From NCBI GenBank assembly GCA_052327205.1, contig CM126207.1, forward strand, positions 79,670,001 to 79,734,000: DNA of 64,000 bases, given 5' to 3'. Position 1 is the stretch's first letter. The number at the start of each line of letters is the position of its first letter. This document shows, piece by piece, positions 1 through 64,000 of the stretch. This DNA comes from Somniosus microcephalus (Eukaryota). The translations under genes and the position numbers were made by a program. The notes under the pieces are model-generated. The model searched no databases. It saw only the letters and a program-made list of their open reading frames with translations, and was not told the origin of the DNA.

Positions 1-1710
1 AAGACCAGGGACTATTCGACCGGCGAATAATCCCTAGACGTTCCATGGTGGCGAACTCCGCCTTTGCAACCGCCAGCTTGCCAGGATCCAGGCGCCGGGT
101 GCGCGCGTAGACTGGGGGGCCGTTGGTGGTGATATGATGTTCCACACCGTGTTTCGTGGCTGTGGAGGAGAACGTGGGTCTTGTCAGGTCGGGAAATTCC
201 GCGAGCAGACAGGCGAACTCGTCAGGAGTTGGGAAAGCACAGGCCACGGTGTGAGACGTAGTGTTACTGCGGTAACAAGGAATGGAATGGAAGGTTGCCT
301 CGTTGATCAACCGCCGGTTTTTCACGTCGACCAGGAGGCTGTTGGCGCACAGGAAATCCGCACCGAGAATGGGTTGAGAAACCTTGGCCGTAACAATCTC
401 CCAGTGAAACCGTTGCCCCCCTGAAACAAACCTCCACCCGCCGTCTGCCGAAAGTCCGAATCGCGCCGCCATTAGCCGCTTCAAGGGCGAGGCCGTGCCT
501 TCCCGCCTGAACATCGAGGGGGGACGCTGGCAATATGCTGCACTGCGTTCCGGTGTCGCACAGAAAACGACGGCCGGAGAGCGAGTTGGTAATGAAAAGC
601 AACTTGCCTGCGTTGCCGATCACCATGGCGGACGCAGGACGCCCGTTAGACCCGTTCTTCATTATTCGCAGCTGTTTTTTTTGTTGGGGAAAGCTGCAGG
701 GAGGGCAGCACCGTCGCGCCTTCGCGCCAAACTGTGCGTGATAGAAACACAGCCTTGTTGACTGACGAGCTGTGGCGGCGTCTGTGAGGGAGGGGAGCGT
801 CGTGGCGGCTTCCGTGGGGGATGGGCGCCTCGTGGCGGTGCAGTACTGCTGCGTAACCGCAAATATTTTGTCCGCCTCTGCCGCGAGTGCCGCACAGTCT
901 TCCACCTCAGATCTGGCCAGGGCAGCTTGCACCTGTTCAGGTAGCTGGCTGAGGAATAATTCCCTGAAAAGGAAGCATTCCGGTTCGGAGCCCAGGAGTG
1001 TGAGCATTTGGCTCATCAATTCCGAAGGCTTGGAGTCCCCCAGGCCGGGCATGGCGAGCAATCGACATGCGCGCTCTGATTTAGTGAGCCTGAAGACCAG
1101 CAGCAACCGCGCTTTGATGGTGTCATACTTGCGCTCCGTTGGAGGGTTCTCGAGGAGGCTGATGATCCGCGAGGCGGTGGAGCTTTCGAGTGCCGAGACC
1201 ACGTAGAGGTATCTAGTTTGATCTGCCAATATGCCTCTCAGGGCGAATTGTGCTTCGACCTGGATGAGCCACGAGGATGCCTGCTGCTCCCAGAACTGTG
1301 GCAGCTTCAAAGAAACGGCGTTGGCCTCCATGTCGTGTTCATTTTGCGAAAACGTTTGCAAAAGACGGGGTCACCAATGTAGGAATTATCTCTAATTCCT
1401 ATCTAAGAACCGAGTTCAACTCAGGCGTTCAAACAAATGAGTTTTAATGCAGAACTAACGAGTTTAAACAGTTTGTACAGGAGAACCACGAAAACAGGTC
1501 TTTGCTGGTCGGAGGCTCCACGAGGACTGCCAGGGCGGTCCCGTGGATGGCGTCATGATGTCATCACGTTTCTCCTGCGCTTGGGTGGTCACGTGATTAG
1601 TGGCATGACGTCATCGCGTTTAACCGCGCTTTGCCGCAGTCTTAAAGGGACCGCGCCCCGTGCATGCAAACAGTATGTACAAACACAGAAATCACTAACA
1701 GACTGGTACA
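1..1710 (-). mobile_element. Ty3/Gypsy LTR retrotransposon, CsRn1-like; 5' part only (5' LTR, PBS, gag, protease, start of RT), continues off the left edge
   Basis: On the minus strand the LTR ends ...ACA at 1378, followed by a 1-nt spacer and PBS TGGTGACCCCG (1376-1366, complementary to the tRNA-Trp 3' end). Gag begins SLKLPQFWEQQASSWLIQVEAQF and has a CHCC motif (CFYHAQFGAKARRCCPPC); protease FLCDTG follows. After a frameshift, the RT N-terminus (HGVEHHITTNGPPVYARTRRL...ERLGIIRRSNSPW) occupies ~1-160. The outer LTR boundary (~1700-1710) is approximate. Confidence 0.9.
264..1361 (-). pseudogene. Gypsy gag-protease ORF, frameshifted before RT
   Basis: 365-aa ORF with Gag N-terminus, CHCC knuckle and aspartic protease DTG motif. 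Similarity is lost after ...RVEVCFRG and RT resumes in another frame. Confidence 0.85.
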
Positions 1711-2875
1711 GGCTTAGGTTGGAGTAAAAGCTCGTTAAAGGGAATTATGTACAGTTGCTCAAAGTCCCTCAGTGGCTCTGCCACACCTTCATAAATTGGC
1801 CCTCCTCATCCAGTCCATGCAGCACTGTGAGAGCAGCCAAAGGGATTTATATCTTCCCAACTTGTTATCTGTAACTTGGTCCTGCAGCTGTAATTACCCA
1901 GACTCCAGAAAAATATATCTCAGACAAATGTAAGCTTTGATCAAAAAGGCAACATTGTGCCAGGAAAAGAATTATGCAGGCTGTTACATGCACAAGCAGA
2001 GAAATGCTCACTGCCAAAAAAAGGACTTCAAAAAACTCATTGTAACAATAGCAAGCTAGCGTTAAGAGACATTGCAAAGCAGGACAGGCCTGTTTCCCTG
2101 TCATGTGCTCATTTTATGTGGGTGAGGTGTGCATTGGTATTTTGTCTGAAGTTGTGAAATTCAGCTTTGCACCTCATCTCTCTAAATATACCAATTAAAG
2201 GAGGCTGGTGCATGCCTGTAACACAGCATCTTTGCTTACCTCGAAAACATCCACTGGGCAGCTAATTGCGCCATGAATCGGGCATTTAAATCAAGAGCTC
2301 GATATTTTTCAACTTGCGCCCATTACCAACAAGGTACCATGCCACTGGCGTAGCCTTGGAAAACTGGTATTCTAATTCTATAGAGTCTTGAAACTGATCC
2401 AATTTTGTGTGCAGGTGCACTTGAATTATTGTAAATTAATTAATTATTCAGATTTATTTTTTAAAATGAGTAATATATTGGAAGAACGTTGACACTGACC
2501 CAACAATCTCTGTTTTTTAAAGTTCTCATTTTATATCCAGGTTCTTGATGTTTCTGAATATTTTGCTTTTAATTTTTGCTGTTTGTCAATAGATTCTGAA
2601 ACTTATTTACGGAAGACCTTTCGAAATAAGTCTGGCCGCTCTTGCTGTTGTCAAATTTGATGTTTTGTTACTTTTCCACAAAAGATTAACACCTGGAATT
2701 TCCACGGGGGTTCTTCTGGTCTCTTCCCCTAACTTTGGCGGTAATCCGGGGCTCTCCGGGGTTGCTGCTGAAGCTACAGCGGGAGTTCGGGAGCCACAGA
2801 AATTCTACCACCGAAATCTATTGCTTCAATTCTGCTTAATTAGCTCTGATGCACAAGAGACAAGGCAGAATATTG

Positions 2876-4262
2876 GCCCAAAATTCGCGGTGTGTCCCGT
2901 GAGCTGGATTTGTTTCCTCACCCTTTAGCTCGAAGATTTTTTGCACCGCAAATTGCTGGAAGTGCGAGCTGGTAACGGTGTGGTGAGGACAACAGTCTAT
3001 CTCCTTAACCAATAAAATTTTAGGGTATAGATACATAGCAAATGACGGAGAAGGAAATAGGGTGAATTAAAGTCAAATTAGATACAGAAGGGGAAATAAA
3101 GAGAGGGAACGAAAGATTGAATTAACAGAGAGAAAAAGAGATAGAAAGGAAAATTAAGAAAAAAATGTTAAATGTTCATTGTTAAAAAGCTCTAAGAACA
3201 ATTTACTACCTGTATGAATAAGACTCCACAGTTTCAATTGTTCCCTTTTTGGGCCTCCAAGGTTGAATGGCATTACAGGCAATTTTCCCTGTAATTTAAA
3301 ATCCATACATACGAACATAGATGCATACGAACATACAAATTAGGAGCAGGAGTAGGCCACTCGGCCCTTCGAGCCTGCTCCGCCATTCAATAAGATCATG
3401 GCTGATCCGATTACTCCACATTCCCGCCTACCCCCGATAACTTTTCACCCCCTTGCTTACCAAGAATCTATCTACCTCTGCCTTAAAAATATTCAAAGAC
3501 TCTGCTTCCACCGCCCTCTGAGGAAGAGAGTTCCAAAGACTCACGACCCTCTGTGAGAAAAAACGTCTCCTCATTTCTGTCTTAAATGGGTGACCCCTTA
3601 TTTTTAAACAGTAACCCCTAGTTCTAGATTCTCCCACAAAAGGAAACATCCTCTCCACATCCACCCTGTCCAGACCCCTCAGGATCTAATATGTTTCAAT
3701 CAAGTCACCTCTTACTCTTCTAAAGTCCAGCGGATACAAGCCTAGCCTGTCCAACCTTTCCTCATAAGACAACCTGCCCAATCCAGGTATTAGTCTAATA
3801 AACCTTCTCTGAACTGCTTCCAACGCATTTACATCCTTCCTTAAATAAGGAGACCAATACTGTACATAGTACTCCAATGCCCTGTATAACTGAAGCATAA
3901 CCTCTCTACTTTTGTATTCAGTTCCCCTCGCAATAAAAGCCGGCTGCGCGGGACCCCAGGAGCGCCACGCAGCCATGCAGCTTAAGGGGAACATCGATTG
4001 CAGGAACATAAATCTTGTCATTAAAAGAGACCTTACGTCCTTAAATACCAGTCCTAACTTTCTGCGGTGAGTTTAATTCGTATTTACAACGCAAATCCAG
4101 CAATTTCTCAAAAGTCACGAAGGAGGTTGAGGACGTGCTCCCATTTGTGTGAGGCTAACAGCCAGCACCTTGTGGTGATTCGCAACTCATGGCATATTCC
4201 CTTCTCGCCACAAATTGCTGGGTTTTTTTACTCACCATTATTTTCCCAACAAATTCTAGGCT
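2876..4262. mobile_element. Non-autonomous TIR element (Harbinger-like MITE) interrupted by a CR1 fragment
   Basis: Degenerate termini GGCCCAAAATT.../...AAATTCTAGGC flanked by ATT. Internal sequence resembles other GC-rich MITEs in the window (e.g. gcagcttaaggggaacat, also seen at ~11395). Confidence 0.5.
3315..3937 (-). mobile_element. CR1 LINE 3' fragment (RT C-terminus plus 3' UTR)
   Basis: ORFs 3686-4021 and 3428-3664 encode the CR1 ORF2 C-terminus (LQLYRAL.EY.VQYWSPYLRKD...LEAVQRRF; FFSQRVVSLWNSLP). The typical CR1 3' tail lies at ~3315-3400. Confidence 0.9.
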
Positions 4263-4683
4263 ATTATGATATAGGGTGCAATTAAAGCAATATGCAGTAG
4301 GGGGCAACATGTCATTAATCTGTGCAACAAGAACACACTCGCATTGGCAGTTGTCGGCCGAAGAAGGATTTTGTTGTTTGGTATTTTTATCTTGACAGTG
4401 TGGAACTTCATCCTCGGATCCAACCTATAAGTGTTTGGCAGCAAAAGTTGTAAAATAACATATTATGATAAGGAACACTAAACTCACACTAGGAAAGAAA
4501 AAACTTTGCATTTATATGGCAACTTTTAAGTCACAGGACTTCTAAAAGCACTTTACAGGGCAATTAATTACTTTTGAAGTGCAGTCAAGATTGTTATGTG
4601 GGCAAACATTGACATTCCTCAACAAGGGGTTGAAGGGGTAACTTTTTGACCTTATGCTTATGGCCGGAGCCTCGCCTGCTGGG

Positions 4684-4770
4684 AGCATATATTGGGAAAT
4701 CGGGGCATATATTGGGAAATTTGGGCATATATTGGGAAATCTGGGCATATATTGGGAAATCTGGGCATAT
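4684..4770. repeat. 20-bp tandem repeat (~4.5 copies) GCATATATTGGGAAATCTGG
   Basis: Directly visible tandem units. Confidence 0.9.
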
Positions 4771-6840
4771 GCTATGCATGAGTTACTGACTTTAAAAAGC
4801 ACACGCCCAATATGTGCTTCCAGTAGCTGGAGCTCTCCTGTGTGAAGTTGGAAAATTAGCCTTTAAACCTTTTGAGTAATGTAATACGAAATGCTAGAAA
4901 TACACATCAGGCCAGTCAGCCTCTGTGTGGTGAAAAAGTTAATCTTTTAGGCTTAACCCTTCATCGGAGCTTTGATGGTACCCAAAATTTTAACCAGTCT
5001 TTTCACTTTACAGATGCTGAGTGACCAGCATTCTCTGTTTTTGTTTCAGATTTCCAGTCTTTGTAGTTTTCTTTTTATTTGTTGAGCAATGTCGTTTTTT
5101 CCCCTTCTTTTTGTGTTCTTGCTGAGCTTTCTTGGTTATCCTGGTGTTTACGATTGAAGTTTTGAATTCATTATCAGCACTGATATAAAGAATGAGTTAC
5201 ATTATAGTATAATTTGCTTTATTAAAACTGTAACATGCAGGAAAAGTGCTGTCATCTAACAGCACTGTCTATGACTAGAGCCCCAACTTTGGACCTCAGT
5301 GTATATTGGAAGGGTGATGGGCAGAGCATTCACAAAGCCTGCCCGATATTGATGGTCACAAAGCCTGTCTGATGTTGATGGCGAATTCTGCCTAAATTTA
5401 ATTGGCGAGCTACATGCACGATTTGAGCACTGATAGACAGCCCGCAATTTTGAGAGGGCGGGGAATCTTCGGGTCAGCCACAGAGCACAGTTCAACAACA
5501 CCATATTAAAGCTGAGGGCTGGGCCGGTGGAGAGTATTATTGAAGGGGGAGAGGATTGTCAGTGAGGAGCAGGGAGAGCAATTTAGCTCATTCTGAAGCC
5601 CAGAAAGTGCCAAACAGAGCGTTTTTTCTTCTTGCTTCCAGTGTGCCCTTTAAGAGATGCTGGTTCTGGCCATTTTCTGCTCTGTATGATGGGCAGGTCC
5701 CGCACTCCACGGTCACTCTACTGTCCTTACCAATATGGCACTGGGGTTCTAACTACATCATGGGACCTCAACATATGTGGCATAATGAGACTTCCGCCTG
5801 TTTCAGGCGAGACGCTGGACACCTAATATGAAGCCCGCTTAAAATTTGCAGCAGGCAGACCTCGGGTGCCCACGAAAAGCAGGGCAGCATAGGGGCTAAA
5901 ATCAGGGCCTAGGAGTGAAGAGACAGGGGAAAGGAAAATGGCAGAAAGTGATATTGGGAAACAAAGGGAACTCTTAGTGAAACAATATGATTTGTTCAAA
6001 GGACCTGAAGCAACAATCTGGAACCTGTGATGGAGTGGTCAAACATAGAAAACCACCTGTTTTACTATGTTGTGCACTGGATGTACTCTTTTCCAGTTTT
6101 GTAATCAATTGGATTTGATTTATCTGTTAGCCTCTGGCAATAATGCCACAGACCTTTAATCCTCTGAAAACCCATTTGAATACATAGCAGAAATCTATTT
6201 GTAGCATGCTGAAAGTTGATACCCTGCTGTGAATGCCCTTCTGCACTTCCTGCAGCTGCCTGTTTACCTCATAAATCCACAATAGACTTAAAGCAGTTCC
6301 TCAAAAAGCAGATCATCAAAGATAAATTGCCAGCATGAGCCAAACAGATCAAGAAGGTCCCTGGATCGTTGCCCTGCTCAGTGCTGAACCATTTGATCTT
6401 AGTTGGGTGGGGTAGGTGTGCTACAATTGGATTAAGTGTCGTTGGGCTAGAGAAGGGAAAACAAATCAGTCAGACTTCCCTCTCTTGATAATTATGCAGT
6501 GGCCTCTGCTGAAAAGTGTGTGTGTGTGAATGTCAGTGGAGGACAGCAGAGGGGTTGGATTTGATGAATAGTTGAATTGCCTGCTGACATTTACAGCATC
6601 AGTTTCCACATGAAGACTGGCTACTTGGGCCAGATGCTGGAGAGTGACTGATGCCTGCGGAACCATTCCTTAACATGAGTCCACACATTCAGTAAAGGAG
6701 GGGAGAAAATTGGAAAACTAAAACCCTGCAAATCTCTCGATCACTTTAACTGATGAGGAAATGTGTATCTTCAAAAATGAGAACAAGGAAGGCAACACAA
6801 TGAAAAAAAAAGTAACCGACAGCGTCCATCCTGAATCTTA

Positions 6841-7777
6841 GGGGGGACTTTAACCCCCAAAAACGGGCGGGTTGGGGTCGGTTGGGATGTTAAAATGTTA
6901 AAAATCTGAATCCCGCCTCCAAGCCGCCCACTTCCGATTTTAACGGGGGCGGGACGGGGAGCGGGCAACCAACCTGCTCCCAGGAGGCAGGTTGGCAATT
7001 TAAATATTATAATGAGGCTGCGTGCCTCATATTTAACCATCATTTTAAATTTAACCCTGGCTGGCCTCGGGAAACTCGACAGCTAAAGGGAGGCGAGGAC
7101 TGCCGGACTGAGGAGGCAAGTGCCTTTCCGCTTACCTGCTGGATCTAGTTTACCTGCTTCACCAACCCCCCCCCCCCCGCAATCGGATACCCCACCCCGA
7201 CCCTTCCAATCCACCCCCCGACCTTTCCGATCTCTCCCTTCCCCCCCCCCCGACTCTTCTGATCTCCCCCACCAACTCTTCTGATCTCCCCCACGAGGCC
7301 TCTGATCTCCCCCCGACTCTTCTGATCTCTCCTCCCAACCCTTACGATCTTTCCCGACATCCCCCCCCAACCCCCCACCCAACTCTTACAATCTCCCCCA
7401 TGAGGCCTCTGATCTCTTCCCCCGACCCTTCTGATCTCTCCCGACACCGGCCTCCGATCTTCCCTCTGACCTCCAAATCATCTGTGCTCCAGACCCCAAT
7501 CTTTCCTCTGGCTTCCGATCTCCCCCACCACCCCCCTACCCCGAAAGCATTTCCAATCCCTCCCTCCTCTCCGCTCCCCAGCTGTGGCCTGGTGCCGAAG
7601 GCCTACCCATCCGACAGCCAGACAGCCTCTCAACCTGGCTGGCTGCGGCCGGGAAACGGAGATATAAAATGCTAATCAGGTCCTGCCGTTAAATTTGGCA
7701 GGTCCTGCGGGAAACCCGTTCTTCTACGTTTCCCAACCTCAAAGCAGCACCCCCACCTCCGAGTCAATATCCAGCCC
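6841..7777. mobile_element. GC-rich non-autonomous TIR element (same family as 37020-37757, opposite orientation) with internal C-rich tandem repeats
   Basis: Termini GGGGGGACTTTAACCCC.../...AATATCCAGCCC. Its internal AATATTATAATGAGGCTG block is found reverse-complemented at ~37585-37600. Confidence 0.6.
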
Positions 7778-7909
7778 CTAATCACAACTTCCTGGTTCTC
7801 AAGGTTTCCAGCCACAAAGTCATGGGGAAAGCCAGTAGAAATAACGAATGGAATCAGTGACAATCAAGCCTTGTTGTAAAGTTGTGCCTTCTGTGTATGT
7901 TTTATACTC

Positions 7910-8535
7910 AGCACCGTGGCTCAGTTGGTAGCAACCTCACTTCTGCATCAAAAGTTAGTGGGTTCAAGACCCATTCCAGACACCTGAGCACATTATCTAG
8001 CTGGCACTTCGATGCTGCATTGAGGGAGTGCTGCACTGTCAGAGATACCATCTTTCGGATGAGACATTAAACCGAGTCCCCATCTGCCCTCTCAGGTAGA
8101 TGTCAAAGATCTACCTTCCTCCGGGTGCTCCGGTTTCCTCCCACAGTCCAAAGATGTGCTGGTTAGGTTGATTGGCTATGATAAATTGACCCTTAGTGTT
8201 AGGGGGATTGGATGCGTGGGGTTACGGGGATAGGGTGGGATATGTGTTGGTGTAGGGGTTACAGGGATCGGGTGGGATATGTGTCGGTGCAGGCTCGATG
8301 GGCCAAAATGGCCTCTATCTGCACTGTGGGGTTTCTGTGGTTCTGTGAAGATTGCAGGGCGCTATTTGAAGAGCAGAGGAGTGGTCATTTGTGGAATCTT
8401 GCTGTGCACAAATTGGCTGCCGCATTTCCTACATTACAACAGTAACTACACTTCAAAAGTTCTTCATTGGTTGTAAAGCACTTTGGAATGTCTTGAAGTT
8501 GAGAAAGGCGCTATATAAATGCAAGTTCTTTCTTT
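7910..8535 (+). mobile_element. tRNA-derived SINE (Deu-domain/SacSINE1-like) with nested insertion
   Basis: tRNA-like head with A box (TGGCTCAGTTGG) and B box (GGTTCAAGACC), central GAGGGAGTGCTGCACTGTC...TTTCGGATGAGACATTAAACCG block and tail AAGGCGCTATATAAATGCAAG. Homologous to 53575-53977. Confidence 0.8.
8111..8347 (+). mobile_element. 5'-truncated V-SINE (HE1-like) inserted in the SINE above
   Basis: V-domain TCCTCCGGGTGCTCCGGTTTCCTCCCACAGTCCAAAGATGTGC and CR1-type tail GATGGGCCAAAATGGCCT. Flanked by direct repeat AAGAT (8106-8110, 8348-8352). Confidence 0.8.
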
Positions 8536-9116
8536 TCTGATTATAGTACTGTGATACATAAAAGGTTTTAACTAAAAATGCAACCAGGACATAGGGCTGT
8601 GACTTATATGTAGTATATATTTTATAGTAAATATATATAAATGCCCTGCATAATTTTAAATAATAATAGATGGAAGGGAGTCACTGTAGACTTTCACCTA
8701 ATCTCAGAATACAGTCAAGATTCTCTTTCAAGGTTTATTACTTTTTTCTGAACTCCATAATTAAACGAACGCCTTGTAAACACCCATAGACTTGAAATTT
8801 GCCCCAATGTTTTGTAAAGTAGAAACAGGTTTGGAGTATATTTGCTTTGAAGAAAAAGTTGGAAGCAACATGCAATATTTGACCACGGTGATTCAGTGAG
8901 AGGACACATTTTATATTTTTTCCACAGTATGGTATCGAAGTGCTTGGCTTTAGTTTAATAATGGACTCAAATCTCTAACACATTAATCCTGAAGTGAAAT
9001 GCCAGCAAGTAACATTTGATTTGCCGTGCAATTATAAAGATTTTTAGCAATTCACTGAAGCTTTACAAGTGGCTCTATTGTTGCTAATTCATTTTAATGT
9101 ACATTTTATTTCGCAG

Positions 9117-9401
9117 CAGATGGACCAACATGCAAAAAGAATAATATTATCACTGAGAAGCAGTTAATGCAATTTGCTGAAAAACTGGGGAGTAATTGGC
9201 AAGTCTTTGCCATTAGCTGTCTTGATCTGCAGTCCCAAGATATTGAGAAAATTAAGGAGGAAAATGAAATAACTACAGTACAAATATTTAACATGTTGCA
9301 AAAATGGAAAAATAAGGAACTGGACAATGCAACTCCTTCCAATCTTCGTAATAAACTCACAGATGCTAATATTGAATATGAAGCCTGGAATATCCTAAAA
9401 G
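9117..9401 (+). CDS. Internal coding exon encoding a death domain (uncharacterised DD-containing protein; upstream exons not resolved)
   Basis: Acceptor ttttatttcgcag (NAGNAG: 9117 or 9120) and donor AAAG|gtacat define a phase 1-1 exon. Translation ...ITEKQLMQFAEKLGSNWQVFAISCLDLQSQDIEKIKEENEITTVQIFNMLQKWKNKELDNATPSNLRNKL... fits the death-domain pattern (LG..W..LA..L....I..I.......Q...ML..W......AT...L...L). Confidence 0.85.
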
Positions 9402-10859
9402 GTACATAGGAAGGTGTATTTTAGTGAATTCCTTGAAATGTTCTAGAAAAAATACAATTGTACAAACGTAGGGGGACTCTTTCCACTGTTGCTCATGGTA
9501 AAAAAATGGCAGCAGCGGGCAATAGAACTGGCAAAAAAAACTAGGAGCTCTGCTACAATTGCCAGTTTTATCCTTTACTGCACTGGTCCTTATTTGCTGT
9601 CCTGAAAATGGCACATTAAGGTTCATTAAAAAAATCTACTGTTGCTTGTCACGCCCTTATTAATGAGTTTGCGGGCAAGCATGCGGCAATTTTTTGTTTG
9701 AATTTTCCCCTGCAGTCATGTAGCAGTTTCCTCATTCTCTCAGTTGGAGTTAATTCAACAATGAAACAGCTAAACTCGCTGGCAGAGTGTCAATATGATG
9801 TCGCAGCCATTGTTACATCATCGGGCTCAGTGTTGCCATTCGTGGGAGAAGGCTGTCTGCAGGGGAGGGTCTCCCTGTGGGCTAAGTCCCTACTAACTAC
9901 TGTGGAGCTTCTAAACTACGCTGCTCACAGGCACGCTAATCAGCCGAGCAACACGAACTCAGGAGCAGGTTAAACAGCTGAGCACTAGACTGTTGAAAAG
10001 CCAGAGGGAATTGTGTATTTCTACATTTCACTCTCCTTCATGGAAAATCAAAAATCTCAGTGGTTTATATTGATCATTACAAATACAAAGAGAGGCAGAC
10101 CTGACCAAGAAATTGATATACAAGCATTTACAATACAATGTACACAAGTAGATAATGTAGACTATTTTTAAAACTTGAATTGTCGTTGACTCTGTTTCTA
10201 ATTTCAAAACTCAGAAGTTGATTATATAACTAAAAGCAAGTACTTTGGTTCTGATTGAAGGATCTTTAAATCAGTCTTTCAAAATCCAGAAATGGCCAAG
10301 TCAATTAATCAAACTGTACAAATTTGCTGCTCAGCATAATTTTCTAGTTCCCCACTGTACAGAGCTCTATTACTGTCCTTGATCACTACTTGACCAGTTA
10401 AGTGGATGTGACATGAAATCAGCATTATAGCAGGCAAGTTGTGATTAGCCAGGATTCTGCTGATACGACTAACAAATGCCTACAGAGCTAACTCACCAGT
10501 GGAAAACCAAAGTAATCTGAATTTCTATTCACTACCCTAAAAATAAAAAATGAATGGAGAAATTAAAACCCTTTGTTCTAAAAATAGAAAACATCTCCCA
10601 AAGAGACAATAACATTGGGCATTTTTATTGGGGACATGTTGCATGAAGGCAGAATGATAGTGTGTTGGAGATTGCAGGATTCATGACCTATGCACCCAGT
10701 CACTGTATTAGACATACCACACACAAATCTGGAAGAGTGCATTTCTCCAACAATCTACATATACCTCTTTCATATGATTGTCTGGAATGGTGATTGAAGT
10801 CAGTAAAACTGTGTCCAGGAGGACAGAATATGAGTTAACAGTAATGGACGTAACGATCT

Positions 10860-11717
10860 GGGCCTGGAGTTTCTGCTCGTTTGCGTTTTTCTGGCACAAT
10901 TTGCCCGATATCGGCGAAATCAGCGAAAATTTCGAGGAACTTTAAGTGAAAATTGTGTTCAACGCAACTCGCGTTCCCGTGATCTTTTGCACTAGTTTAA
11001 AAAAAAATCATGTTAGAAGCAGGCCTCACCCACAAAACTGGCCAGCACCCCCCCCGCCCCACCCAGGTGAATTAATCACCATTGGGAGTTTCTGCTAATC
11101 GTTCCCGTTTGCAGGCCTTCGAGGAGGCTCTAAAATTTAAGCTGGTTCTTTTGGGAGCAAGAACACTAATGGGCACGTTTTAAAAGCTTTTGATTATAAT
11201 TACTGCTGTACCCCAATATAAGTAGCAAATGGTTCTGTATATTTTTTTAAAAGTCATTTTCAATTGTGTAAAATCAGGTTACTCACAGGCAATAAGGGGC
11301 CGTGCGGCCCATTCAAAATACTGTGCATGCACGGTTTTCCCTGTTTAAAAGCCGGTGAGCTGGCTGCGCGGGAGCTGCCAAGTGCAAAGCGGCCACATAG
11401 CTTAAAGGGAACATTGCTCACAGGTGGTGGACAAGACACTGACTAAAATGCTTATTTTTTGTGATAAACCCATTTTCAGCTGTATTAATCAAACTGCATC
11501 AAGTTACCACTCTTAAATATAATCAAGGAATTTTTTTAATGCAAATTTTTTTTTTACTGTTCTAAAACTCTGGCAACTTGCGCTGGTTCATGGAAGATTT
11601 TATATTCAGCGATATGTAAATGGATTTGAGTGGAAACTTGAGAAAAAAAAACACTTCTCAAAACTAGCGCAATTTGCGCCTGGATCGCTGCTTGCGCCCA
11701 AAGCAGAAACTCTACCC
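10860..11717. mobile_element. Non-autonomous TIR element (MITE) in the last intron of the death-domain gene
   Basis: Inverted termini GGGCCTGGAGTTTCTGCT... / ...AGCAGAAACTCTACCC. Confidence 0.6.
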
Positions 11718-12398
11718 AATGATAAATATGTCACATAAAGTAAATTTTCTTTTTAAAACTTTTATGTATGAATTATGCAAACACATTTATTAAACTTTGG
11801 TTTGTTGAGTTGCAGTAATCTAAAATAATTCTAATGTAAAATAGTCTAAATACAAAATTAATAAGATCACTTTATGTTTACTGACTTCAAAGTAATCAAA
11901 TTAACAAGAGATTTAACAATACACTGCAATTTTCTGTAGTTAAGTTGAATGATTCTTGAACAGAAGTATTGGCCCTGAACTTCCATGGGGATTGTCCCAA
12001 TTTCCTGGCATAACTTCAGCAGGAGACTGGTGAGACCCTCAGATAATGGCTGCTTTCAGCCATTTACTCCATTTCTCCAGGGCTTCTGTTTATCTCCTGC
12101 CAGTTACAGTAGGAATTTGGGTGAACTTGGACAGAAATTCAGAGCCATTGTGTTCTAACTGTCTTTTGAAAACATCGCCGGACAGAACTGTGGCTATAAT
12201 TTTGAGCGACATTATGCCAGAATCTTTGGAAGCTCCATACCACCAGTTTGAGCCACTGATTGGGTTTAAATCTGATGTGGAGCTACTTATGGATGAGTTT
12301 GCCCATGACTTTCCATTGTCAGATCCACAGCCTTCTCTGAATCTTTATTAATTACATTTATCTCCATTTTGTTTTAATCTTTTTTTGTCTTTTCATAG

Positions 12399-12463
12399 GT
12401 TTCTGTACTCAAGTGAAGCAGCATGATGAACTCATGAGTAGACTATGTGGGGAGAAGTCTTGA
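12399..12463 (+). CDS. Terminal coding exon of the death-domain gene
   Basis: Strong polypyrimidine acceptor (ttttttgtcttttcatag). Joins in phase 1 to give ...ILK-G-FCTQVKQHDELMSRLCGEKS-stop (TGA 12461-12463). An AT-rich UTR follows, with AATAAA at ~12638, ~12892 and ~13196. Confidence 0.7.
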
Positions 12464-13304
12464 AGATCCATTATGTAACCTCTGCCACATTCATTCGCAG
12501 TTTGCCTATTTATGGGTTACATTTTTCTATATTGTCAATTTTGTAAAAAAGCGGGAAATTCAAATCAGAATTTAATTTTTGTACATGATTGTTTGAACCG
12601 AGGAGTACCATAGAGATGTTACTTTTACAAAAAAGTAAATAAATTGGTATGTATATATATATTCCTTTAAAAAAGTACACCTTTGTTAATCTCTTACAAG
12701 CAGTGAGCTACGTACTTCATTTGTATATAATGTAAAGTTTTTTTAGACACTAAGACAAAACCCTGATGTAAAATGTGATTACAAAAGGTGGCAGCAAATG
12801 TACAGAGACCTGTTTTGAGTGGCGAGAAGGCTAACTTTGAAATGGATGTTTACAATTTTAATTGCAGTCACCACATTTTTTGAAAAATTAAAATAAAAAC
12901 CAGTTTTATATGAGTCAGTACGGTTTATTTTCTTCTAATCAAATTAGAAGTGATTACTCACCTATTAAAATGATACAATTGAATCCCTGGCATGGCAAGG
13001 GTTAAATGAGAAACAAACATACCCACAAAGAAAGCACCCATGATGAGAGACAAAGCATTAAGAAACCAGAAAGTAGAAACAATATTCATGTATCTGAGAG
13101 TTGGATCATTACAACATTGATAAATTATAATATCTGATCATTTGCACAATGCATTTAATTTTGACTTTTTAGTAAATACCATATAACTGTTTCAAAATAA
13201 AAATATCTGCTTTTACACTGTGTGTTTATACCAACATAAAGAACGTGAGGAGCTTTAAGATTATGTTTAGAAGGAGACATTAGATAAGGGTGGCATTGCT
13301 TAAA

Positions 13305-13485
13305 TTGTTGGCCTCTCCTCCTTTAAGACACTACTTAAAACCTCCCTCTTTGACCAAACTTTTGATCACCCTTCTTAATATTTTCTTCTTTGGCATGGCA
13401 ACCATTTTGCTCTTATTATGCCTCTGTGAAGTGTCTTGGGATGTTTTTCCAAGTTAAAAATGCTTTATAAATGCAAGTTGTTTTT
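13305..13485 (+). mobile_element. L2-type LINE 3' end fragment
   Basis: CTCCTTTAAGACACTACTTAAAACC...CTCTTTGACCAA...TATAAATGCAAGTTG, homologous to the 3' ends at 38600-38770 and 55780-55960. Confidence 0.65.
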
Positions 13486-14699
13486 GTAAAACTAATATGG
13501 GGGAAGAAAATTGGATATGGAAAATATAATTGACATTAAGGAAATTAAAAGAGATTCTTTGGGTACATTCATGGTAAGCAAAGTATTAAGAACAAATGGA
13601 ACTGTTTAAGGAAGAGCATGGTTAGATAAATAGAAAACAAACAGATCCTTTTTAACTATGATTCATAAACTAGAAGATGTTTCCCTAAACCACCCTTTTT
13701 GTACCCCATAATGTGCTTTAAGGTCCACTTTCAAAACACTTCTTCAGAAATTACACACCCACTTATCTCTTTGCTCCCAATCAGCCAATTAAACTGTGTT
13801 GGCAGCGTAGCACTCATAAGCTAACAAGACAGCATAAAATCCAAAGAGTTCCCCTCAGTGGGTTGGCTATGCAAAGTGTACTGCACAAAATGCCTCGGCA
13901 CTGGTGGTGTATCAGGAGTGGAATTTCAGGCTCTTAAGAAACTGGAGTAATGTGATTTTCACAAACCCCCACAGCCACATGGAATGTATCCAAGAGTTAT
14001 CCCAAGATAAATTGTAAATGGTAACCATTAGGGAATCTGGCCGAGTGCTAAGTCTGTTGCTGGTAGACAATTACATCACAGTTTGACCTGTTGTTTTCAT
14101 GATGGTGAAAACTCAATAAATAATCTTTTGATTAGGCAAAAACTGGACCTCAATACCAGTCTCAGCCAATTAAAATCTCTGTAATTTTATGAGGCGTGCA
14201 GGAGGGTTGTAGGAAAACAGTTGTTGGGGTCCAACACTGACAGTGAAGAATTGCTTGAAGCTCAACTCTTAAAGATTGAGTAAGTGAGAATCTAAGAGAT
14301 AATTTTCTACTTGTGATGCACCTGAAAGTGCGAGTGCATCTTGTGCCACAGGCAATGGGGAGAGTCTCCTGGGTTTTTCCACGCTCTCTCACTTCAATAA
14401 TTATGCAGCACTATTGGCGCAGATTGATCCAGGCATTGGGAGCACGGTGGCCTGGGATGCGTGGGATATCCAGTGCAGCAGTGGAAAAGAGCAGCTGTTG
14501 TGCCTTAAAATGGCAACTGCACGATCTGTACTTTGAAAGTATAGTGTTTCCATATTGTTTTTGTGAATGTTTTAAAGATGGCAGAGAAGAGTGCAGATGC
14601 CTAGGGAGGCGGGAGGACTGTTCTCTTTACAGACAAAGTCCATGGAGGTAATGTTGCCAGAAGTGAAACAGAGTACGGTTGGCATCACTGGATTGAATG

Positions 14700-15040
14700 C
14701 AGGTAACACAACAGTCAATTTGCACACAGCAAGGTCCCATTAATAAGATAAATGATCAGATAATCTGTTTTTGATGGCATTAGTTGAGGGATAAATGTTG
14801 GCCAGAACAATTTGTCTGCTCTTCTCATAGTGCCATGGGATCTTTTTCGTTCATCTGAGAGGGCAGATGGAGCCTCAGTGTAATGCCACATCTGAAAGGC
14901 AGCACCTCCAACAGTGCAACACTCCCTCATTCCTGCAATGAAATGTCAGCCGATATTATGTGCTTGTGTCTCTGGAGTGGGGCTTGAATCCACAATCCTC
15001 TGACTGAGAGGTGAGTGCTACCACTGAGCCAAGGCTGACA
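14700..15040 (-). mobile_element. tRNA-derived SINE (SacSINE1-like)
   Basis: Reverse complement of the SINE family at 7910 and 53575 (head ...GCTACCACTGAGCCAAGGCTGAC on +). Confidence 0.75.
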
Positions 15041-17113
15041 ATACTCACATCTGTGCCGTGCTTCACATAACTATAGTCCACTCTGCAACATGAAGCACCT
15101 CCAGCATAATCTGCGGTGGAGCTCTCCCCTTAACAGAGATCCTACGCACAGCTGTTGGTCCTCTCAGGAATGTCATAATTGATGCCATAGGGATCATGGG
15201 CTCCATTGCCGTTGAGTCTATTCCATCTGGATTCACTACATGGGGAAATTTTCTGGACAGCACCCTGACGTGGGGCTTCGATGACCTCATTGCAGCTCTG
15301 TGGTTTGTCCCAGATAGGTTTCAGGACATGCTGAGGGACTGCCCAGGAGGAGTAGGCACTGTTGAGGGAACCTGCTTCTGCTCATGCCTGTAGAACTCCT
15401 CCATGAGTATGAATGGCAGTGGTGTGTTTGTTTGCATAATGATCTGCATGGCAGCATGCAAGATAGTGGGGTAAGATGTATGCCTGTGGGGTCACACGCA
15501 CGGCAGAGAATGACTTGCATAGCAGCCAGTTAGTGTGCCTCCCTTCTGTTGTTGTGCATTGCTGCGTTTACAGATTTCACATCTTGGTGCATCGAAAAAC
15601 AATTTCATTTTATTAATTTGGTTAATGTTGCAGTGTTGAGACATAGTTTATTTTACATTAATAATATATTTCAAAAAATACTTTTTGTGTCATTACTCAG
15701 TACAAGAATGTCTTTATTATTTAGGGTATCAGGATTGTGAAGGAGTTTCTAAATAAAGAGACCCACGATTCATAAAGCAAGAACACCATTGTGGTACAAA
15801 TTATGTTAGCTATTACTAATTGTTTGTTTAGTTTCAATAAAATGTTTGGGTGAAGACTTAATCCTGGCAGAAATTCCCTAATGAGTTTGTATTTTCCATT
15901 TCTATCTTTGATATTACTGAGCACCAAGTCTGTCACTTCTGATGTTGGTATGGAAATATTTTAGCCTATCCTGAGATGTTTCTATAGCAGATTTATCCCT
16001 GTATTCCCCCCAACCCCTCAACTGGGCCTTTAACAGTAATTCCTCTTTGTTGGTACATTTTATGCTAATAAAGATTTTTCAGGCACTGAAACCAGGTTTG
16101 GAGCATGTGGTGGCATTCCCTCACTGTACTGGCTTATGAGGCAATGTCACCATATTAAATGTTCTCATCATGTGCCATTTCAAGCATAAATTAAATTGGG
16201 AAACTTTCAAGCTGATCTTCTTTCTGTCTCCCTGCAGTTCCGCCATCACATTGAGCTGTGTAGTTGTTAAAGAAGTGGTATGCATTTGTTTCACTTTTTT
16301 AAAAAGCTTTAGCACTTTTCTTTTCATTTTTGTGCTAATCAAAATGAAGCATATCAGTGTTAGGAATGGACTTTGGGCCCCCGTGTCAACCTCATACACT
16401 TCCAGGTCATATATAGTGTGGCTAGATATAGGAAAGAGCTCCGCTACTCTGCCCCAACAACGTGCCTTAACCATAAGGTTTGCCTTTCTATTTTCCATTG
16501 ACCATTCTTTTGACATCTCTGAGTGTGTATGCCAATTAGTGCTCAAATTATGGACAGCTTTGTTCTATGTATCCAATCTGGTTCACTTTGGACACTTTAG
16601 AGACAGTTTATATTGTGCCAGTAAATGGTGATCCAGGATGAATATTACTTCGCCTCTGTTCCACCCAGTTCTTGGTTTGTGAATTTTTGATCATTGTATG
16701 TGCTTCTCAAGTTGATGGATGAGCAATTTCAGGCTACAATTTCACTAAGAACTGTCGGTGATTGTACTGTTGGCCATTAATATGCTCTTCTCAAGACTTA
16801 CGACTCCGAACCCCTTCGTTGAATTCTCTTCACGATCACTGAATCCCACTTTGAGTCCTGGATGCAGATCTACTAATACGAAGGGCGGCGGACGAGTTTG
16901 GAAGCCCGGGACGGGATGCGGCAGCCACTTGCCTCCTGAGCCCTCTTTTCAGAGCTCCTGCCCTCTTTTCATCCAGTCGCTCCTTTTTTCCCGCTCGAAA
17001 AACCCGACTCCACCCCTTCCTCCTGGGGTTTCTGCCTGGAGACTGCGCAGCCTCACTGTCTGCAACAGTTGATACTGGTGCAGAATTATGGAAAGTCTGC
17101 TCTTAGTCACATT

Positions 17114-17821
17114 GGCCTAGAAATTCACTATGGCCCCGCCAGCTGGCTAGCGCCCAAAAGTTAGCGCTGGGCGCGGAGCCATTTGGGACCGTCAGATATT
17201 CACTTTTTGCGCCCCAAGTCGGAACCGGGCGCTATTCCAGGGTGTGCCCGCCCCCGCTTGGGGCGCTGAAACTGAATTTCCGCGCTCTAGGCGCCGCTGC
17301 TCCACCCGCTGCGGAGCAGCAGGCTACGGTACTGCAGGCCTCCTCCTCTTAAGGGGGAGGTGCCTGCAATGGGGAGATCGCCGCTGGATAGTGCCGGCAA
17401 ATGAGCCCGGCACCAAGGAGAAGTGCCGGGTTCACGGAAAGCAGCCGGCAATGCCGCGGGGGGGGGGGTGGAGGAGGCCGGGGAAGGAGGTGCGGGCAGG
17501 CAGCCGCCGAAAAAGCGGCCGGCCGCACCTCCACCTTAAAGCTCCCCACTAAGGCTACAGTACGGCCCCGTTTTCAGAACGCTGTTTGCGGCCGCTGCGG
17601 AAGAGGCGGCCGCAACTAAATATGGGGACCGGGCCAGTATCGGGGCGGAACCGGGGCACTGCGCACACCGATGACGTCATCGGTGCCGGCGCAGCGCTAA
17701 CGGCTACCGCCGCCATTACCGCTGCGCTGAATATCAGCGCAAACTCCTGTATTGGCGCAGAAGCCCTCTTTAGGCGGTAACTGGCCGCAAAGCTGGCGGC
17801 GCCTTACTGAATTTCGAGGCC
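17114..17821. mobile_element. Harbinger/PIF-like MITE
   Basis: 14-bp TIR GGCCTAGAAATTCA / TGAATTTCGAGGCC (1 mismatch), 3-bp TSD ATT (17111-17113, 17822-17824), GC-rich non-coding body. Confidence 0.8.
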
Positions 17822-17824
17822 ATT

Positions 17825-20035
17825 GTGTCCTTAAAAGCTCTTGCCGTACCTTCACATGGGCAACTTTAACCCAGGGATTTATAACAATGATAATACAGTG
17901 TCTAAGTTAAAGATTGATAACCATACTTAGCGTACATAACATTTCCAGTGGGTATTACACTCCCCCCCAACCAAATATAGGCATGTCCCCATGACTAATG
18001 AATTTTACACATAAGTGGTTGCATGCTTCCCAACCATGTATAAAGGGAGGTAACATATCGAACCGTAGGGGCTATCATTACACTTGGCACTCCTAGTGTA
18101 CTGTATGCCAATCTTTCAGGAACCTTCTTAACTCGCTGTGAGCTCCTTATTTCAGATACCCGGTCTTCAGTTCCTTCAACTACGTTGGAGGCGTTGGTTC
18201 CTTTGTTATCATGCCTTTCAGTCTCTTTTATCTCCTTCTCGGAAGCATCTGGTTCTTCCCAGACCATGCCCAAGTCTGAGCTAAATGGTTCAGACAATTC
18301 ATCCAGATTCTGTCCTTTGCGTCTTTCTGGGAGGTCGTACCATAGATCCCATTCTTCATCTTCCGACTCATCAGGTTCCTCATGATCCACACACTGTGTC
18401 ATGGCTTTTCTGTCTTCTGGAACAAAGTTTTCCTGGTTTCTCGTTTTTTTCCTTCTTCTTCTCTGCAGGGTTCTCCTACAAGGTGTCGGCTCATTATCCG
18501 CTGGCGGATCCAGACGCACTTGCTGTCCCAATGGCAGGATATGATTCCGGTGCAGTATTTTTATGGGTCCATTCCCACCTGCAGGTTTTAGCCGAAACAC
18601 AGGTAGTTGTGACATTTGACTTTCAACAATGTAAGGTGTAGAAGCCCAGCGGTCTGCTAACTTATGTTTCCCTTGAAGTCCTAGGTTCCGTATGAGAACT
18701 CAGTCACCAGGCATGAGTTGGGAAAAACGGATCTTCTGGTCATACCTCTGCTTATTTCCTTTATTCTGTTTGGCAGAAACAGACTCAGCAAGTTCATAAG
18801 CAGCTTGCAATTCCTTTCTCATGTCAGACACATACTTGAGGTAAATTCTCTGTAATGTGCCATCACTGGATACTCCGAAACACAAATCCACCGGCATCCT
18901 CGCTTCACGTCCAAACATGAAGTAGTACGGTGAAAAACCAGTAGCGCCATTTCGGGTACAATTATAAGAATGAACAAGATGTCCAATGTGCCGACTCCAC
19001 TTGTTCTTTCGCTTTGAATCCAGCGTTCCAAGCATGTCTAACAAAGTACGGTTAAACCGCTCAGGTTGAGGATCTCCCTGAGGATGGTATGGAGTTGTTC
19101 TTGACTTCTCAATCCCGAGCATGGACAACAACTCATGTATAAGTCTACTTTCAAAGTCTCTACCTTGATCACTGTGTATTCGCTTTGGCAGTCCATAGTG
19201 GATGAAGTATTTCTCCCACAACACTTTGGCAACGGTGGATGCTTTCTGATCCTTTGTGGGAAAAGCTTGGGCATAGCGAGTATAATGATCTGTAATGACC
19301 AAGACAGTTGCGGTATTGCTGGAATCGGGTTCGATGGACAGAAAATCCATACAGACAAGGTCTAGAGGTCCATCACTTTGCATGTGAAACAGAGGAGCAA
19401 CTCTTTTAGGTAAAGTCTTTCTCTGGACACAGCGTGCACAGGACTTGCAGAACTCCTCAACCGCAGACTTCATACGCGGCCAATAGAATCTGTCCTTGAC
19501 CAACCCATAGGTCTTATCTACTCCCAGATGACCTGCGTCATCATGCAAAGACTTCATCGCTATTTCCCTGTACTTTTCAGGCAGGACCAACTGTGAATGA
19601 CATGGTTTAGTGGGTGGGTGAGTGATTCTACACAACACTCCCTCTTTAATTTCCAAGTGGTCCCATTCTCTTAGGAGCAGATGACAGTCAGGATGTTTTG
19701 ATTTGTCGATCTGTGTAATATCACCCAGACGGAGAGCTGAAAACACCTCATGAATACAGGGATCCTCCTGTTGTGCTTTGGATATTTCAGATGAACACAA
19801 CATGGGTAAGTTTTGTACATCCAAACTGGAAAGGTTGCAAAATGCCTGGGGAACAGCATGCATTGACGCTCCCAAGTGGTCAATCTCTCGGGCATGAAAT
19901 GAATTCTTTGGTCCAGATACCACGGACATCTGACACATTACTTTCACATCTGCTGAAGCAACATCTTTCCACTCTGGTTTCTGGTAGTGTGGGCGACGAG
20001 ACAGAGCATCTGCGTCAATGTTCTGGTTCCCAGGG
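17825..20035 (-). mobile_element. Truncated Ty3/Gypsy element: end of RNase H, integrase, PPT and start of 3' LTR
   Basis: PGNQNIDADALSR at ~20030, then integrase 18700-19947 (HDDAGHLG..CARC; CMDFL, HSDQG, PERFNRTL). An in-frame TGA at 18700 (GD*VL, probably CGA>TGA) precedes the tail ORF 17995-18615. PPT TTGGGGGGGAG is followed by TGTAAT at 17959. Confidence 0.9.
18700..19947 (-). pseudogene. Gypsy integrase (HHCC + DDE), nonsense-truncated
   Basis: 415-aa ORF with complete zinc-binding and catalytic motifs. Confidence 0.88.
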
Positions 20036-21434
20036 CAATGGGTCAGCCACTAGAGATGCATGACACCCGACGAGAAGCATCACCCGCCGGGAGCATACAA
20101 TAGGACATTGCAGGTGTGCTCCCCATGGAAAGAAAAGTGCTAGTGATTTTCCAATATGCATTCCCAGTGAATAAGTTTCCCAACCTGTAGCAATCATTTG
20201 GAAAACTCAGCTCTTGTTTGTTTACATTGGCCTAATCATTTCCTGAGTACAGACAATGGCACTAGTGACAAAGGCTGGTTGCTTCTCACTGAAGCTGTGG
20301 ATATCTCTGGGCAGTTTTGTGTATTGGCTATCCTCTTTCACAAACACAAATAAACTATTTTGTTTAGCCATAGCTATCTGAATTTTTAACTCATACAAAG
20401 GGAGGTAGGAGAGGGAGAGCAGGTCAACAAGGATTATCATACCTGCCATTGTGCCAGTTACTGCTTAGGGAACAGGGAATGGGTGGTGAGTGGGAGTGGG
20501 CAACTGTTTGCCCAGTTTTCTAATGAGCAGTCTTGGCAAGGGAGCAGGAGTGCTATACTACTTGAATTTTGTTTAGAAGTTCACTGTCATCATGAAAAAG
20601 GGTGTTTGGAAGTATTTTTATGTTTCCCGAAGAAGAAACAAGTGTCTCATTACATTCCTGATGACATTATAGGGCTGATGTTACAAAATTAAAACAGAAA
20701 ATGCTGGAAACATTCAACAGGTCCAGCAGCATCTGTGAAGAGAGAGAAATATAGTTAATGGCCCGTTTCTGTGGTCAGCAGCGAAGCAACGAAGAAAACT
20801 GCCACAAAGATCTTGTGATCTCTGTGGTAAAAACTTTAGCTTTCTCGACCTTAATTTGATTGTAGTGTTGTCAAAAAGGGATCTCCACCATACAGCAGCA
20901 GTGATGACATCAAGCTGTCTAAGCAGCCAATTACATTGAAGAATTCTCACAGACAGCAAACAAGGAAATAAAAAGCACCTTTTATCATTCACTTTTAAAA
21001 AATTTTTTACAAAGGATGAAATGAAGATTGGGACACACACATGGGGTTAAGGTAGAAGCAAACTTTAAATACATTTAAATGTTTTAAATAATTTTAAAAA
21101 TCTAGTAATTGTTTTTATTCATAATGGAGAAATGTGACATTCCACAAATATAAAATTAGTTTTTCAGTGCCAGAACAGCTGTTCAGCAGTTAAAGCCCCA
21201 GTTACACCTCTTTCAACAAGGCTTATCTTTTTATGGGGAGGTTTAACAGTGATATTAGAGCAGAAAAGGGGAAGTGTTGGTCATTTCAATTGATTTCACT
21301 GATTGCCGGCTATGGGGAGTTCCACAGCGCAGCCTGTGGCAGAGCAGGGAACGACTGACCGCAACTTCAGGATTTCCGCGTTTATCTGCGCATGCGTTAT
21401 ATCCTGAAGTTACAGTCGGTTCCAAAGGGGTAAT

Positions 21435-21647
21435 TGTTAGATCCGTGTATCTTAATGTTGTGTCCTTCAATAATCAGACAACAGACTGCAGGGAACGATT
21501 CAACAGGTGTTTACTGAATGAGGGTTACTCTAGAACTAAGTGTACAGACCACTACTCAGGGTTTATATACAGGTGTGGTCACTGCCGGTACTACAGTATA
21601 CAGGAGCTGTAAAAAGTAGTTCTCCCCTTAAAGGTACATACATTACA
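21435..21647 (-). repeat. 3' LTR of the Mag-like Gypsy element
   Basis: Direct repeat of 26368-26580, adjacent to the PPT. Confidence 0.95.
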
Positions 21648-21756
21648 ATTCCTCCCCTTTTAGATTAACAGTACCATAACACTCATTTAACAATTAAATA
21701 TCAAACTAATTACAATTAACACTTTTAACATGCAACATTAGCTGAAAATAGTCTAT

Positions 21757-24700
21757 TTATAAATTCAGTCTTTGGGGAGGCTTCCTGATCCTTTCTGGAT
21801 AGCGCCTTTCCCGAGTGTCTTGCTCTTGGTGCGGAGGCGATTCTGGCCCCCTGTCGTCGGTTGGTTCATCAGCTTCCGATGCTACTGTTTCTGGGGTAGA
21901 TGCTACCTGTACGTCGGGTTCATCACCAGGTACGTATGGGCGAGGCATGGGGTTGACTTGTTCCTGTGAATCTAGGATCTGGTCAGCATGGCGTCTCACG
22001 ATGCTCTCCCCAACGTCCACTGTGTACATTAGTGGGCCCTGCCGTGTGCATATCGTTCCTGGCTGCCATTTTTCTGTTCGGTAGTCGCGGGCCAAGACTG
22101 GTTGCCCTACATTGAAGCTCCTTGTTGGCTTCTCATGGATGTGCTGGAATTGCTTACTCTCAACATCTGAGCAAATCCAGGCGAGATCTTAACCTTCGGT
22201 TAAAGAACGTCATGGCTGGGGCCTGGTTGGTGACTGCATGTGTCGCATTCCGGTAGGCGAACAGGAAATTGTCCACCTTGTGCTGCAGCGGAATGTTGTC
22301 ATTGTACATAGCCTTTATTGCTTTCTTAAAGGTTTGTATGAACCTCTCAGCCAATCCATTTGTGGCTGGATGATACGGGGCGGATGTGTAATGCCTTACC
22401 CCATTCCTTTTCATAAATCTTCGAAACTCTTCGGACACAAACTGTAGTCCGTTATCAGAGCAAATCTGCTCTGGCAAGCCGTTCCTGGCAAAAATGGGCC
22501 GTAGGACTGCAATAGTTTTCTCCGTGGTGGTGGAGGACATTTTGATCACATCAGGCCATTTCGAGTGCGCATCCACGGCTATTAAAAACATTGAGTCCAT
22601 GAATGGACCAGCAAAATCAATATGCACCCGTTGCCATGGAGATGAGGGCCACTCCCATGGGTGTAGAGGGGCATGTGGTGGTGCATTTTGGACCTTCTGG
22701 CATCCTGAGCAGCTCTTTGTCAGGTCCTCGATTTGCTGATCGATCCCCGGCCACCACACATAAGCCCTAGCAAGGCTTTTCATTTTCACTCCCCCCAGAT
22801 GACCTTTATGTAGCTCATTGAGCACTCTCTCCCTTAACTTGGGTGGAATTACCACTCGGGATCCACACATCAATGTCCCCTGGCATACTGACAGCTGTTC
22901 TCTTCTGGATGAGAATGCTGGCAACAGTGAGTCGCCATGCGCTGGCCATTCCTTCACCGTCAAATCATATACCCGAGACAGTGTCGGGTCATTTCGGGTC
23001 TCCTTCTCCTATACCAGCGTTAGTTACTGGCAAGCATTCAATTATAGTCGAATGAAATATTTCGACAGGATCCACTGCTGGTGCTTCCTCCGCAGTAGAC
23101 AGTGGCAGGCGTGATAGCCCATCAGCGTTTCCATGCTGTTTCGTGCCCGTATACTCGATTTCATATTGGTGCGCCCCTAGAAAAAGGGACCATCTTTGTA
23201 GCCGTTGCGCAGTCATCACCGGAACGCCCTTCTTTGGATTAAAGATGGAGACAAGTGGTTGGTGGTCAGTCAGCAAGGTGAACTTCTGCCCGTGCAGATA
23301 GTGATTGAACTTTTTCACTCCCCACACTAGGCTGAGGGCCTCCCTGTCAATCTGGGCATAGTTATGCTCGGCTGAGGTTAGTGATCGTGACGCAAAGGCT
23401 ATTGGCCTCTCTGAGCCGTCCGAGAATTTGTGCGACAGCATCGCTCCAATGCCGTAGGGTGACGCATCACATGCCAACCGAATTGGTAATGGCGGGTTGT
23501 AATGGGCCAATACCTCTTTCGATGTGATTAGTGTTTTGCTCTTCTGGCAAGCTCGTCTACATTCGTCACTCCACTTCCATGGCACCCCAGTTTGCAGTAG
23601 GGTGTTCAGTGGGTGTAGTATTGTAGACAAATTTGGCAAGAACTTATGGTAGTAGTTTACCAGCCCAAGGAACGACCTCAGTTGTGACACATTTTCCGGT
23701 GCTGGAGCCTTGACTACTGCCTCAATCTTCTCTGGGGACTTATGTAACCCCTCTTTATCGATAACGTGGCCACAATACGAGATCTGTTTTCCAAAAAACT
23801 CGCATTTGGGGCGGTTAGCTCGGAGCCCATATTCCTGTAATCTAGTGAGCACCTGCTCCAGGTTGGCAAGGTGATCACTGTCATTTTCGCCTGTGACCAG
23901 GATGTCATCCAAATAACACTGGGTCCCTGGGATCCCTTGCAGGACTTGTTCCATTGCCCTCTGCCAAATAGCCGGAGCTGATGCTACCCTGAATACCAGC
24001 CGGTTGTATTGGTAGAGACCTTTATGGGTGTTGATTGTGAGGTTTTTTTTTTGATGCTTCTTCTACCTCCATTTGCAGATACGCCTGGGCCAGATCAATC
24101 TTAGTGAAGCGTTTCCCTCCAGATAGCGAGGCGAAAATATCTTCAATCCGCGGAAGTGGATATTGTACGGTGTGAAGGACCGGGTTCACTGTTACCTTAA
24201 AGTCCCCACAGATGCGAACCTTCCTTGGTTCCCCAGGCGTGCTGCTCAACGACTTTTTCATCACAGGGATGATGGGTGTAGCCCACTCGCTCCAGTCTAC
24301 CTTGGACAGTACATCTGAACGTTCCAGACTCTCCAGCTCTGCTTCGACGGCTGGGCGGATCGCATAAGGTACCGGTCTGGCCTTAAAAAATTTTGGGCTT
24401 GCATTTTCTTCAATTTTAATCATCGCTGTCATGCCTTTTAGTGTTCCGAGTCCTTGCTGGAACACTTCTTTCGCGTCAGTTAGGAACTTTGACAGTCGCC
24501 CAGGTGTGACGTCGTCATCCTTTTTGTCAGCCACAGTCAGTGCCTGTATGGAATGCCAATCTAGCTGTATCTTCCGGATCCATTCACGTCCTAGTAGTGG
24601 TGGTCCTCCATCTGGCAATACATATAGGTCCATTTTTGGTGTTTCCTTGCCATTATATATAACGTTCACCCTTATTTTTCCTTTGGGGTAGACTTTTTGC

Positions 24701-25694
24701 CCCGTGTACGTCTTCAAGACAATCTTTGTATCTCTCAAGGGTATATGTGAGAATAGCCACTTGTAGTCCCTTCAGTTTATGACTGTTAGGGCTGATCCTG
24801 TGTCCAATTCCATTTTCACTTGGACTCCTGCTATCTTGAGCGTGACCCAGATAGTTTGGTGATCCTCCATTTTGATCACATTATGTAGTTTCAGACAACC
24901 CAGCTCCTTGCTTCCGGAGTCTCTATCACTCTTCTGTTCGTCTGAACTACTCTCCATCACCTTATGTACCTTCTTGTACTTCTCCTGTGGAGATTTCTTG
25001 CTGCTGGTTTTCTTTCCCGACCTGCAGACTCTTGCTATGTGTCCTACTTTTCCACACTGTCTGTACACTTTGTCCTTGAACCAGCAATCATTATGGTCAT
25101 GTGTTGTTCTGCCGCAGCGATAGCACTTCACTGTTCCGTATGACATTTCATTTGTGCCATATTCTTGCGGTCTCCATTGTATCTCTGCAGCGCCCGTGCT
25201 GCTGCTTCGTGTGATACTGCAATGCTGAAAGCCTTGTCCAGCGTAAGATCCTTTTCTGATAGAAGCCATTTCTGGGTTCCTTCACTTTGAAGCCCACACA
25301 CAAACTTGTCCCTTAAAGTATTTGCTAGTCCCGTTCCAAACTGGCAGTGTTTCGATAGCTTGCGCAGTTCCATTAAATACTCAGCATTACTTTCATCTTT
25401 ATGCTGGTTCCTTTTGTGAAACTTAAATCTTTCTGCTATCAGCAGCGGTGTGGGGTTTAAGTGGTCCTGTAGGATTGACACTATGTTTTCAAAATCCTTT
25501 TCTACTGGCTTCTCTGGGGTTACTAGGTTTCATAGTAAGCCATACATTTTTGCACCCATTGAATTCAACAATACCAGCGCTTTCTTGTCATCTGGCACTT
25601 CATTCGCCTTGCAGTATACTTCTATGCGTTCGACATATGTCGTTCAATCTTCGACTTCATTGTCGAACGCTGTGATACTGCCACTCTTCGGCAT
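21757..25694 (-). pseudogene. Gypsy gag-pol pseudogene (gag, PR, RT, RNase H, IN)
   Basis: Collinear ORF pieces 25128-25481, 24772-25269, 24022-24738, 22989-23954, 22160-22963 and 21757-22095. Confidence 0.92.
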
Positions 25695-25713
25695 TTTTGG
25701 GTGTGGTTAGACT

Positions 25714-26090
25714 GGCTTAAAATGGCGTCTCCCGCGCTTTCCTTTCTTCCCCGCTGCGGTTTAAAATGGCGTCTCCCGCGCTTTCCTTTCTTCCCCGCTG
25801 CGGCTTAAAATGGCATCTCCTGCGCTGCTGCCATCGCCGCTCTTGGCGGTCCTCGTGGCAAATGGCAGCGCCCTCTCTCCTCCGTTGATGCTGCTCGGCC
25901 CTTGAACACCGGCTGCGCTCTGCTCTCTCTCGTCTCTCTCCCTCGTTGACGCTGCTCGGCCCTTGAACACCGGCTGCGCTCTGCTCTCTCTCGTCTCTCT
26001 CCCCCATTGACGCCGATCGGTCCTGAACACCGGCTGTGCCCTGTGCGCTCTGCCCTCTCTCTCTCCCCCGTCGATGCTGCTCGGCCTTTT
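25714..26090. repeat. Tandem repeats in the Gypsy 5' leader (~44-bp x ~2.5 and ~61-bp x ~3)
   Basis: Units TTAAAATGGCGTCTCCCGCGCTTTCCTTTCTTCCCCGCTGCGG and GCTGCTCGGCCCTTGAACACCGGCTGCGCTCTGCTCTCTCTCGTCTCTCTCCC... Confidence 0.85.
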
Positions 26091-26367
26091 TCTGTGCCGC
26101 TCGGTCGGGCTCTAGCCCGTCGCTGTCCGGGAAGGGTCTGCGCAGTACCTGTTGCCAGCCCGTTTCGCTGGACCACCGTGACTGGAAAGCCAAGCCTGGC
26201 TCTCGACAGCCTCCCCTGCGATGCTCAAATCTCCGCTGGATGACTGGGCGGTTGCCCGTGGTCAACGCCCGTGCTTCTGGACTCGACCTTCTTCCACAGT
26301 TCTCCAGGAGCAAATCCCTGGGAGGTGATGCAGAGTTGCAGGTAGGTTCGAACTTGCTCGTCGCCAC

Positions 26368-26580
26368 TGTTAGATCTGTGTATCTTAATGTTGTGTCCTT
26401 CAATAATCAGACAACAGACTGCAGGGAACGATTCAACAGGTGTTTACTGAATGAGGGTTACTCTAGAACTAAATGTACAGATCACTATTCAGGGTTTATA
26501 TACAGGTGTGGTCACTGCCGGTACTACAGTATACAGGAGCTGTAAAAAGTAGTTCTCCCCTTAAAGGTACATACATTACA
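26368..26580 (-). repeat. 5' LTR of the Mag-like Gypsy element
   Basis: Direct repeat of 21435-21647, adjacent to the PBS. Confidence 0.95.
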
Positions 26581-27759
26581 GTAATGACGGCGAACATTGA
26601 CAGTTTTGCCATCATTACCACCGCAAAATTCGGGTCAATGTTTCAGGTTGATGACCTTTCATCAGAACTGAAAGAAGTTTGAGAGTTAACAGTTTATAAG
26701 CAAGTACAGAGCCAGATGGAAAATGGGAGGGTGGGGATAGGGGTGAGGGGTTAATTATGCGCGCTGCTCTCACCCAGCGGCCATGCATTTCAGAAAACCA
26801 TCGGGATTCTACGTTCATTCATTCTAGAGACAGAAGCACGCATTCATAAAATCGGACCTTATATGTGAATGACAGGATGATGGGTTTTGACATTACTGCC
26901 TGATATGCAGACAAATGAAAAAGAGGCTTTCTAAACAGTTTGTGGGAAACGGTGTCCTTTAATTAATATTTAATCATTTTAATTGGCGAATGTTTAGGAG
27001 CTCTGCCACAATATTAGCCATTTCCACTTTCTGATTAGAAGTTGCAGCTACCAAATGAGATGGGAACAAATAACTCCTCTTTCGGCCACTTTAGTTATGT
27101 GTTGGGTTTTTTGAGTGGTTGATGGATGAGCAATTACAGGCTGCAATTTCACTATTTTTGTGAAATCAATGTGTGTACACTTAAACAATCATTGTTACTA
27201 TAACAAAAGCAGAATACTGCGGAAAATCTGAACATTGTTCCAATGTTTTACACACTGCCTTTTTCCAGAGAAATGCTCCAGTGCAGCAGGCACTGAGATC
27301 TGAATGCAACACACACGTTTGCGATTTTATTGTTCAATATACTTCAACAGCTGAATCCACCCACTGGTACCGGCTCACTGCACTCCCGGAACGCTCTCTA
27401 TTCTGCTTCCATGAATAGCCCCCGTTTCCTCAGTTGTGATTTTCCAGCCGCTCAGACTGAAAGTGCCGTTTCGAATTTGAAAGCTGAAATTTAAAGATGG
27501 TAATTTTCGCTGTCCGGGTTTTACTGAAAGCTACGAATCCCCCGTTTACCAGGGTTGTGTTTTCTGTCACAGAAACTGAACTTCACCAGCATGAGATTTC
27601 GGATAATTTCATTCGAATTCTTCCTCCCCCTGCTTCAATGAAACTTCAGACGCTGTGCCGAAAGATGCTCTCTCTGTGTACTAAACTATTTAAAATAATA
27701 TTTGCCATTTCGTTACAAATAGCACACAGGGAATTTTCCTTCTCTGCAATTGCTCTCGA

Positions 27760-28615
27760 GTTTTGCAGTGTACAGGGAGTGTCTGTGTGTTTTGCAGTGT
27801 ACAGGGAGTGTCTGTGTGTTTTGCAGTGTACAGGGAGTGTCTGTGTGTTTTGCGGTGTACAGGGAGTGTCTGTGTGTTTTGCAGTGTACAGGGAGTGTCT
27901 GTGTGTTTTGCGGTGTACAGGGAGTGTCTGTGTGTTTTGCAGTGTACAGGGAGTGTCTGTGTGTTTTGCAGTGTACAGGGAGTGTCTGTGTGTTTTGCAG
28001 TGTACAGGGAGTGTCTGTGTGTTTTGCAGTGTACAGGGAGTGTCTGTGTGTTTTGCAGTGTACAGGGAGTGTCTGTGTGTTTTGCGGTGTACAGGGAGTG
28101 TGTGTTTTGCGGTGTACAGGGAGTGTCTGTGTGTTTTGCAGTGTACAGGGAGTGTGTGTTTTGCGGTGTACAGGGAGTGTCTGTGTGTTTTGCGGTGTAC
28201 AGGGAGTGTGTGTTTTGCAGTGTACAGGGAGTGTCTGTGTGTTTTGCAGTGTACAGGGAGTGTGTGTTTTGCAGTGTACAGGGAGTGTGTGTTTTGCAGT
28301 GTACAGGGAGTGTCTGTGTGTTTTGCAGTGTACAGGGAGTGTCTGTGTGTTTTGCAGTGTACAGGGAGTGTCTGTGTGTTTTGCAGTGTACAGGGAGTGT
28401 GTGTTTTGCAGTGTACAGGGAGTGTCTGTGTGTTTTGCAGTGTACAGGGAGTGTCTGTGTGTTTTGCGGTGTACAGGGAGTGTGTGTTTTGCAGTGTACA
28501 GGGAGTGTCTGTGTGTTTTGCAGTGTACAGGGAGTGTCTGTGTGTTTTGCAGTGTACAGGGAGTGTCTGTGTGTTTTGCGGTGTACAGGGAGTGTGTGTT
28601 TTGCAGTGTACAGGG
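27760..28615. repeat. 29-bp minisatellite, left arm (~30 units; 25-bp variants)
   Basis: Unit GTGTCTGTGTGTTTTGCAGTGTACAGGGA repeated head-to-tail. Confidence 0.97.
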
Positions 28616-28904
28616 TGATGTGCCTCAATTATTCCGAGACTCGGAGTTAGCAGAACAAAAGTAAGGCTTTTATTAACTCAGAACATAACACGTAAAATAG
28701 AGAGATGTCTTCCTTCAGGAGGCTGATGCCCGACTGAACTTAGATTACAAAGGAGCCAGGTATGGGCGGAGCCCTGCACACAACCAGTTCCAGCACATTC
28801 CAATACATAATACATGAGGACTGGGGGAAGGGAAAAGACACAGAAAGCAGGCAGTTACAAGACACAGAAAACAGGCAGTGATGAATGGAATATATTTCAT
28901 CACA
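28616..28904 (-). repeat. 3' LTR (289 bp)
   Basis: Direct repeat of 32708-32996. Confidence 0.97.
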
Positions 28905-29043
28905 TTCACCCCTTCTATAGATTTAGTCTGTTCGGGGGTTTGATAGCCCTCTGCGACCGACGTGGCTGTTGTGGTGCCGCGGGTGTCGGCTGGGTGTCCC
29001 CGGTAGCCTCCTGGGTCTCTGCCGGGGGTGCCGCCGGGGTTGT

Positions 29044-30580
29044 TCAAGGGGTAGTTGGTGGGGGTGCCGTTGGTCGATGTTCTTCCGGGGGTGATGAAAG
29101 AATAGTGGGTGGGTAAGGGTTGCTGTGATCGTCGTCGCTGCTATTGCCGTGGTTGTTGTCGATGCCGGCTGGGGCGACGTCTTTTATGGACACGGTGTCC
29201 TCCCTTCCGTCGGCGTGCCGGACATATGCGTATTGGGGGTTGGCGTGGAGTAGGTGTACTGGCTCCACGAGAGGGTCCGTCTTGTGGCCCCTCACATGCC
29301 TTCGCACGAGTACCGGACCTGGGGTGGAGAGCCATGACGGCATGGATACGCCTGAGGTGGATTTCCGAGGAAAGACAAACATTCGTTCATGAGGCGTGGC
29401 ATTAGTGGCCGTACACAATAGCGACCGTATCGAATGGAGCACATCCGAGAGGACTTCCTGCCAGCGGGAGATAGGGAGGCCCTTGGTCCTTAGAGCTAGA
29501 GTGACTGCTTTCCACACTGTCCCGTTCTCTCGCTCCACCTGGCCGTTACCCCGGGGGTTGTAGCTGGTGGTACGGCTCGTGGCGATCCCCTTGGACAGCA
29601 TGTACTGGCGTAGCTCTTCACTCATGAAGGACGCCCCCCTATCCGTGTGGATATAGCTCGGCATACCGAACAGGCAGAACAGGCTGTTGAGGCATTTAAT
29701 GACCGTGGCGCTGGTCATGTCTGGGCAGGGGAAGGCGAATGGGAAACGGGAGTATTCGTCCACAATGTTCAGGAAGTAAACATTGCGGTCGACGGACGGG
29801 AGGGGGCCCTTGAAATCTAAGCTGAGCCGCTCGAAGGGCCGTGTAGCTTTGATTAAGTGGGCTCTATCTGGGCGGTAGAACCGAGGCTTGCACTCAGCGC
29901 AAGTGCGGCAGTTCCTGGTCAGAGACCGAACTTCCTCAATCGAGTAGGGTAAGTTACGGGACTTTATGAAGTGGAACAGCCGCGTGACCCCTGGGTGGCA
30001 GAGGTCGTTGTGGAGGGTCTGTAGCCGATCCTCGGTGGCGCTGGCACACATCCCTCGTGAGAGGGCGTCAGGGGATTCGTTAAGGGCCCCTGGCCGGTAA
30101 ATTATGTCGTACTCGAAAGTGGAGAGCTCGATCCGCCACCTAAGAATCTTATCATTTTTAATCTTCCCCCTCTGTTTATTGTTGAACATAAACGCTACCG
30201 ACCGCTGGTCGGTAAGTAGGGTGAAGCGTTTGCCGGCTAGGTAGTGGCGCCAGTGGCGCACTGCCTCCACGATGGCTTGGGCCTCCTTTTCCACGGAGGA
30301 GTGTCTGATCTCGGGGCCTTGGAGGGTCCTCGAGAAGAAAGCTACGGGCCGCCCCGCCTGGTTGAGGGTGGCCGCCAAGGCGAAGTCGGACGCATCACTT
30401 TCCACTTGAAATGGAGTGTTCTCGTCCACTGCCTGTAGCGTGGCCCGCTCAATATCCTGCTTAATGCTTTTGAAGGCGGCGTGGGCCTCAGCAGAGAGCG
30501 GAAAAGAGGATGCTTTCAAGAGGGGGCGGGCTTTGTCGGAGTAGTTGGGGACCCATTGGGAATAGTAAGAAAATAACCCC
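29044..30580 (-). CDS. Gypsy RNase H-integrase (continuation of pol after the frameshift)
   Basis: GLFSYYSQWVPNYS, ESDASD, EKEAQAI, TDQRSV, PDALSR; HNDLCHPG..CRTC; SLDFKG, HTDRG, VERENG. Confidence 0.9.
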
Positions 30581-32681
30581 TTTTCAGGGCTTTGGGAGTG
30601 TTGGGCAGGGGCAGCTCCCGTAGGGGGCGCAATCGGTCGGGGTCTGGTCCGATTTCCCCATTCTCCACCACGCTGCCCAGTATGCAGAGGCGCGTGGTGT
30701 TGAAAACGCACTTATCCTCGTTATAGGTGAGGTTGAGTTTTTGTGCGGTTTTCAGGAACCTCTCGAGGTTCGAGTCGTGATCCTGCTGGTTGTGACCGCA
30801 GATGGTGACGTTGTCGAGGTAGGGGAAGGTTGCCTGCAAGTGGTGGTCATCGACCATGCGATCCATCTCCCTCTGAAAGACCGAGACCCCGTTCGTCACC
30901 CCAAAGGGGACTCTGAGGAATTGGTAGAGGCGTCCGTTCGCCTCGAAGGCGGTGTACGGGCGGTCCTCTGGTCTGATAGGGAGCTGGTGGTACGCTGACT
31001 TGAGGTCGATGGTGGAGAACACCCGGTATTGGGCGATTTGGTTCACCATTTCTGATATGCGGGGTAGCGGGTAGGCGTCTAGTAGGGTGTACCTGTTGAT
31101 CGTTTGACTATAGTCGATCACCATCCGTTTCTTCTCGCTACCCCTTACCACTACCACTTGGGCGCGCCACGGGCTGTTGCTGTGTTCAATAATGCGCTCT
31201 TTCAGGAGCCTGTCTACCTCGGTCGCGATAAACCGCCTGTCCTCCCAGCTGTACCTCCTGCTTTTGGTCGCTATTGGCCGGCAGTTAGGGGTAAGGTTCG
31301 CAAATAGCGAAGGCGGCTTTACCTTCAGGGTAGCCAGACCGCACACTGTGAGGGGCGGCTGGGACCCACCGTACTTGAGCGTGACGCTTTGGTGGTTGCA
31401 CTGGAAATCCAAACCCAAGATCACGCTCGCACATAGATTCTTCATGATTAATACTTTAAAATTATCATACACAGTTCCGTTAACGCACAATTGTACCGTG
31501 CAGTAACCCAGAATGGTCGATGTCTGGGTTTTATCGGCCATAGAGATGGTACCCTGAGCAGGGACCACCTTTAGGGAGAGTTGTTGTGCCAGTTCAGGGT
31601 GGATAAAACTCTCCGTGCTTCCACTGTCAATTAAGCATTTAACCCGGCACCCGTTTACCTCGATGTCCACCATTGATTTGGATAGCGGATGCGGCCTGGT
31701 CTGGTCCACTGTGACCGATGCCACTGTAGGGCCCTGATCGAGACAAGATGGCGTCCACGCTGTCTGCTCATAAGATGGCGGACCCCACGAGGTCGGGCAA
31801 GATGGCGTCCAAGATGGCCACTCCCACGGCGCACACGCGGCGGTGGCAGGTTTTCCGGCGGTTGGTTTTCTGGCGGGGTTCCCTCTGCACACCTTCCCGA
31901 AGTGCCCCTTCTTACCGCACTTAAAGCAGGTGGTGCCTTTCGCCGGGCACAGGTTTTTGGTGTGCTTTGGCTGCCCGCAGAAGTAGCAGTTGGGTCCTTG
32001 ACGCATTGCGGCTGTCGTAGGGCTTCTGGGGGGAGAGCTGGGCCCCGCCGGTGTCGGGCTGCCGGGCGGGGAAGATGCCTTCCAAGATGGCGGCGCCCTC
32101 GGCGCACACGTGGCGGCGTGGGCGGCGCGGGCTGAAGAGTAGGCGTCCGAGTTTCTCTGGGCCATCTCCAGGGACCGCGCGGTGTCCGCAGCCTGTTTCA
32201 GGTCCAACTCCGTTTTTTCCAGCAGTCTTTGCCGGATGTGAGTGGAGCTGAGGCCTGTGATAAAGGCATTGCGAACAAGCTCGTCGGTGTACACTGCGGC
32301 TTTTACATCTCGGCACTTACAGTCCTTGCCAAGCTTTTTCAGGATGCTTAGGAACTCCTCCACCGATTCCCCAGGTCGCTGTGCGCGAGTAGCGAGTAGA
32401 TGCCTAGCATACACCTCATTCGTAGGCTGCTGGTAATGCGCCTTTAAGGTGTTGCAGGCGGCCAGGTACGTATCGGCGTCTTGGATGAGGGGGTAAACCC
32501 GGTGGCTTACCCAATTCCGTAGCATTCCGAGTCTCATCTTCGCAGTGTCCGTAGCGTCTTTGACGGCTGCGGAATTGTCCAGGAAGAATTCCATACAGTC
32601 AAACCAGTGTCCGAAGCGTGCTGATGCGTCCGGAGCATGTTGATCCAAATCCAAACGTTCGGGTTTCAGGAGTTGATCCAT
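30516..32681 (-). CDS. Gypsy gag-protease-reverse transcriptase ORF
   Basis: MDQLLKPERLDLD..., CYFCGQPKHTKNLC, CFKCGKKGHFGKVC, LIDSGS, SPWRAQVVVV, IDLKSAYHQL, PFGVTNG, YLDNVTICG. The frame is lost after ...PKALKR. Confidence 0.9.
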   Translation of the reverse strand: MDQLLKPERLDLDQHAPDASARFGHWFDCMEFFLDNSAAVKDATDTAKMRLGMLRNWVSHRVYPLIQDADTYLAACNTLKAHYQQPTNEVYARHLLATRAQRPGESVEEFLSILKKLGKDCKCRDVKAAVYTDELVRNAFITGLSSTHIRQRLLEKTELDLKQAADTARSLEMAQRNSDAYSSARAAHAATCAPRAPPSWKASSPPGSPTPAGPSSPPRSPTTAAMRQGPNCYFCGQPKHTKNLCPAKGTTCFKCGKKGHFGKVCRGNPARKPTAGKPATAACAPWEWPSWTPSCPTSWGPPSYEQTAWTPSCLDQGPTVASVTVDQTRPHPLSKSMVDIEVNGCRVKCLIDSGSTESFIHPELAQQLSLKVVPAQGTISMADKTQTSTILGYCTVQLCVNGTVYDNFKVLIMKNLCASVILGLDFQCNHQSVTLKYGGSQPPLTVCGLATLKVKPPSLFANLTPNCRPIATKSRRYSWEDRRFIATEVDRLLKERIIEHSNSPWRAQVVVVRGSEKKRMVIDYSQTINRYTLLDAYPLPRISEMVNQIAQYRVFSTIDLKSAYHQLPIRPEDRPYTAFEANGRLYQFLRVPFGVTNGVSVFQREMDRMVDDHHLQATFPYLDNVTICGHNQQDHDSNLERFLKTAQKLNLTYNEDKCVFNTTRLCILGSVVENGEIGPDPDRLRPLRELPLPNTPKALKRGYFLTIPNGSPTTPTKPAPS

Positions 32682-32707
32682 AGTGTTGAAAATTGAGTTA
32701 ATAAAAT

Positions 32708-32996
32708 TGATGTGCCTCAATTATTCCGAGACTCGAAGTTAGCAGAACAAAAGTAAGGCTTTTATTAACTCAGAACACAACACGTAAAATAGAGAGATGT
32801 CTTCCTTCAGGAGGCTGATGCCCGACTGAACTTAGATTACAAAGGAGCCAGGTATGGGCGGAGCCCTGCACACAACCAGTTCCAGCACATTCCAATACAT
32901 AATACATGAGGACTGGGGGAAGGGAAAAGACACAGAAAGCAGGCAGTTACAAGACACAGAAAACAGGCAGTGATGAATGGAATATATTTCATCACA
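32708..32996 (-). repeat. 5' LTR (289 bp)
   Basis: Direct repeat of 28616-28904; contains GC box CTCCGCCC and AATAAA on the minus strand. Confidence 0.97.
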
Positions 32997-33650
32997 CAGG
33001 GAGTGTCTGTGTGTTTTGCAGTGTACAGGGAGTGTCTGTGTGTTTTGCAGTGTACAGGGAGTGCCTGTGTGTTTTGCAGTGTACAGGGAGTGTCTGTGTT
33101 TTGCAGTGTACAGGGAGTGTCTGTGTGTTTTGCAGTGTACAGGGAGTGTCTGTGTGTTTTGCGGTGTACAGGGAGTGTCTGTGTGTTTTGCAGTGTACAG
33201 GGAGTGTCTGTGTGTTTTGCAATGTACAGGGAGTGTCTGTGTGTTTTGCAGTGTACAGGGAGTGTCTGTGTGTTTTGCAGTGTACAGGGAGTGTGTGTTT
33301 TGCAGTGTACAGGGAGTGTCTGTGTGTTTTGCAGTGTACAGGGAGTGTCTGTGTGTTTTGCAGTGTACAGGGAGTGTCTGTGTTTTGCAGTGTACAGGGA
33401 GTGTCTGTGTGTTTTGCAGTGTACAGGGAGTGTCTGTGTGTTTTGGGGTGTACAGGGAGTGTCTGTGTGTTTTGGGGTGTACAGGGAGTGTCTGTGAGTT
33501 TTGCAGTGTACAGGGAGTGTCTGTGTGTTTTGCAGTGTACAGGGAGTGTCTGTGTGTTTTGCAGTGTACAGGGAGTGTCTGTGAGTTTTGCAGTGTACAG
33601 GGAGTGTCTGTGTGTTTTGCAGTGTACAGGGAGTGTCTGTGTGTTTTGGG
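32997..33650. repeat. 29-bp minisatellite, right arm (~23 units)
   Basis: Same unit as 27760-28615, resuming in register after the TSD. Confidence 0.97.
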
Positions 33651-34059
33651 GCTACATTTGTTAATAATCCACAAGTTAAATGTGAGATAATGCGGCAAGA
33701 AAAAACAGACACCATTATTTTAGAAATCAACTTTAACGTACAGATTTCTCACGACTCTTTTAATGGGTCCTTACGAGAAAGACACTAACTTGTTATGGAG
33801 CTACTATACACATAGGTATGCATTCATATACATTTTCTGAAGCCATTTTATGATTAATCGTATATTCACTTTATGAGGTCAATGTCTATTTAAGTGTACA
33901 TTTCCATACATAGTTTACGAGGTCACTGCTTGATTCTTAAAAATGGTGATTGGGTTTCCCAGCTGACAAAAAAATACATACAGGGCTCCAAAATCCAGGA
34001 CAAGTGTGGCAGAATGGGTACCGCTAAGCTCTGCCCCGAACCTGCGGGAGTACATAAGA

Positions 34060-34315
34060 ACAGGGCCCTATATAATTGCAGTAAGATGTCTTTACTCTTG
34101 TACTCAAATCTTCTTGTAATAAAGGCCAGCATGCCATCTGCTTTCCTAATTGCTTGCTGTGCCTGCATGTTAACTTTCAGTGATTCGTGTACAAGGACAC
34201 CCAGGTCCCCCTGAACACCAACATTTCCCAATTTTTCAACCTTTAAAACATACTCTGCTTTTCTATTTTTCCTACCAAAGTGGATAACTTCACATTTCTC
34301 CACATTATATTCCAT
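34060..34315 (-). mobile_element. CR1 LINE ORF2 fragment
   Basis: MEYNVEKCEVIHFGRKN...DLGVLVHESLKV...LQLYRAL. Confidence 0.85.
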
Positions 34316-35594
34316 TAGCTGGGGTTAGGGCAAGGCCAGCTCATTAAAGTGTCTTCAGGAGGGTTGCCAGCTCTGGTCGAACATATTCTTGGAGGTTTCA
34401 TCACATGACCTCCAACTGGCCCGTCCCCAACTCTTGCCATTGCTAGTCTGACATGTCCACCTCACAGTGCACCACCTTCTCCTGCCAATTGGAAAGTGAA
34501 TAGAGTCTCTGTTACTCGATTGGATGATTCGTCACTGTCAGTCAACCGCCTTTATTCCCATGTCTGATATTTTTATAACTAATAAGCAAAAGTGTTCAAA
34601 GGATTATTTTAAAAACACAATTTTTTACGGCCCCGGTGATTTTTCTCCTGGGTTGCTGGCAGCAGCGTCCTGGAGATTAGCCTTTAATTCCTGGAGACTC
34701 CAGGACAATCCTGGAGGATCTTCAGTCCAAGTCCACGGCAGCGTGCAGCATCTTGGGTGCCCGCAAAATCCAGGGGATGGAATGGAAAAAGCAGTGCTGC
34801 TAAAGTTCCAAGCTGCAACGGAGACCAATCTGAGGTAAGATTGAATCCTTTGAACACTTTTAAATTGCCACTGGTATATTGTAGTGGGTATCTGTGGTAA
34901 ACCATTTAATGCCTAGAACCTTAATGTCTGGCATCCTAATGTATTCTGTTCATAAACTAGGTGTAATCGTGGTCAGGCATTAGTCCCAGCTAAGGATTCA
35001 GCCAAACATTCCAAAGCACCAGTCTATTGTGCCTGCATGCCTGCTAACTGAATGCAAATATACGATCTGCAAAGGGGGTAGAACAAAACCAATTGTAGAG
35101 ATATACTCCCCTGGAATTTTTAGAAAATTATGCATAACAATTATGCAGTCTAGTTAATTTTCAGAGGGGATTCCCTTAATTTTGGAATGATTCTTTTTAA
35201 CACATTGGTAATGGGTTATTTTAAAGGGATCCTCCGATCTGCAGTTTCAAGTTTAAATAGACAGAACTTATCATGAGTTGGAAGGAGGCTGCTAAATCTG
35301 TCATATTTTACTTTTGCAGAATACCCTACAGTAAATTACACTCTAAATTAAATTTGTCTTTGGCATTAGAAATGAGCAAACATGGAGGGTTTTCAAGAAT
35401 TATTTGCTGCTTTTTCCTACTCCAGTTGATCCTTTTGTGCAAGTGAAATAACTGATATTATACAAGCTGGTACAGAAGCTGTTGTACGTCAATTTTGCCC
35501 ATTTGTCAAATCTAGAACTACATTCAGTCATGCCCATCATTCTGGCATCATTTATAAAAGTTCCTGACATCTTGATCAGTCTGAAGCATTCCGA

Positions 35595-36183
35595 AGTTCA
35601 GCGGGAGGTTAGCAGCGGTAACCGTTAGCGCCCTGTGGCGTTGCGCTGCCGGTGATGACATCATCGGCATGCACAGCGCCCTGCTCGCGCCCCGGCCACG
35701 ATCTTAGGTAGCGCCCCCTGACTTACCGCCGGACACTATGTCTGACAGGGTCAGGGGAGTCTACCTGTGGCCGGGGCGGCGCTAGTTAAAGGGGAGGTGG
35801 CGGGCGGCCATTTTTGTTGCTGGCCGCTTGCCAGCACCTGCCCCCATTGCTGTCCCCGGCTCTCATGAAGCCCCCCCCAAGTGGAGTGCCGGGCTTGTTT
35901 GCCGGCACTCCCGATCCCTGGTGGCCCAGCTGGTCACTGGGACGCACTGCACCAGACCCTTCCCCTTTAATAAGGGGAGGAAGGCCTGCAGTACCGCGGT
36001 GCAGCATGTAGCGCCGCGATATTGCCTCGCAGCACCCCAAGAAGGACGCAGGCGCTTCCATTAGCGCCCCTCCTCCCTCTTGGGGTGCTACCTGGGAAAA
36101 TCAGCCGTGGGGGCGCTAATTTTTTGGGGCGCTACCCTGGTGAAGTTAGCGCCCCAAAGGGGGCGCGACTCAATTTTTCCCCC
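35595..36183. mobile_element. GC-rich MITE fragment (family of 17114 and 51475)
   Basis: Shared AGCGCC-rich blocks and terminus CAATTTTTCCCCC, as at 52292-52304. Confidence 0.6.
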
Positions 36184-37019
36184 AATGCCTCTTACCACCC
36201 CAACTACTGCTAATTCCCCTTGAATCTGTGCTATAAAGTTATGGAAGCTGCCATTAGATCTCAGAACACCCCAACTTGAAAGTTCTGACCTTATCCATGA
36301 TCACTATTATGGTTTTTGCAAGGTCATTGCACTGGTGATCTTCTTTTCTGTACTGCTTGAATTGTGCTTTTAGTACTCTATTTGTCATTGCTTTGGACAT
36401 CCAAAGTTAACTCGGAATTCTTCAGACATATTCTTCTCACAATGAACATGACACAAAACAAAAGCTTGTTGCATAATAGGTAATCTATCTCTCACCTTTA
36501 ACTGCTAAACTCTACTCCCATACTTTCCTTATTTATGCTCCAATAGTTCTTCTGCCTTTTTCACCTGCAAAAATGGCATCCTTCACGCTCATCCTCCTCT
36601 CTGAATCCTCACTGTATTGAAATCAAGTCTTCTCACCGTCTCCCACTCTGACTCAATGGGGGTAATTTTAACCTTACCTGCCCAGTGGGAAACTGACAGG
36701 ATCGGATCGGCCACTCATTTTGCATGAAGTCAATGGAAATGCAAGAGATGTAAAACAGGCTGCCGGCTCGCTATCACCCACTTTACACTATCGCACAAAG
36801 TCAAGATCTAGCCCCCTTATCAACAGAGCTTTGTATGATAACCCAAGAGCAAGGGGGAATTCCCTTCCACTCAAATGTTATTTTGCTTCTGTAGTTTATT
36901 TTTTGTAGATGTTTGTTGATGCAGCAAATTCAAGAAAAACGTTTCAGCCTGTGGTTGCCCCAGAATGAAGGTACCCTCATTCCCTAGTCCCAACTCCTCC
37001 CTCCTGTCCTAAAGACATT

Positions 37020-37757
37020 GGCCTGAATTTTAATATTTTGGTGGGTAGGGAGCTGGCGGGGGAGGGGGTGCAGGGGGGTGGGCTCGGAAGTGATCTGGAA
37101 ACCCAGGGGAATGGGTTTCATGCAGACCCTGCTGAATTTAATGGCAGGGCCTGATTTGCATTGAAAACCTGTTTCCCAGCCGCAGCCAGCCAGATGGCTG
37201 GATGGCTGCGGGCAGGTAGGCATGCGGCGCTAGGCCACAGGGAGGGAGGGATCCTGTGCGGGTCAGGGGGTGGTTACGGGGGAGGGAGGGGGCCAGAGGA
37301 GGGGGGTGGGGGGGTCGAGCTCATCAGAGGAGTGGAGGGGTGGCGGGGTGGTCCGGTGCAGATCGGAGGGCTGGAGGAGTGGGTGGGTGGGGGGCATCGG
37401 GAGCTCATAGGGGAGTTGGAGGTAGATGACATTGGGGAGGCCGGAGGAGCGCGGGGGGGGGGAATCGGAGGCCTGGTGGAGGGGTCTCCGATCGTGGGGT
37501 GTGGGTTAGGCAGGGACACTTGATTCAGGAGCTAAGTGTTTCGGCGGGTTTCATGAGGCCTGGTGGTTAAATCTGAGGTGTGTCAGCCTCATTATAATAT
37601 TTAAATGAACGACCCACCTCCTTGGAGCGGGTTGGATGCCCCCCCCCATCCCGGCTGGTTGGAGGCGGGTTCTGGTTGGAATTCAGGTTTTTAACACTTT
37701 AACCTCCTACCCAACCCCAACCCATCTGTTTTTTGGGGTTTAAATTCCACCCCCCCC
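37020..37757. mobile_element. GC-rich MITE (reverse copy of the 6841-7777 family)
   Basis: Termini GGCCTGAATTTTAA / TTAAATTCCACCCC with ATT on both flanks; G-rich tandem core. Confidence 0.6.
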
Positions 37758-38185
37758 ATTTGACTCTTGATGGGGTATGGTTCCATGCTTGCTGGGTGCC
37801 CTCCAATACGTAGAAAAGGACCATAACAAGACTGTGCAGTCCATCTGGCCAATGCCAAAAACTCAATCGCCGACTCTCTCAAATATCTATCTGATTCTTT
37901 CTCAATTTTTTCCAACTATCTGTTTCCACTGATTTATCAGGCAGCCTGTTCCACATGTTCATGACCACCTATGTAAAGTAGTTAAATTTAAACTGTCTGT
38001 CCACCTTCCCTCTTCTAAGCTTGAGCCCATTTTCCTTGTTCTAGTCTTGATGGCAATCTCAAGGGATAAAGGTGAAGAAAGAAATAATTTGTTTTTACAC
38101 AGCTCCTTTCTTGTCCTCAGGACATCCCAAAGTGCTTTTCAAGCAATGGATTACTTTTCAAGTGCAGTTACTGTTATTATGTTAT

Positions 38186-38770
38186 CCATGCCGTTGTTAC
38201 CTCTAAACTTGACTATTCCAATGCACTCCTGGCTGGTCTCCCACATTCTACCCTACGTAAACTTGAAGTCATCCAAAACTCGGCTGTCCATGTCCTAACT
38301 TGCACCAAGTCCTGTTCACCCATCACCCCTGTGCTCGCTGACCTACATTGGCTCCCGGTTAAGCAATGCCTCGATTTCAAAATTCTCATCCTTATTTTCA
38401 AATCCTTCCATGGCCTTGCCCCTCCCTATCTCTTTAATCTCCTCCAGCCCCACAACCCCCCGAGATATCTGCACTCCTCTAATTCTGCCCTCTTGAGCAT
38501 CCCTGATTATAATCGCTCAACCATTGGTGGCCGTGCCTTCTGTTGCCTAAGCCCTAAGCTCTGGAATTCCCTGCCTAAACCTCTCTGCCTCTCTACCTCT
38601 CTTTCTTCCTTTAAGACGCTCTTTAAAACCTACCTCTTTGACCAAGCTTTTGATCACCTGCCTTCATTTCTCCTTATGTGGCTCAGTGTCAAATTTTTTG
38701 TCTTATAATAATCCTGTGAAGCGCCTTGGGACGTTTTACTATGTTAAAGGCGCTATATAAATACAAGTTA
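38186..38770 (+). mobile_element. L2 LINE 3' fragment
   Basis: [14 protein letters not shown]..., [23 protein letters not shown]...GGRAF...PKLWNSLP...FKT.LF. Confidence 0.9.
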
Positions 38771-38789
38771 TGTGGGCAATTATTAAATA

Positions 38790-40207
38790 GGATTACATAG
38801 GATATACGGCACAGAAACAGGCCATTCGGCCCAACCAGTCCATGCTGGTGTTTATGCTCCACTCGAGCCTCCTCCTGTCTTTCCTCATCTGAATCTATCA
38901 GCATAACCCTCTATTCCCTTCTCCCTCATATGTTTGTCCAGCCTCCCCTTAAGTGCATCTATACTATTCGCTTCAACCACTCCCTGTGGTAGCGAGTTCC
39001 ACATTCTCACCACTCTTTGGGTAAAGAAGTTTCTTCTGAATTCCCTATTGGATTTCTTGGTGACTATCTTATATTGATGGCCTCTAGTTATACTCTTCCC
39101 CACAAGTGGAAACATTCTCTCTGTATCCATTCTATCAAAACCTTTCATAATTTTAGAGACCTCTATTAGGTCACCCCTCAGCCTTCTCTTTTCAAGAGAA
39201 AAGAGACCCAGCCTGTTCATCCTTTCCTGATATGTATACCCTCACATTTCTGGTATCATCCTTGTAAATCTTCTCTGCAACCTCTCCAGTGCCTCTATAT
39301 CCTTTTTATAATATGGCGACCAGAACTGCACGCAGTACTCCAAGTGTGGTCTAATCAAGGTTCGATACAGGTTTAGCATAGCTTCCTTACTTTTCAATTC
39401 TATACCTCTAGAAATAAACCATAGTGCTTGGTTTGCATTTTTAATGGCCTTGCTAACCTGTCGTCACAACTTTTAATGATTTGTGTATTTGTACTCCAAG
39501 ATCCCTTTGTTCCTATACCGCACCTAGACTCGCACCCTCCAAGTGATAAGTGACCTCCCTATTCTTCCTACCAAAATGTAATACCTCACATTTGTCTGTG
39601 TTGAACTTCATTTGCCAATTATTTGCCCATTCTTCAAGTTTATTAATGTCTTCCTGTAATTTGTTGCAGTCCTCCTCAGTATTGATTATCTCCCCCAATT
39701 TGGTATCATCCGCAAATTTAGAAATTGTGTTTTTGATTCCACAGTCTAAATCGTTAATATAAATTGTGAACAGTAGTGGTCCCAGCACTGATCCTTGTGG
39801 AACACCACTCCCCATCTTCTGCCACCGTGAATAGCTACCCTTTACTCCCACTCGCTGCTTTCTTTCTTGAAGCCAGCTAGCAATCCATTCTGTTACTTGT
39901 CCCCAACTCTGCATTCTCTGATCTTATTTATTATGGGGTACCTTCTCGAAGGCCTTTTGAAAATCTAGATAAATTACATCTACTGCATTACCATTGTCTA
40001 CTTTCTCTCTTACCTCTTCAAAATATTCAATAAGGTTGATCAAGCAAGATTTTCCCTTTTGAAATCCATGCTGACTATTCATTATTATACTTTTCGTTTC
40101 TAGATGTTCAGTCTCTCCTTTAGTAGGGATTCCATTATTTTTTCTACCACCGCGTTAAGCTGACTTTTAGTGATCCCTGGACATGTTCTATCCCCCTTCT
40201 TAAATAT
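38790..40207 (-). mobile_element. CR1 LINE 3' portion (RT domain)
   Basis: GVPQGSVLGPLLFTIYINDLD...SKFADDTKL; RRLRGDLIEV...FFTQRVVRMWNSLP. Confidence 0.93.
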
Positions 40208-40398
40208 AATTATGGAACGAATTTGCACATAGCAGGGTTCCACCAAAAGCAAATGAATGAATGATTATAAAATCTGTTTTTGGAGCTGGTGGTTAAGGGA
40301 GGAATGTTGGCCAGGACACTGGGAACTTTCTGTTGTTTGAATAGTGCCATGGTAGCTTTTACCTGAATAGGCAAATGGAGCATCCCAAGAAAGATGAC

Positions 40399-41227
40399 GG
40401 GCTGGATTTTCCTAAGCCCCTGGAGTCGGGTTGGAGGCGTGCGGGCGATAAAAATCGGAGATCCGGGGGTCCCGACCCCATCCCGCCTCCAACCCGCCTC
40501 CATGTCAATTTCATAGGAGTCGGGTTGCCGACAAGTGCTGGAACCCGACTCCCAGAGGCGGGAAGGGATTAAAGGCAATTAAACTGCCTGTTAACAGGTA
40601 GTTAACAGGTAGTTTTTTGCCTATTCGCGATTTTTATTGCTGGTTTGTGGGCTTCCCGACAGCTCCAAACCACGAAAAGTTTTCGAGGTGGGACGTGGGT
40701 CTGAGGTCTTGGAGGGGTCGAGATGCCCAGTGTTCAGGTGAGTGAGGGGTGCAGGAGTGCAAAGGTAAGTGTTTTGCAAGTGTTTAAAGTGTTTAAATAA
40801 GTTTAACTTACTTTTACTTACCTTTACAGGAGTCCTGCATTCCGGTGTCGGGAGTCGGCTGCAAGAACCACAGAAGCTCCGATTTAAAAAAAAAATCAGC
40901 TTCTTGGTTTCTGCAGCAAAATGATTTTAAAGTTATCCTGAGAAAGGACTGAGGCTGAATTAGCAGTTTTTCAGTGCTTGACAGCTTCAAATAGCTGTTA
41001 AACACTGATATTTCATCTGCCAAAAGCTTTTGACAGATGAAATGTCAATCTCTGACGTCACCTGTTGCCGGGTGGCCCTTAATTGGCCTGCTGAGCCCAC
41101 AGGGCGGGCTCAACAAGGTCAATCAGAGGAAAATCCAGTGGGTTGGCCACATCTCCATGGAGGCGGGACAACAAGCCCGAATGTGGGTTTCCCACCTCCA
41201 ACCCGCCCCCATAGCAAAATCCAGCCC
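40399..41227. mobile_element. Harbinger-like MITE inserted in a minus-strand SINE (40208-41270)
   Basis: TIR GGGCTGGATTTT / AAAATCCAGCCC with 3-bp TSD GAC; the flanks rejoin as reverse SacSINE1-like sequence. Confidence 0.8.
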
Positions 41228-41270
41228 GACATCTTCAAAGCTATAGCATCTCCTCAGTACTACACTGAAT

Positions 41271-41827
41271 TGTTGAAGGATTGGGATTTGAACCAGTTGA
41301 ATGTTGCAGTCGAGCGACACAGCAGGACAACCTAGTTTCAGTCGAGACTAGTTTAAAAACACAATGGACTGAACGACAAAAGTGATTAAGCATGTGGAGA
41401 TATGAGAAGCTGCAATAACAAGGTTAGCCATGTCCAATCACGAGTCACTGATCGGCCAAAGCCACAATGAAGTAAGAAAGGACCCTGCTGTCCAGATAAC
41501 TGGACAAACTTAGATAAAAGACAGAACTAAAAGAAGGGGCTTAGCTAACGATGTAAAGTTATAATTAGGTTGTTTTTGAAGGAATATAATTGGGGAGGGG
41601 GGCGGCTGTTGCCACGAAGCCAGACTGGCCAAGGAATAAGTAATGTAATCAAGGCTATCGATGTGCTCCAGTCTTGTACTGTATATAAGCTTGTGAATTT
41701 TGTTGATCGGGGAGAAGGTGCTCGCACAGACCGCGGGGTCTGAGACGCTTCTCCCAGAGCTCTGTTTTCAATAAACTGCACCTTTTACTTTACCACAGAT
41801 TAGATGTGAATTTATTTTCACCCAACA
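41271..41827 (+). mobile_element. Probable solo LTR (~557 bp)
   Basis: TGTTG...CAACA termini, TATATAAG (~41682) and AATAAA (~41770). It interrupts SINE sequence, but only a 3-nt AAT flank duplication is visible. Confidence 0.6.
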
Positions 41828-41884
41828 AATGTCATGGTTCAATTTATCTGTTTGCTTAGGGATCTTGAAGACTTCAGTGATATG

Positions 41885-42446
41885 AACATAAGAATTAGGT
41901 ATTTCAGCCTTTCGAGCCTGCTCCGCCATTCAATAAGATCATGGCTGATCTTCAACTTCAACTCCACTTTCTCACCCGATCCCCATATCCCTTGATTCCC
42001 CCTAGAGTCTAAAAATCTATCAATCTCTGTCTTGAATATACTCTTATGACTGAGCATTCATAGTCCTCTGGGGTAGAGAACTCCAAAGCTTCACAACCCT
42101 TTGAGAAATTCCTCCTCAGCTCTGTCCTAAATGGTAGACCTTTTATTCTGAGACTGTGACTCCTAGTTCTAGACGCCCCAGCCAGGAGAAACATCCTCCC
42201 AGCATCTACCCTGTCAAGCCCTGTAAATATTTTATATGTTTCAATGAGATCACCTCTCATTCTTCTAAATTCTGGGGAATATAGGCCTAGTCTACTCAAT
42301 CTGCCCTCATAGGATAATCCCCCCAGCCCAGAAATCAGTCTGGTGAACCTTTGTTGCACTCCCTCTATGGCAAGTATATCCTTGCTTGGGTAAGGAGACC
42401 AAAACTGTACAAAATACTCTAGGCGTGGTCTCACCAAGGCCCAATA
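41885..42446 (-). mobile_element. CR1 LINE 3' fragment
   Basis: ALVRPRLEYFVQFWSPY...RRMRGDLIETYKI plus CR1 3' tail. Confidence 0.9.
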
Positions 42447-42844
42447 TCTCACCTGAGCCGTTGCTTCCTCAGAGTAAACAACCTAAGGCTCTTCAACCTC
42501 TACTCATATTTCAGAAGCCTTCAGCAGTTTGTTTGCCCTTTTATGCACTTTCTATACTGCACTGCCTCCAATGCCTGGATATTCTTGCTGCTGCACCACC
42601 TCCAATGCCTAGCTATCCTTGCTGTTGTACACAGTGCTGCAGGTCTAGCTCTACCAATGCCTTATACAAGACTTTTTATTACCCATAGGATTTGTGCTCT
42701 ATCCTTTTGCTATACATCCCAGGATCTGGTTAGCTTTCCTTGCTGCTGCACACTCTGATGCTGGAGGTTTCGGTGAGATATACTTAAGGGTTGACGGAAC
42801 AATATTGAAATTTGGTTATGAAACCAAATTTTGGCAAGTGAATG

Positions 42845-45800
42845 ATAGAATCATAGAATAGTTACAGCACAGAAGGAGGCCATTCAGCCCGTCGAGCCTG
42901 TGCTGGCTCTCTGCAAGAGCACTTCAGCTAATCCCACTGCCCCGCCCTTTCCCCGTAGCCCTGCAATTTTTTTTCCTTCAGGCACTTATCCAATATCATT
43001 TAGAAAGCCACGATTGAGTCTGCCTCCACCACCCTCTCAGGCAGGGCATTCCAGGTCCTAACCACTCGCTGTGTAAAAAAGTTTTTTTCATGTCGCCTTT
43101 GGTTCTTCTGCCAATCACCTTAAATCTGTGTCCTCTGGTTCTCAACCCTTCTGCTAATGGGAACAGATTCTCTCTATCTGCTCTGTCTAGACCCCTCATG
43201 ATTTTGAACACCTCTGTTAAATCTCCTCTCAACTTTCTCTGCTCTCAGGAGAACAACCCCAGCTTCTCTAGTCTATCCATATAACTGAAGTCCCTCATCC
43301 CTGGAATCATTCTCGTAAATCTTTTCTGCACCCTCTCTAAGGCCTTCACATCCTTCCTAAAGTTCGGTGCCCAGAATTGGGCACAAGTTGAGGCCGAACC
43401 AGTGCTTTATAAATGTTCATCATAACTTCCTTGCTTTTGTACTCTATGCTTATATTTATGAAGCCCAGGATCCCGTATTGATTTTTTAACCGTTTTCTCA
43501 ACCTGCCCTGCCACCTTCAACGATTTGTGCACATATACCCCCCAGGACTCTCTGTTCATGCACCCCCTTTAAGATTATACCCTTTAGCTTATATTGCCTC
43601 TCCTAATTCTTCCTACCAAAATGTATCACTTCATACTTTTCTGCGATAAATTTCATCTGCCACGTGTCTGCCCATTCAACCAGCCTAGTTCCTGAAGTCT
43701 ATCACTACCCTGCTCACTGTTCACTATACTTCCAAGTTTGTGTCATCTGCAAATTTTGAAATTGTGCCCTGTACACCCACATCCAAGTCGTTAATATAGA
43801 TCAAGAAAAGCAGTGGTCCTAGTACCAACCCCTGGGGAACACCACTGTATACCTTCCTCCAGTCTGAAAAACAACCGTTCACCACTACTCTCTGTTTCCT
43901 GTCACTTAGCCAATTTTGTATCCATGCTGCCACTGTCCCTTTTATTCCATGGGCTTCAACTTTGCTGGCAAGCCTATTATGTGGCACTTTATCAAATGTC
44001 TTTTGGAAATCCAAATACACCACATCAACCGCATTGCCTCATCAACCCTCTCTGTTACCTCATCAAAAAACTCAATTAAGTTGTTTAAACACGATTTGCC
44101 TTTAACAAATCTGTGCTGGCCTTCCTTAATTAATCCACACTTGTCCAAGTGACTGTTAACTTTGTCCCTGATTATCGTTTCTAAAAGCTTCCCCACTACC
44201 GAGATTAAACTGCCTGGCCTGTAGTTGCTGGGTTTATCCTTACACCCTTTTCTAAACAAGGGTGTAACATTTGCAATTCTCCAGTCCTCTGGCACCACCC
44301 CTGTATCTAACGAGGATTGGAAGATTATGGCCAGTATCTCCACAATTTCCTCCTTAACTTCCCTCAGCATCCGAGGATGCATCCCATCCGGTCCTAGTGA
44401 CCTATCATCTTTAAGTACAGCCAGCTTTTCTAGTACCTCCCTTTATCAATTTTTATCTCATCCAGTATCTGCACTACCCCCTCCTTTACTGTGACTTTGA
44501 CAGCATCTTCTTCCTTGGTGAAGACAGAGGCAAAGTACTCATTTAGTACCTCAGCCATGCCCTCTGCCTCGATGTGTAAGTCTCTTTTTTGGTCCCTAAT
44601 TGGCCCCACACCTCCTCTTACTACCCGTTTACTATTTATATGCCTATAGAAGACTTTTGAATTCCCTTTTACGTTAGCTGCCAATCTATTCTCATACTCT
44701 CTCTTTGTCCCTCTTATTTTCTTTTTCACTTCCCCTCTGAACTTTCTATTGTCAGCCTGATTCTCAGTTGTATTCGCAACCTGACATCTGTCATATGCCC
44801 CCTTTTTCTGCTTCATCTTACTCTCTATCTCTTTTGTCATCCAGGGAGCTCTGGCTTTAATTGCTCTACTTTTCTCCCTCATGGGAATGTACCTCGACTG
44901 TACCCAAACCATCTCCTTTTTAGAGGCAGCCCATTGTTCGATTACAGTTTTGCCTGCCAATCTTTGATTCCAATTTACCTGGGCCAGACCTGTTCTCAGC
45001 CCACTGAAATTTGCCTTCTGCCAATTAAATATTTTTACTCTAGATTGCTTCCTGTCCTTTTCCATAACTAATCTAAATCTTATGATACCTTGATCACTGT
45101 TCCCTAAATGTTCCTCTACTGACACTTACTCCACTTGACCCACCTCATTCCCCGGAACCAGATCCAGCAATGCCTCCTTCCTCGTTGGGCCAGAAACGTA
45201 CTGATCAAGAAAGTTCTCCTGAACACATTTCATAAATTCTTCCCCCTCTCTGTCCTTTACACTATTACTATCCCAGTCTATATTAGGTTAATTGAAGTCC
45301 CCCATTATCACTATATAATTCTTGCACCTCTCTATAATTTCCCTGCAAATTTGCTCCTCTATATCTTTCCCACTAGTCAGTGGCCTATAGAATACACCTA
45401 GTAGTGTAATGGCACCTTTATTATTTCTTAATTCTAACCAAATCGATTCTATCCTTGGCCCCTCCAGGACATCCTCTCTCTCCAGCCCTGTAACATTCTC
45501 CTTAACCAATACTGCCACCCCACCTTCTTTCTTTAATTCCTATCTTTCCTGAACACCTTATATTCATGAATATTTAAAACCCAATCCTGCCCTATTTTGA
45601 GCCAGGTCTCCGTTATTGCCACAACAGGAAACTCTCGATTTACCAGTACCTAAATAACCGGAAATCTCTGTTAACCGGCAAAATTCAGGAGTAGGTTCAG
45701 GTATGTTTTACTTCATATTAGTGGCAGTTCCTGGATCTGTGGCTGTGTAACTGGGGTTCCTGCACTTGTTGCTAAGCAACAGGGATGCTTGGTCTGTGGC

Positions 45801-47330
45801 CAGAGTTCCTGCACATGTTGTACGGAGCTCTCGTACCTTTTAACTATACCTCTCTGTAATCCGGACTTTTTGATGAACCGGCACCACGCCGGTCCTGTCG
45901 GTGCCAGATAATAAAGAGTTTCCTGTATTCCCATGTGGCTATTTGCGCCTGCAGCGCACCAACCTTATTTACCACGCTTCATGCATGTGCACTCTAAACC
46001 TACCTTAGACCTTCTTGTATTTTCTCTGAGTTTGACCACACCTAATACCTTACTATTTCTTACTCTAGTGCTATCTGTCTCTCCCAATCCTTTGTGCACT
46101 TTGTTTCTCCTTTCTAATATTACATCCTGTTGCCCATCTTCCTGCCAAATTAGATTAAACCCTCCCCAAAGCACAAGCAATCCCCTCCCTGCCACCGCAC
46201 CCCCCACTCCCCCGCCACCGCGAGGACATTGGTTCCGGCTCTGTTGCGGTGCAACCCATCCGGCCTGTACAGGTCCTACCTCCCCCAGAACCAGTCCCAA
46301 TGTCCCAGGAATCTGAAGCCCTTTCTCCTGCACCATCTCTCCAGCCACGCATCTGCTCTATCCTCCTATTTCTATACTCACTTTCCTAGTTCCCTACAAT
46401 TTGCCTGCAGGATCTCATCCCTCCTTCAACCTATGTCGTTGGTACCAATATACGACTTCTGGCTGTTCGCCCTCCCACCTCAGAATGTTCTGCAGCTGCT
46501 CAGTGACATCCTTGACCCTGGCACCAGGGAGGCAACATACCATCCTGGAATCACGTTTGCAGCCGCAGAAACGCCTGTCTGTTCCCCTAACTATTGAAAA
46601 CGCTACCACTTTTGCTTTCCCCCTCTTCCTCCTCTTCCCCTCTACAGCTGAGCCACTCGTGGTGCCATGGACTTGGCTCTGGCTGTACTCCCCAGAGAAA
46701 CCTTTGCCCTCACCAGTGAATACCGGTTGGAGAGCGAGATGCACGCAGGGGACTCCTGCACTACCTGCCTGGTCCTCCTTATCTGTCTGGCGGTCACCCA
46801 TTTCCTCTCTGCCTGCACACCCTTACACGGCAGGGTGACCACCTCCTGATACATGCTATCCACGTAGCTCTCAGCCTCACAGATGCACCACAGTGATGCC
46901 AGCTGCTGCTCAAGCTCCAAAACCTGGAGCTTGAGCTCCTCCAGCTGATGTCAGTTCCTGCACACATGGTTGTCCAGGACACTGGAAGCATCCTGGAGTT
47001 CCCACATGGCACAGTATGTGCATTCCATGGGATTGCGGTGCACTGCCATGCCTCTACTTAATAGATTATTAACTAACTTAACAGAAATGAACTCAAGACT
47101 TAAAAAAGAACAATCACCAGCTACTCACCAATTTGTTTTTTTTCGCTTCAGCTCCTTTGTGCTAATGTCACTTACCTCGCTCCCTGATGTTTGCTCTCAC
47201 TCCGGGTTTTCGGACCTACCTTTATCTCCAACTGCTCCTCTCGCTCGCTCCTCCTTCCCCCTCTGCTCCGACTTCCCACTCTCTCCAAATTCCCAATTTA
47301 ACACTCTGTCTAGGATCACACTGTGCAGCC
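42845..47330 (-). mobile_element. Near full-length decayed CR1 LINE (ORF1 with Zn/leucine-zipper and SGNH esterase; ORF2 APE + RT)
   Basis: ORF1 pieces (CTYCAMWE..., LELEQQL, SIVRGTDRRFC...VCCLPGARVKDV) at 45950-47050; endonuclease (GVFYRP, IMGDFN, EHLGNSD) at 44430-45600; RT ([22 protein letters not shown]) at 43700-44380; 3' tail at 42845. Confidence 0.93.
45625..45925. mobile_element. Tc1/mariner-pogo (Tigger-like) MITE inserted in the CR1
   Basis: TIR CAGGAAACTCT / AGAGTTTCCTG with TA at the right flank; homologous to 47845-48170. Confidence 0.85.
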
Positions 47331-47844
47331 CACTCTAATAATGACAAATTGTGATGAAGGTTCTCAAAGACTGTAGATAGGATGGGCAGATATGTGACAG
47401 ATGCAGATCAACAAGAATGGGGAAAGAAAAAGCACTTTAAATAAGATTTTAAATGAAGTAGAGGAGTAGACAGTCCTTGGTGTGTTTTGAAGCTTTACAT
47501 TTAAAAGGATATGAAAAATGGTAGGGGAATGGGACTAACAGAGTAAATACATACAGCTTTCCCCTTCCCTGTTGTAGACAATTTGTTGACTTCCTAAATG
47601 TGGATGCTGTAAACATTGTTTTTACAGTGTCAAATGTACAAATACCAATGCATTATTTTGTCACATTTTAACTTTATCCTGTGCGCAAAGCAAATGCCAG
47701 GAATCAATCTCAAAAATTACAACTTTCAATTTTATCGAAGAATGTTGATATTGCTAATAATCAGTCTTGGATATAACATGCCATTTTTCTAATGTGGTTT
47801 TGGCTGGCTCCTACACACTTGTAATGAGCACTGCAATACAACTA

Positions 47845-48170
47845 CAGGAAACTCTTGATTTACCGGCACTGGAAATCTCTGTTAACCGGCAAAATTCAGG
47901 AGTAGGTTCAGGTAAGTTTTACTTCATATTAGTGGCCATTCCTGGACCTGTGGCTGTGTAATCGGGGTTTCTGCACTTGTTGCTAAGCAACAGGGATACT
48001 TGGTCTGTGGCCGGGGTTCCTGCAGCTGTTGCTAAGCAACAGGGAAGCCTGGATTTGTTGCTGTGTACGGAGCTCTCGTAGCTTTTAACTATACCTCGCT
48101 GTAATCCAGACTTTTTGATAAACCGGCACCACGCCAGTCCCGTCGGTGCCGGATAAAAAAGAGTTTCCTG
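47845..48170. mobile_element. Tc1/mariner-pogo (Tigger-like) MITE
   Basis: TIR CAGGAAACTCTTGATTTACCGGCAC / GTGCCGGATAAAAAAGAGTTTCCTG, TA TSD on both sides. Confidence 0.9.
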
Positions 48171-48954
48171 TACATTAAACAACATTAAGCTTCTTATGTA
48201 TCAACTACTGTATATTTAAATTCATAAGTTGTGCAAACTTACAAATGAATTTGTGCATATTTTTCAAATTTTTATTTATCTGTATACCTAGTTTGTTGTC
48301 CATTGTTTAATCAGTGGATTGCTAAATATTAAAAATGCTGTTACATTGGGGAGTTTCTCAGCAAGATGTTACTGGAAGGATAGACTATTCTGATGACTCA
48401 GTTTAAATGGGAAAATTTGCATTGCCGTACACGCTATAATCGGCGGCATCATTAATGATTGTTATTTCATATTTTAATGTTAGATTTTGTTTACATATTT
48501 AACTATTTACAAGCCTGACAGTGTGAGTGTAGCAAGCAAAACTGCTTCCCAAACCCTTCTTCCTGTGTTGTATAATAGAAAAAATATTTTCGCAGTTTTC
48601 AAATTTTAATTCCTTTGTGATGTAAAGTAGTGCTCTGACTGTAACAGCCCTATAATCAGTCTCTCATCTGTACTGAGATCTGTAATGAAGCACCAATGTA
48701 CAATGGAGCTTAATTTAATTCTACAGTATCTCAAATCAAATAGTACTGATGTGCCTTTACACTTTCAGTCACATACTGACATGGAGCAACTAATGCTCTA
48801 CATGAAGCAGACACTTGTTTTTAGTGAGTTAAAAGGAGACAGTGTTCTGTAGGTCAGTTGAGATGAAAAGGTCTGCTTAGCAAAGACAGCTATAATCACA
48901 CTTTTCAATGCACAATCCAATTTCCTTTTAACTATTTAACAAAATCATAAATGG

Positions 48955-49290
48955 TTTTAATAGAGTAAATGATGAGAAACTGTTTCCTGTGGCAGAAGGG
49001 TCTGTAATCAGAGGACACATTTTTAAGGTGCTAGGCAAAAGAACTAGAGGTGATATGAAGACTTTTTTTTACACAGTTAGTTGTTATGATCTGGAATGCA
49101 CTGCCTGAAAGGGTGGTGGAAGCAGATTCAATAGTAACTGTCAAAATGGAATTGGATAAATACTTGAAAGAAATTTCTTGACAGAGCCGGGGAGTGGGAT
49201 TAATTGGATAGCTCTTTCAAAGAGCTGGCACACGGCACAGACGATGGGTCAAATGGCCGCGTTCTGTGCTCTATCATTCTATGATTCTAT
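48955..49290 (+). mobile_element. CR1 LINE 3' end fragment
   Basis: Homologous to the 3' end of the CR1 at 42845-43230; ends in ATTCTATGATTCTAT. Confidence 0.85.
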
Positions 49291-49904
49291 AACAGTCACT
49301 GCATGCCAAAATAACTCACTATGTGATGTACTTTGAGATGACAATGTGCTATATAAAGTATTATTTTCTTTAAAAGCTGGGTGTGACTATATTCAATGAA
49401 GACTAGTATAAGTTTATAGATAACTATTAAACAGTGAAAACAATCTGGTACATTAGAGAGGGAAAAAAAACTGCTGTACTTTCTGATACAGTCTCTTTTC
49501 CCCTGAACTTGAAAGATCACAGATTGTTGGAATGAAAGCCTCTTCTCACTGCTACCTGTACTACTGTCTTTATATTGTAAAGATGTTTCTACTGTCACAA
49601 GTGGAAAAATGCACACTAGTGCAGTGGAATAAATATTTCAAAGTTAGGTATGGAGCACAATGTTTAGGACAAACTAGATAGAATTGCATTGTGCTGAAAT
49701 GTCTTCTATTGATGCTGGGCTATCAAGATGGTAAAAGATGTTCCATTCCAGCCCTAACAGCCTTTGAGCACAAAAATGCATCAACATTTTTTTTTAAATG
49801 ATGTAATTAACTACACAATTAGCCAGCAGATATTTTTTGAAGACGTGGCATCTTCCTGTGATTTTATAATCTTGCTTTCAGGCCCTCCCACTTGACTTCT
49901 AAGG

Positions 49905-50415
49905 AAAGACATACTTGCAACGAAGGTTCACCAGACTGGTTCCTGGGATGGGGGGATTGCCCTATGAGGAGAGATTGAGTAGACTAGGCCTATATTCCCT
50001 AGAGTTTAGAAGAATGAGAGGTGATCTCATTGAAACATATAAAATTCTTAAGGGGCTTGACAGGGTTAATGCTGAGAAAAATGTTCTCCTTGCTGGGGAA
50101 TCTAGAACACGGGGTCACAGTCTCAGAATAAGGGGTCGGCCATCTAGGCTTGAGATGAGGTGAGAAATTTCTTCACTCAAAGGGTTATGAATCTTTGGAA
50201 TTCGCTACCCCAGAGGACTGTGGAGGCTCAGTCATTGAGTATATTCAAGACAGAGGCCGATAAATTTTTGGGAACTAAGGGAATTAAGGGATCTGGGGCT
50301 AGTGCAGGAAGGTGGAGTTGGGGTAGAAGATCAGCCATGATCTTGTTGAATGGTGGAGCAGGCTCAAAGGGCCAAATGGCCTACTCCAGCTCCTATTTAT
50401 TATGTACTTATGTTC
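49905..50415 (+). mobile_element. CR1 LINE 3' fragment
   Basis: QRRFTRLVPGMGGLPYEERLSRLGLYSLEFRRMRGDLIETYK; FFTQRVMNLWNSLP. Confidence 0.9.
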
Positions 50416-51474
50416 TGCTTGAAGCTGTAATTAGCAGCCCCCCTTGGCACCACAGTTTTATTGGTATCTGTTAACTATTTAATTTTGCAATTCAAAATCA
50501 AAGCTATTGTATATGAAACAGATGCCATGAAGGGCGTTCTTTGAGGCCTCTTGATATTCCTAAAGCATTGGAGTTGTGCTATTTATAACATTATCTGAAA
50601 AGCACTTGATTGTGTTGCTGGCTCACAACTTTCTCCAACTGCTTGATTACAGATTAATTGCTTAGATATGTGAAAGGTTGCTTAATTGAATACATAAACT
50701 CATGCAGCATAGATATTTCTATGTGCTCGTGTTATTTCGACAAATGTATGGTACAAAAATCATATAGTATTTCTGAATAAATGCATAATGGATCCAAAAT
50801 GATTGCATAACTTTAAGTTTTCAATGGCCCATGATCCAAATTTTAATAACTATATTTCCATTTATCTCTAAAATATTACAACAAACATTTTCTTTACATA
50901 AAAATATAAATTGTGACATTTTCTCTACAAGGTAGAAATGCATAATAAATGAAAAAAAGGCACTGTTTTAGCATATATGAACATATCGATGTGCTATTTA
51001 AAATCTTGCATAGGGTACACCTTCCTGTGCACCAACCTTGCTCCCTGTTGTCACAACTTTTTGGTCATGCTTTTGTCTCAGTGTTTACCATTGTAAATTT
51101 CTATGTTAATATTTCACATTCAATTTTGCTATGTAGTTGCACGGTCTGGCCACTAGGTGGCTCTATAGAGAGATTCTGAAGTGTCTCTCCAAACTTCATC
51201 TCCATCTTATATATAAAAGAAAACTTATATTCATCAGTTGACCGTGGGCAATACTGAGACAATTTACTTGAGATAATATATTTTAATAAATATTTCTGTA
51301 AAAATTCAGCACGGATCAATGTTAAAATCACAAATTTTAAAGGAAAATCATTAGTAGAAGAATATAAATTTATTTAAGATAGCTATATATTCTCAGTAAA
51401 AATAGTTTTAAAAAATTGACTTTCCTTTTTCATGTTAATGAACTTTCTGGCCTAGTTTCCTGATAAGATATAAT

Positions 51475-52304
51475 GCGGGAAAAATTTGGTTGGTTAGCAC
51501 CTCCTGTTAGCGCCTCCGAGGGGCGCTAGGAACTTAGCACCTGAGCGTGGTGATTTTAGCGCCACTCGTGAAATTGACCAGTCATTTTGCGGCGGCGCTA
51601 ATCACTACCGCCACGATCTCCTGCGCCCGCAGATCGTGGCATCAGTCAAGCGTGCAACGCCCTGGTAATGCCCCGGACCAGAAATTGAATCGCGCCCCCT
51701 GCCTTAGTGCCTGCTGCTAGGAACGACAGGTAGAAAGGAATGTTTTCAAGTCGGGAAGGGGCTGGGGGAGCGCTATTTAAAGGCGGGCGCTTCCTGCCTT
51801 TTCTTGTCGGCAACATTTTTGGTACACGCAGGTTGAGAGGGAGAGAGACGTTTGGAGAGATTTAACACTGTCCTAAGGAATTTTGATCCTCAGCACCACT
51901 TTTGAGGTTCCTAAGCGCCGAGCTCTTTCCCTGGGCATATCCATTAGTGCTTCCAACATAATTGCTTTAGAGGTCTCTCCAGGCTGAGATTCAAGGCTGC
52001 AATGAGTAGGGTGTGGCTGGCCAGCAAGATGGCCCCTCCCCTTTAAGAACTGGACGGCGCCAGTCTGTCTGGCATCCATGGTAACTGACATCGCCTGAGC
52101 TTCGGTAGCGTTCTGAGGTAGCGCCTCGCTCCCCGATGTTTGCGCCTAAGAGAGGTGTGTAGCGCCTGATTTATCACTCAAATCACCTCCTATATTCGCT
52201 GGAGGCGAATTTTGCAGTCGGAGGCGATAATTAGTGCCGGGCGCTAAACTTTGCACCCAGCCGATATTAACACCCCAAAATGGGCTATACACAATTTTTC
52301 CCCC
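51475..52304. mobile_element. Harbinger-like MITE just downstream of the IL12A stop codon
   Basis: TIR GCGGGAAAAATT / AATTTTTCCCCC, 3-bp TSD AAT (51472-51474, 52305-52307). Confidence 0.8.
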
Positions 52305-52330
52305 AATACCTTTCCCACAGAAAAAGAGAG

Positions 52331-52363
52331 ATAAATAATAAATAAATACTTAAATAAATAAAT
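52331..52363 (-). promoter_or_regulatory. AU-rich element cluster in the IL12A 3' UTR
   Basis: Minus strand reads AATTTATTTATTTAAGTATTTATTTATTATTTAT (overlapping AUUUA pentamers) ~130 nt after the stop codon. Confidence 0.8.
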
Positions 52364-52490
52364 TGTTCTGAGAGGAGTGTTGTATTATCGTGGATAAAAT
52401 TTGATATAAATAGAAAAATAGTGCAAAAAATGTAAAGTTGAGGGACCACAAATGACTCCGCTGTGTGGAGAATATTTACATTTTACACAG

Positions 52491-52679
52491 TTACTGTTTG
52501 CTGTCATTGTTCAGATAGTTCATCACTCTGTTGATTGTGATAGTACGCAACCTGAAGGCCTGCAGGATTTTGCACAGAACCATCCTCTGGGGAAAGTCGA
52601 TGACAGGTTTCTCTTCATCGTCTGTTGTTGAGCCACCTTCGAAATATGCATCTTCATAGGTTGAATCAGCATTAAGAGC
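52491..52679 (-). CDS. IL12A: IL12A last coding exon (helix D)
   Basis: Acceptor ttttttcatag; ALNADS...[28 protein letters not shown] parallels human ALNFNS...LCILLHAFRIRAVTIDRVMSYLNAS. Confidence 0.95.
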
Positions 52680-55600
52680 CTATGAAAAAAACATAAACTA
52701 ACTATAATTAGGAAACTGATTTTGTATTATAAACAGATAATTGTTTATGAATAAATTAGCAAATTATTTATTTAAACTGAAATTAAATCTGAAATGAGTA
52801 ACAGCTTAGAAGGTTTTGCTTTTAGAAATTCAAATAGGTAGGCAATAAAATTCAAGATATGCATAATAAGGAATGAATATTTATATATTTAATTAAACAG
52901 AACTTAACGGGTTATCTAATGGGTATAAACATACCCCAGAGAGGATATAAAAAAGAGTGATTGTAAAAATAGAAGCAAATTCAAAGAAAATAGACAGACA
53001 ACAGAAAAATGAAATAGGAAATAGAAATAAATGGAAAGAGGTGGAAGAGCAACCACAGAAAAAATAGAAAGAAAACACAGAAACAGGGATAGAAAGGTGC
53101 ACAGCCAACAGTGCATGGAACATACAGTAAAATGGGATTGGATGGGGTTGCAATAAAGGTATGAACTGTAAACAACAAATGAATTAAACAGACAGTGCTG
53201 GAAACATACAGCGGGTGGATCAGTATGTGAAAGATTAAAGTTTCCCGAGTCCTGATGAAGGCTTACATCCCAATCATTAACTTTTCTTTGAATCTTACAC
53301 TGGTATGTTCTCAGGAGCACACTAATCAGTTGGACCAGAGTTGTTACACTGTTCGTCTGCTCAAGTGAATTTATTGCTGCCTTCCTGGACATATGTATAT
53401 GATTGACATCAGCAATTGATATTAAAGAAAACTTTCAGAAATGTGAAGCAAAATGGAGTTGATAAAAGCAACATTTCACAGTAAAAGTACTGAACACTTT
53501 GGGGAAAGAAACTCTCCTGCGAGGAGCATTGCTTATGCAATTCATGGAGTCATGACATGGCACAAGTCCCTGGAGTGGGTTCAAGTCCCACTCCAGGAAC
53601 TAAAAACACAAAAATCTAGGCTGACACTCCAGTGCAGTGCTGAGGGAGTGCTACATTGTCGGAGGTGCCGTCTTTCAGATGAGACGTTAAACTGAGGCCC
53701 GTCTGTTCTCTCAAGTGGACGTAAAAGATCCCATGGAAGAGCAGGGCAGTTATCCCCGGTAGCCTGGCCAATATTTATCCCTCAATCAACATAACAAAAA
53801 CAGATTATCTGATCATTATCACATTGGTGTTTGTGGGAACTTGCTGTGTGCAAATTGGCTGCCGCGTTTCCTACATTACAACAGTGACTACACTCCAAAA
53901 GTACTTCATTGGCTGTAAAACGCTTTACGAAGTCTGGGGGTCGTGAAAGGCGCTATATAAATCCAAGTCTTTTTTTCCACAGTCCTGCAATGTGCTGGTC
54001 TGTATTCAAATTCAGGCAGACCCCAGCAGAAGGCAGAAGGGATGTGAAATCACATACAGGAGATGATTGTACTCCTCCCCATTGGATGCTCTTACGCTAC
54101 AGCCGGGAATATTCTTGGGAGTTCTCCGGATTGGCTGGCATAACTTCGGCAGAAGATTGGTGGAAACCCCATTTACGTGATTTATCTGGGGTTTCCGATG
54201 ATCTTCCACTGAATTTACGGTAGTTGATCGGGTGAACCTCTGCCCCGAGCAGATTCCTGTCATACAACTTCAGCACAATTGTGAAACTGATTCCACTACA
54301 CAGAGTGCCACATTTTGGGAATTTTTGATCATTTTTCCATAAAAAGGATTTGGAAGTGAATTACACCCAGGTTTAGAATTTTCCTTTACAGCATAAACTA
54401 AAACTGCCGTGACTAAGAAGAGTTTATATTGTTATTAAGCCAGGCATTGAAGATGTGTTTGCACAACAACCAAGGACATTAGTTAATTCGCTCTAATTTC
54501 AAGCTTCCAAGAACATCCACACCTATTATCATTGCAATGATCCTTTAATTTCAGCCCTGCCGAGAATTCACTCTTTGGGTGGGGAGGGGAAGAGGTTGTT
54601 TGGTTAACAAGTCTACTGATAAATTAAGGAATGGGGAAGAGGGACAGTCTTCCCCCTCACCCCCACCCACTCCCACCAGCCCGCCACCCCCCCCCCGCCC
54701 CCGCCCACACACACACACACACACACACATTTCTTGTGGTCAGAAGTAATTAAAAAAGAAGCGAAAAACCCATGTGGAAGGTGGGTCCGTGATAATGACA
54801 TGCAGAGAGAAAGGCAAGAGCAGCCTAGGCAGTTTATTGTAAGGCTCATGCCGAACAAGCCCGTGTCTGTTTCCATGCTAAGACAGTATAAAAGCAAGTG
54901 TATTTAGAGCATTAACCTTAACAGAGCAGCATAGCTTATTTTTCTTATCCGTGAAGGGGAATTTGCAGTTAAATAATGTGAGTTTTGATTATAACCGTTA
55001 CTCTGTATGTTCATTGATGTTTGTAATGTAAAATGATTAGTATCTGGCCTTATCCCATTAAAGTGTTTTCAGTCTTCCTACAGAAAGATTGTGAGAAAGA
55101 CACTATATCTAGTTCAGATCACAAAGAGTACTATTGTTACACCATTGGGTTATTGAGCAGTATAGGAGAACTCATGAACGTGAGACATAGGGAGGGACAA
55201 GTGCCACTGAATCCGAGAGAATATTTAAAGTAGATCTGAAGTTTATAACACAGTGACACTAAGGTTGTGGTGTAATCCGCAGCATAACAAAGACCACCTA
55301 CTTCCACCTCCTTAACATTGCCCGTCTCTGCCCTTGCCTCAGCTCATTCGCTGCTGAAACCCTCATGCCTTTGTTACCTCTAGACTTGACTATTCTAACG
55401 CACTCCTGGCTGGCCTTCCACATTCCACCCTAGGTAAACTTGAGGTCATTCAAAACTCGGCTGCCCGTGTCCTAACTTGCATCAAGTCCCGTTCGTCCAT
55501 CACCCCTGTGCTCGCTGACCTACATTGGCTCTCGGTTAAGCAGTGCCTCGATTTCAAAATTCTCATCCTTTGTTTTCAAATCCCTCCATGGCCTCAACCC

Positions 55601-58600
55601 TTCCTATCTCTGTAATCTCCTTCAGCCCCACAACCCTCCGAGATATCTGCGCTCCTCTAATTCTGTCCTCTGGAGCATCCCTGATTACAATCGCTCAACC
55701 TTTGGTGGCCAGGCCTTCTGTTGCCTCAGCCCTATGCTCTGGAATTCCCTGCCTAAACCTGTCTGTCTCGCTACCTCTCTTTCCTCCTTTAAGATGCTCC
55801 TTAAAACCTACCTCTTTGACCAAGCTTTTGGTCACCTGCCCTAATTTATCCTTATGTGGATCAGTGTCCATTTTTTTTGTCTTAAAATACTCCTGTGCAG
55901 CACCTTGGGACATTTTACTATGTTAAAGGCACTATATAAATACAAGTTGTTGTTGTTGTTGTGTAAATCTGAAGTCAGGACTTTGAAACACTGGTTTGAC
56001 ACCAGAAGCAGTGTAATTACTCTTAAACTGGACATAAAAAGTTTCTGGGAATCCTTTGGAGCTCCTGGAAACTTTTTTAATTTAACTGGAATTCATTCAA
56101 ATGTTTGCACAATGCAGACACTACCGCCTACACTGCTGCCAATACTGTCTAGACATTTAAATCTTAACAGCTGGGAGAGGAGGTCTGCGCACGCATACAA
56201 GTGACATGTGCCAGGCAATGACTATCTCCAACAAGCGAGAGTCTAACCACCTTCCCTTGACATTCAACGGCATTACCATCACCGAAACCCCCACCATCAA
56301 CATCCTGAGGGTCACCATTGACCAGAAACTTAACTGGACCAGCCACATAAACACTGTGGCAACAAGAGCAGGTCAGAGGCTAAGTATTCTGCGGCGAGTG
56401 TCTCACCTCCTGACTCCCCAAAGCCTTTCCACCATTTACAAGGCACAATTAAGGAGTGTGATGGAATACTCTCCACTTGCCTGGATGAGTGCAGCTCCAA
56501 CAACACTCAAGAAGCTCGACACATCCAGGACAAAGCAGCCCACTTGATTGGCACCCCATCCACCACCTTAAACATTCATTCCCTCCACCGCTGGCATACC
56601 GTGGCTGCGGTGTGTGCCATCTGCAAGATGCATTGCAGCAACTCATCAAGGCTCCTTCGACAGCACCTCCCAAACCTGCAAACTCTTCCACCTAGAAGAA
56701 CAAGGGCAGCAGACGTATGGGAACACCACCGCCTCCAAGTTCCCCTCCAAGTCACACACCTGACTTGGAAGTATATTGCCGATCCTTCATCGTCGCTGGG
56801 TCAAAATCCTGAAACTCCCTCCCTAACAGCACTATGGGAGTACCTTCACCACATGAACTACAGCGGTTCAAGAAGGCAGGTCACCATCACCTTCTCAAGG
56901 GCAATTATGGATGGGCAATAAATGCTGGACTTGCCAGCGACACCCACATCCCATGAATGAATAAAAAATAAGTCTGGGCAGCAGAACTTAAGTCTCAGTC
57001 GGGTATTGTAAATGGGGTACTGTCTGGCTTAAACCTGAACTGCAGCTACCAACAACAATTACTTGCATTTATATATAGAAACATAGAAAATGTTTAACAT
57101 AGAAAAATGTTCCAAGGTGCTTCACAGAGGCGTAAGGAAAATGGACATCACACCAAAGAGGGAGCGATTAGGAGCGGTAACCAAAAGCTTGGTCAAAGAG
57201 ATGGGTTTTAAGGAGGGAGGTGCAGAGGTGATACAGTTTAGGGAAATAATTCCAGAGAGTGGAGCATAGATGGCTGAAGACATGGCCAGCAATGTTGGGG
57301 TGAAAGGAGGACGAGGGATGCACAAGAGATTGGAGTCAGAGGAGCAGTGAGAAATGGAGAGGGAGTTGTAAGGCTAGCGGAGGTTACAGAATTAGGGAGG
57401 GGTGAGGCTGTGGAGGGATTTAAACACAGATGAGAATTTTAAATTTAAATCATTGGGGGACTGGGAGACAATGTAGCTCAGTGAGGATTGGTGAGCCAAA
57501 TTTGGTGTGGAGTAAGATATGGATGAGTTGATGTTTATGGTGAATGGAGGATGGGAGGCTGGCTAGAAGAGCATTGAAGTAATTGTGCCTGGAGATGAAA
57601 AAAGGCATGAATGAGGCTTTCAGCGGTGGATGGGCTGAGGTGGGAGCAGAGGCGGCTGATGTTACAACAACAACTTGTATTTATCTAGCACCTTTAACAT
57701 TGTAAAACGTCCCAAGGCACTTCACAGGAGTGTTATAAAACAAAATTTGATCCCCAGCCACATAAGGAGCTATTAGGGCAGATGACCCCCAGCTTGGTCC
57801 AAGAGACAGGCTTTAAAGATTGTCTTAAAGGAGGGAAGAGAGATCGAGCAGTAGAGAGGTTTAGGGAGGGAATTTCAGAGCTTAGGGTCTTGGCAGCTGA
57901 ATGCACAGCCAGCAGTGGTTGAGCGATTAAAATCGGGGATACTCAAGAGGCCAGAATTAGAGGAGCAGATATCTCGGAGGGTTGTGGGGCTGGAGGAGAT
58001 TACAGAGAAAGGGAGGGGCGAGGTCATGGACGGATTTGCAAACATGATGAGAAGTTTAAAATCAAGGCATTGCTTAACTGGGAGCCTATTTAGATCAGCG
58101 AGCACAGGGATGATGGGTGAACAGGACTTGGTGCGAGTTACAGAGGTGTAATTTGGTAGTCTGCGTAATGGAGACAATTATGAGGCCAGAAGCTTAGATC
58201 AGGGTTGAAAAGGACCCCAAGGTTGCAGACAGTCTGGTTCAGACTGACATAGCACATTGGGAGTTTAAGTGAGGGGGGTTGGAGTCAGTGATGAGGGTAC
58301 AGAGTTTGTGGTGGAGCTGAAGACAATTGCTTTGGTCTTCGCAATGTTTAGCTGGAGGAAGTTACATCTATTCCAAGACTGAATGCCAGACTAACAGTTT
58401 GACAGCACAGTCAATGGAGGGGTTGAGAGGTGTGGTGGATAGGTAGAGCTGTGTGTCATCATTGTACATGTGGAAGCTGGCTCCATGTCTTTGAATGATG
58501 GTGCCAAGGGGCAGTATGTAAATGACAAAGAAGTGGGGTGGTCGGGGGGAAAAGATAATTCCTTAAGGGACTCTGGAGATGACAGTGTGGGGGGTGGGAA

Positions 58601-60408
58601 GAGAAGCCATTGGTAGGGATGCTCCAGCTATCATTAAATAGGTAAGAGGGAAAACAAACAAAGAACAGAGAGGTGTTGGAGGAGGATGGTATGATAGAGA
58701 ATGTCATTCATGACTTTGGACAGGGCTATTTCATTGCTGTAGGAGAGGCAGAAACCCAATTGGAGAGATTGAAACACGGAGTTGTGGGAGAGGCGGGCAC
58801 AAATTTTGAAGGCGGCAACATATTCAACGACCTTGGAAAGGATTGTGAATTTGGAGATGGGATCGTAGTTAGCGAGGTTGGAGAGTTGAGGATGGGTTGT
58901 TTGAAGTGGGTAGGTGATGGTGGTAGTTTGGAAAGCTGCCTGAATAAAGGGAACTATTTACAACATTGGGTAAATTGAGAGTCCAGGGGGGAAGAGAAGT
59001 TAAGTGATGGGTTTGGTGGGAATGGGGTCAAGGGAGCAGGAGATAGAAATGGGGCAGGAGCCACTTGCGGATGGTTGCACCTTGTAATATGCAGATGACT
59101 CAGATAATCATCATTTTTGCTTCGGTGTGAAGTGGAAACCGCCCCATACTGACAGAAATGTGATGATACAACGGCAGGATTTCTCTTTGGCATGCCATCG
59201 ACCAGCCCTACATATTCCGTGTGTATCTCGGAATTCCAGCATTCACCCCTTCTTATCCTTATCATAGAATTAAACTTTGGTTTTTAAGTTTACCTTTAAG
59301 AGGTGCGCGATGTTCTTGCACACGTTACTGGTGATATGGGTGAAATTCTGTAGCTTGGCTTGGTAGATTTGTAGATCGGTAGTAATATTTTGATAGCACT
59401 GTGGACAAAAATGGATACGGTATAATGTTAGATGCAATTTCACTCCAGTGACTGAGCTGAGAATTGAATGGAGTATTTGCAGTTATATACCTGGCTGGAT
59501 GAGAGACGGCATCCCTGGGGGTCTCCACTTTCCTTGCATCTCTCCTACAGATTCATAGAGATTTACATAAGCAGTCAGTTTGAAATGCATTAACCGAGAA
59601 AGAATTGTTCTTATCTGACAAATATTGCCAGAAATTGTCTCTGCCCTCACCTGGGCAGGGGAACAGGTCCAAGCGGTGCTGGTGTGATTCTCGGTGATGT
59701 CTTCCAGTACAATCACAGAGTCGGTGCAGTTAAACCCTCCAGTCACGTCGGGCTAATAAAGAACAATAGCATGTAACACCTTCAAAAACGCACAGACAAA
59801 TGTGTAGAAAACATTTCATTTTTTCCAGTTGAAGTTAACGAGCCAGGGATAAAACAGAACATTATTGCAGGGCACGGGTGCTGGCTAGGAACACCAATAA
59901 AAGATGAATTAATGACCCAGCCCTGTCAGCATTAATTTGTAGAGATGTATAAAGAATATTGATTCTCTTTACAATTCGCCCGGTTTCCCTGCTTGGACCG
60001 CACACAGTGCAAGAATGAATTACACAGTACTTACGTGCGTTAGACTCTCTTTCACCTCTTTAAGAAGGCGCTTTGAAATATTCAGGCAGTTTTCAACATC
60101 TATTTTATGGTGGTTATCAATCCGGGTCCCAACAGAGAAACAGGAGAGGTGAGTGGAAATCGTTAAAAAGATGACAGCGTTCCACAGTCTTGGAGCCAAA
60201 CCTGCAATTACAAAAGAAAGCTTCAAAGATCTGTGGTGACACTTGTCCACTCCATGGGTTTAATGGTATAAATCAGCCTTCCTTATACCTTCCCTTTGAC
60301 ATATACTGAGATGATATGGGGTTTGATAATACTGATATAAAGCAGATAAAGATAGCAATCATTCGCAAAGTGTCCAAACTTACCAGCGGCTTCTAATGAG
60401 AGCATCAT
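52491..60408 (-). CDS. IL12A: Interleukin-12 subunit alpha (p35), 6 coding exons, 213 aa
   Basis: join(60408-60384, 60201-60035, 59752-59651, 59544-59491, 59398-59294, 52679-52491) = 642 nt, all introns GT-AG with compatible phases. Protein: [213 protein letters not shown]. It matches p35 hallmarks: CL..S..LL, EDIT...TST...C, C...I..DL..Y, and LC..L.AFR.R..TI.RVM.YLN. Confidence 0.93.
53575..53977 (+). mobile_element. tRNA-derived SINE (SacSINE1-like), IL12A intron 5
   Basis: B box GGTTCAAGTCC, Deu-like core and AAGGCGCTATATAAAT tail. Confidence 0.85.
55285..55960 (+). mobile_element. L2 LINE 3' fragment
   Basis: Homologous to 38186-38770; ends TATATAAATACAAG(TTG)n. Confidence 0.88.
56206..56970 (+). 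mobile_element. Non-LTR retrotransposon (CR1/L2-group) 3' fragment
   Basis: CQAMTIS...[16 protein letters not shown]...[17 protein letters not shown]; 3' end ATGAATGAATAAAAAA. Confidence 0.8.
57050..59050 (-). mobile_element. Old L2 LINE remnant with a nested younger L2 3' fragment (~57665-58140)
   Basis: Two reverse-oriented L2 3' ends (57050, 57665); ORF 57875-58177 [22 protein letters not shown]. Confidence 0.7.
59294..59398 (-). CDS. IL12A: IL12A coding exon 5
   Basis: ttttgtccacag|[35 protein letters not shown]|gtaaac; parallels human CLSSIYEDLKMYQ. Confidence 0.9.
59491..59544 (-). CDS. IL12A: IL12A coding exon 4
   Basis: ctgtag|[18 protein letters not shown]|gtatat; 54 nt, phase 0-0, flanked by 106- and 92-nt introns. 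Confidence 0.8.
59651..59752 (-). CDS. IL12A: IL12A coding exon 3
   Basis: ttctttattag|[34 protein letters not shown]|gtgagg; parallels human FYPCTSEEIDHEDITKDKTSTVEACLP. Confidence 0.92.
60035..60201 (-). CDS. IL12A: IL12A coding exon 2 (signal peptide, helix A)
   Basis: taattgcag|..[22 protein letters not shown]...[20 protein letters not shown]|gtaagt. Confidence 0.9.
60384..60408 (-). CDS. IL12A: IL12A coding exon 1
   Basis: ACACCATGATG (good Kozak context) MMLSLEAA-G|gtaagt; phase 1 matches exon 2. Confidence 0.8.
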
Positions 60409-60493
60409 GGTGTCTGAGCGAGATGTCCGAGATGAAGTTGGGTTGTTTAGTTGGGCCTGTGTGCCTGTGTGCCGAGAGATCGAGTGCCGCCTG

Positions 60494-60701
60494 TAAATAT
60501 ATGCACTGCTCTCTCGGCACACAGTGTAGGTGGTGCATTGGCGGGATTCCCCCAGTCACTTCAGAAAGTGGAATAAATCTGGGACACGCAACGAAGCAAA
60601 AATTCCTTGAGTGTGTGTGTGTGGGGAGTGGAGCGGAAACACATCCCATCTTGGTTACGTTTCATGTTGTTAAATGTTTCTGTAAGTGGTTTTTCGCTTT
60701 C
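60494..60701 (-). promoter_or_regulatory. IL12A proximal promoter: TATA-like box, NF-kB site, IRF-E/ISRE
   Basis: TATATTTA (60501-60494, ~85 nt before the ATG); GGGATTCCCC (60543-60552, fits GGGRNNYYCC); GAAAGCGAAA (60701-60692, fits GAAANNGAAA). Confidence 0.7.
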
Positions 60702-61570
60702 TTTTTAATCGCCCTTTGCTTTGACTCTATTCGCCCTCGGCTTTTCTTTCTTATTTTCTATTTTGCTTCGATATTTATTTTATTTTCTATTTGTATTTCT
60801 TCAACTTTCCCGCTTTCATCTTCATTTTTTAGTGTGTGCCCAATTTCTTCCTTTGTATCGTCCTTTATTTCGTTTGATTTTCCTCATCCTATCTCACAGA
60901 AAGAAAGAAAAAAAAATCCCCGCCGAGTTTCGGGGCAGAAGGGGACAGCTCGCCTGTGTGATTGAAGTGCCAGGCGGGTCAGAGTTTCCCAAGCCACAGC
61001 ACACATAGGACAACGCACAGGAGAATCCGTGACACTTTCTCAGAAAAGCTCTCTCGATGCTTATTTCGAAGTTTTCTTTTAAATACGCATCAAGTAAGTT
61101 TCATTGATATCGCAAACGAATCTCCCCAAAAGCAAGTTTCACAGTCAAGTTAAAACTGCTCATCAATGGGGAAACGGTCCTTTTTAAAGGTAGAGTTTCC
61201 CTTTGAGGATTTTCAAAGAAAATAAAACAAAAATAGATTTCCAAATTCCATCGGGCCGATAAGGAAAAGAAACGCGACTCTTTACCAGAAATGTGCACGT
61301 TTCGAATAAAAACCTTGTCCATTCTAGAGACTGTATTACTTTTAATTAAATGTAACAGGAAAAGTACCTTTTGGATCTTAAACCCGTTTTAAGTAAATGC
61401 TGTGTGTGTATTTTTTCTGATGAGAAAGTTGACATTCGTAAACAAGCCTAGAAGTTCCTTAAGAGGTTACCTGCTATTTTAACAGAGACCTTAAGTCATT
61501 TATATTCCATAATAATAGCTCAAGCTATCATCTAAGCTGTATCTTCTCTATCTATCTATATATTTATCTA

Positions 61571-63395
61571 TCTATATATATAAAATAAAAGCGGTTTGTC
61601 TCTCTGCTTGTCTCTCTGTCTCTCTGTCTGTCTATCCGCTATACACTCAAAAGTTATAGAGCGTACCTACACGCATGTTATATCAAAAGAAAGCTTATCA
61701 TTAGGGGAGTCTAATAGGTGTATTTACTTTTTGTCAAACAAAAATTGTTCCGACAGTATACAAAAAAGGTTCAAAAAACGGCAAAATTCTGCTCATTAGC
61801 GTTGAGTGACGTGATGGTTGACCAATCGGTGCATCACGGCGGGGGGGGGGGGGGGGGTTCATTGTGTGTGTGGGCGGGCCTAATCCTTCTGAGCTGAGGT
61901 GAGTGGCCGCCATCTTGATTTCTAACGACTGATTTATTTTTCCCACTTTCTGTGTGTGTGGAGGGGAAATTGTTTATAAAAAAAGTAAATTAATTTGTAA
62001 ATATTTTTTCTAAGCTGATTAATTTTCCTACCTTTCACCCTTTTTTTCCCTCTTGACTCGCTGCCTCCACCGGGCGCCGCAGCCTTGGAGGGTTACCCCA
62101 CCTGCAGGCCTCGAAGCCTCGGCCTCTCCTTGCCAGCCATGCCCGAGCTAGGCAACGCCCGTCCCGCTAGGCCCGCCCCGCGATCGCCGCCATCTTGGTA
62201 AAGGCTGGCGGCGCGGGACTGAGCCGAGCATAGCCATCGCCACCATCTTAGTAAAGGCTGGCGGGGCGGGAGTCAGCGCGCGCATCAACGTCGGCGGTGG
62301 CCCGGAGCGTGACCTCAGCTAAGGTGAGTCCGGCGGGCCTCACGCGCTAGGCCGCGCACCGGCCAGCCTGAGGTGCTGATCCACACATGGGGGCTTCGGC
62401 TCACCATGGCCGGGCTCTCAGGAAAGGCAGACAGAGAGGGGGAGGGAGGGACAGAGAGGAAATCAGAAGGGACAGGGGGAGGGAGAGGAGGGGGGTAGCG
62501 AGAGGCGAGGGGGGGAGCGAGAGGAGGGGGGAGGGAGAGGAGAGGGGGAGGGAGAGGAGGGGGAGGGAGAGGAGAGGGAGGGAGGGAGGGAGAGGGGAGG
62601 GAGGGAGGGAGAGAGTAAAGCAGGGGNNNNNNNNNNNNNNNNNNNNNNNNNNNNNNNNNNNNNNNNNNNNNNNNNNNNNNNNNNNNNNNNNNNNNNNNNN
62701 NNNNNNNNNNNNNNNNNNNNNNNNNNNNNNNNNNNNNNNNNNNNNNNNNNNNNNNNNNNNNNNNNNNNNNNNNNNNNNNNNNNNNNNNNNNNNNNNNNNN
62801 NNNNNNNNNNNNNNNNNNNGGGTGAGGAGAGGGGCAGGGAGAGGAGAGAGGAGAGGGGATGGAGGGAGAGAGAGTAAGCAGGGACAGACAGGGGGAGGGA
62901 GAGAGAGAGGGTGAGGGAGGGAAAGAGTGAGGGGGTGGGACAGGGAGGGAGAGCTCGCCTTCTTCCTTCCTTCGCAGGGGTCCATCGGGCCAGGCCTGAG
63001 GCGCTCCTTCCCCCCTCTCTCCAGGCTAATCCTGAACTAAATTCAGCAGTCCCTCTCTCTCTCTTCACCCCCGTCTCTCTCTTCCCCCTGTCTCTCTCTT
63101 CTCCCCGTCTCTCTCTTCTCCCCCCAGTCTCTCTCTCACTCCCCCGTCTCTCTCTCTCTCTTCCCCCCAGTCTCTCTCTCTCTCTCTCTTCCCCCCAGTC
63201 TCTCTCTCTCTCTCTTCCCCCCAGTCTCTCTCTCTTTCTCTCTCTTCCCCATAGTCTCTCTCTCTTTCCCTCTTTTCCCCCCAGTCACTCTCTCCCCCCC
63301 AGTCTCTCTCTTCTCCCCCCAGTCTCTCTCTCTCTCTCTCTTCCAACACAACATGCCCTCAAAAAACCCTTGGCACTGCCGGGCACTCCAGCTAG
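61571..63395 (+). mobile_element. Non-autonomous Helitron-like element (contains the assembly gap)
   Basis: 5' A|TCTATATATATAAAA...(TGTC)n start; 3' hairpin CCC(TT)GGCA-C-TGCCGGG followed ~8 nt later by CTAG|T (63392-63396). Confidence 0.75.
62430..63345. repeat. GA-rich then CT-rich low-complexity/microsatellite tract with assembly gap (N 62627-62819)
   Basis: Directly visible. Confidence 0.9.
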
Positions 63396-63800
63396 TTATT
63401 ATATAATAAAAGAGTTGGTTTGTCTGTCTGTCTATCCGGCTATACAATCAAAAGTTATAGAGCGTACCTACACATATGTTGTATCAAAAGAAAGCTTATC
63501 ATTAGGGGAGTCTAATAGGCATATTTACATTTTGGTCAGACAAAAATTGTTTGGACAGTATACAAAAAACGTTCAAAAAAAGGACAAAATCCGCTCATTA
63601 GCGGTTGACCAATCCTACCGCTCATTAGCGTTGAGTGACGTGAACGTTGACCAATCCTACCGCTCATTAGCGTTGAGTGATGTGATGGTTGACCAATTGG
63701 GGGGCGTTTCATGGCGTTTGTGGCGGGGCCTAATCGTTCAAACTGCTGAGCGGGAGCTGAGCTGAGGTGAGTGGCGGCCATTAAACACCTGCCGGGCCTC
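63396..63800 (+). mobile_element. Second, head-to-tail Helitron-like copy (5' part; may extend beyond the window)
   Basis: TTATTATATAATAAAAGAG...TCTATCCGGCTATACAATCAAAAGTTATAGAGCGTACCTACAC...AAGAAAGCTTATCATTAGGGGAGTCTAATAGG is a close copy of 61571-61930. It contains a ~42-bp tandem repeat at 63590-63700. Confidence 0.75.
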
Positions 63801-64000
63801 AAGCTCAAAAAATGGTAATGGAGGTGAGGAAATTGTTGATTCATTAGTATTGACACAAAACAGTTGGTTTTTAAAAGAAAAAAAAATCCATTTGCAAAGG
63901 AGTGCATGATACACTAAGTTCGCGTTTAACGTTTTATGAGGCATTTTAAGATAACAGATACACAGCTGAACCCTGTAGGTAAGCTCTTTTTCCTCAGGCC

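What the first reader, a model, noticed from the sequence alone, without database searches (positions are those of the whole stretch)
32694..32772. Young Gypsy element with no tRNA PBS: the PBS position is a perfect 13-nt complement of its own LTR poly(A)-signal segment (candidate self-priming system)
Seen: on the element (minus) strand the 5' LTR ends ...GGCACATCA (32708). After a 1-nt spacer comes TTTTATTAACTCA (32706-32694), not TGG. The exact reverse complement, TGAGTTAATAAAA (32772-32760), lies 53 nt upstream inside the LTR and spans the AATAAA. The two other Gypsy elements here (PBS at 1376 and 26366) have the same 1-nt spacer followed by canonical tRNA PBSs, so the geometry is a true PBS position. 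Established: S. pombe Tf1 primes minus-strand synthesis from its own transcript 5' end instead of a tRNA. Inference: this element folds a 13-bp stem whose cleaved 3' end (...AAUAAAA-OH) primes reverse transcription. The same stem would hide the 5'-LTR poly(A) signal while leaving the 3'-LTR copy exposed, coupling priming to suppression of premature polyadenylation. LTRs differing at 2/289 positions and an intact TSD show it transposed recently with this structure. I recall self-priming animal Gypsy groups being catalogued in Repbase, so novelty at clade level must be checked.
Basis: partly seen in the sequence, partly recalled or inferred. Interest (0 to 1): 0.88.

Follow-up and report, generated by a model that had tools for sequence, protein, structure and literature searches.

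The report
Retrotransposon primed by its own leader
This young jumping gene and tens of thousands of relatives in the same genome carry, where a borrowed tRNA normally binds, a perfect match to their own likely poly(A) signal, and mis-copied relatives suggest that they start DNA copying with a 55-70-letter piece likely cut from the front of their own RNA, a longer primer than the known yeast self-priming element uses.

Summary
Observation confirmed: the 13 nt after the 5' LTR perfectly complement the LTR segment ending in AATAAAA (0 of 20,000 shuffles). It is a clade trait: 30 of 30 family copies share it, about 35,000 junctions genome-wide fit it, and 0 of 60 gag-selected copies of two other families have a TGG tRNA site. 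Over 26 variants the arms pair in 330 of 338 positions with one G-U, as expected if the site is rewritten from the primer. New here: in 416 aberrant copies the site runs on into inverted LTR. Of 90 measured, 57 stop 18-56 nt from the arm end, with a cliff 30 nt below the TATA box. The primer is therefore likely the RNA's 5' fragment, from start site to poly(A) hexamer, not a Tf1-type 11-mer. Chromodomain (sushi-type) elements here show Tf1 geometry and no run-on (0 against 901). The clade is a separate, animal-wide, chromodomain-less Gypsy lineage. Cleavage and poly(A) masking are untested; RNA reads were inconclusive. The scan noted this clade's self-complementarity before in other genomes.

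The parts
32708..32996 (-). 5' LTR, 289 nt, TG...CA
32835..32843 (-). Degenerate TATA-like box, 84 nt before the arm end (same distance as clear TATA boxes of sister families); would put the start near 32813
   Evidence: function inferred
32824..32830 (-). Initiator-like TTCAGTC; predicted start site at 32827 (preferred, because run-on copies of the nearest sister family reach 62 nt)
   Evidence: inferred, not mapped by reads
32760..32772 (-). Primer arm: 13 nt that pair with the PBS; predicted 3' end of the primer at 32760
32761..32766 (-). AATAAA hexamer inside the arm (likely poly(A) signal)
   Evidence: sequence; hexamer variants at the arm end in all clade families examined; use as poly(A) signal not shown
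32714..32759 (-). R-U5 stem-loop predicted to stack on the primer duplex
   Evidence: z -6.1 for 32774-32680; weak or variable in other families
32707..32707 (-). 1-nt spacer after the LTR end
32694..32706 (-). Primer-binding site, complement of the arm, no TGG
30516..32681 (-). gag (two zinc knuckles)-protease-RT reading frame, ATG 26 nt after the LTR; RT motif YLDN
29044..30711 (-). RNase H-integrase reading frame (separated from the first by a frameshift in this copy); no chromodomain
28905..28916 (-). Polypurine tract before the 3' LTR
28616..28904 (-). 3' LTR; its copy of the arm has no PBS downstream
32997..33001 (-). 5-bp target-site duplication, upstream copy
28611..28615 (-). 5-bp target-site duplication, downstream copy

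Best explanation
The element belongs to an animal-wide Gypsy lineage without chromodomain whose primer site pairs with its own LTR, and it likely primes reverse transcription with the 5' fragment of its own RNA, predicted to run about 55-70 nt from the start site to the end of the poly(A) hexamer. Steps: (1) transcription starts 40-55 nt above the arm (inferred from TATA/Inr spacing and run-on copies); (2) the arm pairs with the PBS across a 31-59-nt loop (pairing shown by covariation); (3) the RNA is cut just 3' of the hexamer, most likely by the element's RT-RNase H as in Tf1 (inferred by analogy only); (4) the new 3' end primes minus-strand DNA, and the stretch between hexamer and poly(A) site serves the first strand transfer (inferred); (5) plus-strand synthesis copies the attached primer and so rewrites the PBS (supported by Watson-Crick-only covariation and run-on copies); in roughly 0.6-4% of junctions it runs on up to the RNA's 5' end; (6) the same duplex would hide the 5' poly(A) signal while the 3' copy stays free (untested).
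For: Family trait: 30 of 30 copies. Genome-wide pattern 35,475 hits against 1,128 for the reversed control; a second pattern 3,223 against 35. The complement extends 6 or more bases beyond the searched letters in 29 of 30 loci. Gag-selected families: 20 of 30 with 13 bp and 29 of 30 with 10-13 bp, none with TGG. Pair counts on 26 variants: covariation 0.485 against 0.146 shuffled, 0 of 500 shuffles; slid controls 0.06-0.11; pairing falls from 24 of 26 at pair 13 to 9 of 26 at pair 15. Arm duplex 330 WC, 1 G-U, 7 mismatches of 338. Seven loci from other collections show it with hexamer variants, the PBS following AATAAA, ATTAAA and AGTAAA. Run-on copies: 57 of 90 end at 18-56 nt, 22 of these at 50-56; TATA starts at 83-85; 31 of the 57 resume in internal element sequence in sense and 9 at an LTR end. 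Sushi-type control: TATA 30 nt above the arm, 0 run-ons against 901 normal junctions.
Against: No RNA 5' end, cut site or poly(A) site was seen: reads of a related organism lie on both strands and give no pile-up; the one drop in depth (run X8, 32770-32789) is nearer the arm than the predicted start and is absent in X7. No run-on copy was found for the window's own family (0 of 33). The prediction test in a family with a more distant TATA gave only 3 short products of 30 (23, 30, 60 nt; limit predicted about 72), too few to show a shifted cliff. Four of 90 run-ons end between the cliff and the LTR start without visible LTR continuation (70, 121, 153, 202 nt). One clade member (L169) shows no complement (4 bp) and L166 has a mismatch within the hexamer. 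How normal copies stop at 13-15 nt is unexplained.
Confidence: 0.72

Rival explanations
1. Plain Tf1-type self-priming: transcription starts at or just above the arm, the primer is the first 13-15 nt, and run-on copies come from DNA fold-back.
For: The duplex ends sharply at 13-15 bp; a TTC motif often precedes the arm; depth in run X8 drops at the arm's 5' edge; 22 of 90 run-ons reach the LTR start, so DNA fold-back does occur.
Against: TATA boxes lie 70-87 nt above the arm start, none at 30 nt; short run-ons are bounded at TATA+30 and pile up there (binomial P about 1e-33 against uniform breaks over U3); elements with true Tf1 geometry give no run-ons.
Confidence: 0.14
2. The arm-bearing primer comes in trans, from a second element RNA or a short LTR transcript, rather than from the same molecule.
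For: Run-on copies show that an RNA starting at TATA+30 was copied, not that it was the same molecule. LTR reads are abundant on both strands.
Against: Arm and PBS match perfectly within each close subfamily although sibling subfamilies with other arms coexist; the short conserved loop and stacking stem favour folding in cis.
Confidence: 0.08
3. The stem is only a poly(A)-masking or translation-control hairpin; priming uses a host RNA or another site.
For: The hexamer is always inside the arm, and the gag ATG follows closely.
Against: A hairpin kept by selection alone should show G-U intermediates: 1 in 338, against 60 of 331 in the MFE-predicted loop stems (prediction favours G-U, so a soft control). 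More than 20 arm sequences exclude one host RNA. No TGG in 60 gag-selected copies. Run-on copies need the arm to have been copied from the PBS end.
Confidence: 0.04
4. The 3' LTR copy of the arm, near the RNA's 3' end, folds back and primes.
For: It has the same sequence; four long run-ons continue into the polypurine tract (L143, L325, L348, L349).
Against: A 3'-derived primer has U3 and coding sequence upstream, so run-ons would have no limit at TATA+30.
Confidence: 0.02

Closest known systems
Tf1/Tf2 of Schizosaccharomyces pombe, Tj1, and the Tf1/sushi group of chromoviruses
   Same: PBS complementary to the element's own LTR; no tRNA; a stem between primer and PBS; primer copied into the PBS end of the cDNA (PMC7175516, PMC4600332, PMC11042837, bioRxiv 10.1101/2022.12.06.519325; passages read).
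   Different: No chromodomain and a separate RT clade; 13-15 bp rather than 11; arm internal rather than the first bases of the RNA; arm ends at the poly(A) hexamer, whereas in sushi-type elements of this genome the hexamer lies about 70-75 nt below the arm.
TAR (Houba/Osr-1) Ty1/copia and Tcn1 elements of plants, predicted self-primers
   Same: Self-priming predicted from PBS-LTR complementarity; TAR shows it outside the Tf1/sushi group (PMC6317226, passages).
   Different: Copia superfamily or chromovirus; plant hosts; primer geometry not compared here.
Mag lineage and unnamed mollusc/annelid Gypsy clades (MolGy)
   Same: Animal Gypsy elements; the double zinc knuckle resembles Mag Gag (recalled, no call).
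   Different: No reference sequences were available, so no clade name could be tested; the mollusc paper does not mention PBS or priming (PMC6238403, term search of text and 5 supplements, one picture PDF unread). A tRNA-primed element (L083) falls outside the clade.
Saci2/lennie Gypsy elements of flatworms
   Same: Single gag-pol frame, variable PBS between families.
   Different: tRNA-Leu PBS four bases from the LTR and 4-bp TSD (PMC4558846 passages, PMC12471100 sections 6, 22); here 1-nt spacer, no TGG, 5-bp TSD.
HIV-1 poly(A) hairpin (recalled)
   Same: AAUAAA hidden in a stem at the RNA 5' end.
   Different: There the hairpin is local and present at both ends and has no priming role; here the partner (PBS) exists only at the 5' end.

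Membership tests
Ty3/Gypsy LTR retrotransposon | TG...CA LTRs, TSD, PPT, order PR-RT-RH-IN | tested here: met
   best solved relative is Ty3 RT
Tf1/sushi group | Chromodomain at the integrase C-terminus | tested here: not met
   none in P0002 or in the Pfam lists of the 120 best relatives
Tf1/sushi group | RT groups with chromoviruses | tested here: not met
   quick IQ-TREE, 97 rows: the clade (57 rows, support 100) excludes the 14 chromodomain-element rows; Tf1 itself was not in the tree
Tf1/sushi group | PBS complementary to own LTR, no tRNA site | tested here: met
Tf1/sushi group | Self-primer is the first bases of the RNA | tested here: not met
   indirect: TATA spacing and run-on limit in sister families; not mapped by reads
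Tf1/sushi group | Three-duplex 'pretzel' structure | tested here: inconclusive
   primer duplex plus R-U5 stem predicted for this copy; loop stems variable over families; third duplex not examined
Tf1/sushi group | Primer released by RT RNase H cleavage | not testable with these tools
   needs biochemistry
tRNA-primed Gypsy elements | PBS begins TGG, complementary to a tRNA 3' end | tested here: not met
   0 of 30, 0 of 30, 0 of 30
Saci2/lennie | tRNA-Leu PBS and 4-bp TSD | tested here: not met
Mag lineage / MolGy clades | RT-RH tree placement with named references | not testable with these tools
   no reference sequences held

The most novel reading that the evidence does not exclude
A large, animal-wide Gypsy lineage evolved self-priming independently of Tf1/sushi with a different design: the capped 55-70-nt leader, cut exactly behind the poly(A) hexamer, is the primer, so one duplex starts reverse transcription, silences the 5' poly(A) signal and leaves just the hexamer-to-tail stretch for strand transfer; aberrant genomic copies record the primer's full length and map the start site without RNA data.
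Probability: 0.55. Interest if true: 0.86.

Novelty: new variant of a known kind. Interest (0 to 1): 0.76.

Why it matters
Self-priming has been shown only in fission-yeast Tf1 and assumed for its chromovirus relatives. A second, unrelated and very abundant animal lineage (relatives named from rays, catsharks, a sea anemone, a crinoid, an octopod, a nematode and a fluke) would show that escape from host tRNA arose again with another primer architecture, tied to 3'-end processing. Such elements lack the site that tRNA fragments target, and tRNA-based LTR annotators would mislabel their PBS. The run-on copies give a sequence-only way to read primer length and start site from any genome.

Tried and rejected
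Single-copy mutation of a tRNA site: rejected. RNA start or poly(A) end from reads of a related organism: inconclusive; no RNA holder listed for the stretch itself. A splice junction inside the LTR as primer source (lead from scan notes on BEL/Pao): no joint listed over 32600-32870. Rfam: one chance-level match, E 0.83. Viral contigs: nothing confirmed in two scans. The metagenome scan confirmed only 5 of 601 stretches because the confirming query was Gag alone. Of 13 loci from other collections, 7 had the complement, 1 (L169) did not, and 5 lacked a usable 5' end (L167, L168, L175, L176, L177). TTC before the arm as start site: dropped. Saci2 as clade name: rejected. Ten paper searches listed no paper describing self-priming in a non-chromovirus animal Gypsy clade; Repbase Reports and most subscription journals are not held, and three primary or review papers on Tf1 were not available, so prior cataloguing cannot be excluded. 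The careful tree did not finish; the quick tree is used, and RT hits under 130 aa were left out.

Full report
Observation. The element lies on the minus strand, 32996-28616, with 289-nt LTRs differing at 2 positions and a 5-bp TSD, inside a 29-nt satellite. After the LTR's CA and one spacer base, 13 nt are the exact complement of LTR positions 225-237, which end in AATAAAA; the loop is 53 nt. None of 20,000 shuffled LTRs gave 13 nt. The two tRNA-type elements of the window have the same spacer, then TGG, and match their own LTR over 4 nt only. The element encodes Gag, protease, RT, RNase H and integrase without chromodomain; this copy is frameshifted near 30,580.

Family and clade. All 30 fetched copies (of 40 scored, 1,238 candidates) carry the same arm and PBS. 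A second family picked by Gag alone (55% identity) has a different, compensated pair: 20 of 30 with 13 bp, 1 with 12, 3 with one PBS change, 6 rearranged or deleted, none with TGG; six copies change the hexamer to ATTAAA and the PBS follows. A third Gag-picked family gives 13, 12, 11, 10 and 7 bp in 17, 5, 5, 2 and 1 of 30, none with TGG. A pattern holding only the hexamer, the LTR end and its complement finds 35,475 places against 1,128 for the reversed control, and the free A/T position agrees on both sides in 100 of 100 listed; a second pattern finds 3,223 against 35, agreeing in 99 of 100 listed. Beyond the searched letters the complement continues for 6 or more bases in 29 of 30 loci. In 400 kb of evenly spaced stretches, the 3 clade elements with a 5' end all had it. 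Of 13 loci from metagenome and MAG contigs, 7 have it, 1 does not, 5 lack the 5' end; their hosts are unknown. In an RT tree (97 rows, quick search) the clade has support 100 and excludes both chromodomain elements and tRNA-primed ones of the same genome.

The pairing looks templated. On 26 variants, 13 of 16 tested pairs change on both sides, the covariation score is 0.485 (shuffles 0.146, 0 of 500; slid 0.06-0.11), and pairing drops after pair 13 (some double changes come from a one-base register shift between families, and the rows are related). The 13-bp duplex has 330 Watson-Crick pairs, 1 G-U and 7 mismatches. Stems held by selection usually pass through G-U (established knowledge); a PBS rewritten from the primer at each cycle would not. 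For Tf1, about half of the cDNA keeps a copied PBS at its 3' end (PMC11042837, passages). In all families examined the arm ends exactly at the 3' end of the hexamer, with loops of 31-59 nt. For this copy an R-U5 stem stacks on the duplex (z -6.1); in other families it is weaker.

Where the primer begins. In Tf1/sushi elements the self-primer is the RNA's 5' end (PMC7175516 and bioRxiv 10.1101/2022.12.06.519325, passages). Chromodomain elements of this genome fit: 10 of 15 fetched had LTR pairs, 7 with a perfect 11-bp PBS-LTR match, a TATA-like box 30 nt above the arm and the hexamer well below it. The clade of the finding does not: TATA boxes lie 70-87 nt above the arm start. Aberrant copies test this. 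In 416 places the PBS runs on into inverted LTR (control 0). I measured 90 of the first 100 listed: 57 end 18-56 nt from the arm's 3' end, 22 of them at 50-56; 22 reach the LTR start; 11 lie between, of which 7 continue in LTR after an indel and 4 do not (70, 121, 153, 202). TATA starts at 83-85, so the limit equals TATA+30. Of the 57, 31 resume in internal element sequence in sense and 9 at an LTR end, as expected for a plus strand that copied the primer too far and then transferred wrongly. In two other groups (33 run-ons against 5,646 junctions; 30 measured) the 9 short products end at 18-65 nt, at or within initiator-like motifs at about 67-68; none came from the window's own family. A group with TATA at 100-105 gave 27 long and only 3 short products (23, 30, 60) of 30, consistent but weak. 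Sushi-type elements gave 0 run-ons against 901 junctions. The long class fits fold-back of the plus strand on its own LTR.

What is shown and what is not. Shown by sequence: the complement, its conservation, covariation, the absence of tRNA sites, the bounded run-ons, the separate clade. Inferred: start site, priming by the 5' fragment, templating of the PBS. By analogy only: RNase H cleavage. Untested: that the hexamer is the working poly(A) signal and that the duplex masks it. RNA reads of a related organism cover the element on both strands but show no start or poly(A) pile-up. How most copies end at 13-15 nt (a second cut or trimming of the overhang) is open.

Comparison and novelty. It works like Tf1 but is not a member of Tf1/sushi (no chromodomain, other RT clade, internal arm). 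Self-priming is also predicted for plant TAR copia and Tcn1 (PMC6317226, passages). Saci2/lennie are tRNA-primed with 4-bp TSD. PMC3601003, PMC12440569, PMC7472051, PMC8220671, PMC5443660, PMC6238403 and PMC5341516 were seen as term passages only and describe no such clade. Earlier notes of this scan report the same kind of clade in other genomes; a look-up for the start-site and run-on evidence showed nothing. Verdict: real, clade-wide, a new variant of a known kind; interest 0.76.

Noticed in passing
window 21435-26580 (-): Complete Gypsy element with 213-nt LTRs (98% alike), 5-bp TSD, tRNA-type PBS, several frame breaks.
   Followed up: partly
window 1-1700 (-): 5' part of a third Gypsy element with a TGGTGACCCC-type tRNA PBS; runs off the window start.
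   Followed up: partly
window 17995-20049 (-): Integrase-bearing fragment of another Gypsy element, without LTR pair found.
   Followed up: no
window 27490-28615 and 32997-33750: 29-nt satellite array split by the element's insertion.
   Followed up: partly
L261-L272 (G000): Sushi-type chromodomain elements with an 11-bp self-primer and AGTAAA as the apparent poly(A) signal; about 900 junctions.
   Followed up: yes
L364-L393: In the family with the distant TATA box, 27 of 30 run-on copies are long LTR fold-backs, at roughly 4% of junctions, more than in other families.
   Followed up: partly
L108, L115, L118, L124, L128, L133, L134: One family has a hypervariable glutamine/proline-rich Gag N-terminus directly after the PBS.
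   Followed up: no
L170-L177: Animal-type retrotransposons sit in contigs labelled as bacterial MAGs, likely host contamination.
   Followed up: partly
window 29299/32708, run X8: Eight reads join the LTR end to the integrase end, skipping 3.4 kb; possibly an internally deleted copy.
   Followed up: no
clade RT: The catalytic motif reads YLDN in 35 of the 57 clade rows, YLDD in basal members.
   Followed up: partly
L169:290-400: Clade member with no self-complement; an ATG follows the apparent LTR end and a DNA-transposon-like end lies upstream.
   Followed up: partly
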